A DNA stretch of 64,000 bases from a virus. Lineage: Duplodnaviria; Caudoviricetes. The position numbers and the translations under genes were made by a program. Under the pieces are notes generated by a model. That model saw only the letters and a program-made list of their open reading frames with translations, was not told the origin of the DNA and searched no databases. Below are positions 1 to 64,000 of this stretch, piece after piece (position 1 is the stretch's first letter; the number at the start of each line of letters is the position of its first letter). The stretch spans positions 64,001 through 128,000 of IMG/VR virus record IMGVR_UViG_3300037067_006336; one strand, written 5' to 3'.

Positions 1-393
1 TGATGCCTTTCCACCGTATGCCGGCATGATGTAATTCTCGATACCAACGATCATCATCGATGGTTTACACCTTGTAACCTTGTCAAGTATTATGTTCATG
101 ATCTTCTTGGTTGCTATCATTGATTTCAACGTGATATCACATTGATCAAGGTTGTTCATGTTACCCAATGACATGTGTAACTTGGTTGACGTTATGTTAG
201 ATGGTAACCTGTAAACAGTATCATTGATATTTATCACATGCTCTGGTGAGTAATCCCGGTTGTCCTTCCTTGATTGATCATCGAACATCACCCGGTGGAA
301 CTCGACCGATGTAACATCATGATCATGTACCACCATGAACGTTATACCCGTGCGTGAGAAGCTTAAATCAATCCCGATTATCAATGCATCCAT
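1..393 (-). CDS. RuvC-like Holliday junction resolvase (partial, runs off window)
   Basis: Not in ORF track. Manual translation from ATG 393: MDALIIGIDLSFSRTGITF...MIVGIENY, giving the RNase H-fold IGID..S..TG strand and a second acidic residue (VGIE). Confidence 0.65.
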   Translation of the reverse strand, partial: MDALIIGIDLSFSRTGITFMVVHDHDVTSVEFHRVMFDDQSRKDNRDYSPEHVININDTVYRLPSNITSTKLHMSLGNMNNLDQCDITLKSMIATKKIMNIILDKVTRCKPSMMIVGIENYIMPAYGGKAS

Positions 394-405
394 GGATCAT
401 GAAAA

Positions 406-888
406 TTATACCTTCCTTACATGATGGTTCAAACGGTACGGGTTACCATCCCTAGATACGAATGACACGCTGCTAACCATCATGAAATCTTTCCTATTTA
501 CGGGTGGTATGAAAAGGGTACCGTGCATGCATATACCGCAGTACACGACCTCGATTATATCATCTATCACGTCGTGTAAATCCTTGAATATGTTGTAACC
601 ACCCACCATCATGATGTTAGCGTGTGATGCCAACACTGTCTTGTTGAACGATGACACGTGACAAACACCACCGACGGTAACAGGGCATTGAACATCACCC
701 ACCATTGTGATGTCACATGATGTTCTGAGGTTTTCCATCAGGCAAGAATAAGGGGGTGATAGTAGTACCATGTTTCCCCTGCATACCCTTGTTAAGAGGG
801 ATAACATGATGTCACTTGAACATGGCAACGGTAATCCCCTGGATAATACCGAACCAGGTTCGTCCCGTGTTATTACCATCCTTACCAT
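406..888 (-). CDS. hypothetical protein
   Basis: 160-aa ORF tightly packed between co-oriented neighbours. Confidence 0.55.
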   Translation of the reverse strand: MVRMVITRDEPGSVLSRGLPLPCSSDIMLSLLTRVCRGNMVLLSPPYSCLMENLRTSCDITMVGDVQCPVTVGGVCHVSSFNKTVLASHANIMMVGGYNIFKDLHDVIDDIIEVVYCGICMHGTLFIPPVNRKDFMMVSSVSFVSRDGNPYRLNHHVRKV

Positions 889-889
889 G

Positions 890-3241
890 TCACGTGTTGA
901 ATTTGAAACTACTGAATATAGATTGCTTGGTGATGTTGTATTCTTTCCCGTTAACCTTGAACATGCACGTCACATCGAAACATGTTTTCCTGTTTACCCT
1001 GTACTTCAGTGCGTAATCGGTGGTGTCATGAAGTATCTCCCGGGTGAATGAATCCTGGACAACCCATCGTATGTCGGTTTCCTTCACCACGTACCTGTCA
1101 TCGATTGTGCAGGCGAACACGTCACCGATCATGAGGTATGCCATGTTGATACCCCCGTTACTTTCTACATCCGACAGGTGCGACATGACGCTACGCACGC
1201 ACGTGTATGTTTTTATGCCGTCCTCTCCCGTGACATCAACCGTGTAAGGACCAGGGGACACGTATGTCGCCAAGGGGTTACCCGTCAACGGGAAATCGAA
1301 GTTAACGGGTGTCTTGGATCTTGATAACCCTTCCATCTCGTATATGCTTTCCGTGTCACCTGTGTTTACATCAAGTAACATGATGTTGTAAAGGTTCTTG
1401 TCTAGTGTCACGCCTGTTTCAGTTGGCATTATCATGTAGTAATCCGTCACGGTGTTGTCCCCGTTATCTATCTCCATGATGGTAATGAATATGAAATCGT
1501 TCGGTTGTTCGTGATCACCGTACTCCATGTAAGGTACGTTGGAGAACTCGCACGTGTTAACATCGAACACTTCCATGACTAGTTCCTTTCCCATCTGGAC
1601 AGGGAAGGCGATGATATCAATGTAAGGGTTAACAAGACATGTTGGTATGCTTGAAGTTATATCGATGGTAGGCGTGTACTTGTTGAAATCCACCAGCATG
1701 TACCTGTCGTTCCTTGTAAGGTAACGGTACATTGTTGATGGATCGCTAGAGAAGTACTGCTTCAGGTCATCAGGTACCGATGTTAACGGTAACACGTACT
1801 CCTTGTAAGAGTTGTCGGGCATTGTTGATAACTTCCCCGGTGAATCCATATCTTGCGTGGTTGTCGTGTTTTCACTCACGATGAAGCTGCTGAAGGCCAT
1901 GAAATCAATCCTGGCTACATCGTTCGACACGGTGAAATCGTAGAAGTACTTGTCCATGGCGTTAAACTTGTCCCACGTGTACACGGTAAGGTTGTAGTTA
2001 CCTGTCCTGTTGATGACAACCAACCTGGATATATCGCTGGAAACGTACACCTTGTCGACCGTGTACTTGATTCCAGTACCAATATTGGTTAATACCATCA
2101 TCACGTACGCTTCTTTCACGGTAATCGATACGTGTAGACACGAGCCGAAATCCCGGCGTAACAAGGTCATGTCGCCGGTGTAATTAACATCGTCAAACAC
2201 TTCCGATACCACGTCATACATGCTAGGATCATTCAATACCGGGGTGTCGTCATCGAACGTTACCTTTATTTCAGACAGGTAAACACCCGGTAATTGTTGC
2301 AGGCAGTTCTTTACAAGTATCACTTCCTCGTCTGACTTGTTGAATGCTGACACGTTGATACTGGTGTAACGTCTTAGTAACGCCACATCATTCTCGTGAA
2401 CCTTTGACATGGACATGGTTATGCCACGGAATTTAGCGATGTTGGAACCGTACTCGAGACCGAACAACCTGATTAACTGTTCCTCGCACGTGAAGTATTC
2501 GTTAGCGACTGATATGGCGTTAATCAATACCCTCTTGAAGTCGTCCAGGTCGTTTATAGATGTAAGACATACCGGCATGTTGTTCTCGTCAAGCCCCCCG
2601 TCATCGAAGTTCTCGTACCACACGTGGTAGTATCCGTTCTTGACATCTCTAGCCTTGTCAGGTTTCAACGTTATCGTTCCATCACTCTTCATGAACTCCT
2701 CGAGTATGCTCATCCTATCATCCTTGAAACCTATGAACTCGAAGAAGTACTCGATGGATCTTATGGTACCTTTAACCTTCAACATGCGCTTGTAATCGAG
2801 CAGGAGTCTCTTTATCAAGTCTGACTTGTCGAAATCAACCGGTATACAAGACTCTATTGTATCGTATGATGGTAGACCTGCATTGATCAACATGTCCTTG
2901 TAATGCTCGTTACCCCTTGATTCACTCATGATATTATCAAGCACTAACGTCATCGAGTAAGAAACAATACTACTACCGTTCGATACCCTCATGGTAATAC
3001 TAGTGTTATCGACCGGTATGTAAACAGTGTACCCGTTATTACCTGTCATGGATTGACCGCTTGTTATCAATGGTTGGTTGTTATTGATAACCACGGAGTA
3101 CAATGTTGCATCACCCGATATGATATCAATAGTTACAGGCATGTAAGAGTAAACATACGTGCAGTTTGACTTGACAACACTTGATGTCTTGATAACTTCC
3201 TTGTTCGACCCGTACAGGATCACTGGTAATATCATGCTCAT
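890..3241 (-). CDS. virion structural protein, probable baseplate wedge component
   Basis: 783 aa; KVKGTIRSIEYFFEFIG resembles the KGT motif of baseplate wedge proteins; baseplate context. Confidence 0.5.
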   Translation of the reverse strand: MSMILPVILYGSNKEVIKTSSVVKSNCTYVYSYMPVTIDIISGDATLYSVVINNNQPLITSGQSMTGNNGYTVYIPVDNTSITMRVSNGSSIVSYSMTLVLDNIMSESRGNEHYKDMLINAGLPSYDTIESCIPVDFDKSDLIKRLLLDYKRMLKVKGTIRSIEYFFEFIGFKDDRMSILEEFMKSDGTITLKPDKARDVKNGYYHVWYENFDDGGLDENNMPVCLTSINDLDDFKRVLINAISVANEYFTCEEQLIRLFGLEYGSNIAKFRGITMSMSKVHENDVALLRRYTSINVSAFNKSDEEVILVKNCLQQLPGVYLSEIKVTFDDDTPVLNDPSMYDVVSEVFDDVNYTGDMTLLRRDFGSCLHVSITVKEAYVMMVLTNIGTGIKYTVDKVYVSSDISRLVVINRTGNYNLTVYTWDKFNAMDKYFYDFTVSNDVARIDFMAFSSFIVSENTTTTQDMDSPGKLSTMPDNSYKEYVLPLTSVPDDLKQYFSSDPSTMYRYLTRNDRYMLVDFNKYTPTIDITSSIPTCLVNPYIDIIAFPVQMGKELVMEVFDVNTCEFSNVPYMEYGDHEQPNDFIFITIMEIDNGDNTVTDYYMIMPTETGVTLDKNLYNIMLLDVNTGDTESIYEMEGLSRSKTPVNFDFPLTGNPLATYVSPGPYTVDVTGEDGIKTYTCVRSVMSHLSDVESNGGINMAYLMIGDVFACTIDDRYVVKETDIRWVVQDSFTREILHDTTDYALKYRVNRKTCFDVTCMFKVNGKEYNITKQSIFSSFKFNT

Positions 3242-3245
3242 GTTC

Positions 3246-3968
3246 TTACTCGATGTAAACTTTCTTTGACTGTATCTTCTTGGATGCTTCCACCACCATG
3301 GTGTTCTCCTGTGATAGGGCGGATATTATGTCGGGCATCATGGATGTTATAACCGCCCCGATGGAGGCGGTGAACGGGTTCGGTGTCGCCGCGGACGCTA
3401 TCGCCGTGAACAACGTTATGAACTTGTTGGTGATGTTGGAGTCATGCTTTAACATGTCTTGCATCTGCTTGACACTCTTGTCCCCGAGTAGTGATGCCTC
3501 GCTTGCCTCGTCACCGATATCGATCCTGTCCTTTGTCATGACGATGGAGTTGTTGGCGACGAATAATGATAGCTTGTCCACCTCTACCTGCACCTTTCCA
3601 TCCTTGTTACTGAACTCGATTCCCTTGGATTTGACGTACGTCAAACTAACGTCACCACGCTTGTAAACCTCAAGGTAAGTATCGTAATCACCATCGCTTA
3701 TGCTTGATGAACTCAAACCTACCTTCCTGCCGTAGAAGCATGTCGACAGGTTATTGTTGAACACCATGACGGGGACTACATCATCTTTCACCGGGATGTA
3801 CTCGAGACCGTTCCATGGGTAGTACCACGGGAGCAGGTCAACCGGTATCTCGTCGGTCATCGCGGCCACGGAAACCTTTACCCTCCATACTTTATCCGGG
3901 TCTGTCACGTCAACCACCTTGCCGAAGAAGATGTTGATGTTACCGTTACATTCAGGATAGTTCATCAT
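3246..3968 (-). CDS. baseplate hub/spike protein (gp5/gpV-like OB fold)
   Basis: FGKVVDVTDPDKVWRVKV...LPW...IPVKDDVVPV is the typical gp5/VgrG OB-fold pattern, followed by beta-rich repeats. Confidence 0.7.
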   Translation of the reverse strand: MMNYPECNGNINIFFGKVVDVTDPDKVWRVKVSVAAMTDEIPVDLLPWYYPWNGLEYIPVKDDVVPVMVFNNNLSTCFYGRKVGLSSSSISDGDYDTYLEVYKRGDVSLTYVKSKGIEFSNKDGKVQVEVDKLSLFVANNSIVMTKDRIDIGDEASEASLLGDKSVKQMQDMLKHDSNITNKFITLFTAIASAATPNPFTASIGAVITSMMPDIISALSQENTMVVEASKKIQSKKVYIE

Positions 3969-3969
3969 T

Positions 3970-5466
3970 TTAAAACCCCCTCCTGCTGTATATGATGTTA
4001 GGTGTGTTCACGTTGGACTGGTTTCTCGATTGACCCTGCCTTATACCCTTCTCTACCTCCGGCATGTTGTAAGCCGTGTTGAACGGTTGCCCGGTTGACG
4101 GGTTAATTTTCGGTTGCTGTTCCAGTAAACCCGTGGGGTTCTTTGTCCCGGTTGGTACCCAGTTGTCGTAAGCCTGCATGAAGTTATCGGAGAACCCCTT
4201 GAAAACCATGTTGTTTATCTTCGCTATATTGTCGTAAACGTACTTGTTCTCTATGTTCTGTATGCCAAGGTCAACGGTGTTCTCGAGCATTTTAACGGCG
4301 TAATCAGGGTCGGTGAACTTCATCAACGAGCTGCCGATAATGCTGTTCTCGCCTATTAAACCGTTCAGGTACTTGGCGGGTTTACGTGCCAGCTTGTTCA
4401 GTTCCCTCACCCCCGCCTTGGCTATGGAATCACCGAGCTTGGGGAGGTAACTCTTCACGTTACCCGCCGCCGTGTTGAGTACCTTGGCGAACGAGTTCTG
4501 CTTGCTGGTGCTGGACAGGTCGTTCGATACCTTGTCTTGTGCCGCTGCCAGCGCGAGCACCTTGACCAGGTCGAACTCGCCGAACAGGTTGTTGAACACG
4601 CCCTTGTAAGACGCGAACCTGAAGTTGAAAACGAAGTTGGTTCTCGTGAAATCTCCCCCCGGCTCGTTGGAAACCCTCTCGAAGAATGATTTACCCGATT
4701 CTTCCACGTTGAACGACGCATCACCCATGATGAACATGTGGTGGTTGAAGTCGTAGGTGTCCGAGTTCTCCACGAAGAACCCCTTTGACAGTTTCTTCAG
4801 CGTGGGGAACATCTTCGTCTCGTAGTCATCGTTGGTGAGACCGTTGTTCTCCAGCACGTCGTACAAGGCCATGTTGTAGTAACCGGAAGAGTATACCAGT
4901 ACCATCATATCTAACCTCCTCAAGTTAGCAGGTATAACCTCTACACCCCTAACGTTACAATCGAAACATATGTGGCGGTACATCGTTACCAGGGATTGAC
5001 ACATCATGTCGGCCGTTTCACGCAGCTCGAAGGATACTTTCGAATCCTCTTCCTTGAAAGACTCGTGTGGTTTCTTGGTAGCTATCTCGTCGAGCCCGGT
5101 GGAGTTGAGGAAGAGGAAGTCGTACTCCCTAACCAGTATCTTGAACAGCTCGATCCATTGCTTCAACATGTTGTAACGGTCTTCCTCGCCTATCCTCTTC
5201 AGGTAGGCTAGTGCCGAGTTGACGTTCGCCTCAGCCGACACCAGGCCGTAGGGTTTATCCCAGTCCACCATTACCTTGAAGTTGAGCGTGAGTGGATCGG
5301 CGAACCTGGCCATCAACGCGCGCATCTCCGGTGTCTCGAAGTATTCCGTCGTGCCGGCGCCCGTCTCGTACTGCTGTCTGTTGTTCGGGGTTATGCCGTT
5401 GATGGTAGTGGTCCCTCCACCAGCCAGGAATGATGTAGCCTTGTTAACCAGGTCGTTGAGTGCCAT
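3970..5466 (-). CDS. putative virion structural protein
   Basis: 498-aa ORF with strong C/G-ending codon bias in structural context. Confidence 0.45.
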   Translation of the reverse strand: MALNDLVNKATSFLAGGGTTTINGITPNNRQQYETGAGTTEYFETPEMRALMARFADPLTLNFKVMVDWDKPYGLVSAEANVNSALAYLKRIGEEDRYNMLKQWIELFKILVREYDFLFLNSTGLDEIATKKPHESFKEEDSKVSFELRETADMMCQSLVTMYRHICFDCNVRGVEVIPANLRRLDMMVLVYSSGYYNMALYDVLENNGLTNDDYETKMFPTLKKLSKGFFVENSDTYDFNHHMFIMGDASFNVEESGKSFFERVSNEPGGDFTRTNFVFNFRFASYKGVFNNLFGEFDLVKVLALAAAQDKVSNDLSSTSKQNSFAKVLNTAAGNVKSYLPKLGDSIAKAGVRELNKLARKPAKYLNGLIGENSIIGSSLMKFTDPDYAVKMLENTVDLGIQNIENKYVYDNIAKINNMVFKGFSDNFMQAYDNWVPTGTKNPTGLLEQQPKINPSTGQPFNTAYNMPEVEKGIRQGQSRNQSNVNTPNIIYSRRGF

Positions 5467-5477
5467 GATGATTTCCA

Positions 5478-5504
5478 GGGGGAAGGGTGTTCAATCCCCC
5501 TCCC
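5478..5504. promoter_or_regulatory. G-rich/C-rich hairpin between divergent genes
   Basis: GGGGGAAGGG..CCCCCTCCC imperfect inverted repeat. Confidence 0.35.
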
Positions 5505-5531
5505 GTATATACCCGTAAAGATGTCAATCAT

Positions 5532-6467
5532 ATGAACCTGCCAGTTATAAACCAGTTGAACGGTGACCGTTCCACGTACATCACCTTCTCTAAAGCCAAC
5601 CTGGACCATGATGCTTCAGACATCAAGGGAACACCCTACTACATGACGAGGATGGTGGCCATCGAGTTACCAGACTGGGATTACGCTAACTTTGACATTG
5701 ATCTGAGTTCGGTGGGTGTAGTGTCAACAAACCCTAACGTGAAGTTCTCCAAGGCTATCCAGTACTACATGGAGAACATAACGCGACAGGCCATAGGGTT
5801 AGGGCAGGTAACGGTAGAGGAGGTAACCGAACTGGCTTTCTGGAAGATGCTGGAGAAGATGGGGATGGATCAATCCTCCAGGGAAAGTTGCGTAAAGGTT
5901 GTGAACCGGGTGGCCACGTCTAACTTCGTTTCATCCGAGAACAACAACGGGTGGGGGGAGGTAGTGGCACAGGTACCCAACATGTGCCAGTTACTCACAC
6001 CCGCGTGGAGAACGGTAGCTAACATCGATGACATAGTTCAATGCACGGATGCCGACACGGCACTGTACGACAACGGTAACAAGGAATTCCTGTTCGGTGC
6101 AGGTAACGCCAGGGTCCTTGATTTCGGTAACATGATACTCGAGGACACGGTGCAACAGGAGATAAGATTCAACTGCATACTCATGTTCTACACGGATGGT
6201 AGCGGGGTGGAGAAACTGCACGGCATCAATTTCATGTACCCTTACGAATCGCACTTAACGTACTGGTCATTACCCACGTTCACGCAGGTTACCAACGAGT
6301 CTAACACGATAGGTTACCAGTTCAAGTTCTTCGTGAAGACGTGTAACAACCAGGCTTCACAACTCGTGGTAGAGCAACTAGAACAACACACGCACTGGGA
6401 CACGTTCATGGAAACCCTGTCCAAGTTGAACTCGTTCCTGGAGTTGAAGATGAAGGAAACAAACTAG
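5532..6467 (+). CDS. putative structural protein
   Basis: ORF; ATG 5532 preferred over upstream GTG; precedes baseplate genes. Confidence 0.5.
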   Translation: MNLPVINQLNGDRSTYITFSKANLDHDASDIKGTPYYMTRMVAIELPDWDYANFDIDLSSVGVVSTNPNVKFSKAIQYYMENITRQAIGLGQVTVEEVTELAFWKMLEKMGMDQSSRESCVKVVNRVATSNFVSSENNNGWGEVVAQVPNMCQLLTPAWRTVANIDDIVQCTDADTALYDNGNKEFLFGAGNARVLDFGNMILEDTVQQEIRFNCILMFYTDGSGVEKLHGINFMYPYESHLTYWSLPTFTQVTNESNTIGYQFKFFVKTCNNQASQLVVEQLEQHTHWDTFMETLSKLNSFLELKMKETN

Positions 6468-6468
6468 G

Positions 6469-6864
6469 ATGGATGAGATAGAATACATGGATTTGAACCT
6501 GCACGGTACGGGGATGATGGATAACGCGTTGATCGACCCGTTATCCCTGTACCTGCAAGAACTAGAGCTTGCGTTGAAGATACTACCAGGCGAGGTGTGG
6601 GGGGTAACTGATTCCGTGAACTTGAAGCGTTACCTGTTCAACAGGTACGTCACGATGACGTATATCCGTAACGAGATACTGGGGTTCATCAAGGTCAACT
6701 GCCAACATTCCACGGATTTCCAGACATCTGTAAACGTGGAGACGCTCGCTAACCCCACGGGTGGTGACATGGTGTACATAGTGATGACGGTTCACGTGCC
6801 AGGGGAAGGTGGCACGAACTTCGACGTGGTGCAGAAGTTCCTAGTAGGTGCTAACAGCTTGTAA
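6469..6864 (+). CDS. baseplate wedge subunit, gp25-like
   Basis: 131 aa, gp25-like size and pattern (GEVWG...LKRYLF), directly upstream of gp6-like gene. Confidence 0.55.
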   Translation: MDEIEYMDLNLHGTGMMDNALIDPLSLYLQELELALKILPGEVWGVTDSVNLKRYLFNRYVTMTYIRNEILGFIKVNCQHSTDFQTSVNVETLANPTGGDMVYIVMTVHVPGEGGTNFDVVQKFLVGANSL

Positions 6865-6872
6865 ATTTAAAT

Positions 6873-8384
6873 ATGACAACAGTTAAGAACATATTGAAAG
6901 ATTACCTCAGCGAGAGGGTACCGAGGAAAGTAACCAACGTCTTGTGGGAGATGTTCAACGGTTTCGAGGCTGCTTACGAGTTGATCGAGTACCGGTTGAA
7001 CGTTTCGAAACGAGAGAGGAACATAATCACGGCACAGAACTTGTCCAGTTTGAGGTCACATGCCGCGTCGAATGGTTTCGAGCCAACATTGATGATACCG
7101 GCGAGCGGGTTACTACAGGTAGAGGTTAACCCGAAGTTGTTCAAGAGGGCAGGATACCCGTTGTACATCACCCCTTACTCCACGTTCACTGACAAGATAT
7201 CGAAAAGGAAATATTACTACTCTAGTGACAAGACATTATCACTATCGAGTGGTTCCATGTTGATACCGGTAATCGAGGGAGAAGTAAAGACAGTAACATT
7301 CGATTCAACAGCAGATCATGTCAACAGGTTCTACTTGCTTGATCATAACATATCGAACGGTTCAGTAACACTAGAGGTTAACGGAACAAGATACCTCGAG
7401 GTTAAATCGTTCCCGGATAACAACGGTGTTAATAGTAACAAGCAATTCATGATCAAGTTCGGCAATGATATATCAAGACCTATCGTGATATACGCAACTG
7501 GTATCGATTACAAGCAGAAGGTTAATATATCATACAGGGTATGTAACGGTGAACTTGGTAACATCACCGGTCAACACGAGTTCGAGACTCAAGATATCAT
7601 CGATAACCTTGGTTCGATGGTTGAGGCTGGTGATGATGAGTTAACCATTGTTAATGTTAATGGTTTCGACCTTGGATCGAACGGTACCGACGAGAATATG
7701 TTACGTGCATCGATAGGTTTTAACCACGGTGTATCATTATTATTCGATAACCTTTCATACACTGCATTCATCGGTAAGTACTCGACACTGGTTTTACAAG
7801 GTATATCGAACCCTGATGATAACAAGCAGATAAATAACATAAGGGTATTCAAGAAGCAATCGATCAATACAAGCTCAACTAATCCAATCGACTTCATAAA
7901 CCAGTACAAGGATATCATATCGAACAACCGCTATGTGTTATCGAGTGTTGACAAGGTTAACCTGTCTAACACCATATCGAAGAATGAATACACGCTTACA
8001 TCACATAACCTGGTTGACCCTGTTACATGCAAGTTCGCGTTCCAGTTGTTGATGCCTGATGAGGCTACCATGGAAAAGCATTCACTGGCTGTCATGAAGT
8101 TGTTGTACGCGGGGTTCTCGACGTTCCTTCACAAGCGTGATCACGTTGTAAACATAGATTCCTTGATGAGTACATACATGCAGGATAACGACGTGAAGTT
8201 CGAGTACACCGTGTTCAACTCTATCGATGAATCAAGGAAACTAGATGGGAAGGTAGACGTGGTGACATCGTACATCGTGTCCCATGATTCTTACCTTCCT
8301 GTTATCAAGGGAGATTTCAACATATGTGATGCTGGTTTCAACGCTTACAAGCTGTTCTTCGACGTTAACGCCGTCGTGAAGTAA
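6873..8384 (+). CDS. baseplate wedge protein, gp6/J-like
   Basis: TAQNLSSLRSHAASNGFEP matches the gp6 N-terminal motif; IKFGND and YRVCNGELGN also gp6-like. Confidence 0.65.
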   Translation: MTTVKNILKDYLSERVPRKVTNVLWEMFNGFEAAYELIEYRLNVSKRERNIITAQNLSSLRSHAASNGFEPTLMIPASGLLQVEVNPKLFKRAGYPLYITPYSTFTDKISKRKYYYSSDKTLSLSSGSMLIPVIEGEVKTVTFDSTADHVNRFYLLDHNISNGSVTLEVNGTRYLEVKSFPDNNGVNSNKQFMIKFGNDISRPIVIYATGIDYKQKVNISYRVCNGELGNITGQHEFETQDIIDNLGSMVEAGDDELTIVNVNGFDLGSNGTDENMLRASIGFNHGVSLLFDNLSYTAFIGKYSTLVLQGISNPDDNKQINNIRVFKKQSINTSSTNPIDFINQYKDIISNNRYVLSSVDKVNLSNTISKNEYTLTSHNLVDPVTCKFAFQLLMPDEATMEKHSLAVMKLLYAGFSTFLHKRDHVVNIDSLMSTYMQDNDVKFEYTVFNSIDESRKLDGKVDVVTSYIVSHDSYLPVIKGDFNICDAGFNAYKLFFDVNAVVK

Positions 8385-8394
8385 ATTAAAGGAA

Positions 8395-8697
8395 ATGGAA
8401 ATATTCGACAACATCGAGATGAACGGTAACACGATCGGTAACGTTAGGGTGAATAATCCTACCGATCCTAAGCACCCCGTTAACTTGGAGTACTCGGCGA
8501 TGTTCGTGCCGAGGGAACTAGATTTCAACAACCAGGTATCGTTGAACGTGACACATGATCTTGGTAGGAACCCGGTGTCGTTGAAGGTCATACTACCTGA
8601 CGGATCCGAGCTTGAATGCTCCATGAACAACATATCTAACACCATGTTCTCCGTGCATTTCAACTCGTATATAACGGGTAAACTAGTATATTATTAA
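8395..8697 (+). CDS. small fibre adaptor-like protein
   Basis: Made almost entirely of the N- and C-terminal modules shared with downstream fibre genes. Confidence 0.5.
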   Translation: MEIFDNIEMNGNTIGNVRVNNPTDPKHPVNLEYSAMFVPRELDFNNQVSLNVTHDLGRNPVSLKVILPDGSELECSMNNISNTMFSVHFNSYITGKLVYY

Positions 8698-8721
8698 GAT
8701 AAAACATAAAACATTTCAAGC

Positions 8722-9798
8722 ATGACAGATAAGAAGTTCGGGGTACACGTTAACATGCTCGGTAACGAGATGAGGAACGTCTCACTGGAGAAATTACCAT
8801 CACACCCGGAGAACGTTGTTGACCCTGGTGACGGTTCGATCATCAAGCTACACGTTTACGAGGGGAGGATATACTACAACACCACCGATGATACCGTGTA
8901 CATCAGGACCGCGAACGCCTGGGTAGGGTTCGGTACTGGTAGTGGTAACGCCTTGATAACGGAGGACATACCTAATTTATTAGGGGCTGATCTCGGTGGT
9001 ATTACAACCACGGGTAAGCTCGATACGGGGTTAACCGTCACGCAGGCTTTCAAGAAGTTACTCACGAAGATTTTTAATCCCACGCTGGTACAACCATCGG
9101 TATCACTGGCATCATCTGTAACAGGCACGGTTGAGGTAGGTACTATCATAACCACGTTGAACCTGACGGCCACCTTCAACCAGGGGCAGATAATCGGTGC
9201 GTTAGTCGGTGATACATGGAACCCGTCCGCCGTTCAAACGTACTCCGGTACGGCATCGAACTACACGATAGACGGTGTTGATCTTGACATGGTAAACGTC
9301 CTGTCCAAACCATCTTACGTTGTCCAACCAGGTGCTAACAATTGGAACTGTGTTGTTGATCACGTGGCTGGAACCAACCAGCCCCAGAATAGCGACGGTA
9401 CGTTCTTACCTGTTTGCCCGGCTGGTTCGAGGCCAGCGACAACATCATTGAACGGTGGAAGGTACCATTACGTGGCGGTAGATACTACCGTTGTAGCGTA
9501 CACCACCAGCGGGGCTATACGGGCGTTGAGCAACAAGAACTTCACCCGTCAAACAACAATCAACGTCCCCACAAACACGCGCCAGGTATCTATCATGTTC
9601 CCCGCGTCTGAAGGATCGTTGACGAGGGCTATAAACAGCAGCACGGGTTACGATGACGCTGGTTCTTTCGTGTTATCCAGCGTGGTTGTTGAAGGTGCTA
9701 GCGCGGGGTACTCGGTGGCTTACAATGTATACACGTTCACGTTCGTCGGACCATGGGACGGGGCGGCGTTCACATACGCCTTGACTTTCAGCGCGTGA
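8722..9798 (+). CDS. tail/head fibre-associated protein (Ig-like)
   Basis: N-terminal KKFGVHVNMLGNEMRNVSLEKL...GRIYYNT module; Thr/Ser/Gly-rich beta domains. Confidence 0.55.
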   Translation: MTDKKFGVHVNMLGNEMRNVSLEKLPSHPENVVDPGDGSIIKLHVYEGRIYYNTTDDTVYIRTANAWVGFGTGSGNALITEDIPNLLGADLGGITTTGKLDTGLTVTQAFKKLLTKIFNPTLVQPSVSLASSVTGTVEVGTIITTLNLTATFNQGQIIGALVGDTWNPSAVQTYSGTASNYTIDGVDLDMVNVLSKPSYVVQPGANNWNCVVDHVAGTNQPQNSDGTFLPVCPAGSRPATTSLNGGRYHYVAVDTTVVAYTTSGAIRALSNKNFTRQTTINVPTNTRQVSIMFPASEGSLTRAINSSTGYDDAGSFVLSSVVVEGASAGYSVAYNVYTFTFVGPWDGAAFTYALTFSA

Positions 9799-9838
9799 CC
9801 AGTTTAGATTTTTAACAGGAAACAAAACATAACAGGAA

Positions 9839-11077
9839 ATGGCAACAGGAAAAGCAGCGATAGGGGTCCAGTTACAGCGGTTATTCGCCGGGCCGATAGA
9901 GATTGACGCGGTGTTTCAAACCACACTTGCGAGGACTAATTACCTTGCGAACGGGCGTTGTTACCCGGGGCATATATGCACGTCTAACGACCCGGTAGAC
10001 CTGGGTAAACTGTTCATCGTGAACGCTGATAAAAGCGATTACTTCGTGATATCCGGGTCATCAACCAAGTCCCTTTCCCAGGTGCTTACCGATGGTAACC
10101 AGGCCAACATGACCATAGACATGGCGTCACATTCCATCATCAACCTTCAAGATGTAAACGATCCTACATCAGCCGTGTCCAAGGCATACGTGGACGCGAG
10201 GCTGGAGGGTATAAAGGGACAGATGTCGGTTGATTATGTCACCACCGGTGATCTCGGGGGAACATATGATAACGGCACGCTAGGTGTTGGTGCTACCATC
10301 ACCGCCCCCCTGGCATCTACTTCATTCCTCGATGGGTTGACGCACGAGCTGGGTGATTCGGTACTGGTAATCGATAATATAAACAAGAACGAGAACGGTT
10401 TATACGATATAACATCACTAACAACCAACCTGGTTTTAACCAGGAGCACTAAATTCGACGAGGCTACCACGGAAGTATTCTCGAATTACTTGTTCTTCGT
10501 GAAGGAAGGTGCAACGTTCAGCGGTTGCGGTTTCTTCATGACTACTGGTGCAACCGTTGTGATGGGAACTTCAGAACTAGTTTTCAACCAGTACTCGAGA
10601 CCCGCTGTTTACCAGCCTGGGTACGGGTTGTCCCTTGTAGGTAACATATTCTCGTTCAAGGCTTCAGATGCATCAGGTACCGGCCTCGAGGTTGACCCCT
10701 CGTACTCGTACAAGATGCGAGTGAAACCCGATACTACGTCAGGGGCATCGGTGGTACAAGTAAAAGTATCCGCCAACGGTACCGGGGTAGGGATAGATAA
10801 CGATACCATCAAGAAGGATGTTAACGGTGACATGTACGTTAACGGGTACGCCGCAAAGGTTAACAAGGTTGAGCTTGATAACGTGGTGATAGCGATAGGC
10901 ACGAGTACTCTCGACCATAACTTGAACAAGGCAGAGTTAACCGAGGTGATCGTGTACGATACATCGAATGCCGGGAAAGAGAAAATACAACTAGAGTGGA
11001 AACCAAAGGGAATGAACCAGGTAGAGGTTTACTCCAACATAACTTTCCCCGTGGCTAAAGTCATAGTGGCTGGCTAG
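9839..11077 (+). CDS. fibre/decoration protein
   Basis: AVSKAYVD neck, VLV...ENGLY...LTRSTKFD...FVKEG fibre motif, C-terminal HNL module. Confidence 0.6.
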   Translation: MATGKAAIGVQLQRLFAGPIEIDAVFQTTLARTNYLANGRCYPGHICTSNDPVDLGKLFIVNADKSDYFVISGSSTKSLSQVLTDGNQANMTIDMASHSIINLQDVNDPTSAVSKAYVDARLEGIKGQMSVDYVTTGDLGGTYDNGTLGVGATITAPLASTSFLDGLTHELGDSVLVIDNINKNENGLYDITSLTTNLVLTRSTKFDEATTEVFSNYLFFVKEGATFSGCGFFMTTGATVVMGTSELVFNQYSRPAVYQPGYGLSLVGNIFSFKASDASGTGLEVDPSYSYKMRVKPDTTSGASVVQVKVSANGTGVGIDNDTIKKDVNGDMYVNGYAAKVNKVELDNVVIAIGTSTLDHNLNKAELTEVIVYDTSNAGKEKIQLEWKPKGMNQVEVYSNITFPVAKVIVAG

Positions 11078-11108
11078 GTAAATAACACAACCAGGAAAAG
11101 ATAAAGAT

Positions 11109-13040
11109 ATGACCGATTTCACCAGGAAACACGGAACGCACCAGGATTATTCCGGGCAGGAATTGCGGAACTTCTCCCTGGAGAAACTCGATTCCCACCC
11201 GGTTATCGCGTTCAGGGGCAGGTCGTATTACAACACCGTGGATGAATGTCCTTACTTCCATGACGGGACTAACTGGATCAAGTTGAGACAGGCAAAGGGT
11301 GGATGGTACTCGGTTGATAACATAGACCAGCGTGATTCCATACCGGTATCGCTCAGGGAGTTCGGTATGTCGATAACATACAAACATGAAGGTTTACTAG
11401 TTACTGCAGTGTTCAATTCATCAGATACGGGTGATGTATCATGGACTAACCCTTCGAACTGGAAGATGATCCAGTATGATACCGTGCAGATGGTTAACCT
11501 AACGGCGTCTAACGAGGCCGAGTTGATAGCAGCGTTGTACATGATATCCACGAGGAGGAACCAGGGTTACGGCAAGGGAGGGGAAATAATATTCACCAGT
11601 TCGATAACCTTGACGAATCTATGGGATTCGGTAGAGAATAACAACGGGGTGTACGATGCCGGTGGGGTGAAGGTAAACCTAAACGGGTACACCTTGTACC
11701 AGTCGGGAAAGACCCTTAAATTACAGGGTCAATCAATATACTTTTACAACGGCACACTATGTGGTAATAACATTGCTTACTCAGATGTTAATTACGATCA
11801 TATAGAAGGTATACACCTATTGTCGGATGCCGATGATGTAGGTTCTGGATCGACATTATTATTCAACGTGAAGTTCGACCAGGTTATATTTCTCAACTAC
11901 ATAGGAGTACAGGTAACCGCCACTAGCGTTGTTGGTAGCAATACTCTCACCAACATAACGGATATATCACTCATAGAGGTTAACGATTACCTGTTGTTAT
12001 CAACGTTTGACGGGTGGTGCAAGGTTCTATCAAGGGATGCGGTTAACAATTCAGCCGTGCTTGATAAAACATGCACCGGTAAATCATTGCCCGTCATGAA
12101 GGCCGATGTTACCACCGGTAGTGATATCCTGACAAATGTTGTCAATTCTTTCGCCTTCAATAACGGTGACACCTTACTTGTGGATGGTTTCCCGGGTGAA
12201 GTTACGGTGGTATCCAAGATAGATGACAACACGGTACAGGTATCTGCACAAGCATTGACCACCATAGAATCATCAATATTCAGGTTGAAGAAGACGTACA
12301 ATGTCACGTCGATATCTTCCAACAGGGTATATGCCGGTAAACACAATATAAGGGGGGCGATATCAACATCGAACTCCAACGCGGGGACCATAGGTTTTAA
12401 CCTTTGTTACTTCATGTCATGGACAGGTCATGAATCTGGTGGTTACGAGCCATCCATCGATGTTTGCCCGTTCACTATCGACTCCCCGGGTAGCATTACT
12501 GTTTACAATCATTTCAACGGTGTTCACCAGTCGGGGATATACTCATCATATTTAAGGGTTGGATTAAAGACTTCCATCAAACATGATGCCAGCTTGTCGT
12601 TCTTCGTTGACCCTAACCAGACCAGGAAGAATGCTGATGGTTCCGACGGTGTATTCGTGGATAACCCCTTGTACAGGATTTTTAATAGCAACAAGATAGC
12701 CGCGTTTAACACCAGGTTCAACGCGCAGGTAGAATCCTACATGGAGGAAACCTCTACTGATGTAGGGGGAAGGTACATCCTCATCACCGGGAATGACGGC
12801 ATACCGAGGAAGTTACAACTAAGCAAGATAATGCCTTCCACGGCTGATCACGTTACCGTGTTCGTGGATAGTACCTCGGTAACGGTGGAACACGGTCTGT
12901 CGAAGAGACCCCACGTCACGGTTTACTTGTTGGATGGCAGGGAGGTGGAGGGAGAGGTGTTACTTGACGTGGATAACCCGCTCGACAAGCTGGTATTCAA
13001 CAGTAATATAAGTATATCAGGGTACCTTAGGTGCTCGTGA
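11109..13040 (+). CDS. tail fibre protein
   Basis: Shared N module (ELRNFSLEKL...GRSYYNT), two internal repeats (VVGSNTLTNI / VTTGSDILTNV), C-terminal HGL module. Confidence 0.6.
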   Translation: MTDFTRKHGTHQDYSGQELRNFSLEKLDSHPVIAFRGRSYYNTVDECPYFHDGTNWIKLRQAKGGWYSVDNIDQRDSIPVSLREFGMSITYKHEGLLVTAVFNSSDTGDVSWTNPSNWKMIQYDTVQMVNLTASNEAELIAALYMISTRRNQGYGKGGEIIFTSSITLTNLWDSVENNNGVYDAGGVKVNLNGYTLYQSGKTLKLQGQSIYFYNGTLCGNNIAYSDVNYDHIEGIHLLSDADDVGSGSTLLFNVKFDQVIFLNYIGVQVTATSVVGSNTLTNITDISLIEVNDYLLLSTFDGWCKVLSRDAVNNSAVLDKTCTGKSLPVMKADVTTGSDILTNVVNSFAFNNGDTLLVDGFPGEVTVVSKIDDNTVQVSAQALTTIESSIFRLKKTYNVTSISSNRVYAGKHNIRGAISTSNSNAGTIGFNLCYFMSWTGHESGGYEPSIDVCPFTIDSPGSITVYNHFNGVHQSGIYSSYLRVGLKTSIKHDASLSFFVDPNQTRKNADGSDGVFVDNPLYRIFNSNKIAAFNTRFNAQVESYMEETSTDVGGRYILITGNDGIPRKLQLSKIMPSTADHVTVFVDSTSVTVEHGLSKRPHVTVYLLDGREVEGEVLLDVDNPLDKLVFNSNISISGYLRCS

Positions 13041-13062
13041 ACAACGATAAAGAAAAGAAGAA

Positions 13063-14565
13063 ATGGCCAAGAAAGATTTCGTGGTAGGAGTGGACCTGAA
13101 CAGGCAGCACTTGTTGAACGCCGTCATGATGGAACTAGAGGCAGACCCGGAGGATTTGCAAGCCTTGTATTACTTCAACACGGTTTCCAGGAAGATACGT
13201 TACCACGACGGGAACGTGTGGAAGGATGTCATCGGGGGAACCGTGACACGATCTTACATCATAGATAGATCGATAGCGGGGGGTACAAGTGCTGAAATAT
13301 TACCTGGTAACAGGTATGAAACAGGTTCATGCATGGTATTTGCCTGTGGTGTATGCCAGCATAACATCACGGAGTCTGTCGCACGTGACAAGGTGACACT
13401 TGACCACGTCCCACCGGCGGGGACAGAATTAACCATGCAATACATCCCTGATATGACATTGTTCGCCGGTGCCATAACAGGTTACACTACCGAGGTAGCA
13501 CCAGGTACGATGTTAACCCTTCAATCCCATGCCTTCGGGGGTGTTGGTACGAAGGTTGTTACCTGGTATGTTGGTGGTGTGGTTGCTGGCACCGGGACTA
13601 CACTGGAATTTACACCGACAAGTAGCGTGGATGTTCACTATGAAGTAACGGACGAAGAACTTATTTATGCCGAATCACAAGTTATTAATGTGGTAGTACG
13701 ACAAACAATTTATTTGTTGGATAATGTTTACCCGAGTGGTATTAATATTTCTGATATGTATGATAATCGCACCACGACTTATGACATTGCCGTTAAATCA
13801 AATGGTGATATACTGGTTGCGGCTGGTTATAAGGTTTATACCTTTAATGGTTCATCGTGGGATTCAGGAGTTAACTATGGTAATGCTCAAATTACCAGTA
13901 TGATAATACTTGATGATGATACCATGATGATTGGTGATTTTTATGGCAAGGTTCACGCGATTAGTGGAACAAATATTACACAAACGATAGAGTTGGGCGG
14001 TTTCGAAAATCCGGTAATTTCCATTATCGCGTTACCAAATGGGGTTAAGTTTGCTTTGATTGAAAGTGGTAAAGTATTCAGATTCGACGGTACTTCATGG
14101 GATTCTGGAGTTCAATTAGCAGATTCACGTGCCTCTTGCATGTATTTGCTGAAGAATGGAAATATATTGGTGGGATATAATACCGGGACTATTTTTAAAT
14201 TTAACGGAGCTATATGGGATTCAGGCACATATATATGTAGTGAAGCTATACAAAGCATATGTGAATTATCGGATGGAAGATTAATGACTGCGGTGTATAA
14301 TTCCATCTACACGTATAATGGAACAACATGGGATTCAGGAGTATCTATAATCTCGGGAAGCTGTTCAACCATTATTGAATTACCTGATGGAAGTGTGTTA
14401 GCCGTTTACGATTTAGGGTTATTCAAATACGATGGGATAACATGGGAATATAATGCGCCTACATTTTTGCGCAAATTCCACACCTTAACCAATGGTGATG
14501 TCATTGCAAGTGCAGATTCTGATGATGTCAATGGACTATGTATTGTTACACACGGTAATGTATAA
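13063..14565 (+). CDS. fibre protein with Ig-like domain and beta-propeller receptor-binding domain
   Basis: Shared N module; repeated F/Y-N/D-G-x-x-WDSG blades about 39-40 aa apart. Confidence 0.6.
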   Translation: MAKKDFVVGVDLNRQHLLNAVMMELEADPEDLQALYYFNTVSRKIRYHDGNVWKDVIGGTVTRSYIIDRSIAGGTSAEILPGNRYETGSCMVFACGVCQHNITESVARDKVTLDHVPPAGTELTMQYIPDMTLFAGAITGYTTEVAPGTMLTLQSHAFGGVGTKVVTWYVGGVVAGTGTTLEFTPTSSVDVHYEVTDEELIYAESQVINVVVRQTIYLLDNVYPSGINISDMYDNRTTTYDIAVKSNGDILVAAGYKVYTFNGSSWDSGVNYGNAQITSMIILDDDTMMIGDFYGKVHAISGTNITQTIELGGFENPVISIIALPNGVKFALIESGKVFRFDGTSWDSGVQLADSRASCMYLLKNGNILVGYNTGTIFKFNGAIWDSGTYICSEAIQSICELSDGRLMTAVYNSIYTYNGTTWDSGVSIISGSCSTIIELPDGSVLAVYDLGLFKYDGITWEYNAPTFLRKFHTLTNGDVIASADSDDVNGLCIVTHGNV

Positions 14566-14638
14566 CCAACCATATATACAGACATCCTAATCAACGGTAA
14601 TATATCAGAATCATTTAATATTTTAACATTCCTGGAAA

Positions 14639-16159
14639 ATGACAAGTAAAGTTAAGAAACCATACCTGGATATCACGGATTCTGTAGAAACAGAAGATAT
14701 AAAGGACGGTGCAGTAACATCCCAGAAACTAGCAGAAACATACGTTGTTAACGAGGGCATCGTGTCATCATTAGTAGGTATCACAGGTTCTGGTCTTGTA
14801 AAGAAGGTTGGTGACGAATTAGAAATAGACACCAGGGTATTATCTATCGCTGGACACGAGCATTCACCTTCAATATTCTCCAGGGTACTCGATAGTACGT
14901 CAACCCCCTTAACGAAGGCAAACATAAGGTGCGTGGTCATGTCCGATGATGGTACGCATGTCTATGTTGTTGGTAGGTCACCTTCCGGTAGCATATTGAA
15001 CGTGAGTCATGATGCAGGGGTTACGTTCGAAAGCATAACCGGCCAACACACGGTGGATAATGCACAACTAGATCATGTTTCATGTTCCATCGATGGATCG
15101 GTGGTTGTTATAATCGATCAGTACTACACGCAGAACGCTTACGTGTCGTTTGATTCCGGGGTAACTTTTAACCTGGTAACCATTAATACAGGTTACTTGA
15201 ACGGTTGGAAGACTTCGTGTTTCGATGATTACGGTAACATGTACATGGCCGGTAGCCAGGGGTTAGCATACTGCCAGTACGGTAGTACTAACTTCTTCAT
15301 AACTGCATTTCCAGGTGAATCTCTTTGGAATGTGGCCGTCTCACCATCAGGAGTACACGTGGTAACATCACTTTCTGATAACAGTGGTTCTTACGTTATG
15401 AACACCTTTAATAGTAATTCGGTGTTATGTCCTGAAATAAAATCTTCAAGCGGTAATATAAAAGTTAATAACAGTGGTGTTATATTCTTCAATAACAATA
15501 ATGGTGCCGTAGGCATAAGTACGGATGGTGGCAGGACAACAACCTTGATACCACTTGTCGTATCGGGGGATATTTTTGTTTTCAATGATATGGCTAACGC
15601 GCTTATAACAGATTCCACGAGTGGTTCTTTATATGAATCGATAGACCTGGGTGCCACCATATCGTTTCCACCAATATACACTAATAATTCTTTCAACGGG
15701 TTAACCTTTGTAACATCCAACAGGGACGGTTCACATGTTTACCTAATAGACGAGATGTTCCCATCAACCCTCGTGCATCTTGTATTCCGGCATGTCACCA
15801 ATATACCGATAACGTTCGAGAAGGGTATAATACTAGCTGAAACAGATGAAATTTTAATACCCCCTGCAGGTTACCAGGGGTTAAACGTTAACACGTCTGG
15901 AAAGGCAACATTAACAAATTCCACGGGGGAAACCCAGGTAATAGGTAATTCATTGACCAGGGTTTTCACCGGTGTATCAATTGTTGCCGATGATTCCAAT
16001 GTCCTGACACACGATCTAAACACCATTAATGTCAATGTCACGGTAAGGGATGAATCCGATGATACCGAGGTGGAGGTGCCCTGGAAACCAGTATCGGTTA
16101 CACAGGTAAGGATTTCATCAACCGCTGCTTTCACGGCAACCGTCAAGTTACAAGCGTAA
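14639..16159 (+). CDS. fibre protein with BNR/Asp-box beta-propeller
   Basis: IKDGAVTSQKLA trimer repeat; Asp boxes SHDAGVTF, SFDSGVTF, STDGGRT, SIDLGAT; C-terminal HDL module. Confidence 0.6.
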   Translation: MTSKVKKPYLDITDSVETEDIKDGAVTSQKLAETYVVNEGIVSSLVGITGSGLVKKVGDELEIDTRVLSIAGHEHSPSIFSRVLDSTSTPLTKANIRCVVMSDDGTHVYVVGRSPSGSILNVSHDAGVTFESITGQHTVDNAQLDHVSCSIDGSVVVIIDQYYTQNAYVSFDSGVTFNLVTINTGYLNGWKTSCFDDYGNMYMAGSQGLAYCQYGSTNFFITAFPGESLWNVAVSPSGVHVVTSLSDNSGSYVMNTFNSNSVLCPEIKSSSGNIKVNNSGVIFFNNNNGAVGISTDGGRTTTLIPLVVSGDIFVFNDMANALITDSTSGSLYESIDLGATISFPPIYTNNSFNGLTFVTSNRDGSHVYLIDEMFPSTLVHLVFRHVTNIPITFEKGIILAETDEILIPPAGYQGLNVNTSGKATLTNSTGETQVIGNSLTRVFTGVSIVADDSNVLTHDLNTINVNVTVRDESDDTEVEVPWKPVSVTQVRISSTAAFTATVKLQA

Positions 16160-16179
16160 ATAAATAAACAAGCACAACG

Positions 16180-16755
16180 ATGGCATTATTTTCCAAGAAG
16201 ATATTCGCTAATTTTGATTTCATGAACGTGTCCAGGTTGATGAACGTACCTGTTCCTTCCGCGGATGGTGATGCCGTTAACCGGAAGTTCTTGGGTGATA
16301 ATTACGTACCTGTAAACGGTCTAGTTAATGATATCAACATGAACTTGAAATCATTGAAATACGGTTCCTTGAACTCCCCGGGGTTCAGTTACCAGGGAGT
16401 CTTGTTGATATTGAAGGCAGGTCAGAACATATCACAGGGTCAATTCCTGTACCCGTCATATAACAATGGTAACATTGTCCTACCATCATCTAATTCATCG
16501 GAAACAACTTCCCTTGGTGTTTTCGTAGCCACGGAAAGCAAACTGGTTAACGAGGATGTAACGGTAATGTTACCGGGGGGTATAATAAGGAACTCCTCGT
16601 ACTCTTTGACAGTAGGGTCAATAGTGTTCATAAATGCAAACGGTTACCCAACGACCACCAGGCCGGATACGGGAACAACCATACTACCCGTGGGCGTGGC
16701 ATTAACACAATATTCCTACATCTTCCACCTGGGTTTCATACCAATGGGGTTATGA
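16180..16755 (+). CDS. fibre/capsid-cement-like protein
   Basis: DAVN neck; AGQNISQGQFLY...LTVGSIVFI...PVGVALT resembles the cement/decoration fold. Confidence 0.45.
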   Translation: MALFSKKIFANFDFMNVSRLMNVPVPSADGDAVNRKFLGDNYVPVNGLVNDINMNLKSLKYGSLNSPGFSYQGVLLILKAGQNISQGQFLYPSYNNGNIVLPSSNSSETTSLGVFVATESKLVNEDVTVMLPGGIIRNSSYSLTVGSIVFINANGYPTTTRPDTGTTILPVGVALTQYSYIFHLGFIPMGL

Positions 16756-16791
16756 TGGTTGTAAAGGAAAATATTGATAAAAAGTATTTAA

Positions 16792-18921
16792 ATGGCAACG
16801 ATTACACTCATATCAACAGGCACGTGGGATGCAACCAATACTACCATATGGTCTCCTGCACAAGTACCCACATCAAGTGATGATGTTATAATTGCTAGTG
16901 GATTTACTGTTAATTGTGCTTCAACCGGGTGTGTATGCAATAATATAACATATTCTGGCGGTCAAACGAATTTTAGTCCAATTAATGTGTACGGAAATGT
17001 TGTAGTTAATACGTCATATGCGCCAAGAATAATTGATTATTCAAATTTGATTCTAAATACGGCATCTAGTACGGTATCTTGTATGGATGTCGTACCTGCA
17101 AAAATAACTTCTAATGCTGTTGGGGTATCAGCAACTTCAAACATTTACTTATCGGCATTAGTTATAAATGCCTCATGTTCTTTCGTAAGCGGTAATTATG
17201 ATTTATCAAGCTCACATTTTTGCAATGTAGCGGCATCTGGAATACTGTCTATGAACCAAGGGAAAACTTTGACGCTGAATATTTCTGAATCATCTGTTAC
17301 TGACAGCGCATTAAGCAGCATTTCCTTAATGACTGGAGTAAATGTTATATTATATATGAAAGGCAATAACCTTTCATACGATTGTACGATAGGTGATCTT
17401 ACATTAACTACAACATCAGGTGTAAATGATAACATGCGCAGGTCAGTAAATATCGGCGGGAATAGTTCAAGCCTTACTGTTAACGGTACCGGTAACAGGG
17501 CTGTTAACATCCAATTAAAAAAAGATATCATAATATCAGGCAATATATCAATATCTTCATCGGATAATTCCAGGGTGTACGTCAAATCGTCAATATATGG
17601 TATTAATAGAATATTAACCTGTAATGGAATAGTTAGTATCGATAATACTATATTCATGGATATTACAGGTTCTGGTAGTGCTAATTGGAATTTATCATCT
17701 TCTAGTGACGTAGGTGATGGAGGAAATAATTCAGGCATCACATTCTCATCTGGTGTTAATAAATATTGGGTGGCATCTTCTGGTGGCAACTGGAATGATA
17801 GAAATAGCTGGTCATTAACTAGCAACGGTACTCCAGGAGCAAATATACCTTTACCTCAAGATTCTGAGATGTACGATCAATACTCTATAACATCTACAGG
17901 TAGGACGATTTCATTTAATGCTTTAAACCCTATACATGGCAATATAGTTAATGAAGGCTTGCTGAATTCACCAATCCTTCATTTAAATGGGCATCAATAT
18001 TTCCGTGAAGACGTAGACGTAAGTGGATTCGGATCAATGATCCATAATAACTATACCGTTTATTTCAGTAAGCTATTGAAAGGTCTGATGATATTTAAAG
18101 CAAATGATAATATTATTTTTTACAGCATTCAAACAATAGGGTCAAGGGTGTACAATTATGCCTTACAAATTGACTCGAATATAAATATGTCAGGAACTAT
18201 TTACGCCTCTGATTATTTAAGTATAAATATACAATCTTACAAGGTAAGGGCAAATGAGCTATATCATCTAAGATCAGTAATGGGAAATGGTGTTATAGAA
18301 ATCAATTCTTACATGTATCATGCTCCACACATGTATGTTGGCAATAATAATACATGGACGCTTAAATTATCAGGATCAACAATCACTGTGGATGTTATAT
18401 CCATCCCTACAACTAGTACGAATATACTAGGAAATCTTATAATAGACTGTAGCGCATCCTGCACATTTATTAATTTGAATACACAAAATCAGTCAAATAT
18501 ACTTAAATTCAACAACATAATATTCCAACAACCAGGGAAACCTTTTACATTTTATGGAGAGGGTGGAACTTACGGAAATCTAAGGATATCAGCTGAATCG
18601 GTAACCAATAACTCACCAGATGACAATCCTGTATCAATTACTGCAAGTAATGGGCAAGGTAAGTTCGATATAGGGACGGTAAGCCGTGATAACTCGCTGG
18701 TACTTGACCTTGGATACGCCAACTTGAATAATATTACATGCCCCACCAAGAACAGTTTGTATGCCATGGGTACGCATGTTAACACCAGTAACGTGTACAA
18801 CCATGAACCAAGGTTGTTGAAATTTAAGAAACCTTTCAATTCAAGGAGGTACCAGTTAGCTGGTAATATCGCTGGGTATACTTTCAATACCATAAAGAAA
18901 GTGCTGGGTGTAAATAACTAG
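16792..18921 (+). CDS. beta-helix adhesin / receptor-binding protein
   Basis: Asn/Ser/Ile-rich 709 aa; W...W...VP...DDV motif twice; AT-rich codon usage unlike the core genes. Confidence 0.55.
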   Translation: MATITLISTGTWDATNTTIWSPAQVPTSSDDVIIASGFTVNCASTGCVCNNITYSGGQTNFSPINVYGNVVVNTSYAPRIIDYSNLILNTASSTVSCMDVVPAKITSNAVGVSATSNIYLSALVINASCSFVSGNYDLSSSHFCNVAASGILSMNQGKTLTLNISESSVTDSALSSISLMTGVNVILYMKGNNLSYDCTIGDLTLTTTSGVNDNMRRSVNIGGNSSSLTVNGTGNRAVNIQLKKDIIISGNISISSSDNSRVYVKSSIYGINRILTCNGIVSIDNTIFMDITGSGSANWNLSSSSDVGDGGNNSGITFSSGVNKYWVASSGGNWNDRNSWSLTSNGTPGANIPLPQDSEMYDQYSITSTGRTISFNALNPIHGNIVNEGLLNSPILHLNGHQYFREDVDVSGFGSMIHNNYTVYFSKLLKGLMIFKANDNIIFYSIQTIGSRVYNYALQIDSNINMSGTIYASDYLSINIQSYKVRANELYHLRSVMGNGVIEINSYMYHAPHMYVGNNNTWTLKLSGSTITVDVISIPTTSTNILGNLIIDCSASCTFINLNTQNQSNILKFNNIIFQQPGKPFTFYGEGGTYGNLRISAESVTNNSPDDNPVSITASNGQGKFDIGTVSRDNSLVLDLGYANLNNITCPTKNSLYAMGTHVNTSNVYNHEPRLLKFKKPFNSRRYQLAGNIAGYTFNTIKKVLGVNN

Positions 18922-18955
18922 TTTGACTGGTGGAAAATCTTCCCGTCAAATTTTA
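18922..18955 (+). terminator. possible weak intrinsic terminator
   Basis: TTTGAC..GTCAAA stem followed by TTTT. Confidence 0.3.
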
Positions 18956-18969
18956 ACAATAACATTGAT

Positions 18970-19608
18970 ATGCATAAGTTACGTTGTCCCTTACATATGC
19001 TCACCGGACTGGTGGTTGAATCTGGTGCTGCCGTTTACCACAAGTTGTACGATAACTACAACAAGTGCCAGCAGATGATAATATCCATGGATTACTACAA
19101 GGACGAGACATGTATACCCCTTGACGTTATGGGCAGGGAGGGAAAGGAGAAATTGAAGGACGTGTTCGTGGAGAATTGTCCTTACAATATATTCGAGACG
19201 GTGCGTTACATGACTCTTGATGAAATAAGGTTCAAGAACCTTAACAAGATAGGTCACGACCATGTTCATGATTTACTATCCAGTATATTCGGGTACTGGA
19301 ACGTCGAGGACCTGGAGTACGGTTTATACATGGAATCTTCATACGGGGAAATACTCGATTTCAACCAGGAGGTTAAGATGTTCGACATACCATTTGGTTA
19401 CCATGTTTTAAGGATACTTGTAACCAATGATACGCTGGATAATGTAATGGTTAACGTGGGAAGTGGTAGTTTGTTGACCGACGTGATACAGGAACACGTT
19501 TTAGCACCAGGGGAAAGTATAGATGAGAGGATAGAGATAACGGGTATGGTATCGATGTACATCAATCACCCATTGTCATGGAAGGCCAAATTTGACATGA
19601 AGATATAA
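18970..19608 (+). CDS. hypothetical protein
   Basis: 212-aa ORF with core codon usage. Confidence 0.6.
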   Translation: MHKLRCPLHMLTGLVVESGAAVYHKLYDNYNKCQQMIISMDYYKDETCIPLDVMGREGKEKLKDVFVENCPYNIFETVRYMTLDEIRFKNLNKIGHDHVHDLLSSIFGYWNVEDLEYGLYMESSYGEILDFNQEVKMFDIPFGYHVLRILVTNDTLDNVMVNVGSGSLLTDVIQEHVLAPGESIDERIEITGMVSMYINHPLSWKAKFDMKI

Positions 19609-19612
19609 CCAT

Positions 19613-20093
19613 ATGACAGCTTCAAAAAGATACAACACGGTGCCACAATTACCGGTTTTACCCGGGGTTACACAAGCATCGGTTCCACCGGTATCACACA
19701 TTTCGATATATTCCAGGGATTCTAAATTTTATTTTCTTGGTGCTGATGGATCTGAGGTGATGCTGGATTTCCCCGAGGTTGTTGACATAACGGTACTACA
19801 GGCGAAGTTCGGTAACCATACCCCCGGGAGATACCTACTTGCTGGTGGTAACTGGTAACGCGTCAAACATGGAAGGAGCGAATAATATTGCCAAGGGGTT
19901 ATTGAGTACACCGGCGGCCGAGATAAGCTCGTACCGTGATGGTGATTGTCATGTCCTGGTAGATGCTATTACATCGATGACAGGGGTAACATGGATGGAT
20001 TCCGTGATACCATCCAGCAGTACCAGTATACGGGAGTACATGGTAACCAAGCTAGGGGATTATATCATCGGTACTACCGAGGTTGGGTTGTGA
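19613..20093 (+). pseudogene. hypothetical gene split by a +1 frameshift
   Basis: ORFs 19613-19858 and 19839-20093 overlap in +1 frame; TGGTAAC tandem duplication at 19846-19859. Confidence 0.45.
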
Positions 20094-20100
20094 TGTTAGG

Positions 20101-20108
20101 CAGGATAT
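20101..20108 (+). promoter_or_regulatory. RCAGGATAT promoter-like motif
   Basis: 34 nt upstream of ATG 20135; recurs upstream of 11 candidate gene starts. Confidence 0.65.
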
Positions 20109-20134
20109 GTTAAATAATATTAAATTAAATAAAC

Positions 20135-20428
20135 ATGGTAAGGGCATTGATGAATATACTTGGTTACGTCAGGGTCACCAGTATAATAGGGGGTAAAACA
20201 TTACTATTGTACTCCCCAGACACCAGGATTAAAATGAAGGCTAATAACCGTGTAGGTCGTATAGCATCAGTTGTTATCGAGAACACTGCCGATTCACCCG
20301 TGGTAAGGTACCAGGTGGAATACTGGGATGAAGGAACTAATAATTTCGTTAACAACACTGTTTACGAGTGCGAGATGATAGTGTTGGATAATAAGGTATC
20401 ATCATCAAGGAAAATAGGTTTCCAGTAA
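20135..20428 (+). CDS. hypothetical protein
   Basis: 97-aa ORF after promoter-like motif. Confidence 0.6.
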   Translation: MVRALMNILGYVRVTSIIGGKTLLLYSPDTRIKMKANNRVGRIASVVIENTADSPVVRYQVEYWDEGTNNFVNNTVYECEMIVLDNKVSSSRKIGFQ

Positions 20429-20475
20429 CGACCTTATCATGATGTCAGTTATCAATACCCCATTGTCAAGAATCA

Positions 20476-20483
20476 CAGGATAT
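20476..20483 (+). promoter_or_regulatory. RCAGGATAT promoter-like motif
   Basis: Upstream of SSB gene. Confidence 0.65.
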
Positions 20484-20489
20484 AAATAA

Positions 20490-20536
20490 TTCAATTAATC
20501 CATAATCAATTTCAATTAATATCTAATCAATTTCAA
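20490..20536 (+). repeat. G-free 21-nt tandem repeat in SSB leader
   Basis: TTCAATTAATCCATAATCAAT / TTCAATTAATATCTAATCAAT / TTCAA. Confidence 0.75.
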
Positions 20537-20538
20537 CC

Positions 20539-21702
20539 ATGAGTTCTAAAGATTTGTTAAAGCAGTCCTTGTTAACGTCACAAGTTGTTGACGATGGCAA
20601 GAAAATCGCCGTGAAAGCGGATGACATCCAACAAGGTTCAAGTATCGACTGGGACAAGATTTACTTCGAGCCACAGCCAGGTAACACGTACCTTGTCAAG
20701 TTGCTCCCGGTAGCGGAGGCAGAGTTACCCACGACTACTAACATAGAGAACAGGCGTTCTTACAAGAAATTACCCGATCCAGAAAGAAGGGGTAAGAACT
20801 TGATGTACATCTCATCCAACGTTAGTAACACTTGTGCAGCACTTGAGACGTTCTTTAGCTTGAACGACCTGAAGAAATCAGGGGATGTTCTAGCGGAGAA
20901 GAAAATCAAGACATACATGAGTAGTTCTACGGAAAATTGCGTCAAGATTCAAGTACTTGATTCTCCTAAACGCGAGGAAATAGGCATCATCCGGTTAATG
21001 AAATTCCAGGCTGGTGGACAGAATGCAACCTTTACAAACATGATCGACGCGAAGTTAAACCCTAGCGAGGCCAAGAAGAAAAATGGTGATATTAGAGAGG
21101 ACTTGTTCAATATCTTCGGTTCATCAATCCTTTGTATCGAGTGCAAGAAGGCAGTTATCGACGGTGAGGAGGTACGGGATTTCACGGCATCATCATGGCT
21201 TGATAAGGCTAACCAGGTAAAGGGTGCAATAGGTATCACCAAGGACGGTAAAACACACCAGTTCAGTACTGCTGACCTCGTTAAAGGTGAATTGAAACCA
21301 GAGGTTATGCCATTCTTCGAGGCATTCTTCGAACAGTTGACCGACCCTGCTATCAGCATGTTCCGGTTCTTCTGTTACAAACCTATTGATCATCCTTCAA
21401 ACGATGAGGAAACCGTGAAATACCTCACGAAGAATCACGAGAAAGTTGCAAGGGTATGCAAGATCATACTTGATGCCAAAAATATCGAGGAAATCGCAAC
21501 ATCTTGCAAGTCTGACGCTAGCCCTGATGCTAGAAGCGAGAAGCAAGTCAAGAACGAGTCAGGTAAGAACGTGATTACCGACAATGTCCCAGACGAGTTG
21601 AAAGGATCTATCGTGGACAGTACCACTAATACCAAGGAAACATCCAAGAAAGATGATTCAGTTGCAGGTTCAGACCCGGCAGCCGATATCCTGAATTCTT
21701 AA
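20539..21702 (+). CDS. single-stranded DNA-binding protein, T4 gp32-like
   Basis: YLVKLLP, C..LETF, IQVLDSP..E..G, DF..S.W pattern; low-complexity acidic C-terminal tail; adjacent to UvsW. Confidence 0.7.
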   Translation: MSSKDLLKQSLLTSQVVDDGKKIAVKADDIQQGSSIDWDKIYFEPQPGNTYLVKLLPVAEAELPTTTNIENRRSYKKLPDPERRGKNLMYISSNVSNTCAALETFFSLNDLKKSGDVLAEKKIKTYMSSSTENCVKIQVLDSPKREEIGIIRLMKFQAGGQNATFTNMIDAKLNPSEAKKKNGDIREDLFNIFGSSILCIECKKAVIDGEEVRDFTASSWLDKANQVKGAIGITKDGKTHQFSTADLVKGELKPEVMPFFEAFFEQLTDPAISMFRFFCYKPIDHPSNDEETVKYLTKNHEKVARVCKIILDAKNIEEIATSCKSDASPDARSEKQVKNESGKNVITDNVPDELKGSIVDSTTNTKETSKKDDSVAGSDPAADILNS

Positions 21703-21704
21703 AT

Positions 21705-21739
21705 AGGGGGAGGGGACGTGATACTACGTCCCTTTCCCT
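21705..21739 (+). terminator. stem-loop after SSB gene
   Basis: AGGGGGAGGGGACGT..ACGTCCCTTTCCCT. Confidence 0.5.
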
Positions 21740-21762
21740 TTAAATAAAAATACGAAAACATC

Positions 21763-23325
21763 ATGAAATTCACGTTCGCCCAGGGTAAGGTAAAGGGGAG
21801 GGATTTCGTCGGTATATCCGGTATGAAGACAAGGGAAGACTTCGAGATGCACGACATCATCAAGAAAACCCTGTCAAGGACAGAGTACATGCCGTTCGTA
21901 CAGGGGTTCAACAAGAACGTTCACGAGTCGTACATGTTTTACCAGGATACCGTGTTCCCGTTACAGTTCTGGCAGGATGTAAAAGATAACCTGGTTAAAT
22001 TAGGTCACAAGGTAAATTTCGAGAACGAGAACGATTATCTAGCTAATTTCAATGATATTTCAAGGGAAGATTTCAACGAGTGGTTACAATCTAAACGATT
22101 CCCTGAAGATATAGACACCGTTTCAGAAGAATACAAGTTCCAGAGGGACTCGGTGTATAAAATACTGGTGGAGAAAACAGGTCACGCCAACATCTCGATG
22201 AGTGGTGGCAAGACATTCATAATATACTTGTTCACACGTTACCTGAAGGATCACTATATGTTACCACCAGGAAAACAAGTACTGCTGGTACTTCCTGACA
22301 AGGGGCTCGTGAAACAAACTAAAAACGAGTTCGACAAGTTTGACACGTTTGAAACGGGAGATAAGATAAAGGTGTCAAGCGTGTTCTCCGGTTCCAAACA
22401 AGTAAGTGGTGCCGATATAGTTGCAGGGACGTTCCAATCGCTCGGGAACTACGAGGAGGATTTCTTCGACAACATCCACGCGATGATATGTGACGAGATG
22501 CACCGGGCGAAGATGTTCACCATACGCAACGAGATTTATTCCAAGATAAGGAACGCTGGTTATTTCTTCGGGTTGACTGGAACAGTACCGAGGTATAATA
22601 CCATAGATTACCTGCATACAACCGCGATGTTCGGGAGAGAACTAGTCAAGGTAACAACCCGGCAGTTGATAGATATGAAACTAGCCACACCGGTTAATGT
22701 CAGGATACTATCATTGCAGTATGATGAGGATAGCAAGTTGTTCTCCAGGAGATTGAAGGAAAAAGGACTAACCGGCAACTTGAAATACATAGAGGAATGT
22801 GGTTTCTTCAGGTCAAATGAATCAAGGATACGAGTTATAGCTAAGCTCATGAATTCAGAAGAGTTCAAGTACAACACATTGATAGTGGCGAACTCGGTAT
22901 CATACCTTTACAGGATAAAAGAAATACTGGATGAATATTGCCCGTTATGGACCATAAAGATAATACACGGGTCACACGAAGAATACGGTGAGGTGAAAAA
23001 CAGGTTGGATATAATAGAGGAAATGAAGGTAAATGACGGTCATTTCTGCATAGTTGCCACTACACAAACGATGGGAACAGGTGTATCGATAAAGAACCTG
23101 GAGAATATTTACATGCCTGATGGTGGTAAATCAGAGAACAATGTCAGGCAGGTATTCGGAAGAGGTATGCGTTTATTACCACGCAAGAAAGATTGTAACC
23201 TGTTCGATTTCCGGGATGAGATACCCGGGTCATCGTTCTTGCAACACTCGATAGAACGAGAGAAGATTTACAAGGAACAAGACATACCTTACAAGCACTT
23301 GAAGGTTGATCTCTCAAGGTTTTAA
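21763..23325 (+). CDS. uvsW: UvsW-like SF2 DNA helicase
   Basis: SGGKT, DEMH, GLTGT, TMGTGVSIKNL, RQVFGRGMR. Confidence 0.85.
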   Translation: MKFTFAQGKVKGRDFVGISGMKTREDFEMHDIIKKTLSRTEYMPFVQGFNKNVHESYMFYQDTVFPLQFWQDVKDNLVKLGHKVNFENENDYLANFNDISREDFNEWLQSKRFPEDIDTVSEEYKFQRDSVYKILVEKTGHANISMSGGKTFIIYLFTRYLKDHYMLPPGKQVLLVLPDKGLVKQTKNEFDKFDTFETGDKIKVSSVFSGSKQVSGADIVAGTFQSLGNYEEDFFDNIHAMICDEMHRAKMFTIRNEIYSKIRNAGYFFGLTGTVPRYNTIDYLHTTAMFGRELVKVTTRQLIDMKLATPVNVRILSLQYDEDSKLFSRRLKEKGLTGNLKYIEECGFFRSNESRIRVIAKLMNSEEFKYNTLIVANSVSYLYRIKEILDEYCPLWTIKIIHGSHEEYGEVKNRLDIIEEMKVNDGHFCIVATTQTMGTGVSIKNLENIYMPDGGKSENNVRQVFGRGMRLLPRKKDCNLFDFRDEIPGSSFLQHSIEREKIYKEQDIPYKHLKVDLSRF

Positions 23326-23360
23326 AACGATATTAAGTAAATAAATTTAAATAATCCTTT

Positions 23361-23843
23361 ATGGATGATAACCAGCAAACATCAGAACACGTTGTTGAAA
23401 CAGGGATGGTAGATGGCATTTACGTGAAGTTATCAAGCCAGGAGAACTCATCTAATTTCGACGTTAATACATTGTTATTATCGGCACATGAATCAGTGAA
23501 ACGAAACGTTCACGGGGTTTTGAAAAGCGTTGAAACCAAGGTACTGCTTAATGATGTCACCACGCTTAACAACGTGCTTGTTGCATCTTACAAGGATTTC
23601 AAGCATAAGACAGGTTTCAACAACCTGGCTATCGTTTTCACCGCGTATTGTGATTATTTCGGGACAGATTACCACGATACTTACACCCGGTTGCACGATA
23701 AGATGAAGGAAGAGATAAAACGTACATCGGTCACCGTACTGGGACATGATGTCATGGATAACATGAACCGGCTTCACGGGGAAAAGAAAGAAATACCCAC
23801 GCTAGCGGAATTACTCAAGATAAAGAGGGAAAAACACAAGTAA
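23361..23843 (+). CDS. hypothetical protein
   Basis: 160-aa ORF. Confidence 0.6.
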   Translation: MDDNQQTSEHVVETGMVDGIYVKLSSQENSSNFDVNTLLLSAHESVKRNVHGVLKSVETKVLLNDVTTLNNVLVASYKDFKHKTGFNNLAIVFTAYCDYFGTDYHDTYTRLHDKMKEEIKRTSVTVLGHDVMDNMNRLHGEKKEIPTLAELLKIKREKHK

Positions 23844-23846
23844 GGC

Positions 23847-24545
23847 ATGATACAACCTGGCATAAAGTACGATTTCAAGCAATTGCTAACAGCATTGACA
23901 GCAATAGTGGCGGACATGGAGTTGAAGTTACAATCAATCATGGTCGATCTACCGGTATTCGTCCTGCAAACAGGTGACACATCGTACTGGATGACCAAGA
24001 AATTCGAGAAGATCGAGATTAGTGATGCTTCCAGGGAGATATACAACAAGACACCCAGGTTTATCATAACCGTGGGTGATTTCGACATAGCACTTGACCA
24101 GTTATCGAGCAAGTACAACAAGCTTACATACAAGTACTCTAACAGTGTTTACATGACAAGTTTCAGGCGTATGCCGTTCACGGTGATACTACAAACATCG
24201 TTAGTTTGCCCCAACTTCATAGATTACCTGGAGAACATGATGGTGCTGAACTCCCTGTTTTACTCCAGGGAGAATTACCTGACGTACGAGTTCGGGGGTA
24301 GCACGTATGATACCTCGTACAACTACCAGAACCCGGGGAAATCCGAACCGGACATGAACGCCGGTAGCACCAGGAACTTCACGATCAACACGTCTTTCGA
24401 GTGCAAGGTTCACGTGTCCACACCCAGGGTTGAAACCATTAAACTACTCGATACAAGCGGTGACTCGGTTGTGTTTGATGTAACGGAAAAAGACGGGGAA
24501 GATAACTCGCTAGATATGACGTACCAGGTTGATTCCAGCTTGTAA
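23847..24545 (+). CDS. tail terminator/sheath stabiliser, gp15-like
   Basis: TPRFII...D..QL...RRMPFTV...L...D...E.....FY pattern of gp15-like proteins. Confidence 0.5.
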   Translation: MIQPGIKYDFKQLLTALTAIVADMELKLQSIMVDLPVFVLQTGDTSYWMTKKFEKIEISDASREIYNKTPRFIITVGDFDIALDQLSSKYNKLTYKYSNSVYMTSFRRMPFTVILQTSLVCPNFIDYLENMMVLNSLFYSRENYLTYEFGGSTYDTSYNYQNPGKSEPDMNAGSTRNFTINTSFECKVHVSTPRVETIKLLDTSGDSVVFDVTEKDGEDNSLDMTYQVDSSL

Positions 24546-24563
24546 AACAGATATTATTAAATC

Positions 24564-25136
24564 ATGATACATAATTACATGTCAAATGTTTACGCGTACC
24601 TTGAACGATTCAGGGACGTGCGTTTCTTCACGAAGAAAAAAGCCATCATTCATTTCTTTTTATCACCTTGGTTCGTTTTACTGGAGTCAGTTGTTTACCG
24701 TTACTACTGGAAGAATCTAATAATAACCGAGCTGTTAACGTCGGACCCCATAGTTGAATTCTTGGACAAGAACGAGTTCGAGTACAAGGGTAACAAGTTA
24801 ATCAAGATAGACCTGTTATCATCGAACGAGTTTTACAACAGGACGAAATTAAGGGAGGCAGAGGATATAATATGGAAGGATTTCAAGGATGCATTGATGA
24901 ACCTCCTACCAGGTAACGTTTCATTCAACGTGGAGGATTACATCACCTTGCTCGTTACATGTGATACCAGGAGTATAAGAAGCGGAAACGAGATAGCATC
25001 ATCAAAGATTTACACGGTCGAGATATACTTCTGCCGTTTACCATTCTACAAGGAGACCATGAAGAAGTTTAAATCATGGGTATTGATGGTGACCATCATG
25101 ATAGGAATACTCCTAGTTGCAGGATATATTTTTTAA
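24564..25136 (+). CDS. hypothetical membrane-anchored protein
   Basis: C-terminal hydrophobic helix WVLMVTIMIGILLVAGYIF. Confidence 0.55.
   Translation: MIHNYMSNVYAYLERFRDVRFFTKKKAIIHFFLSPWFVLLESVVYRYYWKNLIITELLTSDPIVEFLDKNEFEYKGNKLIKIDLLSSNEFYNRTKLREAEDIIWKDFKDALMNLLPGNVSFNVEDYITLLVTCDTRSIRSGNEIASSKIYTVEIYFCRLPFYKETMKKFKSWVLMVTIMIGILLVAGYIF
25120..25127 (+). promoter_or_regulatory. RCAGGATAT promoter-like motif
   Basis: 39 nt upstream of ATG 25159. Confidence 0.55.
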
Positions 25137-25158
25137 CCAATCATAATTTAATATAATC

Positions 25159-26718
25159 ATGGAAAACATCGAGAAAAAATCTCTCGTGGACCTAGTTCAG
25201 GAAATATCCCACGAGTACCTTGAGGAACCTGGAAAGGTCACTGAAATACTGGGGATGACCAGGGCTGAAAACGACAGTACGCCTTTGAGTGTTGAGGCTT
25301 ACAAGGCAATAGGAGCGTTAACATACCTGATAGGGAAGGATTTCACCTCGTCTCCCTACCCCACGGAAAAGGTGTTGACAAGGTGGCGTGAACGTTTCAA
25401 CGGCATAAATAAACAGGTATTTGATAACGTACTTTCATACATCATGACAGGTGTCATCACGGACACCAGGTTACGGGACGCCAAGGAATCGATGCATTGT
25501 CAACTTGACAAGACATGGGTTATTACCCCTGTTATCATGAACGAGTTACGTAGACATGTTGCAACCATATTCCGGGACTCTGAACTAGCCTCTAATTACG
25601 CGGTTCCGGTTAAGGAAATAATGCAGTTGAAGGAGTACACGTATTCAGACATATTGAAGATCAACTCGTTATTCATGAATAACATCGAGTTCAAGAGTAA
25701 CGCCATGAAATCTTACATCAAGCTTTACAGTGCAAAAGACTGGACAGATGCCTTGAACAAGGGGGTTAAACTTGCTGATGAGCGCAAGTTATCAGTGTTA
25801 TTACAAGACGCGATACTAACCTTCCAGTACCACGTTACCCGTTACCAGGAGTTTTACAAGATCACCGGGGTAGGTGAAATAATTAACAACATGTTCGACA
25901 TCGTGTTTGATGCTAACCTGCCTCTTGATGAACTAAACGTTCTTGAAGGAAAATTGAAGGAACTATACGACGTGCATGTTTCAAGTAACCCGGAACCCGT
26001 GGTAATGAAAGTTAACAAGGAAGATTCCATCACGGAAAAGATAGATAGTTCCAGGGAAGATAACCCATCTGGGTTCATTTACCTCACTATTGCCGATGCC
26101 AATGATCTTTCAACAGGTGAGTTGAACACCCCTGAATGCCTTAGATCAGCACTAGGTAACCTGCTAGGTGACGCTGCTTACACATCTAACCTGTACGAGT
26201 ACGTGGTAAGGAACACGAACAGCAACAAGTTCGGTGACATAAAATCAATCAGCGGCAACATGAACATGGATGACTTCAAGGAAACCTTGAATAACATCAT
26301 GGAGGAACGCAAGAAAATCTACCAGGATAATATCAAGTTCATTTGTAACAAGATAGACCCTGCAATAGAGAACAGGTTGAAAACATTGCTGACAAGCGTT
26401 ATAACCGATGCTATAACCAGTACCCCCGAACAGAAATCGGTAATAGCATCGTACCTTACCGGGATGCAGGTACAAACCTACCTTCATGTTCACCAGTTGA
26501 TAGCGGTTATCGAGAACTGTCGCACGTCCAACTACCAGTCGTACGCTGCCCTGTACGATTACCTTAATACCAATGATACAATGAAGAGGGTCTCAGAAAT
26601 TGCGGTTGAATCTAACAACATGTCCACAGGGATATCCTTGATATCTGCTATCTTGAAATTCATCGAGAAGGCCGAAGCACCAGTTGTGGTTGAAGATGTT
26701 GCAATAACTAATGAATAA
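25159..26718 (+). CDS. hypothetical protein
   Basis: 519-aa helical ORF. Confidence 0.65.
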   Translation: MENIEKKSLVDLVQEISHEYLEEPGKVTEILGMTRAENDSTPLSVEAYKAIGALTYLIGKDFTSSPYPTEKVLTRWRERFNGINKQVFDNVLSYIMTGVITDTRLRDAKESMHCQLDKTWVITPVIMNELRRHVATIFRDSELASNYAVPVKEIMQLKEYTYSDILKINSLFMNNIEFKSNAMKSYIKLYSAKDWTDALNKGVKLADERKLSVLLQDAILTFQYHVTRYQEFYKITGVGEIINNMFDIVFDANLPLDELNVLEGKLKELYDVHVSSNPEPVVMKVNKEDSITEKIDSSREDNPSGFIYLTIADANDLSTGELNTPECLRSALGNLLGDAAYTSNLYEYVVRNTNSNKFGDIKSISGNMNMDDFKETLNNIMEERKKIYQDNIKFICNKIDPAIENRLKTLLTSVITDAITSTPEQKSVIASYLTGMQVQTYLHVHQLIAVIENCRTSNYQSYAALYDYLNTNDTMKRVSEIAVESNNMSTGISLISAILKFIEKAEAPVVVEDVAITNE

Positions 26719-26723
26719 TTAAT

Positions 26724-26751
26724 GGGGGAGGTGGTTTTAAACCCCTCCCCT
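26724..26751 (+). terminator. G/C-rich stem-loop
   Basis: GGGGGAGG..CCTCCCCT. Confidence 0.4.
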
Positions 26752-26767
26752 TCCAAAAACTAGGAAA

Positions 26768-27559
26768 ATGAGAAACTGGATAAAGAAATTCAACTCGACG
26801 GTCAGGTTCATAGTATCGATAATAGCATCCCGTGAATTCGCCTTGATATACTGTTTGCTTGGGACGTTCACGCAGATAGCGCACACGTACTTCCTGGCAG
26901 AATCGATATCATCATTCGTCGGGTTCTTCAAGGTGTTCCAGGCTACCTTACTATCAACATTCATATCATCATCTTTATTGTACTTCGTATCGATAGCTGA
27001 TAACAACGAGACAAGGGAATCAAGGAATATCAGGATAGCAGTTAATGTTTTCATGTACATCGAGATACTTATAAATCTGTATTACTACACGAGACACTTG
27101 ATAATAGATGCTCCCGAGATGAGGGTATTTGATTTCATATTCGCTTCCGTTATATCAACGTTGATACCTGTTACCATCAAGTTGTACGCTTCTCATATAC
27201 GGGCTAAAGAATGGTTTGATGATATGATGAGGGAGGAAAATGACGCCGAGGTAAAACAAGTTGAAAACGTCACAGGTAATGATGCAACCATACTCGTGGA
27301 GCAATTAAACATGTTGCGAGAATCCCTCCTGGAAGAAGTAAGGATGGAGGTAAAAAATGAGGTTGTGAAAATGAAGTCACCTGACCCCAGCATTGAAGAT
27401 ATAAACATGAAACTAGGGGAATTCGAGAAGAACATCGATAAAACCGTATCAGATGTTTTCAAGGAGAAGGAGAAGTTGTTTCTAGGACAGTTCGAGAACA
27501 AGTTGAAACTCATGATGAACACCACACAGGGAAGGGCATTAAACGGTATGAACCAATGA
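26768..27559 (+). CDS. multi-pass membrane protein with C-terminal coiled coil
   Basis: About four hydrophobic segments, then a charged helical tail. Confidence 0.6.
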   Translation: MRNWIKKFNSTVRFIVSIIASREFALIYCLLGTFTQIAHTYFLAESISSFVGFFKVFQATLLSTFISSSLLYFVSIADNNETRESRNIRIAVNVFMYIEILINLYYYTRHLIIDAPEMRVFDFIFASVISTLIPVTIKLYASHIRAKEWFDDMMREENDAEVKQVENVTGNDATILVEQLNMLRESLLEEVRMEVKNEVVKMKSPDPSIEDINMKLGEFEKNIDKTVSDVFKEKEKLFLGQFENKLKLMMNTTQGRALNGMNQ

Positions 27560-27574
27560 TAATAACAATTAGTA

Positions 27575-28528
27575 ATGGAAAGTAAAAACGAAAACCAGCT
27601 TTTAATAAACCAGTATTTCCCCCGCGAGTGGGATGATTTGATACTACCGGTAAACACGTTGAAGAAACTAGAATCCGTGCGTGGAACCAGGGGTTACAGG
27701 TTATTGTTGTTCTCATCACCCGGGACGGGGAAGACAACGACATCCCGTTTACTAACCAAGGGGCATGATACCTTATACCTGTCTGGCTCAAACGATTATA
27801 ACATAACCACGCACCGGGAGAAGGTGGTGGCGTTCGCTTCCGGACACTCCGTTTCAGGGAAACAGAAGACAGTTGTGATAGATGAGGCAGAGAACATCAA
27901 GGATGCCTTGCAAGATGCCTTCAAGATAATATTCGACTCGGCTAAATCAACCAATTTCATATTCATAACCAACGAGGTAGAGAAGATAAACACGGCGTTG
28001 AAATCAAGGTTCTCAACCATAGATTACGATTTCACCGGGAGTGAACTAGAGGAACAGAAGAAAAAATACACTAATTTCTTCATAAAGGTTTGTGACGAGA
28101 ATAATATAAGGTTCGATAACAAGGGTGCCAAGCTAATTATCGAGAACCATTTCCCCGATATCCGTCACATGCTGGTAATGTTACAAGATTTCCTTGATTA
28201 CGGCTACGACGTAACCGTGGAGAACTTCAAGAAACTTAACGATAGTGGTAAACAAAATATCGAGTTGTACAACTTGGTAGAGAATTGCGTGAAGATATCA
28301 CCAAAGGAATTCTTCGAGACACTGGTAAAATTCAAGGGGAAGGAACGAGAATGTCTCATGTCTCTTGGTGAACCTTACTTCGAGTACCTTAATTCCAAGG
28401 GTATGTACGACAAGACCATTGATGCGTGTGAAATTGTTTCTAAATGCTCCTACGAGTACACGTTCACGATAAACAAGTTCGCGTCTTTTTATGCATGTTG
28501 TGTCGCGTTGTCAACATTGTTTCGTTAA
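27575..28528 (+). CDS. sliding-clamp loader ATPase subunit (gp44/RFC-like)
   Basis: SSPGTGKTT, VVIDEAE, FIFITN, ALKSRF, FPDIR. Confidence 0.9.
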   Translation: MESKNENQLLINQYFPREWDDLILPVNTLKKLESVRGTRGYRLLLFSSPGTGKTTTSRLLTKGHDTLYLSGSNDYNITTHREKVVAFASGHSVSGKQKTVVIDEAENIKDALQDAFKIIFDSAKSTNFIFITNEVEKINTALKSRFSTIDYDFTGSELEEQKKKYTNFFIKVCDENNIRFDNKGAKLIIENHFPDIRHMLVMLQDFLDYGYDVTVENFKKLNDSGKQNIELYNLVENCVKISPKEFFETLVKFKGKERECLMSLGEPYFEYLNSKGMYDKTIDACEIVSKCSYEYTFTINKFASFYACCVALSTLFR

Positions 28529-28539
28529 ATTGGAACGTC

Positions 28540-29097
28540 ATGATAACATTCTTCTTACCGTTGAAACCATCAAGCGTTAGACCGAAGAGGTCAGTTATCC
28601 TAACACATATAAGGTCGGTTATAGGGCGTGATTTCGACCATGTTATACACCCGGTGGATATGTTCATCGATAACGACGTACTTGGGACGGTGTCAGGGAA
28701 AGACGTGTGCATCTTCCACCCGCTGGTGGCGCATGATAACCTTGACACGATAAAATTACTCAAGAACAAGGTGGTAGTGTTGGAGAAGCCGACGATACTT
28801 GTCCAGAAAGAATCCAGGCAATTCAACCCGTTCAACGAGAACAAGGCACTTATACATGACATGATGGTATTATACATCAACCCGGGCATGTTAGATATTA
28901 CCAACGATGAATACAAGATAGTTGCTAACCGGGAGAATTTTATACTTTCAAATGATGACTTTCGTAATTACGTCGAGAGCAGGGGAGTTGTAACGGTTAA
29001 CGGGGGGATTGTTGAACCCGGCAGGATAAATGAATTTTCCCTGGCATCTGCCAGGGCTAACTTACCAAATATAATATCAGATGATAGAAGAAAATAA
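28540..29097 (+). CDS. hypothetical protein
   Basis: ATG 28540 just after clamp loader stop. Confidence 0.55.
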   Translation: MITFFLPLKPSSVRPKRSVILTHIRSVIGRDFDHVIHPVDMFIDNDVLGTVSGKDVCIFHPLVAHDNLDTIKLLKNKVVVLEKPTILVQKESRQFNPFNENKALIHDMMVLYINPGMLDITNDEYKIVANRENFILSNDDFRNYVESRGVVTVNGGIVEPGRINEFSLASARANLPNIISDDRRK

Positions 29098-29764
29098 TAA
29101 CTGGGAGCGTAAGATTGACATGTTCACGTGGGGTCTATCAGGTTCAGGCAAGGATACTATCTGTAACGCGTTAAAAAAACGCGGTGTCTTAACGTTGAGG
29201 ATAGCACGTACGATCAAACAGGTTATATGCGAGAAGTATGACATCACGATGGAAGAACTCGATCATTTGAAGAGGTTCAACCCTGCTTTCAGGGAATTAC
29301 ACCGTGATGTACAGGTTTACCTGGAAACGCTTGATAAGTCGGTATCAGGTGAAGATGTTGTTGCCGAGGGACCGATGAACCGGTTAAAACAGTTGGTAAA
29401 CTACACCGCTTTCGATTACGACATGTTACCAGCATCCACGCTCATGTCTTTCCCCAGGGTCATAGTTGATGTCAGGAAGATCGACGAGGTGAGGATGTTG
29501 TTGAAATCAGGTTTCCATGGCATCTTCCTTACCCGTATACCAACCGAGCACGTGATACAAGGGCACCCGACAGAGGTTTACCTTCCATTACATGAAGTCA
29601 TGATGGAGTTCGAATCCCAGTACCCTTATCAAATACACCTGATTGACAACAGAGTAACTAGTGAACCAATACCCTTCACCTGTATGCCGGAAATTACTTG
29701 CATAGATTCAAGTGCAAACAAGTTGATCAATGCAGCTTTCAATGTTATTAATAATATCAAGTAA
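29081..29764 (+). CDS. deoxynucleoside monophosphate kinase-like P-loop protein
   Basis: GLSGSGKDT, IA..IK, VIVDVR..E. Confidence 0.7.
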   Translation: MIEENNNWERKIDMFTWGLSGSGKDTICNALKKRGVLTLRIARTIKQVICEKYDITMEELDHLKRFNPAFRELHRDVQVYLETLDKSVSGEDVVAEGPMNRLKQLVNYTAFDYDMLPASTLMSFPRVIVDVRKIDEVRMLLKSGFHGIFLTRIPTEHVIQGHPTEVYLPLHEVMMEFESQYPYQIHLIDNRVTSEPIPFTCMPEITCIDSSANKLINAAFNVINNIK

Positions 29765-29777
29765 ACATATCCAAACC

Positions 29778-30986
29778 ATGCCTAACATCCTGATAATAGA
29801 CGGTGATTTCTTCGCCAACCGGGTCATCGGTCGTCTCAATTCTAAATCAAAGGTCAACTCGCTATCTAACTCCATGGAGGTCTCCAACTTCAATGCCGAG
29901 TTGTGGAACGTGTTGATATCTGACATAGAGGCTTTCTCCCCTTACATAACTAACGTTGTTTTCGTGGCGGATAACTCCACGTGGCGTAAATCCGTTATAC
30001 CTTTCAACCCATATCACGTCAAGGAAGGTTCAAGAGTAGGATACAAGGAAACACGTGAAGACAAGAAAAATAACCTACCTTACGATTACACGACGTTCAA
30101 GAACGTGTATCATTCTTTCTTAACCGAGTTATCGAATAGTGGGATGGTTCCGGTTATAGACATCAAGGGTCTCGAGGGTGATGATAACATCATGCTGGTT
30201 GCCGACAAGATGAAAGGGAAGGGTAACTGCATCATATTCGGTTCGGATATCGACGTGTCACAAGTTGTCAAGGATAACGTGTTTTACTACCGTCACATCG
30301 TATCCAAGGATGCACCTGAAGGGGAGTTCATGGTATCCAGGAACACGTACGATATCATGTTCAACCAGGATATAAAATCACGTTTGCTAGGTGGTTCTAA
30401 CCTGTCATACATTAACTCGTTGATGTCATTCAGCTTTGATGACAAGAAACCTGTAAGGAGGGAAAAGGATACCGGCATAAGGGTAGCTGAACCATTCAAG
30501 ACAGCATTGATAAAGGTTATCACGGGTGACAAGAAAGACAATATATTCCCTCTTCTAGGATGGGATGCCAGCACGGGTACACGCAAGTTCGGTGTTACCG
30601 AGAACCATCTATCAAAGGTGTTGAAACTACACGGTCTCGAGTTAACAGAGGAAGTTTGCATATCTTTGTTGAAAGACAAGGAGATGATGGAGAACCTGCT
30701 AGTGGGTTTGAGATCGGAAACCGGTCAGGTGGATAATGTAAAGATGGATTCATTGTTCAACCATTTCAAGCACAACATGAGGATGAAGTTCTTGAATGTC
30801 TCGTTCACCCCGCAGGATATAAGGGATGAGTTCGACAAGTGCTGGGAAACAATATCCCCGGTATTACTTTACAACGAGTTGGAAACTGGAAAACTGACAT
30901 CGTTCAGGAAGAAACAAAGTGACCCTGGAAAACAGGTGATAAGCGGTAACGTTCCGGATGAATTGAAGAATTTAACAATATCATAA
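29778..30986 (+). CDS. T4 RNase H-like 5'-3' exonuclease/flap endonuclease
   Basis: ILIIDGD, WRK, YKETR, LEGDD, SDID..Q, GDKKDNI. Confidence 0.88.
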   Translation: MPNILIIDGDFFANRVIGRLNSKSKVNSLSNSMEVSNFNAELWNVLISDIEAFSPYITNVVFVADNSTWRKSVIPFNPYHVKEGSRVGYKETREDKKNNLPYDYTTFKNVYHSFLTELSNSGMVPVIDIKGLEGDDNIMLVADKMKGKGNCIIFGSDIDVSQVVKDNVFYYRHIVSKDAPEGEFMVSRNTYDIMFNQDIKSRLLGGSNLSYINSLMSFSFDDKKPVRREKDTGIRVAEPFKTALIKVITGDKKDNIFPLLGWDASTGTRKFGVTENHLSKVLKLHGLELTEEVCISLLKDKEMMENLLVGLRSETGQVDNVKMDSLFNHFKHNMRMKFLNVSFTPQDIRDEFDKCWETISPVLLYNELETGKLTSFRKKQSDPGKQVISGNVPDELKNLTIS

Positions 30987-30987
30987 A

Positions 30988-31473
30988 ATGGAAACAATAA
31001 AGAAAACATTAAACGAGTTACTTGTAGAAACGAAGTTCAGTATTATTGATAACTTCGATGACTTCAAACATAAGGTGTTCACACCTACCAGTACCGTGCC
31101 ATTTGTAACGGATAAATCTAGGGGATTCATCGTGTTAATGGATGAAGAAGATTTCAACAACACGTACCTACTTGACCTGTTCGTTAACTTGCCAATCGAT
31201 GATAACATCGACAAGTACGTCATCTTCAACAGGGAAACCAGGGACAAGGTTCTCCGTGACGTGTTATTGTTCGGGATGACTGACGACGATATGATCGGAG
31301 AATTGGGTGATAAGTTCCGACTTAGGCCGTGCGTGTTGTTGCATGCCCCAGGGAGTGATGATGTAGACATACTGGCAGAACCAATGATGTCAACCATAGA
31401 CAGGGATATGGTAAGGTTGTCTCTTGGAAAGTTGTTACCGGTGAAATATGATTCCAATGATAACTGCAACTGA
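30988..31473 (+). CDS. hypothetical protein
   Basis: 161-aa ORF. Confidence 0.6.
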   Translation: METIKKTLNELLVETKFSIIDNFDDFKHKVFTPTSTVPFVTDKSRGFIVLMDEEDFNNTYLLDLFVNLPIDDNIDKYVIFNRETRDKVLRDVLLFGMTDDDMIGELGDKFRLRPCVLLHAPGSDDVDILAEPMMSTIDRDMVRLSLGKLLPVKYDSNDNCN

Positions 31474-31966
31474 CAAGTACGGTGATAACCCGCACGAGGA
31501 ATTCAACAAGTTCCAGGATGATTTCTTCAGGTCGTTCGACCGTTTCAGTTCTTACACTCGTTTCGAGATCAAGAGGAACGGGTACAAGTTATTCAACAAC
31601 ATAGCGAAGGGTTACCCGGCCCTAGTATCAAAGGTAGGGTCAACGGGGGGGTTCGGTTGGAAAGCAGTAGAATCACCACAAGTACTGCAAGCCTTGCAAA
31701 GGTTATTACACGACAGGGGCAGGTTACCTGGTTACATCTTCTTCAAGGGTAACAAGGAAGCCGAGGAGAAAGTAAAGGTCAAGAAAACGTCTGATGGTTT
31801 AATATTCGACACGGAGACTAAAATGCAGGTGATGAACAAGCTAATGATCGATGACAAGACATACGAGTACATCAGGTTCACACCGGTAGTACAGGATCTC
31901 GGTAAGATGTTCGCCGGGGATTGGATCAACAACGAGAACATGAAGAAAACGCGAAAGAAACAATGA
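31448..31966 (+). CDS. hypothetical protein
   Basis: 172-aa ORF (start may be 31457). Confidence 0.6.
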   Translation: MIPMITATDKYGDNPHEEFNKFQDDFFRSFDRFSSYTRFEIKRNGYKLFNNIAKGYPALVSKVGSTGGFGWKAVESPQVLQALQRLLHDRGRLPGYIFFKGNKEAEEKVKVKKTSDGLIFDTETKMQVMNKLMIDDKTYEYIRFTPVVQDLGKMFAGDWINNENMKKTRKKQ

Positions 31967-32226
31967 TAACGATACACTGGGATTTCACCGATGGTACTGA
32001 AGTCTCTTACATGGAAGGAAAGAAACTAGGAGATAACTTCATAACATGTTGCCTGGATTTCTTCAGTAATGATATGGACGTTGATGACATAACGGTTCTT
32101 TGTAAAGATGGGAGATACATCAAACGATCGTTATTGCACAGGTCCACCTCTAAAGAAATAAGGAAAGAACATAACATTTATAAAATGTTGGTGGGTGGTG
32201 CATTTAAATGGATTAATATCAAATAA
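31963..32226 (+). CDS. hypothetical protein
   Basis: ATGA overlap with upstream stop. Confidence 0.55.
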   Translation: MITIHWDFTDGTEVSYMEGKKLGDNFITCCLDFFSNDMDVDDITVLCKDGRYIKRSLLHRSTSKEIRKEHNIYKMLVGGAFKWINIK

Positions 32227-32270
32227 TACCAATATTGATTTTTAAATTTTAAAAATACGGAAAATATCGT

Positions 32271-32498
32271 ATGCGGAAAATATTAATAGCACTTAAAATA
32301 ATACAAATAGTAGATAACGAGAAAAGGAATAAACAAGGATTGAAAAGATTTGGTCAAGGATATTCCAAAGCATATCGATTAAATCCTTTAAATCCATTGT
32401 CTTATATAATGATTATAATCTCAATCCCAATACTGTTATACATGTACGGGTTTGTAGGATTAGTTGAAAAATCATACAAAACGTTTCGTTGGGATTAA
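32271..32498 (+). CDS. small membrane protein
   Basis: RLNPLNPLSY followed by hydrophobic helix; AT-rich. Confidence 0.55.
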   Translation: MRKILIALKIIQIVDNEKRNKQGLKRFGQGYSKAYRLNPLNPLSYIMIIISIPILLYMYGFVGLVEKSYKTFRWD

Positions 32499-32525
32499 AT
32501 CAGCACTAACATTAATTTTCATTAC

Positions 32526-32918
32526 ATGGAATTTATTAAATCAATATTAAACAACTCGTTAGATGTCAATTGTGCCCGTTCAATATTTTGTCTGGTGTTC
32601 ATCTTCTTAACATCATCAGTGTACTTATCTTTATTTTGGATAAAGAAAAACCCATATTGCGAGTTACTGGGAATATCATCCATACTGGTAATAATATGTG
32701 GTATTATCCTGCAAATCATCATTAATCATGCAGGTATCATGGTTAATATATTTAATTTAAAATGTTTATTCGTCGGAATGTTAATACTTTACACATCACT
32801 TCTCATTATCTTGGATTTAATGTTGGATGGCATTAAAATACGTAAGACCATACCATTGTTCATTCTGTGCACGTGTTTGTTAATACCATTTTTAATAGTT
32901 TCTAACATCCTTGAGTAA
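32526..32918 (+). CDS. multi-pass membrane protein
   Basis: About four hydrophobic segments; AT-rich. Confidence 0.5.
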   Translation: MEFIKSILNNSLDVNCARSIFCLVFIFLTSSVYLSLFWIKKNPYCELLGISSILVIICGIILQIIINHAGIMVNIFNLKCLFVGMLILYTSLLIILDLMLDGIKIRKTIPLFILCTCLLIPFLIVSNILE

Positions 32919-32940
32919 ATAACCTTTAAAACATTCATAT

Positions 32941-33177
32941 ATGGAATATTTCGTTGGTATAGTAGGGATAATACTGGTCCCGTTACTAGGGGTTTTCTTC
33001 TTCAGCATGAAGGATTACGTGTTGAGGCATTCAAGTTTACATTCCCCGGTCATGATAGATTGTTACGTTGATGGTAAATATAACAAGAAGAAAGCCTCCG
33101 CTTTACTAGCTATCATTATAACCAGTAGCATCGCGATAATTATAGAGGGGGTTTGTGTATTGTATATGTTAAAATAA
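32941..33177 (+). CDS. small two-TM membrane protein
   Basis: Two hydrophobic helices. Confidence 0.5.
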   Translation: MEYFVGIVGIILVPLLGVFFFSMKDYVLRHSSLHSPVMIDCYVDGKYNKKKASALLAIIITSSIAIIIEGVCVLYMLK

Positions 33178-33197
33178 TTTTAAAAAATCTTTTAATA

Positions 33198-33818
33198 ATG
33201 AAAATATTAAACATACCAGTAGGTGTCATCATCGTTACACTGGTGTTATTATTGATCAGTGGTAGTGTATTCACGGTAATGTACAAGAACATACGGGATT
33301 TGAAAAATGACAGGGACAGGTTGCAACACAACATGTCTGGTGATGATATCGACACGTCAAGATCGAAATCAGGTTTACTAGTCAATACATCTGCTGGTGA
33401 CGTACTCACAGTATCAGAGTTCAAGGAGTACCAGGACAAGTTAAAAGTCAGGTTGGATGATATAGGTGTGAAAGTTAAGAACATATCGAGTGTTAGTAAC
33501 ATTACTTACCACCAGTATTACAAGATTGACAGCACCTTCAAGACATCAAGGGTATCAGATTCAACTTTCAAGTTCTCTTACAGTGATAAATACCTGGACA
33601 TAAAACAGGGGTTGAGGATAACACCTGATAGCGGTATCATGGTAGATACACCCGTGGTTAACGTGCGTGGGGGCATGATGTTGACACACGAGGTAATTTA
33701 CAAGCGTAACTGGCTGTTCTGGAGGAAAGCGGTAGGTGTAAAATTGCACGTTGTATCTAACAACCCACATATTGCACTCGACTCGATGCAGTTAATCGAA
33801 CTGAAGAAAAAGTACTAG
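33198..33818 (+). CDS. DUF6549-like membrane-anchored protein (possible spanin-like)
   Basis: N-terminal TM plus coiled coil; KRNWLFWRK...VVSNNPH C-terminus recalled from Bacteroidota phage proteins. Confidence 0.45.
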   Translation: MKILNIPVGVIIVTLVLLLISGSVFTVMYKNIRDLKNDRDRLQHNMSGDDIDTSRSKSGLLVNTSAGDVLTVSEFKEYQDKLKVRLDDIGVKVKNISSVSNITYHQYYKIDSTFKTSRVSDSTFKFSYSDKYLDIKQGLRITPDSGIMVDTPVVNVRGGMMLTHEVIYKRNWLFWRKAVGVKLHVVSNNPHIALDSMQLIELKKKY

Positions 33819-33821
33819 ATT

Positions 33822-35708
33822 TTGAAACAACTTGACAAGATAGATGCCAGGAACGCGATACAAGCATCTTCCGATGGTTTCTTCGATCCCCGCGTGATAA
33901 CGGAGGATGGTAAATCACGTAGGGTGTGGACATCGGAATCCGTGGAACTGGCTAACAAGGGTTTGAGGGAAGGTTACAAGCTTCTCGAGAACCCTTACTT
34001 GCGTTCTGTCAAGGGGTACAATCTTAGAAAATCGGGCATTAGCTTCAAGCCATCAGGGGAAGAGATGGAGGTGATGGAAGCCATCATGGATGACAAGTTG
34101 TGGTTCTGTAACAACTTCCTGCACTTGAAGGACGAGGAGAAAGGTTGGATACAGGTGAAGATGCGTGATTACCAGTCCAAGTTATTGTCTCTTTATGATA
34201 CGGAGAAATGGAACATCGTCATGTTCCCTCGGCAGTCTGGAAAGACTACCACGACTATAGGTGAGATATTACATTTCGTGCTTACCAATATCGACAAGGA
34301 TATAGTTTGCATAGCCCAGTCCGACAAGGTGGTAAGGGAGATTCGAAAGAAGTTACTGGAGGCTTTCTCCAAGATACCATTCTTCATGCAACCAGGCTGT
34401 ATAGCCGTCAACAAGGAAGGTTTCATGTTCGACAACGGGTGTCGTATAACCGTGGGTATAGCTGCTGAATCGGTAGTGCAAGGTTACGCACTTGATTTCC
34501 TTTACATTGACGAGTTCGCGTACATCAAGAACACCATGGTACGCAAGTTCTGGAACAACATATACCCGACATTAATCAATAACCCCAAATCCAAGTGCAT
34601 CATAACATCCACGCCTAACGGCAGGAACCTGTTCTGGGAGTTATGGGTTGGGTCGGAGATGAAGAACAACCGGTTCCACAGTTACCGGATATACTGGTAT
34701 GATGTCCCAGGACGTGACGAGAAGTTCAAGCAGGACACGATAGTGAACATGGGACTCGAGGGTTGGGAAATGGGTTTCGAGTGTTCGTTCGACACCCAGT
34801 TGAAATCCGTTTTCGGCATAATGGTTCAAAAGGCATTGAGGGCATCCCAGCTAGTCATGAAGGAAGAATGGGCAACCGAGGAAGGTACCACGCTGGACGG
34901 GTTCGAGATGTTATCACGCGACACGTGCGATTACGACTTCAAGAGGGATTACTTCTTGATAGGTATCGATATAGCCGAGGGACTCGAGCAGGATTCATCA
35001 ACCATCAAGATACGCAAGATGGAGTGGGACAAGAACCTTAAGAAACTAACATACCGTAGCGTGGGGGTGTTCCATGATAACAACATATCGGTCGAGGATC
35101 TTGCGATAAAGGTAATGGTCATATCAAGGTTGTTCGATCCTGGGAAAGTAAAGGTCATCGTAGAGAATAACACGTACGGCGGGGAGTTCTTCACGCACAT
35201 GAGGAACTTGAGGAACCATGACAGGGATTACTTCGATTTCAACATGGATATCATCGCCAAGTTCATCAGGGATTCGAAAGGTGATTACGAGTACGGGATC
35301 AGGAGGTCCAGGAAGAACAAACCAGTTGATGTCAAATCGTTCACTAGTCTCGTGTCCAACAACATCATGATAGAATCTAACAATACCACCATAGAGGAGT
35401 ACCTGAATTTCGGCAGGAAGAAAGATAACACGTACGCCGCCAATTACGGGCATGATGACCTGGTGATGGCTGACGTGGCGATATCACACTTCATAAAATC
35501 GAACGATATAAATTGCCGTGAATTCCTGAAGATGACCGAGGGAAACTTGAGGTGCATCGCGAATGACGAGGATCAAGAAGTACTGGCGAAGAAAGCAGCA
35601 GAAGCGATGTTGAAGGACATATACGTGACATCTAACGGTTTCAAGGTAAGGGATCATGAAGAGGAATACGCGAGAACACACGGTTCGGATGAATGCGTGT
35701 ACATGTAA
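33822..35708 (+). CDS. terL: terminase large subunit (T4 gp17-like)
   Basis: MRDYQ, PRQSGKTT, LYIDEFAYI, ITSTPNG, IGIDIAEG, GHDDLVMA. Confidence 0.93.
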   Translation: MKQLDKIDARNAIQASSDGFFDPRVITEDGKSRRVWTSESVELANKGLREGYKLLENPYLRSVKGYNLRKSGISFKPSGEEMEVMEAIMDDKLWFCNNFLHLKDEEKGWIQVKMRDYQSKLLSLYDTEKWNIVMFPRQSGKTTTTIGEILHFVLTNIDKDIVCIAQSDKVVREIRKKLLEAFSKIPFFMQPGCIAVNKEGFMFDNGCRITVGIAAESVVQGYALDFLYIDEFAYIKNTMVRKFWNNIYPTLINNPKSKCIITSTPNGRNLFWELWVGSEMKNNRFHSYRIYWYDVPGRDEKFKQDTIVNMGLEGWEMGFECSFDTQLKSVFGIMVQKALRASQLVMKEEWATEEGTTLDGFEMLSRDTCDYDFKRDYFLIGIDIAEGLEQDSSTIKIRKMEWDKNLKKLTYRSVGVFHDNNISVEDLAIKVMVISRLFDPGKVKVIVENNTYGGEFFTHMRNLRNHDRDYFDFNMDIIAKFIRDSKGDYEYGIRRSRKNKPVDVKSFTSLVSNNIMIESNNTTIEEYLNFGRKKDNTYAANYGHDDLVMADVAISHFIKSNDINCREFLKMTEGNLRCIANDEDQEVLAKKAAEAMLKDIYVTSNGFKVRDHEEEYARTHGSDECVYM

Positions 35709-35734
35709 ATAAACACGTGTTAAAAGTGAAAGTA

Positions 35735-37429
35735 ATGGAAAACAAGATGACAGCCCGAGTGAAGGGTATGATACAACGGTTCGATAACCCTGTCAAGAAC
35801 AGCAGGGACAGACAAGAGTTAATCATGAACATGGAAAACATGGTATCCAGGCTAAAAGGTCAACTCAGTACCTTGGTAATAACTTACGGTTTAGGATCAT
35901 ACTTCTACGAGGAAGGTGTTGATGGTGTTAAAACATGTAATACTGAGATGTTACCCAAGGCTGGTATAAAGGATAACGAACTTGTTATAGAGCACTTGAA
36001 ATCCCTTACCATCGCTAATTTACCGGCAGGTGTCAAGGGGTACATCAACGTGACCGGGCACCCTTATATTGGTGGGAACGGTTACGATCTTGACGTACCT
36101 GTCATTGATGAGGAATTCAAGATTGGTGTTAGCCAGGTATCGATGAACAACCTGCAATCGAATAACAACGCTCTTGAAAAGAAAGAATTGTTCTGGTTAA
36201 CGGCTTCATGTACCAACATAGAGGTAAACGGTGTAAAAGGTTTATTATTGCTGGAATTCCCCAACGGGAAATTTGACGTGGCAGAATCTACCACGGGGGC
36301 AAAGGTGACATATTATGATAAAAAGATATACTTTAACACCAGGAAGGAAGCCGTGATGTCTGCCACCGAGAGACTCACTCCTGAAAACATTAAGAATCTT
36401 GGAAAGGCAATAGGGGGCTACCTGTCCACCAACGGTACGTCTAAACCTGTAACACCTGCTGACATAAAGATGTTCGGGGAGTTCAAGGTTTACAACGATA
36501 CATTGAGAAAGGAAGCCCGTTCCAAGAGGGTCAAGGAGAAAGAGGAAAGGCAAGCTTATAAAGAGGAATTCAGGAAGGAATTCGAGGTTTTGAAAAGTGA
36601 AGGAATCGACACACGTGTCCACCAGGAAGCACCCGCTACCAGGTTACCATTGATAGAACTCACTGGTAAGGAAACCATCGAGCAGTTGAAATCATTACTC
36701 GCGACTAGGTCGCCATATTACGATACGAAAAATTCTAAATGGGACACGGTAGATTCATACCGGCGAATGAATAAATCGGAACTATTGGAACTCGTGAAGA
36801 TTTACAACACCAACATTGAGAACGGTGGTGATGGTAACATATCGACGTTTAGGAACGAGGAGTTATACATTGCTAATAACAAGGTAATGGAAGATATCAA
36901 TAACTGGTTGAAACTAGGTGGTGTTGATATTGACATGGTACCAGATTCTATCAAGTTAAAATTGAAAGCAAACTGGGAAAAATTCCTGGAGGTGAACCTT
37001 AACGGTGTGGTGTCGGAGGCCGATATACCGGTTGCCACCGCGAAGATGAAAGCACTATTCCAACCGGTGATAGACGAGTACGGTTACGATATCGAGAACT
37101 TGAAAGGTTCGAACAAGGCGGAGAGTGTCAGGGTAGGTGATACCATCACACTGGAGGAATACGAGATGCTGGATGATTCGTTGAAACAGTACTTCACACC
37201 TAACAGGGTAAAGGGTTACACCAGAACATTAACACCGTTCGAGTTGCAATTCATATGGGATATAATGAATGCCGATACCCGTAAGAGATTAGTTACAACA
37301 AGGGATATTAACGGCGAACTAGCACCTAACGTTATCATGAAGAATCACGGCGAATTAAACAGGGAAGAGATGATACTAGTTAACAATATGATTAAATCTT
37401 ACATGTTCGGGAAGATTGTCAAAAATTAA
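35735..37429 (+). CDS. hypothetical protein
   Basis: About 564-aa ORF; ATG 35735. Confidence 0.65.
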   Translation: MENKMTARVKGMIQRFDNPVKNSRDRQELIMNMENMVSRLKGQLSTLVITYGLGSYFYEEGVDGVKTCNTEMLPKAGIKDNELVIEHLKSLTIANLPAGVKGYINVTGHPYIGGNGYDLDVPVIDEEFKIGVSQVSMNNLQSNNNALEKKELFWLTASCTNIEVNGVKGLLLLEFPNGKFDVAESTTGAKVTYYDKKIYFNTRKEAVMSATERLTPENIKNLGKAIGGYLSTNGTSKPVTPADIKMFGEFKVYNDTLRKEARSKRVKEKEERQAYKEEFRKEFEVLKSEGIDTRVHQEAPATRLPLIELTGKETIEQLKSLLATRSPYYDTKNSKWDTVDSYRRMNKSELLELVKIYNTNIENGGDGNISTFRNEELYIANNKVMEDINNWLKLGGVDIDMVPDSIKLKLKANWEKFLEVNLNGVVSEADIPVATAKMKALFQPVIDEYGYDIENLKGSNKAESVRVGDTITLEEYEMLDDSLKQYFTPNRVKGYTRTLTPFELQFIWDIMNADTRKRLVTTRDINGELAPNVIMKNHGELNREEMILVNNMIKSYMFGKIVKN

Positions 37430-37438
37430 TTTAAATAT

Positions 37439-38911
37439 ATGAAACCAGAATTACTAAGGAATTATGATAATTCCAGGGAAGATTACCGGTATGCGATCAA
37501 GGATGGTGATACTGGAACATTCCTCAACAACGATCGAATCACAAGTACGTCACTAGTGTTCACCGGTAACTTGCAGTGGTACTACACCCTAGATGATGTT
37601 TGTTACAAGGGCAACGGGGACAAGATGAACATCTTTGATGTTTACAACCATCTGAAAGCATGTTCCAAACTACACGACGTGCTCGGCGATGACAGATGTT
37701 TAGCATTCATCATAGGTTATGAACAAGGGGATGTAAGGAACAAGATCACGGTTAACGATTTAAATTCAGTATCGACAACACTTGATGAATCATTCGATAA
37801 ATCAACCATGTTGTTAGCAGTTTGTTTCGACTGGATGTGCAGGTGGTATTGCAGGACAAAGGATAACAGTACCGGGATGTTCACGTTTGGAAAGTTCTTC
37901 GAACATTCAACCAGGTTGAAATTCGATATAGATGCCATCAGTTACATAATTGAAACGTTACATGCTAACGGGTATGATCCAAAAGCATTAGAATCTTTCA
38001 ATGTTAACGAGTTAATTGATATTGATGAACACGGGGAAGTGATAAATAGACCGTGGAATATAAGGTATTTTGACAAGTTACCTTCCTTGAAAGAAGAATC
38101 CGACAAGGTAAGAAACGGGGATATCATACATGTTTACATCAAGGATGACTTCTTCATTACATCAAATGATAGGTTTGTCGTTGTTAACGGTGCAAGTACC
38201 GGTTCTATGCCGGATTATACCAGGGTATGCGTGATGGATGGTTCAGGTTACTCGTTCGACAGTAACATGTCATTAGCCAACGCTGTGCGATTGGCTAGTA
38301 ACATGGATGAGCGTGATTTCTGGATGTGGCCTGACACCGATGCCGTGAAGCTCATGACCAAACTAGTCAATGTTGGTTATTTCAACCGTTTATCCGCCAC
38401 ACGGTTCGAGCCAACCGTTAAGGGTGTACGATTCTGTTATGGACTGGAAGACACCAGTACTACCAACTTGAACGAGGCGGAACAGGAACAAGGTGACAAG
38501 AAGCAACACCCTTACCACGCGTTCTTCCGCTCGAAACTACGGGGACACGGTGTAAACTCACCATCGGAACTAGATGACACGACAAAAGTCAAATTCTTCA
38601 ACGAGGTAAAGAAGGGTTGGAAGAATATGAAGAAGAAAAAGGGTGATGAAGACAAGAACTTGAACGAATCATACAAGGAGTTCCCGGTGTTGAACGAGTA
38701 CAACAAGATAATCGGGTTACTGCTTGATAAATACAACACACCATCATACACCAGGTTGGGTGAAAATGACAAGAAGAAATTCATGTTGGAACTAGAGCAA
38801 GGTATAGAGGCTATAGATCGCAAGTGCAACCTCATGCAATCGGATAACAGTTTCAACCTTAACCCTGGTCAAATGTTCGACATGAACCAAACCAAATCCA
38901 TAACCGATTAA
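37439..38911 (+). CDS. putative internal head protein, paralogue 1
   Basis: Paralogous to next gene; two NLNE sites each followed by a ~40-aa helical module. Confidence 0.5.
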   Translation: MKPELLRNYDNSREDYRYAIKDGDTGTFLNNDRITSTSLVFTGNLQWYYTLDDVCYKGNGDKMNIFDVYNHLKACSKLHDVLGDDRCLAFIIGYEQGDVRNKITVNDLNSVSTTLDESFDKSTMLLAVCFDWMCRWYCRTKDNSTGMFTFGKFFEHSTRLKFDIDAISYIIETLHANGYDPKALESFNVNELIDIDEHGEVINRPWNIRYFDKLPSLKEESDKVRNGDIIHVYIKDDFFITSNDRFVVVNGASTGSMPDYTRVCVMDGSGYSFDSNMSLANAVRLASNMDERDFWMWPDTDAVKLMTKLVNVGYFNRLSATRFEPTVKGVRFCYGLEDTSTTNLNEAEQEQGDKKQHPYHAFFRSKLRGHGVNSPSELDDTTKVKFFNEVKKGWKNMKKKKGDEDKNLNESYKEFPVLNEYNKIIGLLLDKYNTPSYTRLGENDKKKFMLELEQGIEAIDRKCNLMQSDNSFNLNPGQMFDMNQTKSITD

Positions 38912-38921
38912 AAATTTTAAC

Positions 38922-40529
38922 ATGAAACCACTATTATTACGTCATTACAACGAGTATGACAGGGATTTTAACTACGCGATAAAAGATGTTGAAACAGGTA
39001 ACTTCCTTTACGTTGATAAGATGAACATGTTATCATTCACGCCAGCCCTGATATGGTATCCGGGGGATGGGGTTGATTCCGGTAACGGGGTTATATTGAA
39101 CATCACCGAGCTTTACAACACGTTGAAATGTTCTGAAGGTTTGCTTTCCACGCTGGGTGCTAATACATGTCTTGCATTCATAGCTACCAAGGATGGTGAC
39201 GTGAAATGGAAGGTAACCCGTAACGATTTCGATCATGTTCGTGAATCTATAGCTAAGACATTCAATAACGATGTGATGTCTGTTGCTATCTGTGTTGATG
39301 GGTTATTCAACTGGTACTCACGTGTTGGTACGGGTAGTTCCACGGGATTCGGCTTGAAATCACTAGAGGTATACCTGAACAATCGAAATGTCAATGATGC
39401 AATAACTTACTTCATAACGAAAAGAATAAAAGATGAAGGTTTCAACATGAATAGAACCAATAATTTCAACCAGAAGGAGGATTTAATCGATGTTGATGAG
39501 AATGGTAATTTAGATGAAAGATCCCCTGACATTAACCGGTTTAACAAGTTACCACCCTTGCACGAGTACGCCCCCACCTTGAAACGAGACATACCGTTCT
39601 CGTTGATGATGAACAATAATATCCGAACCACCGGTAAATTCTGCGTGTTACCAGCTTCTAGTGCCGAGTTGCTTGAGGGTTTCACCAAGGTTGGTGAATT
39701 TCGTGATGGTATTTACATGTTTGTTGAAGAGATGGCAATACCCACGATGCTGGGACTCATAAAAGGCATGGACAACCGGGATTTCTGGTTATGGGATAAC
39801 ACGGACGGGGTAAAATTGATGGAAAAGGCGATAGACCTGGGGTATTACCGGCAGGTGTTGGTTGCTCAATTCGAGATAACCGCGGATGGTGTTAGTGCTT
39901 ACCATGAAAAGCATGACACGATGGTAAATTTAAACGAGGATGAAAAGGAAAACCCCTACCACTTGTTCTTCAGGAACAAACTAGAGGAATACAATATCGA
40001 TTCCCCGTCCGACTTAAACGTTGAAGACAGGGTAAAATTCTTCAATGATGTAAAGGAGGGATGGAAGGGAAAGAAGAAAAATGTCAAGTTGAACGAGTCG
40101 GCAGGTTTAACCGGTAGCATCGTGAAATACAATGACATTTTCCACGAACTACTTGACAAGTACAAGGTAGGTTCATTCACCCGCTTACCGGGGTCAAGCA
40201 GGAAGAAATTCATGGAAGAAGTGGAAAAGGGTATAGAGGAATTAGAAGGATCAGCAGACCTTAAACAACTAAACCAGACGAAGAAACAATCGATAACCAA
40301 GGTTAAACCTGAAGAAGGGAAGATGCACGAGGTACTGGGGGTAGACAAGAACAAGAAGATTTCCGATGTTTACAAGAGCGGTGCATCGCTGGCTAAAGCC
40401 TTGATAGGTAAGGTTGGAAGGGGGAAAGCCGCAGGTATGATCAACTATGCCGCCAACATATCATCAAGGGAAGACGTCTTCGACGAAGCCTCGAGATGGT
40501 TAGGTGATAATCCCCAGCAATCCAGTTAG
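38922..40529 (+). CDS. putative internal head protein, paralogue 2
   Basis: Same architecture plus an extra C-terminal GKMHEVLGV..KKI domain. Confidence 0.5.
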   Translation: MKPLLLRHYNEYDRDFNYAIKDVETGNFLYVDKMNMLSFTPALIWYPGDGVDSGNGVILNITELYNTLKCSEGLLSTLGANTCLAFIATKDGDVKWKVTRNDFDHVRESIAKTFNNDVMSVAICVDGLFNWYSRVGTGSSTGFGLKSLEVYLNNRNVNDAITYFITKRIKDEGFNMNRTNNFNQKEDLIDVDENGNLDERSPDINRFNKLPPLHEYAPTLKRDIPFSLMMNNNIRTTGKFCVLPASSAELLEGFTKVGEFRDGIYMFVEEMAIPTMLGLIKGMDNRDFWLWDNTDGVKLMEKAIDLGYYRQVLVAQFEITADGVSAYHEKHDTMVNLNEDEKENPYHLFFRNKLEEYNIDSPSDLNVEDRVKFFNDVKEGWKGKKKNVKLNESAGLTGSIVKYNDIFHELLDKYKVGSFTRLPGSSRKKFMEEVEKGIEELEGSADLKQLNQTKKQSITKVKPEEGKMHEVLGVDKNKKISDVYKSGASLAKALIGKVGRGKAAGMINYAANISSREDVFDEASRWLGDNPQQSS

Positions 40530-40553
40530 TTAATAAAAAGGTATTACCTGTTT

Positions 40554-40586
40554 ACCCGTGTATTTTAAACGATACACGGGTTTTTC
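40554..40586 (+). terminator. intrinsic terminator
   Basis: ACCCGTGTAT/ATACACGGGT stem followed by T-tract. Confidence 0.8.
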
Positions 40587-40594
40587 ATTAAATA

Positions 40595-40602
40595 CAGGAT
40601 AT
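40595..40602 (+). promoter_or_regulatory. RCAGGATAT promoter-like motif
   Basis: Immediately after terminator, 34 nt before ATG 40629. Confidence 0.65.
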
Positions 40603-40628
40603 GAAAATAAATTTAAAATTTAGGAATC

Positions 40629-40709
40629 ATGACAACAATCAAGAAAAGAAAATGGGACAAGAAAACCGTTAATCACATCGAAATAAAAAAGTACCGTGAA
40701 TTCCGGTAA
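40629..40709 (+). CDS. 26-aa basic upstream ORF
   Basis: MTTIKKRKWDKKTVNHIEIKKYREFR; in frame with topoisomerase ATG. Confidence 0.35.
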   Translation: MTTIKKRKWDKKTVNHIEIKKYREFR

Positions 40710-40742
40710 AATAGATCATCCAGGTCAAAATATTTAAAATTA

Positions 40743-42674
40743 ATGACTAGAAGATTAAAGAAATCAACCGTAGAGTTGCAGGTGGATTCATCGGGAGAAT
40801 TCCAGTTCAAGTCGGAGATAGACCGTATCCTCGATAGGCCAGGCACCTACATCGGTTCCGTGATAACGGAGATAACTGACCTTATGTTATATGTTCCATC
40901 AACAAACAGCATGCAGTTGTTAAAGGGAAAACAGTTCAATGCAGGTTTACTGAAACTTGTTGACGAGGTGATAACCAACTCAACGGATGAATACAAGAGA
41001 CATGGAGGCATAACAAGGGTAGATGTAACCGTTAACACGGATGGTCACGTGACGGTGCTCGATGACGGTGGGATACCGGTGAAAGTCCACGGGGAATCAG
41101 GTTTACTCAACCCCGAGTTCATTTTCGGGACGATAGGGACATCATCCAATTACGATGATAACGTATCGAGGGAATGGGCAGGGTTGAACGGGCTTGGTGG
41201 CAAGATAGCTAACATATATTCTACGCGTTTCAAGGTAGAGACATGTGACCGCAAGAACAAGGTAACGGTGGATTGGTATGATAACATGAAGCACATAAAC
41301 AAGGATTTGAAAGCGTACAGGTACGGTTTCGACGTGGTACCCAGCGCCGATCATTACACGCTGGTTGATTACAATATCCAGTTATCAAGGTTCGAGCTTG
41401 AAACCATCCCGTTATCCATGTTGAGGGTATTCCAGAAACGTTGCATAACAGCGGCGGCATCTAATCCCGGTCTCACCATCAACTTCAAGAGCGACGCCTT
41501 TGAAGGGAAGCTTGATTCAACGTGGTACTTCAAATCATTCGATGAATTCGTGAGGTTACACGTGACACCCGATCTCATGGAAGGTGCGATCACCTGTAGC
41601 CAGGCTAAATTCAAGGTAGTGTTGATACCGGGTGATACGAACACTGTCGGGATAGTTAACGGCTCAGATTGTCACTCGGGTAGTCATGTTAACAAGATAG
41701 AATCACAAGTTACGAATGCCGTTCTCGATTACTGCAAGAAGAATGATATGCCCCTCATAACCGAGAAGGATATCACGTCCAGGTTCGGGCTTTATATCGA
41801 TGCACGCGTCCCGAAGCCGTCGTACTCCTCCCAGTCTAAAGAGAGGTTGACGATGAAACTAGGTGACTTGCTGAATTTAAACGATAACTTCTTGACCAGC
41901 GTAACCAGTAGCAAACTAGTTGCGTTATTGAAAATATTCTACGAGGTAAAATACGCCGAGGAGAAGAAGAAAGAGATAAACAAGCTCAATAAATTGCTGA
42001 AGGAAACGGTAACTAGGAAGTTGATACCACCTCAAGTTGTGGACCGTGACAGGAACGAGTTATGGTTGTTCGAGGGTGATTCGGCATCCAATGGTTTCAG
42101 GATGAAACGTAACTTGTTCCAGGGGGCGTACTTGTTGAGGGGTAAGATACCTAACACGTTCAACCTGTCAAGGTCACAAGTTACCGAGAACGTTGAACTA
42201 CGAGAGATACTGGCTTACCTTAACCTGAGGTTTAACGACCCGGTTCACAACCTGAAGAACATAAAGGTAAAGAGGATAATACTAGGTACTGACATGGATC
42301 ACGACGGGAACCATATATGCTCGCTACTAGTGGCTTTCATGGGGGTACATTTCCCCGAGGTACTGGCTGCCGGGATGGTGTACCGGGCATTATCACCCAT
42401 CATAATATGCTCGAGGAAGGGGCAACCCAAGATGTACTTCTACGACCTTAAATCATTCGAGCAAGCAAGGGTTCCGGCCTCCTGGGAAATAACATACACC
42501 AAGGGTCTAGGAGGGCTAGAGAACGATGATTACCGCCAGATGTTACGCAACCAGAAACTAATAAGGTTCATCATGAACGACGAGAAGGACGTGGAATCAA
42601 TAAAAGTATGGTTCGACAAGGACACTACCTCCAGGAAGGAATTGATAATGCTCGATGGTAACAAGGATGTTTGA
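40743..42674 (+). CDS. type IIA DNA topoisomerase ATPase+TOPRIM subunit (gp39+60 / GyrB-like)
   Basis: RPGTYIG, EVITNSTD, GLNGLGGK, EGDSA, LRGK, DMDHDG. Confidence 0.93.
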   Translation: MTRRLKKSTVELQVDSSGEFQFKSEIDRILDRPGTYIGSVITEITDLMLYVPSTNSMQLLKGKQFNAGLLKLVDEVITNSTDEYKRHGGITRVDVTVNTDGHVTVLDDGGIPVKVHGESGLLNPEFIFGTIGTSSNYDDNVSREWAGLNGLGGKIANIYSTRFKVETCDRKNKVTVDWYDNMKHINKDLKAYRYGFDVVPSADHYTLVDYNIQLSRFELETIPLSMLRVFQKRCITAAASNPGLTINFKSDAFEGKLDSTWYFKSFDEFVRLHVTPDLMEGAITCSQAKFKVVLIPGDTNTVGIVNGSDCHSGSHVNKIESQVTNAVLDYCKKNDMPLITEKDITSRFGLYIDARVPKPSYSSQSKERLTMKLGDLLNLNDNFLTSVTSSKLVALLKIFYEVKYAEEKKKEINKLNKLLKETVTRKLIPPQVVDRDRNELWLFEGDSASNGFRMKRNLFQGAYLLRGKIPNTFNLSRSQVTENVELREILAYLNLRFNDPVHNLKNIKVKRIILGTDMDHDGNHICSLLVAFMGVHFPEVLAAGMVYRALSPIIICSRKGQPKMYFYDLKSFEQARVPASWEITYTKGLGGLENDDYRQMLRNQKLIRFIMNDEKDVESIKVWFDKDTTSRKELIMLDGNKDV

Positions 42675-42679
42675 TGAAA

Positions 42680-43375
42680 TAAGCATCATGATATCGAACA
42701 TACCGTGTGTTGTATGACTATCATGATTGTTTTGATGTGATATGTTTATGTATGATCATGATAGTCATACAACATGATGCAATGTGTTCATGATGTGTAT
42801 GTGAAAAGTATACACGTTTAATAGAACATGATGACTAATACTATATCAATGGTGTCATGATCATGTTAAACACATCATGAACATCTCAAACATACACTCA
42901 TTGGAATCATGTTCATGATAAGAATACACATATTAAGTACATCATGATCATCTTAAGCATATACATATCAAGCATATCATGAACATAGAAGCATACACGT
43001 TGAATTGATCATGATGAGTAATACTATACAAGGGTATCATGATCATGTTAAGCATATACACATAAAGTACATCATGATCATGTTATACACATTATCGAAT
43101 ACATCATGAACATCTTAAGCATATACATATTAAGTAGATCATGATCATATTAAGTATACACGTTGATAGAGAATATTGAGCAATAATATATCAAGGGTAT
43201 CATGATAATGTTAAGCATATAACACATAAAATACATCATGATCATGATATACACATTATCGAATACATTATGATGATATCCTTTTAACAGCATATGATGT
43301 TATAATGCATATTTGATAACTCATGATAATGTACACAACATGTTGAGTTAGGTTATCAATTATATCATGATGTTT
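42680..43375. repeat. non-coding TCATGA-cored repeat array with higher-order repeats and a 20-bp inverted repeat
   Basis: 19 exact TCATGA, mostly 28-38 bp apart; ~82-bp near-duplicate at 43029/43192; perfect IR 42708-42727/42755-42774. Confidence 0.9.
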
Positions 43376-43413
43376 TGATAGAAACGTAGTCAAAACACTT
43401 ATGGACAATCTTA

Positions 43414-43421
43414 CAGGATAT
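43414..43421 (+). promoter_or_regulatory. RCAGGATAT promoter-like motif
   Basis: 28 nt upstream of ATG 43442. Confidence 0.65.
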
Positions 43422-43441
43422 AAAAACTAAATAAACATACC

Positions 43442-44302
43442 ATGAAGTTACTAGCATTCACTTACAATGAACCTGTTTACTCGTTAAAGTTACTCGATAC
43501 TGTAAAACATCAATCACATTCTTTCGTGTTTGACAGCAACCATACCGTTTCAAAACATAACCAGGATAATTACAAGGATTTATTCGAAATATTAAGCAGT
43601 ACACCTGGAAAAACATCACTAGTTCATGATATGTGTCAGCACGGATATCGTGAAACTTTAACGTTGAAAACCTTTCTTAAATTAACGTTACCTAAATTAG
43701 AGGATTTATTTAATATCAACGAGAAAGTAACCATAAACGTTCATGAGGGTATTTTATATCATGTCGGAAACATAATAGACGTATCCAATTTTTACTTTTT
43801 ACATGGTTACGAAGATATTAACGAGGCATGGAAAGGGTTCGGTTTCAAGGAAGGATTGCACACAAATGATGTAATCCACGCTATGTGTTTGATGATGTTA
43901 GGCTCGTATGTTACCCGATACAAGAGTAATAATATTCCTTCACCAATCCAAACCAACCCACAAACATCACTTGTCGATACATTTCGTTCCAAACTAGCAT
44001 CGAAACAACCAAACCCTGATATATTCGATCACCATACTGTGTTAGCTTTCGGGAAATACAAAGGTAAAAAGATTTCAAGTATGATTGAAAATGATCCTGG
44101 GTATGTTGTTTACCTATCTGGTCACATGTTGAATTTCACCTTGGACGAGTATGTATTGAACTTCGCCAGGTTGTTGATAGAAGAGAGAAAGCAACACCTG
44201 AAAAGCATGTCCGACAGAATATCAATGGGTAAACATACCGGTAAGACATTCCAGGAGTTGAAAGATAACGAACCCGGGTACTTCTCGTGGTTGATCAAAT
44301 GA
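43442..44302 (+). CDS. protein with two DUF3820/ExoX-C-terminal-like (FGKYKG...DPGY) repeats; probably extends to 44502 across two +1 lesions
   Basis: FGKYKGKKISSMIENDPGYVVYL and MGKHTGKTFQELKDNEPGYFSWL. Confidence 0.6.
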   Translation: MKLLAFTYNEPVYSLKLLDTVKHQSHSFVFDSNHTVSKHNQDNYKDLFEILSSTPGKTSLVHDMCQHGYRETLTLKTFLKLTLPKLEDLFNINEKVTINVHEGILYHVGNIIDVSNFYFLHGYEDINEAWKGFGFKEGLHTNDVIHAMCLMMLGSYVTRYKSNNIPSPIQTNPQTSLVDTFRSKLASKQPNPDIFDHHTVLAFGKYKGKKISSMIENDPGYVVYLSGHMLNFTLDEYVLNFARLLIEERKQHLKSMSDRISMGKHTGKTFQELKDNEPGYFSWLIK

Positions 44303-44506
44303 GGGGGTGGTTGTTTTCGAATTTGATCCAGGTGTGGTAAAGATTCCATATCAAAACGATAAAGGAAACCATGGAGATGATTTAGATGATATTTCAGGAT
44401 TCAATAATATTATTTTAAGCTGATGATAAAACATGCACCAGACCACGTGTTATTCAGGGATGGAGAGAATACATAAAGAACACTATCAAGGAAAATAAAT
44501 GATAAC

Positions 44507-45223
44507 ATGAGGAAATTAAAGAAAGAAGAATTCAACGGGAAGGAAGATATACCTGGGTTAACCAGGATCATAACCGGCATTACCAAGAAGTACAGGGGGA
44601 AAATATCCAGGTTAATACTCTCTGATATAGAGGATGACCTGGTTGAATTTCATGACAGGATAAGATTCGATGTGGTGGAAGACGGTGATGTCGTGATAAT
44701 AACCCACCAGGATGATGAACGTGTCTTCATCGTGAAGAATAACAATTTGACGTTGAGAACAATTGTTAAAATGTATTCTGACAAATTCAACATGAGCAGG
44801 TACGAGGGGTTCATGACTCAGGACATTAAAAATATCCATGATGATAAACCAGTAAAGATCAAGAAAATCACGGGTAACCTCGATAATTTAAGGGAAGTGT
44901 TTATACAGGTTGATTCAATGTTGAAGGGGAGACCGATATCGATCAGTTTATTACATAATACATTACACGAGTTCTACGATCCAAACAAGTACGTCATATT
45001 TATTAACCAGCTTTGCAAGGTAGACGATAACCACTTATACGGCGTTGATATCATATCGTTGAAAAAAGGGGAAAACATCATTGTTAACGTGTCATTCGGT
45101 AACATCACGACAAACTTACCGAAGTTGTATTTGAAAGACCTTGATATAAAAGAATTCATGCAGGTAGAGAACGGGGTGGTAAAGGTGTATGACAGGATAT
45201 ACAGGGAGGTAAAAAGTAAATAA
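44507..45223 (+). CDS. hypothetical protein
   Basis: 238-aa ORF. Confidence 0.6.
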   Translation: MRKLKKEEFNGKEDIPGLTRIITGITKKYRGKISRLILSDIEDDLVEFHDRIRFDVVEDGDVVIITHQDDERVFIVKNNNLTLRTIVKMYSDKFNMSRYEGFMTQDIKNIHDDKPVKIKKITGNLDNLREVFIQVDSMLKGRPISISLLHNTLHEFYDPNKYVIFINQLCKVDDNHLYGVDIISLKKGENIIVNVSFGNITTNLPKLYLKDLDIKEFMQVENGVVKVYDRIYREVKSK

Positions 45224-45225
45224 TC

Positions 45226-45876
45226 ATGGAAATACTATCTAAGTTCATCGCGTATTGGAAATCACGGAAACTATTACGCTCGTTACGGGTGCTGGCATCA
45301 ACGAGCATGCACCACGATTCCTTCCTGTCCAGCAATGCCAGGACGATATCATTCAAGGATTGTTGCAAGTTACTGGGAAGGATTCATGACACGAGTGTCA
45401 GGGGTAAATTTACCCACCTGGTATCATCTAGTCCAGGTTCTTTCTACCCCGTTTCAAGGAGGATTGTTTTTAACGTTGAACACGGTAACTCATCAAGCTT
45501 GTTCGATGGTTTGAACCTAACCAATATGAAAGAAATAATACCTTTCTCCGGGTTAGAACCACACGTGTTCGACGGTTTCATATTGTTTTACACCGACACG
45601 TTCATAGACTCGAGGGCATATTGCACCATGGAGGTAACATGGAGTGATGGTTCCAATAATATTACGACATGGGTAGAGAGTTACTTCAACCTTGTTAACG
45701 CGGATTACCACCTGTCAGTTGATATGACGAAGAGGATGGAGAACTTCAACAACTTCATACAGACGCTTTGTGCTGATCACTCCAGGAATATCATTAACAC
45801 GTCAAAGTGGTCTAACATCCAGTCAACCATGAAACCAGTATCAGTAACGATAAAGTTAATCCATGAAGATATTTAG
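45226..45876 (+). CDS. hypothetical protein
   Basis: 216-aa ORF; CAGGATAT at 45193, 33 nt upstream. Confidence 0.6.
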   Translation: MEILSKFIAYWKSRKLLRSLRVLASTSMHHDSFLSSNARTISFKDCCKLLGRIHDTSVRGKFTHLVSSSPGSFYPVSRRIVFNVEHGNSSSLFDGLNLTNMKEIIPFSGLEPHVFDGFILFYTDTFIDSRAYCTMEVTWSDGSNNITTWVESYFNLVNADYHLSVDMTKRMENFNNFIQTLCADHSRNIINTSKWSNIQSTMKPVSVTIKLIHEDI

Positions 45877-46371
45877 CAAGATTTCCAGTCACTTTAAAAG
45901 GAAGAGACTAGAAAGTAAATTATTAGTTTTGATAGGTTCACTTGAACTAGGTTGGGAACTAACACTACATAATTTGTGCTGGTTCATTGATGATTTTTAC
46001 CGTGATAATAAAGATGCTACCAGGTTGGATGAAGTTACCAATGCTGAATTTGCTGAATTTGAAAAATCTTATCATCGTGTACACCTTTAATAAAAAGAAT
46101 GGGCGTGGATAATTATTTAGATTGTATGTTATTCAAATTCAAAATAATGAAAAAGATAATAAAAAAGGTATTATACAAGTATGCTATTGATCGTGTAAGT
46201 TACCGGTCGAAAATAAATTTATCAAGGATAAGCCGGTTAATGGCTAAAAAGGTTGTTTCTATTGATCTATTACCTGTTATAGGGATTGAACACCCATACG
46301 TAACCATCAGTTACCTTGATGCGATTTATAAAAATAAGCATTTTACCCCGTCAAAAAAATATCTTAAATGA
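45863..46371 (+). pseudogene. hypothetical gene split by a -1 lesion in an A run
   Basis: Adding one A at 46062-46066 joins 45863-46090 to 46099-46371 (EFEKILSSCTPLIKRMGVDNY). Confidence 0.45.
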
Positions 46372-46718
46372 CAAAACATTGTTTAAATATGGAATCTGTT
46401 CAAGACAACCCCAATACAGGTGTCATAAGTGGGATTAATCACGGGTTAAAAATTGAAATTGTTTCCATCAATGATAAAATATCTATACATTTCATGCATG
46501 TACCTGAAGGATTTAATATCATGAACCTGACATACGAACACCATCAAACCAAGGTTATCGGGAAGTTGAAGCAATTTAACCGCGTGAAACTACTTGAAAA
46601 ATGGAAAGAAAACAACGGTAACCTGGTAGAAATATTCACGGGGATCCTACGGGAGAGAGGGTGGGACTTTAATAAATTCCCTAACCCGGTTGCCTATGCT
46701 GTTTATTATCATGGTTAA
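46368..46718 (+). CDS. hypothetical protein
   Basis: ATGA-type overlap with upstream ORF. Confidence 0.5.
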   Translation: MTKHCLNMESVQDNPNTGVISGINHGLKIEIVSINDKISIHFMHVPEGFNIMNLTYEHHQTKVIGKLKQFNRVKLLEKWKENNGNLVEIFTGILRERGWDFNKFPNPVAYAVYYHG

Positions 46719-46764
46719 AACCATATGCGAAAACGGTATTAAGTTATGTTAATAAAATTTAATA

Positions 46765-48189
46765 ATGGCTAAGAAAGATAATAAAACACCATCCCCCATC
46801 AACGGAGACACGTGCGAGGTGGTGGATAAAAACGTCCGATCATTCCTGGGTAACGAGCTGCTATCATACTCGAAATACGTCATCGAGACCAGGACTATGC
46901 CATCCATCATGGACGGTTTACGAATAGGTGCCAGGAAGATAACATGGGCGGCGATGACCGGTGACCTGAAATCAGCAAGCAAGGTAAAGATGATGTCTTT
47001 GATAGGTGATACGTTCAAGCTGGAGTACCACCACGGGGATTCATCCCTGCTCAACACCGTGATACAACTGGGATCAACCCACCTTAACAGGTTCGCACCA
47101 CTAGAGATAATAGGGCAGATAGGGTCGTTGAGAAACCCCGAATGCAAGACAGCCCCCAGGTACATGCACGTTAGGAAATCACCCTTCATGGAGATATTGA
47201 GAACCGACATGGAACTGCTCGAGATAAAGGTGGAGGAAGGCATAAAGACGGAACCAAGGTTCTTCTTGCCGGTGATACCCATGACGCTGGTGTGGCGCAC
47301 GAGTTCCCCGGGGTTCGGGTTCGGTTTCCGGGTGTTCTCGTACTCGTTCGATAACATCATTGACAATTGTATCACGTCCATACTAGAGGGTAAGTGTGAC
47401 ACCCCTGATAATATGAGTTTGATGAAACCACAGGTTGAAGAGATAAAGGATCACAACATGATCTACAATCAATCCAGGGATTCTTGGTACAACGTGGGGG
47501 AATCTAATATTGAAGGTGACATGTTGATCGTCACTGATCTCCCGTACGATGTATCTTTCCAGTCATACGAGGAACACCTTAACACGCTGGTAGATGAGAA
47601 TTACATCGAGTCTTTCCAGGACTTGTCCAGCGATAACAAGATACGGTACATCATCAAGTTCTCGCAGGGTAGGTTGAAGGTACTGGAACGTGACAAGTGG
47701 AGTTTCTACAAGAAGATGTTGTTGTACGTTAAGGTTACCAGGGACACGTTGAACTGTCTTGATTCAGACGGGAAGACAATACTACACTTCGATAACCCGT
47801 ACCAGTTAATAGATGCATTCGTCAAGCGCAGGATCGTGTACTATTCCATGAGGAAGGATAAAACTATCAAACACCTGGAGAACATGATAGACAATACCAG
47901 GCACACCATCAAGTTCATCAAGCTTGTTAATGATGGTTCAATCGTGATATCCCGCCGAAAGGTAGAGGATATAAAGGTAGATCTCGACAAGTACTCGTTG
48001 CCACATGAATTACTGGATATTAACGTCTCAAAGCTATCACTGGATGGTATAACAACACTCGAGACACTGGTTTCAACATCGATTGAGAAGCTCGAGTACA
48101 TACAAGGAACGCCGGTAAAAGAAATGTACATATCAGATTTGATCGACATCAAGAAGAAATATTCCGGTATCGAGGTTTTTGAATCATAA
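46765..48189 (+). CDS. type IIA DNA topoisomerase breakage-reunion subunit (gp52 / GyrA-like)
   Basis: RTMPSIMDGL...RKI, YHHGDSSL, APRY catalytic Tyr. Confidence 0.92.
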   Translation: MAKKDNKTPSPINGDTCEVVDKNVRSFLGNELLSYSKYVIETRTMPSIMDGLRIGARKITWAAMTGDLKSASKVKMMSLIGDTFKLEYHHGDSSLLNTVIQLGSTHLNRFAPLEIIGQIGSLRNPECKTAPRYMHVRKSPFMEILRTDMELLEIKVEEGIKTEPRFFLPVIPMTLVWRTSSPGFGFGFRVFSYSFDNIIDNCITSILEGKCDTPDNMSLMKPQVEEIKDHNMIYNQSRDSWYNVGESNIEGDMLIVTDLPYDVSFQSYEEHLNTLVDENYIESFQDLSSDNKIRYIIKFSQGRLKVLERDKWSFYKKMLLYVKVTRDTLNCLDSDGKTILHFDNPYQLIDAFVKRRIVYYSMRKDKTIKHLENMIDNTRHTIKFIKLVNDGSIVISRRKVEDIKVDLDKYSLPHELLDINVSKLSLDGITTLETLVSTSIEKLEYIQGTPVKEMYISDLIDIKKKYSGIEVFES

Positions 48190-48200
48190 AAATTATTTTG

Positions 48201-49514
48201 ATGGGGACACGTGTTTTCAGGTTGAACGAGTTCGTCTTACTAGAGTTGAACGACGCGAACGATGATGTTGATTTTTACAAGGTAATGAACGAGGTGGATG
48301 GTAACGTTCCCCAGTTCGAACCTGTCAGCTCTGATTTCAACAAGATCATATGGGATAACGGTGTTTACAAGCACAGGTTGAACAAGGTTTACACAAATGC
48401 TGGTTTGTACGTCCCCGGGCAATTAACGGGGCGTGTAAACAGCGTGGAATATTCCAACGCCAGGTTCCTCTTGAAACAGGGGTTCTCCTTTGACGACGTG
48501 TTCGGCTTGCACTTCATCATCAAGGATGTTACCAGTAACACCGTCTTGACATCATGCCTTAGACAGGTGCTTGATTTCAGCGTCCCTGCAACACCGTACT
48601 TCAACGGTGCCGACCAGTTCACGGCCGAGACCACCATCATGATACCGCTATCATCAAACGTGCTGGTGGCACAGGTCACGACGGTGACGAACGATGATAT
48701 ATCAGATTCAGGTAGCAACATCGGGCTAGTGTACAATTACCCGTACGAGTTCGTTCCTCTCATCGAGGATAAACCAGTACCGGACTTCATAGTTAGCAGC
48801 CTTTCACTGGATGATAACCATTACATCAGGGTACAAGTATCAACAACCGAGAACAAGACCGTGGAACAATCGGTGCTAGATTACTTCGGGCTGGAGATAG
48901 CTGATATCAATGTTACACACGTCATAGATTACGGTAACGAGGAACTTGGATACAAGTCGTTGAGGGTATCTAACGAGGATAACAGGTATCTTCCCGTCAA
49001 CGTGGGGTTGAACCTGCTGGAATTCGGTAATTCCATGATAACCATAACATCTACCACGGAGATAGAGGTTGACGGGAAATTGATGAAAAGACAAGCCACC
49101 TTGAACACTGATTTATCGGTTATCAACCCGTACCTGGTGTCCTTGATAACACATCCTGACACGTTGTACCCTGTTGAAGTGAACAACTCCACGATCGTGC
49201 AGAACACCATAATAGAGACCAGGGAACAGAGGGAAATCATAAAGGTGTTGCAACCTGTATTCGCCGAGATGATTAATGACTCCTTCAAGTTCGAGAGGAA
49301 GAACATATACTTCGACCGTCTAACGTCGGCATCCTACCTCAGGATAATAAAGGATGACAAGAATGACGAACAACTAATCGCATCGCAAATTACCGTGGAT
49401 AACAGGTATTACTTTGACCTGTCACAAGCCACGCCCGTGGTTGCGAACGGCTCGTACCAGTTACTAGACATGAACACCTTGAAGGTATTCGGGTCGGGAA
49501 CCTTTACCGTGTAA
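48201..49514 (+). CDS. hypothetical (possibly structural) protein
   Basis: Beta-rich acidic 437-aa ORF. Confidence 0.6.
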   Translation: MGTRVFRLNEFVLLELNDANDDVDFYKVMNEVDGNVPQFEPVSSDFNKIIWDNGVYKHRLNKVYTNAGLYVPGQLTGRVNSVEYSNARFLLKQGFSFDDVFGLHFIIKDVTSNTVLTSCLRQVLDFSVPATPYFNGADQFTAETTIMIPLSSNVLVAQVTTVTNDDISDSGSNIGLVYNYPYEFVPLIEDKPVPDFIVSSLSLDDNHYIRVQVSTTENKTVEQSVLDYFGLEIADINVTHVIDYGNEELGYKSLRVSNEDNRYLPVNVGLNLLEFGNSMITITSTTEIEVDGKLMKRQATLNTDLSVINPYLVSLITHPDTLYPVEVNNSTIVQNTIIETREQREIIKVLQPVFAEMINDSFKFERKNIYFDRLTSASYLRIIKDDKNDEQLIASQITVDNRYYFDLSQATPVVANGSYQLLDMNTLKVFGSGTFTV

Positions 49515-49516
49515 CG

Positions 49517-49524
49517 CAGGATAT
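49517..49524 (+). promoter_or_regulatory. RCAGGATAT promoter-like motif
   Basis: Intergenic, upstream of primase-helicase. Confidence 0.65.
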
Positions 49525-49558
49525 CACATAATATATTAATAATCTAACATAATGTTTC

Positions 49559-52500
49559 ATGATGGTCAATTCTTCGAATGTTCTAACGGCAACGGAGATC
49601 GATAATAACCGTAACAATATACTCATCAGGGTTGATGAAGCTGTCATGAAACATGTTTCCTCGTTTGTCAAGAGGAAGACAAGAGACATACGGGAGTCCT
49701 TGAAAGCAGAGTTCCCCGGACAGCCGGAGAAACATGTTGTACCGGTTGAAACAATCGATAAGATAAGATCCGAATACGTTTCCAGCCAGGAAGTTGCAGA
49801 TTTCAGGGAATACCAGGTTGAATCGCTTAACTCCGAGGTTGAGAACTACATGCAGTTAAGGTCCAGGTTGAACATGTTGAACGACCTTAACGAGTTCTCG
49901 GCCGATATCGAGAAGATGGGCATACAGGTTCATGACGGGGAATACATGTCTTACGGGGACTTGATTGAAAAGTTACCATCGTTCAATGATACCTTCGGGA
50001 ACATGATTGCATCAAGGAAAGAAACCATTTCTACCATGATTTCGTCATTCAAGGGCAAGTCATTGGAAATGGATGAACTCGGTATGTTATTCAGGTTGCA
50101 CGAGATGTACGCAATCAAGCGTGATCACCCCGACATTGATTTATTCAACAAGTACGAGTTCAACACGAACATAGATTACGCTAACGAGCTATCAAGGTTG
50201 TACCTTGCCAGATCCGCGAATGGTAACAACGATTCCAATATAATCAACGACCTGGTTGACAACAGGGGGGTAGCATCGGTTAAATCAAGGAGGAACATCA
50301 TAGGGAACAAGCTTCTAGGTATGCTCCTATCGAACGTTGACAACAAGTTTTCCATGGTAACTAATAACAGGGTTACATGTTTGAGCAACACCTACGTGAC
50401 GGATGCAACCGTAGACACGAGGTTCACCACAAGGACCATAGGGGAGTTACTCATGGAGATAACATCCGATAAGAAGGCCAACATGGAGAAGGTTGACAGG
50501 CAGCAGGTTTACATGACGTACGATGGTTCGAGACCTGGTACTGATGGGTACCACAAGTGGAACGGTTTACAGGTATTCGACATAGACTTGAAGGAATGGG
50601 AAGGTGACGTGAGTTACTTGAAATCAGCATTACACAAGTACTTGTTGAAGTTCCACTGGTACCTTTGGACGTGCAAATCAGCATCTGGAAAGGGTATACA
50701 CGTTTACACCAAGGTGTCACCGGCCCATCACGTTTACCTTGACTTGGAAGATAACGAGAGGTTGTCGAAATACTGGTACTCGGTTAATTACATGACAAAG
50801 GAGACATTGATAAACGATATACTGCGCAGGATACACGACGGTAAATCATCATTGAAATTCGATGATGGCGCGTGGTTGACAAAACATGATAACCGGTTCA
50901 TAGATAACTCGGTGGGGCGCATAACATCCGGTATCAGGTTATCGTACGACCCTATGCCACTTGTTAACCCTGGTTTCATGGACCTGCACGTTTCCGTGTT
51001 CCTCCATGAAACAACAGACGGGGTAAATTCCATGAAGTTTATCAAGGAGGTGTTCAACAGGGCGTACAAGAAAGAATACCAGGTAGAGAGGGTAAAACGT
51101 TACGTTGCAATGATAGACGAGCTCTCCATAGAGGAGGACAAGAGGGATAAACCAGGACCTATCAACCTTTCATCATACGTCAACATATCAGGTGACTCAG
51201 GGGGCATAAGGCCGTTACCGAGGAACTCGATAAAGTACATCACGCGTTACAACGTCTGTAACACCCTGGCTGCCATAATGGGAAAGGATGGGTTACAGGT
51301 AGCACACGTGCTTCTCGACTCGAAGGGTTGTGGTAACGCCAGGGAGATAAACGCGTTCTACTCTTGCGCGCTATCGAACAAGAAAGAACCATCGAAACTA
51401 GGCTTGAACATACTCGAGAAGTACGGTGTCATAAAGAACGTGGAACCAGAACTAGAGAAAATAGTGGAGAAGGGGTTCAAGGATGACTTGAGGACCATGA
51501 TAATGAACGTTAGCGGTGATTCCGTACTGAAGGTAACAAGACACACGATAAACCTTGGTGAAGAAGAATACCTTGGTGATGTGAAGAAACAAATCATGTC
51601 CAAGGTAATTTCATCGAAGATCAACATTTTATTATCCCCCGCCGGGTCGGGTAAGACCGAGATGATCAAATCACTAGCCAGGGATGGGAAACGCGTGATG
51701 CTCGTGTTACCATTCATATCTGTCATAAAGAACAAGGTGGAGAAAGACCCCGAGATACTGGAATTATTCGCTTGTTACTACGGTTCGAAGGATGTTAAGA
51801 CGATCGAACCTGGTATCAACGCGGTGACAACGTTCGACAAGTTCTCGAGGGCTAATTACGAGAAACTATCAAGGATGTACGACTACATATTCATAGATGA
51901 ATCCCACCTGTTGTTCACGTCCAGTTACCGTATCGAGGCAACATCTAATTCAATAAGGAAGATAAAAGACCTGTTCCACGTATCATCGAACGATCCGTAC
52001 TCCGCCAAGTTATGCTTGATGACAGGCACGGAGACGGGGGAAACGTACTTCTTCGGCAACGTGGCGAACGTTATAACAGCATCGAAGAAATCCAACGGGA
52101 AGGACATGGAGTTCATGTTGTGCGGTGACACGCTTGATTGCACGACGAGGGTTGCCAAGCGTGTGCATGATTTCATAAACGAGGGTTACAAGGTATTGAT
52201 ACCTACCAACAAGGGGGAAGTTTACTCGGAGAAGATAATGGGCATGGCATCACACATCCTGGGCAGGGAGGTAAAGTACGGTTACTACAAGAGATCGAAC
52301 ACCGAGCAGGAGATATGCAGGCTGGTGAACGACATGAACACCACGGGTGACTACGAGGTTATATTCTGCTCGAATTACCTTAGCGTGGGGGTAGACATAA
52401 ACGATGACTGCAAGTTCGCCTCGATTTACCTGGGTAACTTCTCCGGTTACGAGGTAGAGCAGTTCAACGCTAGGATACGCAAGACCGGCATCAAGTCCGT

Positions 52501-53704
52501 GTACTGCGTGCAGACCGAGAACAGTTCGGGGGAAACGAACGACCTTCTGCTGGCCGAGCCTCAACTGGTGTTGAAGATAACCGAGGCTGACAGGGAAGCG
52601 TTCCTGGATGACAAGGAGATAGCATCGGCCAAGCAGGAGTTCACCGGTCATTACGACCCCGTCCTCCACAAGATAACCACCCCCGGTTTCTCCTACCTTC
52701 ACGGAAAGATACAGTTCAACCTGGAGGAGTACGAGCTAGTGTCATTCGAGACCAAGTACGTGGAATGCATGCAACACCCGGTGAAGGTGGCACGAGAACT
52801 ATCCAATTACGGTTACAACGTTAGCGTGTCACCAGAGTTCAACGGCATGGAACTAATGATGCAGGCCGAGTTGAAACGCGTGGGCATAGAATCCGCTAAA
52901 CAGGAGAAGATACGCAAGCACACGTTACTAGTGGGTACTTTCATCGACCTGGTTACCAAGAACAGCCACGTTAACGACCACGGGCTTGAATACCACGGCG
53001 TGATTGACTGGATGATGAAGAACCCTGACCTCATCATGGAGGACAGGGACATGGAGCAGCACGTGGAGATAACGTTCGATATATTCTCCACCCCTACTAG
53101 TGTCAAGGTTAAATCACGGGAGGCATTCGACAACATGGTCAAGAATGCCAGGTACCTTCTATCCAGGTACTCCCCGCAGAAAGCCGTGTCTATCATAAAC
53201 CAGTACGTTGATGATAACGGTGTGCTGAAGCAATCGAACTTCAAGAGGTCCATCAACCTCTTGAGGCTTGTTGACGGGGCTGATGCAAACGAGTTGAGCG
53301 ACCCGTTATCACGCACCATCGAGAAGGTTTACGAGTACGTTGACAAGTTCGAACTCGATGCCAGCTGGCACGTTAGTTACAACGGGTACATGGCACAAGT
53401 TGACGAGTGGACAAACTCCTACATAGACATGCTCGGCATAAAGGTAAACTCCGTGTACGGTTACGAGAAGGTAAGGGATTCCATCGTTGAATTGATAAAC
53501 GACATATCTAGCAGGTCGAAATCCAAGTATGGTTTGAGGTTCATTTACAACAAGATCCCGGACCAGGATTCCAACGTGATACTCAACAAGCGAAGCGTGG
53601 ATGACATCATATCAAGGATGTTCAAGCTGGGTAATGACATCAAGAAGCAACAGGTTAACAAAACAAGAACAAGACACGTGACGTTACATGACGGGGGGTT
53701 TTAA
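49559..53704 (+). CDS. AEP primase (VirE-N/BT4734-like) fused to SF2 helicase
   Basis: FDID, SASGKGIH, RLSYDP; SPAGSGKT, IDESH, MTGT, YLSVGVDI, QFNARIR. Confidence 0.8.
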   Translation: MMVNSSNVLTATEIDNNRNNILIRVDEAVMKHVSSFVKRKTRDIRESLKAEFPGQPEKHVVPVETIDKIRSEYVSSQEVADFREYQVESLNSEVENYMQLRSRLNMLNDLNEFSADIEKMGIQVHDGEYMSYGDLIEKLPSFNDTFGNMIASRKETISTMISSFKGKSLEMDELGMLFRLHEMYAIKRDHPDIDLFNKYEFNTNIDYANELSRLYLARSANGNNDSNIINDLVDNRGVASVKSRRNIIGNKLLGMLLSNVDNKFSMVTNNRVTCLSNTYVTDATVDTRFTTRTIGELLMEITSDKKANMEKVDRQQVYMTYDGSRPGTDGYHKWNGLQVFDIDLKEWEGDVSYLKSALHKYLLKFHWYLWTCKSASGKGIHVYTKVSPAHHVYLDLEDNERLSKYWYSVNYMTKETLINDILRRIHDGKSSLKFDDGAWLTKHDNRFIDNSVGRITSGIRLSYDPMPLVNPGFMDLHVSVFLHETTDGVNSMKFIKEVFNRAYKKEYQVERVKRYVAMIDELSIEEDKRDKPGPINLSSYVNISGDSGGIRPLPRNSIKYITRYNVCNTLAAIMGKDGLQVAHVLLDSKGCGNAREINAFYSCALSNKKEPSKLGLNILEKYGVIKNVEPELEKIVEKGFKDDLRTMIMNVSGDSVLKVTRHTINLGEEEYLGDVKKQIMSKVISSKINILLSPAGSGKTEMIKSLARDGKRVMLVLPFISVIKNKVEKDPEILELFACYYGSKDVKTIEPGINAVTTFDKFSRANYEKLSRMYDYIFIDESHLLFTSSYRIEATSNSIRKIKDLFHVSSNDPYSAKLCLMTGTETGETYFFGNVANVITASKKSNGKDMEFMLCGDTLDCTTRVAKRVHDFINEGYKVLIPTNKGEVYSEKIMGMASHILGREVKYGYYKRSNTEQEICRLVNDMNTTGDYEVIFCSNYLSVGVDINDDCKFASIYLGNFSGYEVEQFNARIRKTGIKSVYCVQTENSSGETNDLLLAEPQLVLKITEADREAFLDDKEIASAKQEFTGHYDPVLHKITTPGFSYLHGKIQFNLEEYELVSFETKYVECMQHPVKVARELSNYGYNVSVSPEFNGMELMMQAELKRVGIESAKQEKIRKHTLLVGTFIDLVTKNSHVNDHGLEYHGVIDWMMKNPDLIMEDRDMEQHVEITFDIFSTPTSVKVKSREAFDNMVKNARYLLSRYSPQKAVSIINQYVDDNGVLKQSNFKRSINLLRLVDGADANELSDPLSRTIEKVYEYVDKFELDASWHVSYNGYMAQVDEWTNSYIDMLGIKVNSVYGYEKVRDSIVELINDISSRSKSKYGLRFIYNKIPDQDSNVILNKRSVDDIISRMFKLGNDIKKQQVNKTRTRHVTLHDGGF

Positions 53705-53712
53705 AATCGTTG

Positions 53713-53720
53713 CAGGATAT
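53713..53720 (+). promoter_or_regulatory. RCAGGATAT promoter-like motif
   Basis: Directly after primase-helicase stop. Confidence 0.6.
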
Positions 53721-53754
53721 ACATGTAAAACCATTTAATTTTAAACCATATCAA

Positions 53755-54033
53755 GTGAACCAGGAAGTAATAATCGCCTCGCCGGGATCAAACGGTTTCG
53801 AGACACGTTCAATCAACATGCAGGACACATCCACCAACGAGTTTAACATCAACGTTAACGAGATGACACATGACGGTGTTTTCCCCCAGGGTACCATCGT
53901 TTGCCTGTCAACCCCTGACATGGTTAAATTCCTGTCAAGGTACGGCAAGCGAAAGCAGTACCACGAGTTGAAACGCTCGGTAAGACAGGGCACGTTCATG
54001 ATGCTCGTGTTGCACGGGAAGAAAAAGAAGTAG
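53755..54033 (+). CDS. hypothetical protein
   Basis: GTG 53755 preferred because the motif overlaps the track's TTG start. Confidence 0.5.
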   Translation: MNQEVIIASPGSNGFETRSINMQDTSTNEFNINVNEMTHDGVFPQGTIVCLSTPDMVKFLSRYGKRKQYHELKRSVRQGTFMMLVLHGKKKK

Positions 54034-54034
54034 C

Positions 54035-55690
54035 ATGGAAGGGGACGACATCAGGGATGAGATAAACACCTCGGCGTTGAGGCTTGGTGTTACACCGGCA
54101 TTGACCGAGACCGAGAAAGTACAGGTAATGAGGGAGGTATTCCACCGGGAAGTGTCCGGGAGGAAGGTAGATGACCTGAGCGGGTACTTGCTGAAATCCT
54201 TCAAGAAGTTAGACGGTTTCAACTACCGGTGGAACTCGTTGATAACATCTTCCCCGCTGTTATTCGAGGATGTAGACTACACCAGGGTAAGGGGTAACAT
54301 CGATAACCGGGTAACGGACGAGGAAAGGGAAGCATACAGGCGCGGGGAGTTACGGGAACTCTACGTGACGTTCGAATCGATGTTGATGTGCAACCTGAAG
54401 TACTTCGACCGCATCATGAGGTTCTGTACCATCGCATTCAACAAGTACGTGAGGCTGGATGACGAGGAGACCACAACGCAGCACATGGAGGAGTTACCTA
54501 TCTATCTCACTCTTACACCTACCCAGGCATGGTGTGCCGCCATGGTGGATGCATCAAGCACACCGTGGGAAATAGAACACGGGTGGGGTTTGAAGATGAA
54601 TAACCAGGTTTCAAACAAGGATAAATCCCCGCTAGAGTCTAACTGGGAGAAGTTGTACAAGAACCCTGTTTTCAACATGTTCGTGAAGTACTCTGATTAC
54701 ATCAACGAGACATCGAATTTCAGGGAGTGTAAGATGAAGGATGTCATGGATAACCGGAAGCTATCAAGATTGTGCCAGAAGTTCACCTCATCTAGCGCGG
54801 CCCTGTCGGAGGACCAGTTATCAAGCGTGTTCGGTTACGTGGAGGAAATAGAGTCAATCACCAGGAAACTGTACGATTCATTGTTCGATTGCCTGTACGA
54901 CATGTTCAACGGTGACGAGACCCAGTTCGCGATATACGTGTACACCAATGAATTCATCATACACAGTTCCAAGTTCTCCATAAAGGTATCAAGGGACGAA
55001 CACGGTAAGATAATGAAGGAATACACGGCGAACTCCTTCGAGTGCTTCCTGGCTGAAGAGGGTTTGATCCCCTCGATGAGGGCGCAGATAGAATGGGCCA
55101 GGTACTTCTCCCCGAACAGGTATAATTACGACAAGAACATACTGGTATCACTACTTGCGAAGATGCTCAAGGATGATTACAAGTCCGTGAACTGTCTGAA
55201 GCGAATGAACAGGTACGGTGTCGTGTCGAAGATCACGTTCTCGGGTATATTCAACAACGTTTACATCACGGAGGAATTCCTAACGGACAACAGGGTGATA
55301 AGGACTTCCAAGGTATGCATGTCTAAAGAGAACGCCGCCAGGTACGTTGTTAACCGGGGTTACTGGTTGTTCGGCAATTTCGAGGATGCCGTCAAGGTGG
55401 TTGATGTAACCAGGGATAACATCGTATCACATTACACCAATTACTGCGTCCCCGTCATGCACCACATGAAGGATGTCTTGAAGTTGTACCAGCAGGAGAA
55501 GAACGCCATTATAGACATACTGTTATCGGGTAACATACACCCGAGCAGGTTGTCGAATAAGGACATCAAGTTCTCCACGAGCAGGAAGGTAGACGCGAGG
55601 GCATTGATGATGGAGATGGCGAAGAAGGCAGACAAGGACGCGTACAGGAGGAAGAAAACATACTGGCGTGTCATGGAAGATTCAACGTGA
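54035..55690 (+). CDS. hypothetical protein
   Basis: 551-aa ORF with core codon usage. Confidence 0.65.
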   Translation: MEGDDIRDEINTSALRLGVTPALTETEKVQVMREVFHREVSGRKVDDLSGYLLKSFKKLDGFNYRWNSLITSSPLLFEDVDYTRVRGNIDNRVTDEEREAYRRGELRELYVTFESMLMCNLKYFDRIMRFCTIAFNKYVRLDDEETTTQHMEELPIYLTLTPTQAWCAAMVDASSTPWEIEHGWGLKMNNQVSNKDKSPLESNWEKLYKNPVFNMFVKYSDYINETSNFRECKMKDVMDNRKLSRLCQKFTSSSAALSEDQLSSVFGYVEEIESITRKLYDSLFDCLYDMFNGDETQFAIYVYTNEFIIHSSKFSIKVSRDEHGKIMKEYTANSFECFLAEEGLIPSMRAQIEWARYFSPNRYNYDKNILVSLLAKMLKDDYKSVNCLKRMNRYGVVSKITFSGIFNNVYITEEFLTDNRVIRTSKVCMSKENAARYVVNRGYWLFGNFEDAVKVVDVTRDNIVSHYTNYCVPVMHHMKDVLKLYQQEKNAIIDILLSGNIHPSRLSNKDIKFSTSRKVDARALMMEMAKKADKDAYRRKKTYWRVMEDST

Positions 55691-55694
55691 TGTG

Positions 55695-55702
55695 CAGGAT
55701 AT
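55695..55702 (+). promoter_or_regulatory. RCAGGATAT promoter-like motif
   Basis: Intergenic. Confidence 0.6.
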
Positions 55703-55738
55703 TTAAAATAATGTTATATCATGAATAAATAAAACAAG

Positions 55739-55892
55739 ATGAAAATACCATTCACGGTATTCAACCTTAGATAACACGGGTAAACGAGTTGTTTTAAAGG
55801 TTAGCAACAAAATGTTGTACGGTGGTGACCCTCTTGTCATAAAGACACGTGAGGATTATAAAGTTTTCAAATTATTAACAAGCAAGATATGA
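55739..55892 (+). pseudogene. small gene with +1 lesion
   Basis: MKIPFTVF then +1 frame TLDNTGKRVVLK...SKI ending in an ATGA overlap with 55889. Confidence 0.4.
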
Positions 55893-56161
55893 AAAGGAAA
55901 AAGAACCCGAACAGGAATTTACTCCTCGTGGAAGTGAAGATAAAGAAATACATGAATAAGGATGTTATCAAGGATATGTTGACGAGCGTTAAAAACAATA
56001 CCAGTATGTTTGCTTCAAGAGGTTATAATGTGGTGCTCATACCATCTTCCAGGAACATGATAACCATGGTTGACGGATGCATAAGATCCAGGGGCGATCA
56101 CGAGTTGTTCAAGAAGATGACATTGCTTATGAAAAACAAAAAATCAAAGGTAAGATGTTAA
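55889..56161 (+). CDS. hypothetical basic protein
   Basis: 90-aa ORF. Confidence 0.5.
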   Translation: MKRKKNPNRNLLLVEVKIKKYMNKDVIKDMLTSVKNNTSMFASRGYNVVLIPSSRNMITMVDGCIRSRGDHELFKKMTLLMKNKKSKVRC

Positions 56162-57138
56162 CGAAAGAACAGGAAAAAGAATTAGAGTGTTTTAACATTG
56201 TACTAAAGAACCGTGCCGGTAACGTGGAGAACGAATACGCGTGGATGTTAACCGACGTGTTGTTAACCGGGAAGGAAAGGAGTAACAGGACAGGTATAAA
56301 AACACTGGTAAAGCACGGGAACTTCATGAAGCTTGACGTTACCGGTGGCAAGTTCCCCGTGTTAGCAGGCAAGAAGATGTTCCCCCACATGGCGTTCACC
56401 GAGATGCAATGGTTCATGAACGGGAGGACGGACATCAAGTACATGAACGATCGTGGGGTAAGATACTGGGATAAATGGGTGCTACCGGACGGGACTATAG
56501 GGAAATCATACGGTCACCAGTTCCGTGATTTCAACGGTGTTGACCAGCTATCGAGAGTGGTGGATATCATGACAACAGACATCGACTCCCGTCGTAACAT
56601 ACTATCATTATGGAACCCTGCCGACCTCCACGACATGGCGCTTGAACCATGTGTTGACAGGTACATGGTAGAGTGTGACCCGGTAAACCAATCGGTTATA
56701 GAGGTTGACCTTCACGTCACGCAGAGATCGTGTGACATGTTCCTGGGTGTTCCTTACGACTTCATGCTTGTTACATCATTCATCAACGTCTTGTGCGCAC
56801 ATGCCAGTATGATCACGTCGAAATATTACACCCCGAGGACAATCCACTACACGTTTGATAACTACCACGTGTACGAGAACCAGGTAGATGCATGCATGCA
56901 GTACTTGAGGAACGTGGTAGGGGACAAGGATGGTTGTATCACGAGCAATACCGCGATCATGGGGTTAGACGATATTTACATATGTGGGAAATACCCTTCT
57001 GACGTTGAACTAACCATCGATCACACCCTGGAAGCCATTGGTGCATCATTCGATTTCGAGAAGAAGACATGGGGGTGTCTGAAGTTACGCAACCTCCCCT
57101 CGGTCAACGGTATTATTAAATGTGATGTAGCGGTTTGA
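56155..57138 (+). CDS. thyA: thymidylate synthase family protein (Asn-to-Asp variant; possible dCMP methylase/hydroxymethylase)
   Basis: NRTG, YGHQFR, SRRNILSLWNP, LEPC, QRSCDMFLGVPYD, HVYENQ. Confidence 0.85.
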   Translation: MLTKEQEKELECFNIVLKNRAGNVENEYAWMLTDVLLTGKERSNRTGIKTLVKHGNFMKLDVTGGKFPVLAGKKMFPHMAFTEMQWFMNGRTDIKYMNDRGVRYWDKWVLPDGTIGKSYGHQFRDFNGVDQLSRVVDIMTTDIDSRRNILSLWNPADLHDMALEPCVDRYMVECDPVNQSVIEVDLHVTQRSCDMFLGVPYDFMLVTSFINVLCAHASMITSKYYTPRTIHYTFDNYHVYENQVDACMQYLRNVVGDKDGCITSNTAIMGLDDIYICGKYPSDVELTIDHTLEAIGASFDFEKKTWGCLKLRNLPSVNGIIKCDVAV

Positions 57139-57142
57139 TACC

Positions 57143-57655
57143 ATGGAAGAAATCGATATAAAAATAAACAAGTCAAAGGTTGACCGAGAGTTGAAGTCAT
57201 ACCCCCGTGGAACAATATTCCCATCCATCTATGGAGGTTTCTGGCATAGGGTTTACGGTGGTTTCAAATGGTGTAACGGGGCAACGTTCCCGGGACCAGG
57301 AGGGGACTGGTGCGGGGAGGTGATACTACCATCAGGGTGGTGTTTCATCAACGGTGACAAGTGTAAACCATATGTAATCATGGGTATACACGGGGATAAA
57401 CTCATGATTTGTCATGGTGATGTGATAATACATACACATGTGTCAACGGTCGAACCATACGATAAAGAGGCGTGTAATGTACTGGAGGGAATAGAGAACC
57501 GTTTACATAACCCGCATACGATTGAAACACTGGCTTTTTGTTCAATTTGTGATAAACCTTACGTACTCGGGTTTCATATACAAAACCGCACTTACCTGAA
57601 CACCTTTCTTGATATGTGTCATAACTGTTCGGATGAGGTATTGCACCAAGGGTAA
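57143..57655 (+). CDS. hypothetical protein with Gly/Trp-rich domain and CxxC pairs
   Basis: FPSIYGGFW / FPGPGGDW; CSIC and CHNC. Confidence 0.5.
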   Translation: MEEIDIKINKSKVDRELKSYPRGTIFPSIYGGFWHRVYGGFKWCNGATFPGPGGDWCGEVILPSGWCFINGDKCKPYVIMGIHGDKLMICHGDVIIHTHVSTVEPYDKEACNVLEGIENRLHNPHTIETLAFCSICDKPYVLGFHIQNRTYLNTFLDMCHNCSDEVLHQG

Positions 57656-57698
57656 TGATTGATAGTATGAATATTTTGGGATTTAACATTATTTAATA

Positions 57699-58090
57699 AT
57701 GGAAGAAAGTAATAAATTCTTGGATGAGTTACAAGGCATTGTAATGAACAAGTTCAGGAGCGTAACCAATATCCTCAAGGTTTTAAACGTTTACCACGTT
57801 GGTTTCATGGTGGATGCCAGCGAGTTGTTAACAAGGTACGGGTTAACGGGGTCACGGTAGGGTTGGATTTCCACTATCTTGAAAAATGTGATAACAAGGT
57901 AGCATACATGTACAAGGGTATTCCTATAAAACCTGTTGCATATTATAACCGTCCGGACAATTACCGGGAGGTGCCAACACTAGAAATCCTACGCGAGTGC
58001 ATCAAGCAAGACAAGTACAACCCGGACATCAAACACCTGGAGTGCCCTGGTAAACCCGAGGGTAATTTCGTCATGCACCATCGGGTTTAA
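57699..58090 (+). pseudogene. hypothetical gene split by a -1 lesion
   Basis: ATG 57699 frame stops at 57860; the -1 frame is open from ~57728 to 58090. Confidence 0.4.
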
Positions 58091-58099
58091 ACAAATATG

Positions 58100-58107
58100 C
58101 AGGATAT
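58100..58107 (+). promoter_or_regulatory. RCAGGATAT promoter-like motif
   Basis: 35 nt upstream of ATG 58135. Confidence 0.65.
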
Positions 58108-58134
58108 AGAGATTGTATTTAAAAATATTAAATA

Positions 58135-58392
58135 ATGGCTGGGACAGTTTACATAAAGGTGCGAGGGGAATATAACAACATCATAATCAAGAAATTCAAG
58201 TGCAAGGATTCAACCAGGGCGCAACAGTTATTCAAGAGGGAGAAACGAGCGACAGATTACCGTTTCGTGGATAAACACGGTGATATCCCCAGGTCATGGC
58301 TTAACCACCAGGAACCAAGGATAAAAGAAACCATACCGGTCACTCTCGAGGGATTTGAAGCCTTGATGAAATCAAGGGGGATGACGTGGTGA
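58135..58392 (+). CDS. hypothetical protein
   Basis: 85-aa ORF. Confidence 0.55.
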   Translation: MAGTVYIKVRGEYNNIIIKKFKCKDSTRAQQLFKREKRATDYRFVDKHGDIPRSWLNHQEPRIKETIPVTLEGFEALMKSRGMTW

Positions 58393-58420
58393 ACCGTATG
58401 AAAATATAAAAATACATGAT

Positions 58421-59137
58421 ATGATTTACATGGGTTCCAAGGCTAGGATCAAGAAAGATATCCTCCCCGTCATACTACAACACAGGAAGAATCACAAGCA
58501 GTGGTACGTGGAGCCTTTCACAGGCGGTATGAACGTCATATGTGATGTCCCGGGTAACAGGATAGCGAACGACATAAACCCTTACTTGATATCAATGTTC
58601 AAGGCCTGTTTAGATGGATGGAAACCATGTTATATAACGGAGGAACAATACAAGCATATACGGGATAACAAGGATAATTACCGTCCTGAACTAGTTGGCT
58701 GGGCTGGTTTCTGTTGTAGTTTCGGTTCTAAATTCTTCGGTGGCTACGTCGGTGGAGTACGATTGATTAAACGAGGAGACGGTAGTTTTGGCAAGCGTGA
58801 CGACCAGAAAAATTCATACATCAACTTATCACGCCAACTTGATAAATTACGAGGTGTTGTTATTTTAAACAATGATTACAAGGAATTATTTATACCACCA
58901 AAAAGTATAATATACTGTGACCCGCCATACAAGGGAACCACTGGTTACAAGGTTGATTTCAACCATGTTGAATTCTGGGAATGGGTAAGGGTTAAAACAC
59001 TGGAAGGACACCATGTGTACACGAGCGAGTACGATGCACCACCAGATTTCAAATGCATATGGGAAAAGGAATTAATATCTTCTTTAAGATTTGATGGCAC
59101 TAAATCAACCGAGAAATTATTCGTTTACAATCCTTAA
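58421..59137 (+). CDS. D12-class N6-adenine DNA methyltransferase (Dam-like)
   Basis: YMGSK, YVEPFTGG, NDIN, YCDPPY, SEY. Confidence 0.88.
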   Translation: MIYMGSKARIKKDILPVILQHRKNHKQWYVEPFTGGMNVICDVPGNRIANDINPYLISMFKACLDGWKPCYITEEQYKHIRDNKDNYRPELVGWAGFCCSFGSKFFGGYVGGVRLIKRGDGSFGKRDDQKNSYINLSRQLDKLRGVVILNNDYKELFIPPKSIIYCDPPYKGTTGYKVDFNHVEFWEWVRVKTLEGHHVYTSEYDAPPDFKCIWEKELISSLRFDGTKSTEKLFVYNP

Positions 59138-59147
59138 AAATATTACC

Positions 59148-59606
59148 ATGAAGAATACAATAGTCGTTGACATAGACGGCACGATATCGAATGACTCACA
59201 CAGGAAGCATTACCTTACCGGCAAGGTGAAAAACTGGGAAGCGTACTTCGGTGCTTCTATTCATGATGAACCTGTCAAAGACGTGATCGAACTCGTTAAC
59301 AGGTTGTGGGAATCAGGTATGAACGTGGTATTCTGCACCGGTAGACCTGAATATACCAGGGATATCACGATAAACTGGATATGGGTTCATTTCCCAACAA
59401 GTTTCACGAATGAGATGGAATACTCTTTAATCATGAGACCCAGCGGTAACACCGAGGGTGATGACACGTTGAAAGTGAAGATGCTGGAAGAGGCAGGGTA
59501 TTCACCTGATGACGTGTTATTCGTGATAGATGACAGGAACAGGGTCGTGAAATCGTGGAGGGAAGCAGGGTACACATGCCTGCAACCGGTGGAAGGAAAT
59601 TTTTAA
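59148..59606 (+). CDS. HAD phosphatase (PNK 3'-phosphatase-like)
   Basis: DIDGT, TGR, MRP...D...K, DDR. Confidence 0.85.
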   Translation: MKNTIVVDIDGTISNDSHRKHYLTGKVKNWEAYFGASIHDEPVKDVIELVNRLWESGMNVVFCTGRPEYTRDITINWIWVHFPTSFTNEMEYSLIMRPSGNTEGDDTLKVKMLEEAGYSPDDVLFVIDDRNRVVKSWREAGYTCLQPVEGNF

Positions 59607-59620
59607 TAATTTATATTTAT

Positions 59621-60017
59621 ATGATGAACAAGGTAATGGTTTTCCTGTCAAACAGGGAAAGACTTGAAAACGAGTTGCTGGAAATAAGACAACAACTGGA
59701 AATTGAAAAGAAGATACTGGCTGATACCAGGGAAGAAATCGAGGAAAACAATCCTTGATTTAAACGAGGAATGGTGCATAAAGCGCTCCGAATTCGAGAG
59801 GTTGTCATCCAGAGTGGATAACATGGATGAAGCTGTTGACTTGATGGAGCTAGGCAGACAGTACGCGGCGATGACGTACGAGAGGGATGTTGCGTTAGAA
59901 CAAGTTAAATCGTGGAAATGTGAATATGACTCCATGCTGGACAAGTATATTACAACAGTTGATAACCAGAACGAGTACTTGAAAAACTTGCTGAGAAGAA
60001 AACAGTTATTAACATAA
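59621..60017 (+). pseudogene. coiled-coil gene split by a +1 lesion
   Basis: Removing one A at 59745-59748 joins ...EEIEE to TILDLNEEW... Confidence 0.45.
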
Positions 60018-60080
60018 TGTAGATTGGGTGGTGACATCATAAAACCGTTGATGTATGTAATAACTGGAGGGAATAAAATC

Positions 60081-60347
60081 ATGGGCAAGGAATGCTTCAC
60101 GTGCGCTCACAAGTCTATTAACGCAACGTTAAAAGAAGAAAATGTTAATTCAAAGGTAGAACACCTTGGTGAAACCTATGAAATAGTCTGACATATACCG
60201 TCTATTGAATCTAAATGTGACTTGACCGGTAACACCATAAAACAAATCGATCCCGCGTGTTCCAGGTACGAAGGGAATAAATCAATGGAAGAGATAAGGA
60301 AACAATTGTCATTAACGGCCAGGAAAATTCGAGAAGGATCGTGTTAA
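60081..60347 (+). pseudogene. Cys-rich small gene with in-frame TGA
   Basis: MGKECFTC...YEIV*HIPS...KCDLTG...PACSRY; TGA at 60189. Confidence 0.5.
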
Positions 60348-60431
60348 ATACACTGTCAATGACTTGTTATTTTTAAACAGTTATCACATAAAAATATTTT
60401 ATTAACCTTTAAACGGAAATAATATACTAAA

Positions 60432-61547
60432 ATGAGAAAATTAGCCTCGATACAAAGAATCGGAAATTTAGAGCCGATACAAAATGCAGATGTAATTGAA
60501 AAAGCCACGGTACTGGGATGGTATTTAGTGGTTAAAAAGGGTGAATTTTCAATAAATGACTTGTGTGTTTACTGTGAAATTGATTCTATTTTGCCCGAAA
60601 AACCAGAGTTTGAGTTTTTAAAAGATAAGAAGTACAGGGTTAAGACCATTAAACTCCGCGGTCAAATTTCACAAGGTATCTGTTTCCCGCTTTCCATTTT
60701 ACCTGGAAATACAAGGGTGATAGAGGGGTTAGATGTTACAGGGGTACTTGGAATTAAAAAATGGGAACCTTACCAGGATGAACAAAAATGCGTAAGACAA
60801 ACCGCTAAAATAATGTACCCTGGATGGATGCCACGATGGGTTCAAAGGATAGTACATGAATTCAAGTTCGTTAGAGAATATTATCGCCGAAACTCGGGAC
60901 AAAAAAGTTTCCCTTCTTTAATCCCGAAAACTGATGAAACCAGGGTACAGGTTTTGCAATCCTTAATTGATAAATACAAGGGTGTAAAATGTTATTACAC
61001 TGAAAAACTTGATGGTAGTTCCATAACCATTTACCAGATAAACGGGAAGTTCGGGGTTTGCAGCAGGAATATTGATCTAAGACGCGATAAAACAGATAAA
61101 TTCTGGAAAACTGTTTTAGCACACGATTTAGAAAACAAGTTCAAGAAGTATTTCGCTAATGAAAATATCGCGTTACAAGGTGAACTTATCGGTGAAGGGA
61201 TACAAGGTAATAAATATCGTTTAAAAGGTCTGGATATTTATTTTTTCAATGTATTTTTCATAAAAAGATACGAATATGGGAACATTAACGATCTTATTGA
61301 TGTTTGTGAAAAATTACATGAAAAAACCGTACCGGTACTTGATACTTGTTTTGAATTGGTAAATTCCATACCCGAACTAGTGGAATTAAGCAAGGGAACA
61401 AGTAAATTGAATGAAACCATGCGGGAAGGTATCGTTATTCGCCCTCTTGTAGAAATAGAAGACAAGGAAATTCATTGCTAACTAGTTAAAAATAGGGTTT
61501 CATTCAAAAGTGTCAATCCCGAATTCTTACTGAAACACGGGGAATAA
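60432..61547 (+). pseudogene. RNA ligase (DRB0094/Rnl family) interrupted by in-frame TAA before motif V
   Basis: RKLASIQ OB domain, KTDETR, EKLDG, LQGELIG, EGIV; TAA 61479-61481, then LVKNRVSFKSVNPEFLLKHGE. Confidence 0.8.
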
Positions 61548-61573
61548 CGTATCCCTATTTTAATTTACCATTG

Positions 61574-61625
61574 AAACAACCATGACAGGAACCCCTTGAA
61601 AGTCCCCGTCATGGTTGTTTTATTT
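61574..61625 (+). terminator. intrinsic terminator
   Basis: AAACAACCATGAC/GTCATGGTTGTTT 13-bp stem plus T-rich tail. Confidence 0.75.
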
Positions 61626-61632
61626 CACCCCG

Positions 61633-61640
61633 CAGGATAT
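61633..61640 (+). promoter_or_regulatory. RCAGGATAT promoter-like motif
   Basis: After terminator, 37 nt before ATG 61670. Confidence 0.65.
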
Positions 61641-61669
61641 GAGAACTGGAACATTATAAAAACATAACC

Positions 61670-64000
61670 ATGAGAATATTACATTACGCGGACGTGCAGG
61701 TGAAGGACGAGGGTCACGCACATCTAAGGAAACCAACGTCAACGGTATTGAGGGACATAGAGGACATCGTCCGTTCCAGGAACATCGAGTGTGTCGTCAT
61801 ACCAGGGGACCTGTACGAGCACTGGAAACCAACCGAGGTAGAGAGGAAGATGGTGTACAACCACCTTACCAGGTTACTATCGATCGACACCTTGAAGGAA
61901 CTGGTGCTCATAGACGGGAACCACGACATACCATCTGACAGGATCAGCACGGAGGATAACAAGAACCACACAGCCCTGTCCGTGTTGAAAGACATGGTTG
62001 ATTGCATGGGCACGGCACACAAGGACAAGTTACGGTACTTCGTGAACAGCGGGGTATACCAGTCGATAACATCTCCCGAGGTCATGTTCCAGGTGTTCTC
62101 CTTGAATGACGGTACGTTCCCGGTAATGGTGGATGACCTGGAGGGTAAATCGGTGATAGGGGTTTATCATGCGATGATGCGCGAGTATGCCCTTGATAAG
62201 AAGATACCACTTAGGCAGGATGTGTTAAACTCCCTTGACACCATGGATGTTTTCCACCCTGGTTCGGTGGTAATGGCCGGTGACATACACGAGCCGTGGG
62301 AATACTCCAGTGATAACGGTGTCATGTTCCATTACCCGGGATCAACACAACAACACACCCACAACGAGGGTAACTTCGCGGTATTCACCAACGACAAGCA
62401 TGATTTCTCACCAACCCAAGCCAAGCAAGTACTGTTACACGATGTGTCAGGTGGGAAAGTATCGACATCCTCCATCAAGTTACCAGCGCGGGTATACTAC
62501 CAGACGGTTGAACTAGACAGGGAAATAACGATTGAATCCTTCAAGGATAACTTTGACATGCTATTTGACACCATCAATGTCATGTCGGAGACGTTGATGC
62601 TTGTAGTCATGAAGGTTAAATCATGTACCAGTCTACTGTCAAGAGAGATGGAGATACGGGATCATATCGTAATGAAGTTCAATGGTTCGAAGGTAAGGTT
62701 ACACATTGAACCATTCGAGTACTCCAAGGTAGTTAGCGAGCAATTAGCATCTACCAATAAAGTCGTACAGGAGATAATGACCGGGAAGGATGAACATGAC
62801 GACAAGGAACAACAATCCTCTGTTGATTCACTATCGCTAACCAACGAGCAGATAATAAAGTTATTCAAGTCCGTATCATGTGAGGCGGTTAAGAACTTGA
62901 AACTAGAGGATGTAAGACAGGCTGACGTGCTAGATATACTTGACAAGACCTTCATAGAGCAGTTATCCATCACGAACACAGGTAACAAGAGGTACTCGAT
63001 AGAGTTACTAGAGATACAGACATCATCAGGTTTCATGATGCTGGCCCCCGGTAATAATATCACGCTTGACATACCAGGGTTGACAAGGATAACAGGATCG
63101 AACGGTCTAGGCAAGACAACAATGTACAACATGCTGCGGTGGGCCATAAAGGGGGTGTTGTACGATTGGATGAAGATGAACAACATGGTGAGGAACACGG
63201 AACCCGTATTCAACAACAAGGTCGTGGGGCATGATGTTGCGGATTGCTTGCTGAATACCAGGGTCAACGGCACGATTGTCAAGATACGGCGAGTGGCATC
63301 AAGGACATGGAAACCATCTACCACTGACAAGCAGAAACTATCTGACAAGAGAATGAACCATGTTGCATCTATAACAAGGTCACTAACACTAGAGATTCAC
63401 AAGGTGGTCGATGGGGAGACAAGGGTTAACAAGATCACGGATGATGAAGCGCAGAACTTGATCAACACGTGGTTCGGTAACGTCATCGACACCATAACCA
63501 TACTCGATGCCCCCAAGCTATCAGCGTTGTTGAAGAAGGAACCAGATGATTTGAACTCCATGGTACTTGACATGGTCGGTGTGGATTACCTGGTGAAACT
63601 GGAGAATAACCTACCTGTTGTCAAGAATGAATTGATAGACATGAGTGTTCCGAAAAGGAAGAAGGATATCATAATATCGGAAAGGGACTCGATCAAGCAG
63701 GAGATATCTGATAATAATACCAGGTTGACGGGTATACGAGATCACATCGATGAATCATTAAAATTAAAAGGGAACATCGAGGATGAATTACAATCGATCA
63801 ATGGAAGGTTGATCGATACAGGTAACATAAAGCTCATGATAGATGACAAGGAGAAGGAAATAACGGTTATCGATACTAAAGTTGACTCGTTCGTTACTGT
63901 GGAACTCATGACACGTGATGAAACAGTGCATCATGAACCTGTTAAGGATGTTAGTTACTTACATGAGATGGAAGCAAACCTCAAGTCCAAGAAGGCATTG
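61670..64000 (+). CDS. Mre11/SbcD nuclease - Rad50/SbcC ATPase fusion (gp47+gp46-like), partial
   Basis: Absent from ORF track (no stop in window). Manual translation: HYADVQ, GDLYE, GNHD, GDIH, YPGS, then in-frame TGSNGLGKTT Walker A and coiled coil. Confidence 0.85.
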   Translation, partial: MRILHYADVQVKDEGHAHLRKPTSTVLRDIEDIVRSRNIECVVIPGDLYEHWKPTEVERKMVYNHLTRLLSIDTLKELVLIDGNHDIPSDRISTEDNKNHTALSVLKDMVDCMGTAHKDKLRYFVNSGVYQSITSPEVMFQVFSLNDGTFPVMVDDLEGKSVIGVYHAMMREYALDKKIPLRQDVLNSLDTMDVFHPGSVVMAGDIHEPWEYSSDNGVMFHYPGSTQQHTHNEGNFAVFTNDKHDFSPTQAKQVLLHDVSGGKVSTSSIKLPARVYYQTVELDREITIESFKDNFDMLFDTINVMSETLMLVVMKVKSCTSLLSREMEIRDHIVMKFNGSKVRLHIEPFEYSKVVSEQLASTNKVVQEIMTGKDEHDDKEQQSSVDSLSLTNEQIIKLFKSVSCEAVKNLKLEDVRQADVLDILDKTFIEQLSITNTGNKRYSIELLEIQTSSGFMMLAPGNNITLDIPGLTRITGSNGLGKTTMYNMLRWAIKGVLYDWMKMNNMVRNTEPVFNNKVVGHDVADCLLNTRVNGTIVKIRRVASRTWKPSTTDKQKLSDKRMNHVASITRSLTLEIHKVVDGETRVNKITDDEAQNLINTWFGNVIDTITILDAPKLSALLKKEPDDLNSMVLDMVGVDYLVKLENNLPVVKNELIDMSVPKRKKDIIISERDSIKQEISDNNTRLTGIRDHIDESLKLKGNIEDELQSINGRLIDTGNIKLMIDDKEKEITVIDTKVDSFVTVELMTRDETVHHEPVKDVSYLHEMEANLKSKKAL

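Follow-up and report, generated by a model that had tools for sequence, protein, structure and literature searches.

An Asp177 thymidylate synthase homologue predicted to methylate dCMP, in a phage that carries two DNA C5-methyltransferases

Results

A thymidylate synthase homologue with altered specificity residues

The window analyzed here comprises 64,000 nucleotides (bases 64001-128000) of a 162-kb IMG/VR phage record, G000, which is estimated to be 73% complete; coordinates without a prefix refer to the window, and those prefixed G000 to the whole record. It contains a gene of the thymidylate synthase (TS) family, the features of which are as follows.

56155..57138, + strand: TS-family coding sequence of 327 aa, predicted dCMP C5-methyltransferase (5-methyl-dCMP synthase), identified by PF00303, PHROG 160, AF2 and Foldseek
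56650..56652, + strand: TGT codon of the catalytic Cys166, equivalent to E. coli Cys146 (sequence and alignment columns)
56758..56760, + strand: GAC codon of Asp202, which replaces the pyrimidine-specificity residue Asn177 of E. coli (sequence, HMMER and MAFFT columns)
57124..57135, + strand: C-terminal tail Asp-Val-Ala-Val (...CDVAV), like the TS tail (...PVAI/...MAV), by alignment

The 56155-57138 ORF encodes a TS homologue of full length whose fold is predicted with confidence. An alternative upstream ATG lies at 56077 (ORF 56077-57138, +); AAAGGTAAG lies ahead of the ATG at 56155, which agrees in position with the starts of homologues and is the likely start. The product matched Pfam PF00303 (Thymidylat_synt) with an E value of 5e-56 (190 bits; cut-off, 24.3) and PHROG 160 "thymidylate synthase" with an E value of 6.5e-64. 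Among the NCBIfam equivalogs, it scored above the TIGR03284 cut-off (120.4 versus 108.35 bits) and far under those of the NF0024xx models (e.g., 160.9 versus 327). The AF2 model, for which 72 homologues were used as input, had a pLDDT of 95 and a pTM of 0.93, and its best PDB matches in Foldseek were canonical TS over the whole length (TMt, 0.86-0.88), the E. coli, Mtb and Elizabethkingia enzymes being among those with a TMt of 0.87. Compared with E. coli TS, the phage protein is extended by a helix at the N terminus and by ~25 residues inserted ahead of the tail. A megablast search of the region against phage records gave no match.

The protein was then compared residue by residue with 119 database homologues and seven references (E. 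coli ThyA, RB69 td, T4 gp42, RB69 gp48, SPO1 gp29, and the Xp12 and PaMx74 TS homologues) in a MAFFT alignment. The first-pass annotation had reported an Asp at the dUMP-specificity Asn (E. coli Asn177, L. casei Asn229), as well as LEPCV for LPPCH and DNYHVYENQ for GDxHxYxNH, and all of these replacements were seen in the alignment columns. Asp202 occupied the Asn177 column and was directly preceded by Tyr201, the counterpart of Phe176; HMMER comparison with PDB TS chains agreed, placing LGVPYD of the phage protein on LGVPFN. LEPCV (56641-56655) aligned with LAPCH/LPPCH, with Cys146 kept, His147 replaced by Val and Ala/Pro144 by Glu, and with Leu, as in TS, at the -3 position relative to the catalytic Cys. 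FDNYHVYENQ aligned with GGDTHLYSNH, with His207, Tyr209 and Asn211 kept, Asp205 changed to Asn and His212 to Gln. In E. coli numbering, the changes were thus I79Y, A144E, H147V, F176Y, N177D and D205N. The residues kept included those characteristic of the TS superfamily, namely, the catalytic Cys146, the phosphate-binding Arg21, Arg126/127 and Arg166, Glu58, Tyr94, and His207/Tyr209, together with Trp80, Trp83, Leu143, Pro145, Gln165, Ser167, Asp169 and Asn211, while two marks of canonical ThyA were absent, Asn177 (here Asp) and His147 of the PCH motif (here Val, PCV).

In MetaGPA, virome contigs with and without cytosine modification were best told apart by positions 177 and 147 (PMC8670742), and N177D/N229D mutants of the E. 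coli and L. casei enzymes methylate dCMP, according to the work of Hardy and Nalivaika (1992) and Liu and Santi (1992) as cited in PMC8670742. The natural Asp177 TS homologue of Xp12 made 5mdCMP in vivo, as did five of the seven virome-derived Asp177 homologues assayed (bioRxiv 10.1101/2024.12.05.627091). In our set, the metagenomic sequences most closely related to the phage protein (P0002-P0013 and others) had the combination of Asp177, Tyr176 and Val/Met147 in common, and across all Asp177 sequences Tyr176 was found in 98/116 and a residue other than His at position 147 in 80/116.

A separate ThyA-like lineage of Asp177 enzymes

FastTree was run on 252 sequences, namely, 50%-identity representatives of a 1.8-billion-protein library plus references; the deep nodes of the tree are weak. 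The phage TS homologue fell inside a 97-leaf clade (support, 0.958) that held no reference sequence and, within it, in a nested 48-leaf clade (support, 0.964) that is ancestrally Asp177 by parsimony. Asp177 is both common to the closest relatives and ancestral in the 48-leaf clade, so neither a sequencing error nor a chance change accounts for it. The 48-leaf clade also contained a nested Gln147/Asn177 reversal and a re-reversal, and residue 177 changed at least 3 times in the 48 leaves and 9 times in the 97. The comparison with ThyA and dCMP enzymes that the first-pass annotation had proposed recovered an Asp177 clade, but one that lies outside the validated Xp12/PaMx74 clade and nearer to canonical ThyA; RB69 gp48 grouped with T4 gp42 in the outgroup. 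Identities ran in the same order, at 30-31% to canonical TS, 26-27% to the Xp12/PaMx74 enzymes and 20% (30 bits, BLAST) to T4 gp42.

The phage protein thus belongs to a separate, ThyA-like lineage of Asp177 enzymes, of canonical ThyA type by sequence and structure, in which the cytosine signature has been acquired and conserved. While TS homologues with Asp177 are already well documented from phages and viromes, the phage protein extends the predicted dCMP methylases by a distinct, ThyA-like lineage. We know of no member of the 48- or 97-leaf clade that has been assayed, and the lineage is, to our knowledge, without a characterized member. The nearest cultured-phage matches (B40-8, ESh21, ANB28, XacN1, Xenomorph, Bantam and JGB6) were considered as characterized relatives and set aside, as all of them have Phe176-Asn177 and are ordinary TS.

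Compared with the dCMP methyltransferase of Xp12 and PaMx74 (EC 2.1.1.54), the phage enzyme shares the TS fold, the catalytic Cys, Tyr176-Asp177, Asp169 and the status of sole TS gene; it differs in having Val147, Trp83, Gln165 and a ...VAV terminus where the former have Pro147, Phe83, Leu165 and ...PEVIE. Canonical ThyA (E. coli; T4/RB69 td) gives its best sequence and structure matches and has the same catalytic, phosphate- and folate-binding residues, Leu143 and closing tail, yet departs from it at Asn177 (Asp in the phage protein), His147 (Val), Phe176 (Tyr) and Ile79 (Tyr). The 177/147 signature is the one described for the MetaGPA virome homologues (PMC8670742; bioRxiv 10.1101/2024.12.05.627091).

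Nucleotide metabolism genes in the record and its relatives

Several genes of nucleotide metabolism were found in the window and in the rest of the record.

406..888, - strand: weak DHFR-like ORF of 160 aa (PF00186, 23.4 bits versus a cut-off of 25, matching only the C-terminal half of the profile)
29081..29764, + strand: T4-gp1-type dNMP-kinase-like gene, candidate 5-methyl-dCMP kinase (PHROG 139, E 5.4e-10)
G000:129750-132389: ribonucleotide reductase (RNR) large subunit
G000:141133-142098 (L020:13133-14095): DHH/DHHA1 phosphoesterase gene, directly upstream of the deaminase gene
G000:142110-142655 (L020:14110-14652): dCMP-deaminase-family gene (dCMP_cyt_deam_1) with HAE...PCxxC motifs, 21 kb from the TS gene

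The 162-kb record contained no PF00303 gene other than the TS homologue at 56155-57138, and no ThyX was found in that record (estimated 73% complete); a sole PF00303 gene with no ThyX was likewise the state of 17/17 other Asp177-TS phage genomes. Searches for a dCTPase-type enzyme (MazG, PRA-PH, dUTPase_2) found none in the 162-kb record, and no TET/JBP, carbamoyltransferase or glycosyltransferase was present in ~80 ORFs scanned. The search of the rest of the genome called for in the first-pass annotation thus turned up no second TS, no dCTPase and, in the ORFs scanned, no glycosyltransferase; as the record is ~73% complete, a second TS or a dCTPase could sit in the missing part. The dNMP kinase that the same annotation had placed at 29081 proved real by its PHROG match, its Pfam DNMK match (E 3.3e-4) being under the cut-off.

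One 222-aa ORF (G000:31740-32405, -; L102:1414-2079) was tried as a dCTPase and rejected: its dUTPase-fold match was marginal (23.6 bits versus a cut-off of 22) with no PHROG match, and since the same profile detects nothing in T4, nothing can be concluded from it. The match lies in the C-terminal half of an ORF that is itself inside the structural-gene block, and may represent a dUTPase/dCTPase or a structural trimer domain.

The ORF at 406..888 had no PHROG match and no similarity to the DHFR encoded beside the TS gene in relative L113. A DHFR would recycle the dihydrofolate (DHF) produced by reductive methylation. With a dCMP-deaminase-family gene and a putative DHFR-type gene (the latter a match under the cut-off), the phage may in part resemble Xp12; however, the genes for hydrolase, TS, deaminase and DHFR adjoin one another in Xp12, whereas here the deaminase gene is 21 kb off and no pyrophosphohydrolase was found. 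A tblastn search of the genome with the Xp12 HAD hydrolase, DHFR and neighboring proteins returned nothing useful, with only the deaminase zinc motif matched. Association with a dCMP_cyt_deam_1/MafB19-type deaminase is also a trait of the MetaGPA virome TS homologues and was seen in relative L112, but the deaminase gene on those virome contigs usually lies <3 kb from the TS gene. In L112, the deaminase and DHHA1 domains were fused, in this order, in one 471-aa protein encoded downstream of RNR. This fusion and the adjacency of the deaminase and DHH/DHHA1 genes in the phage suggest a functional unit in nucleotide salvage.

Syntenic metagenomic relatives had the gene order topoisomerase IV-A, a 438-aa protein, a ~1390-aa helicase-like protein, a ~550-aa protein, TS and an SbcC-like protein, and their TS genes were all Val147/Asp177. 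In L113, a clear DHFR gene overlapped the start of the Asp177 TS gene, a coupling that fits a DHF-producing (methylating) enzyme, while the conserved deaminase fits the scheme proposed for Xp12, in which methylated cytosine nucleotides are deaminated and supply thymidine nucleotides (bioRxiv 10.1101/2024.12.05.627091). A search of IMG/VR with the 1381-aa helicase-like protein of the phage as query found no close phage relatives.

Two C5 cytosine methyltransferases and a Dam-type methyltransferase

Three DNA methyltransferase genes were identified.

58421..59137, + strand: Dam-type N6-adenine DNA methyltransferase, 1.3 kb downstream of the TS gene (PF02086, E 1.5e-15)
G000:132383-133504 (L020:4383-5501), + strand: C5 cytosine DNA methyltransferase 1 (PF00145, E 5e-37)
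G000:134142-135272 (L020:6142-7269), + strand: C5 cytosine DNA methyltransferase 2 (PF00145, E 3e-39)

The Dam gene is context only and lies outside the predicted 5-methyl-dCMP pathway. The two C5 methyltransferases are paralogous (68% identical, divergent in the target-recognition region) and look intact, with motifs I, IV (PC), VI (ENV) and VIII present; their genes directly follow the RNR gene, with a 156-aa ORF between them. They were absent from the corresponding interval of the syntenic relative L112 (±10-kb flanks were covered for the relatives). Of the IMG/VR genomes ≥40 kb in length, 0/17 with an Asp177 TS and 8/29 with an Asn177 TS encoded C5 methyltransferases (Fisher p = 0.019, with relatedness ignored). 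They were also absent from the Xp12, PaMx74, T4 and RB69 genomes, so that the phage differs from Xp12 and PaMx74 in having two. The co-occurrence of an Asp177 TS with two DNA C5-methyltransferases is the single unusual feature here.

Discussion

The gene product is probably a folate-dependent deoxycytidylate C5-methyltransferase, i.e., a TS acting on dCMP, a specificity that is read from one residue plus covariation. Counting against this reading are the closer identity to canonical TS than to the Xp12/PaMx74 enzymes, outside whose clade the protein lies, its score above one NCBIfam TS equivalog cut-off (TIGR03284, with the NF0024xx cut-offs far out of reach), the DHFR match under the cut-off, the lack of a dCTPase in the record and the two C5 methyltransferases, which point to the incorporation of much unmethylated cytosine. 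The first-pass annotation had suggested an enzyme for 5-methyl- or 5-hydroxymethyl-dCMP; retargeting to dCMP and the methyl product are supported by our data, while the hydroxymethyl product is disfavored by the absence of its signature residues. The ternary complex of T4 dCMP hydroxymethylase defines this signature: the -3 position relative to the catalytic Cys is Asp/Glu, where TS has Leu; an interacting Ser lies two residues ahead of the catalytic-base Tyr (Ser-x-Tyr); Val stands in place of Trp83; and the C-terminal tail is lacking. Hydroxymethylases release THF where TS releases DHF (PMC6400193). In TS, the tail seals the folate site for hydride transfer (PMC6400193). The phage protein has Leu163 at the -3 position, Gly-Lys-Ser-Tyr with Lys at the Ser position, Trp83 and a ...DVAV tail. 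Flavin-dependent 5-hydroxy-dCMP synthases are marked by D169N, as described in a 2026 paper on 5-hydroxycytosine (PMC13326640), and this mark is absent, too, since QRSCD is retained and Asp194 corresponds to Asp169. The retention of Leu143, Trp80/Trp83, Asp169 and the tail, together with the absence of both signatures, argues for methylation rather than hydroxymethylation, and the residues that the published rule assigns to a dCMP C5-methyltransferase (PMC13326640, PMC6400193) are all found: Asp202, a hydrophobic -3 residue (Leu163) and Asp194.

Judging from the conserved residues and published chemistry, Cys166 would attack C6 of dCMP, with Asp202 reading and protonating the N3/N4 face of the cytosine, after which the methylene of 5,10-methylene-THF would be passed to C5. 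The exocyclic methylene would then be reduced by hydride from THF, yielding 5-methyl-dCMP and dihydrofolate, without hydration to the hydroxymethyl; reduction in place of hydration is predicted from the retention of Leu163, Trp105/Trp108, Asp194 and the closing C-terminal tail. More speculatively, the dNMP-kinase-like enzyme might phosphorylate 5-methyl-dCMP, and the deaminase might convert the pool of methylated cytosine nucleotides, in part or for the most part, to thymidine nucleotides, a fate that has been proposed in Xp12.

A still-working TS (dUMP to dTMP), or an enzyme of dual specificity in which Asp177 is tolerated and ordinary cytosine is methylated only at specific sites, would be in keeping with the retention of every TS catalytic and folate-binding residue and of the tail, with canonical TS as the nearest characterized relatives, and with the position of the gene as the sole TS gene in the record; the two C5 methyltransferases and Dam, which imply unmodified substrate cytosines, and the repeated flips of residue 177 between Asp and Asn (at least 3 in 48 leaves) point the same way. 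Nevertheless, we regard it as unlikely, because an ancestral Asp177 that is kept across the clade with covarying residues at 147, 176 and 79 is unexpected for a neutral change, because a single change moves the specificity of E. coli and L. casei TS to dCMP, as cited in PMC8670742, and because the natural Asp177 enzymes assayed so far make 5mdCMP (bioRxiv 10.1101/2024.12.05.627091).

A dCMP hydroxymethylase like T4 gp42, which would supply 5-hydroxymethyl-dCMP for an hmC DNA that is possibly decorated further, is less probable still. Although T4 gp42 has the TS-family fold with Asp at the specificity position, and the Glu two before the catalytic Cys (LEPC) gives the phage protein the same local motif as RB69 gp48, this Glu144 also occurs in many Asn177/His147 sequences of canonical type and thus is not a hydroxymethylase mark, and the phage protein has neither the acidic -3 residue nor Ser-x-Tyr, keeps Trp83 and is not tail-less (signature in PMC6400193). 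The BLAST match to T4 gp42 reached only 20% identity and 30 bits, the ~80 ORFs scanned contained no glycosyltransferase, carbamoyltransferase or TET gene, and the DHFR gene coupled to the TS gene in L113 also speaks against this reading. The combination of Asp177 and LEPC could equally suggest a flavin-dependent 5-hydroxy-dCMP synthase of the RB69 gp48/DLP3 gp80 type, which we consider highly improbable given that Asp194 is kept, that RB69 gp48 joins T4 gp42 in the outgroup, and that no arabinosyl- or glycosyltransferase genes were seen (~80 ORFs scanned for glycosyltransferase).

If the enzyme is a dCMP methylase, what becomes of its product is a further question, on which the C5 methyltransferases bear. 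Were every cytosine to enter DNA as 5mC, these enzymes would be left without a substrate; two of them, with no dCTPase found, lead us to expect partial 5mC incorporation or a role mainly in thymidylate supply. We accordingly rate complete replacement of cytosine as rather unlikely, even given a dCMP methylase, and partial incorporation, or a mainly thymidylate-supplying role via the deaminase, as more likely. The suggestion in the first-pass annotation that the phage modifies its DNA thus holds at the level of an enzyme retargeted to dCMP, while wholesale modification is doubtful in view of the two C5 methyltransferases and Dam and the lack of a dCTPase. The presence of a dCMP-deaminase-family gene makes a methylate-then-deaminate route to thymidine nucleotides possible (bioRxiv 10.1101/2024.12.05.627091). 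It is tentatively conceivable that the TS homologue and the deaminase form such a methylate-first route (dCMP to 5-methyl-dCMP to dT nucleotides), with phage DNA containing mostly ordinary cytosine that is protected site by site by the two C5 methyltransferases and Dam. A deaminase that accepted both dCMP and 5-methyl-dCMP would render the order of the two steps nearly neutral, which would explain the repeated Asp/Asn flips at position 177 within one clade.

An Asp177 TS homologue is a marker of phages making 5-substituted cytosines, and this has a bearing on restriction evasion, on the sequencing and cloning of phage DNA and on enzyme sourcing. The automated label "thymidylate synthase" probably gives the wrong substrate for the phage gene, and with its two C5 methyltransferases the phage offers an unusual test case of whether such TS enzymes always mean wholesale 5mC DNA or may serve thymidylate supply.

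Palindrome avoidance and insertions around the TS gene

Avoidance of palindromes (restriction sites) was tried as a proxy for unmodified cytosine and discarded, as the fully substituted controls were equally avoidant. In the phage genome, the observed/expected ratio was 0.52 for GATC (z = -27) and 0.60 for GGCC, TCTAGA was seen 0 times versus 34 expected, and GACGTC 2 times versus 45. The share of C/G-containing 6-mer palindromes with a ratio below 0.5 was 15% in the phage, 13% in Xp12, 18% in PaMx74 and 13% in T4, and since the three latter show the same level of avoidance, the test does not discriminate. The strong underrepresentation of GATC contrasts with the Dam-type methylase gene of the phage and its local GATC/TCATGA arrays.

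Downstream of the TS gene and in the early-gene block, the following were observed.

57143-57655: Cys/His-rich ORF of 170 aa, starting 4 nt after the TS stop; no Pfam or PHROG match
59091-59606: stand-alone HAD phosphatase of the polynucleotide-kinase (PNKP) type
60432-61481: RNA ligase (PHA02142 OB + RNA_ligase), adjoining the HAD phosphatase
G000:138456-139706 (L020:10456-11703): reverse transcriptase gene in the early-gene block (PF00078, E 4.6e-19)
G000:144763-145821 (L020:16766-17821), - strand: IS-type DDE integrase in the early-gene block, on the opposite strand (rve, E 1.4e-13)

The ORF at 57143-57655 was not conserved beside the TS gene in the relatives. The HAD phosphatase and the RNA ligase probably form an RNA/tRNA repair module. 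They lie in a stretch that also contains Dam and small ORFs and that, relative to L112 and L113, is an insertion separating the TS and SbcC-like genes. The DDE integrase is probably part of an insertion sequence in the phage genome. Mobile elements also sit near the TS gene in the relatives: an IS605 OrfB/TnpB-like gene in one (L017:12770-13984) and, ahead of RNR, a LAGLIDADG homing endonuclease in another (L112:15098-16039). The surroundings of the TS gene appear to form an insertion hot spot.
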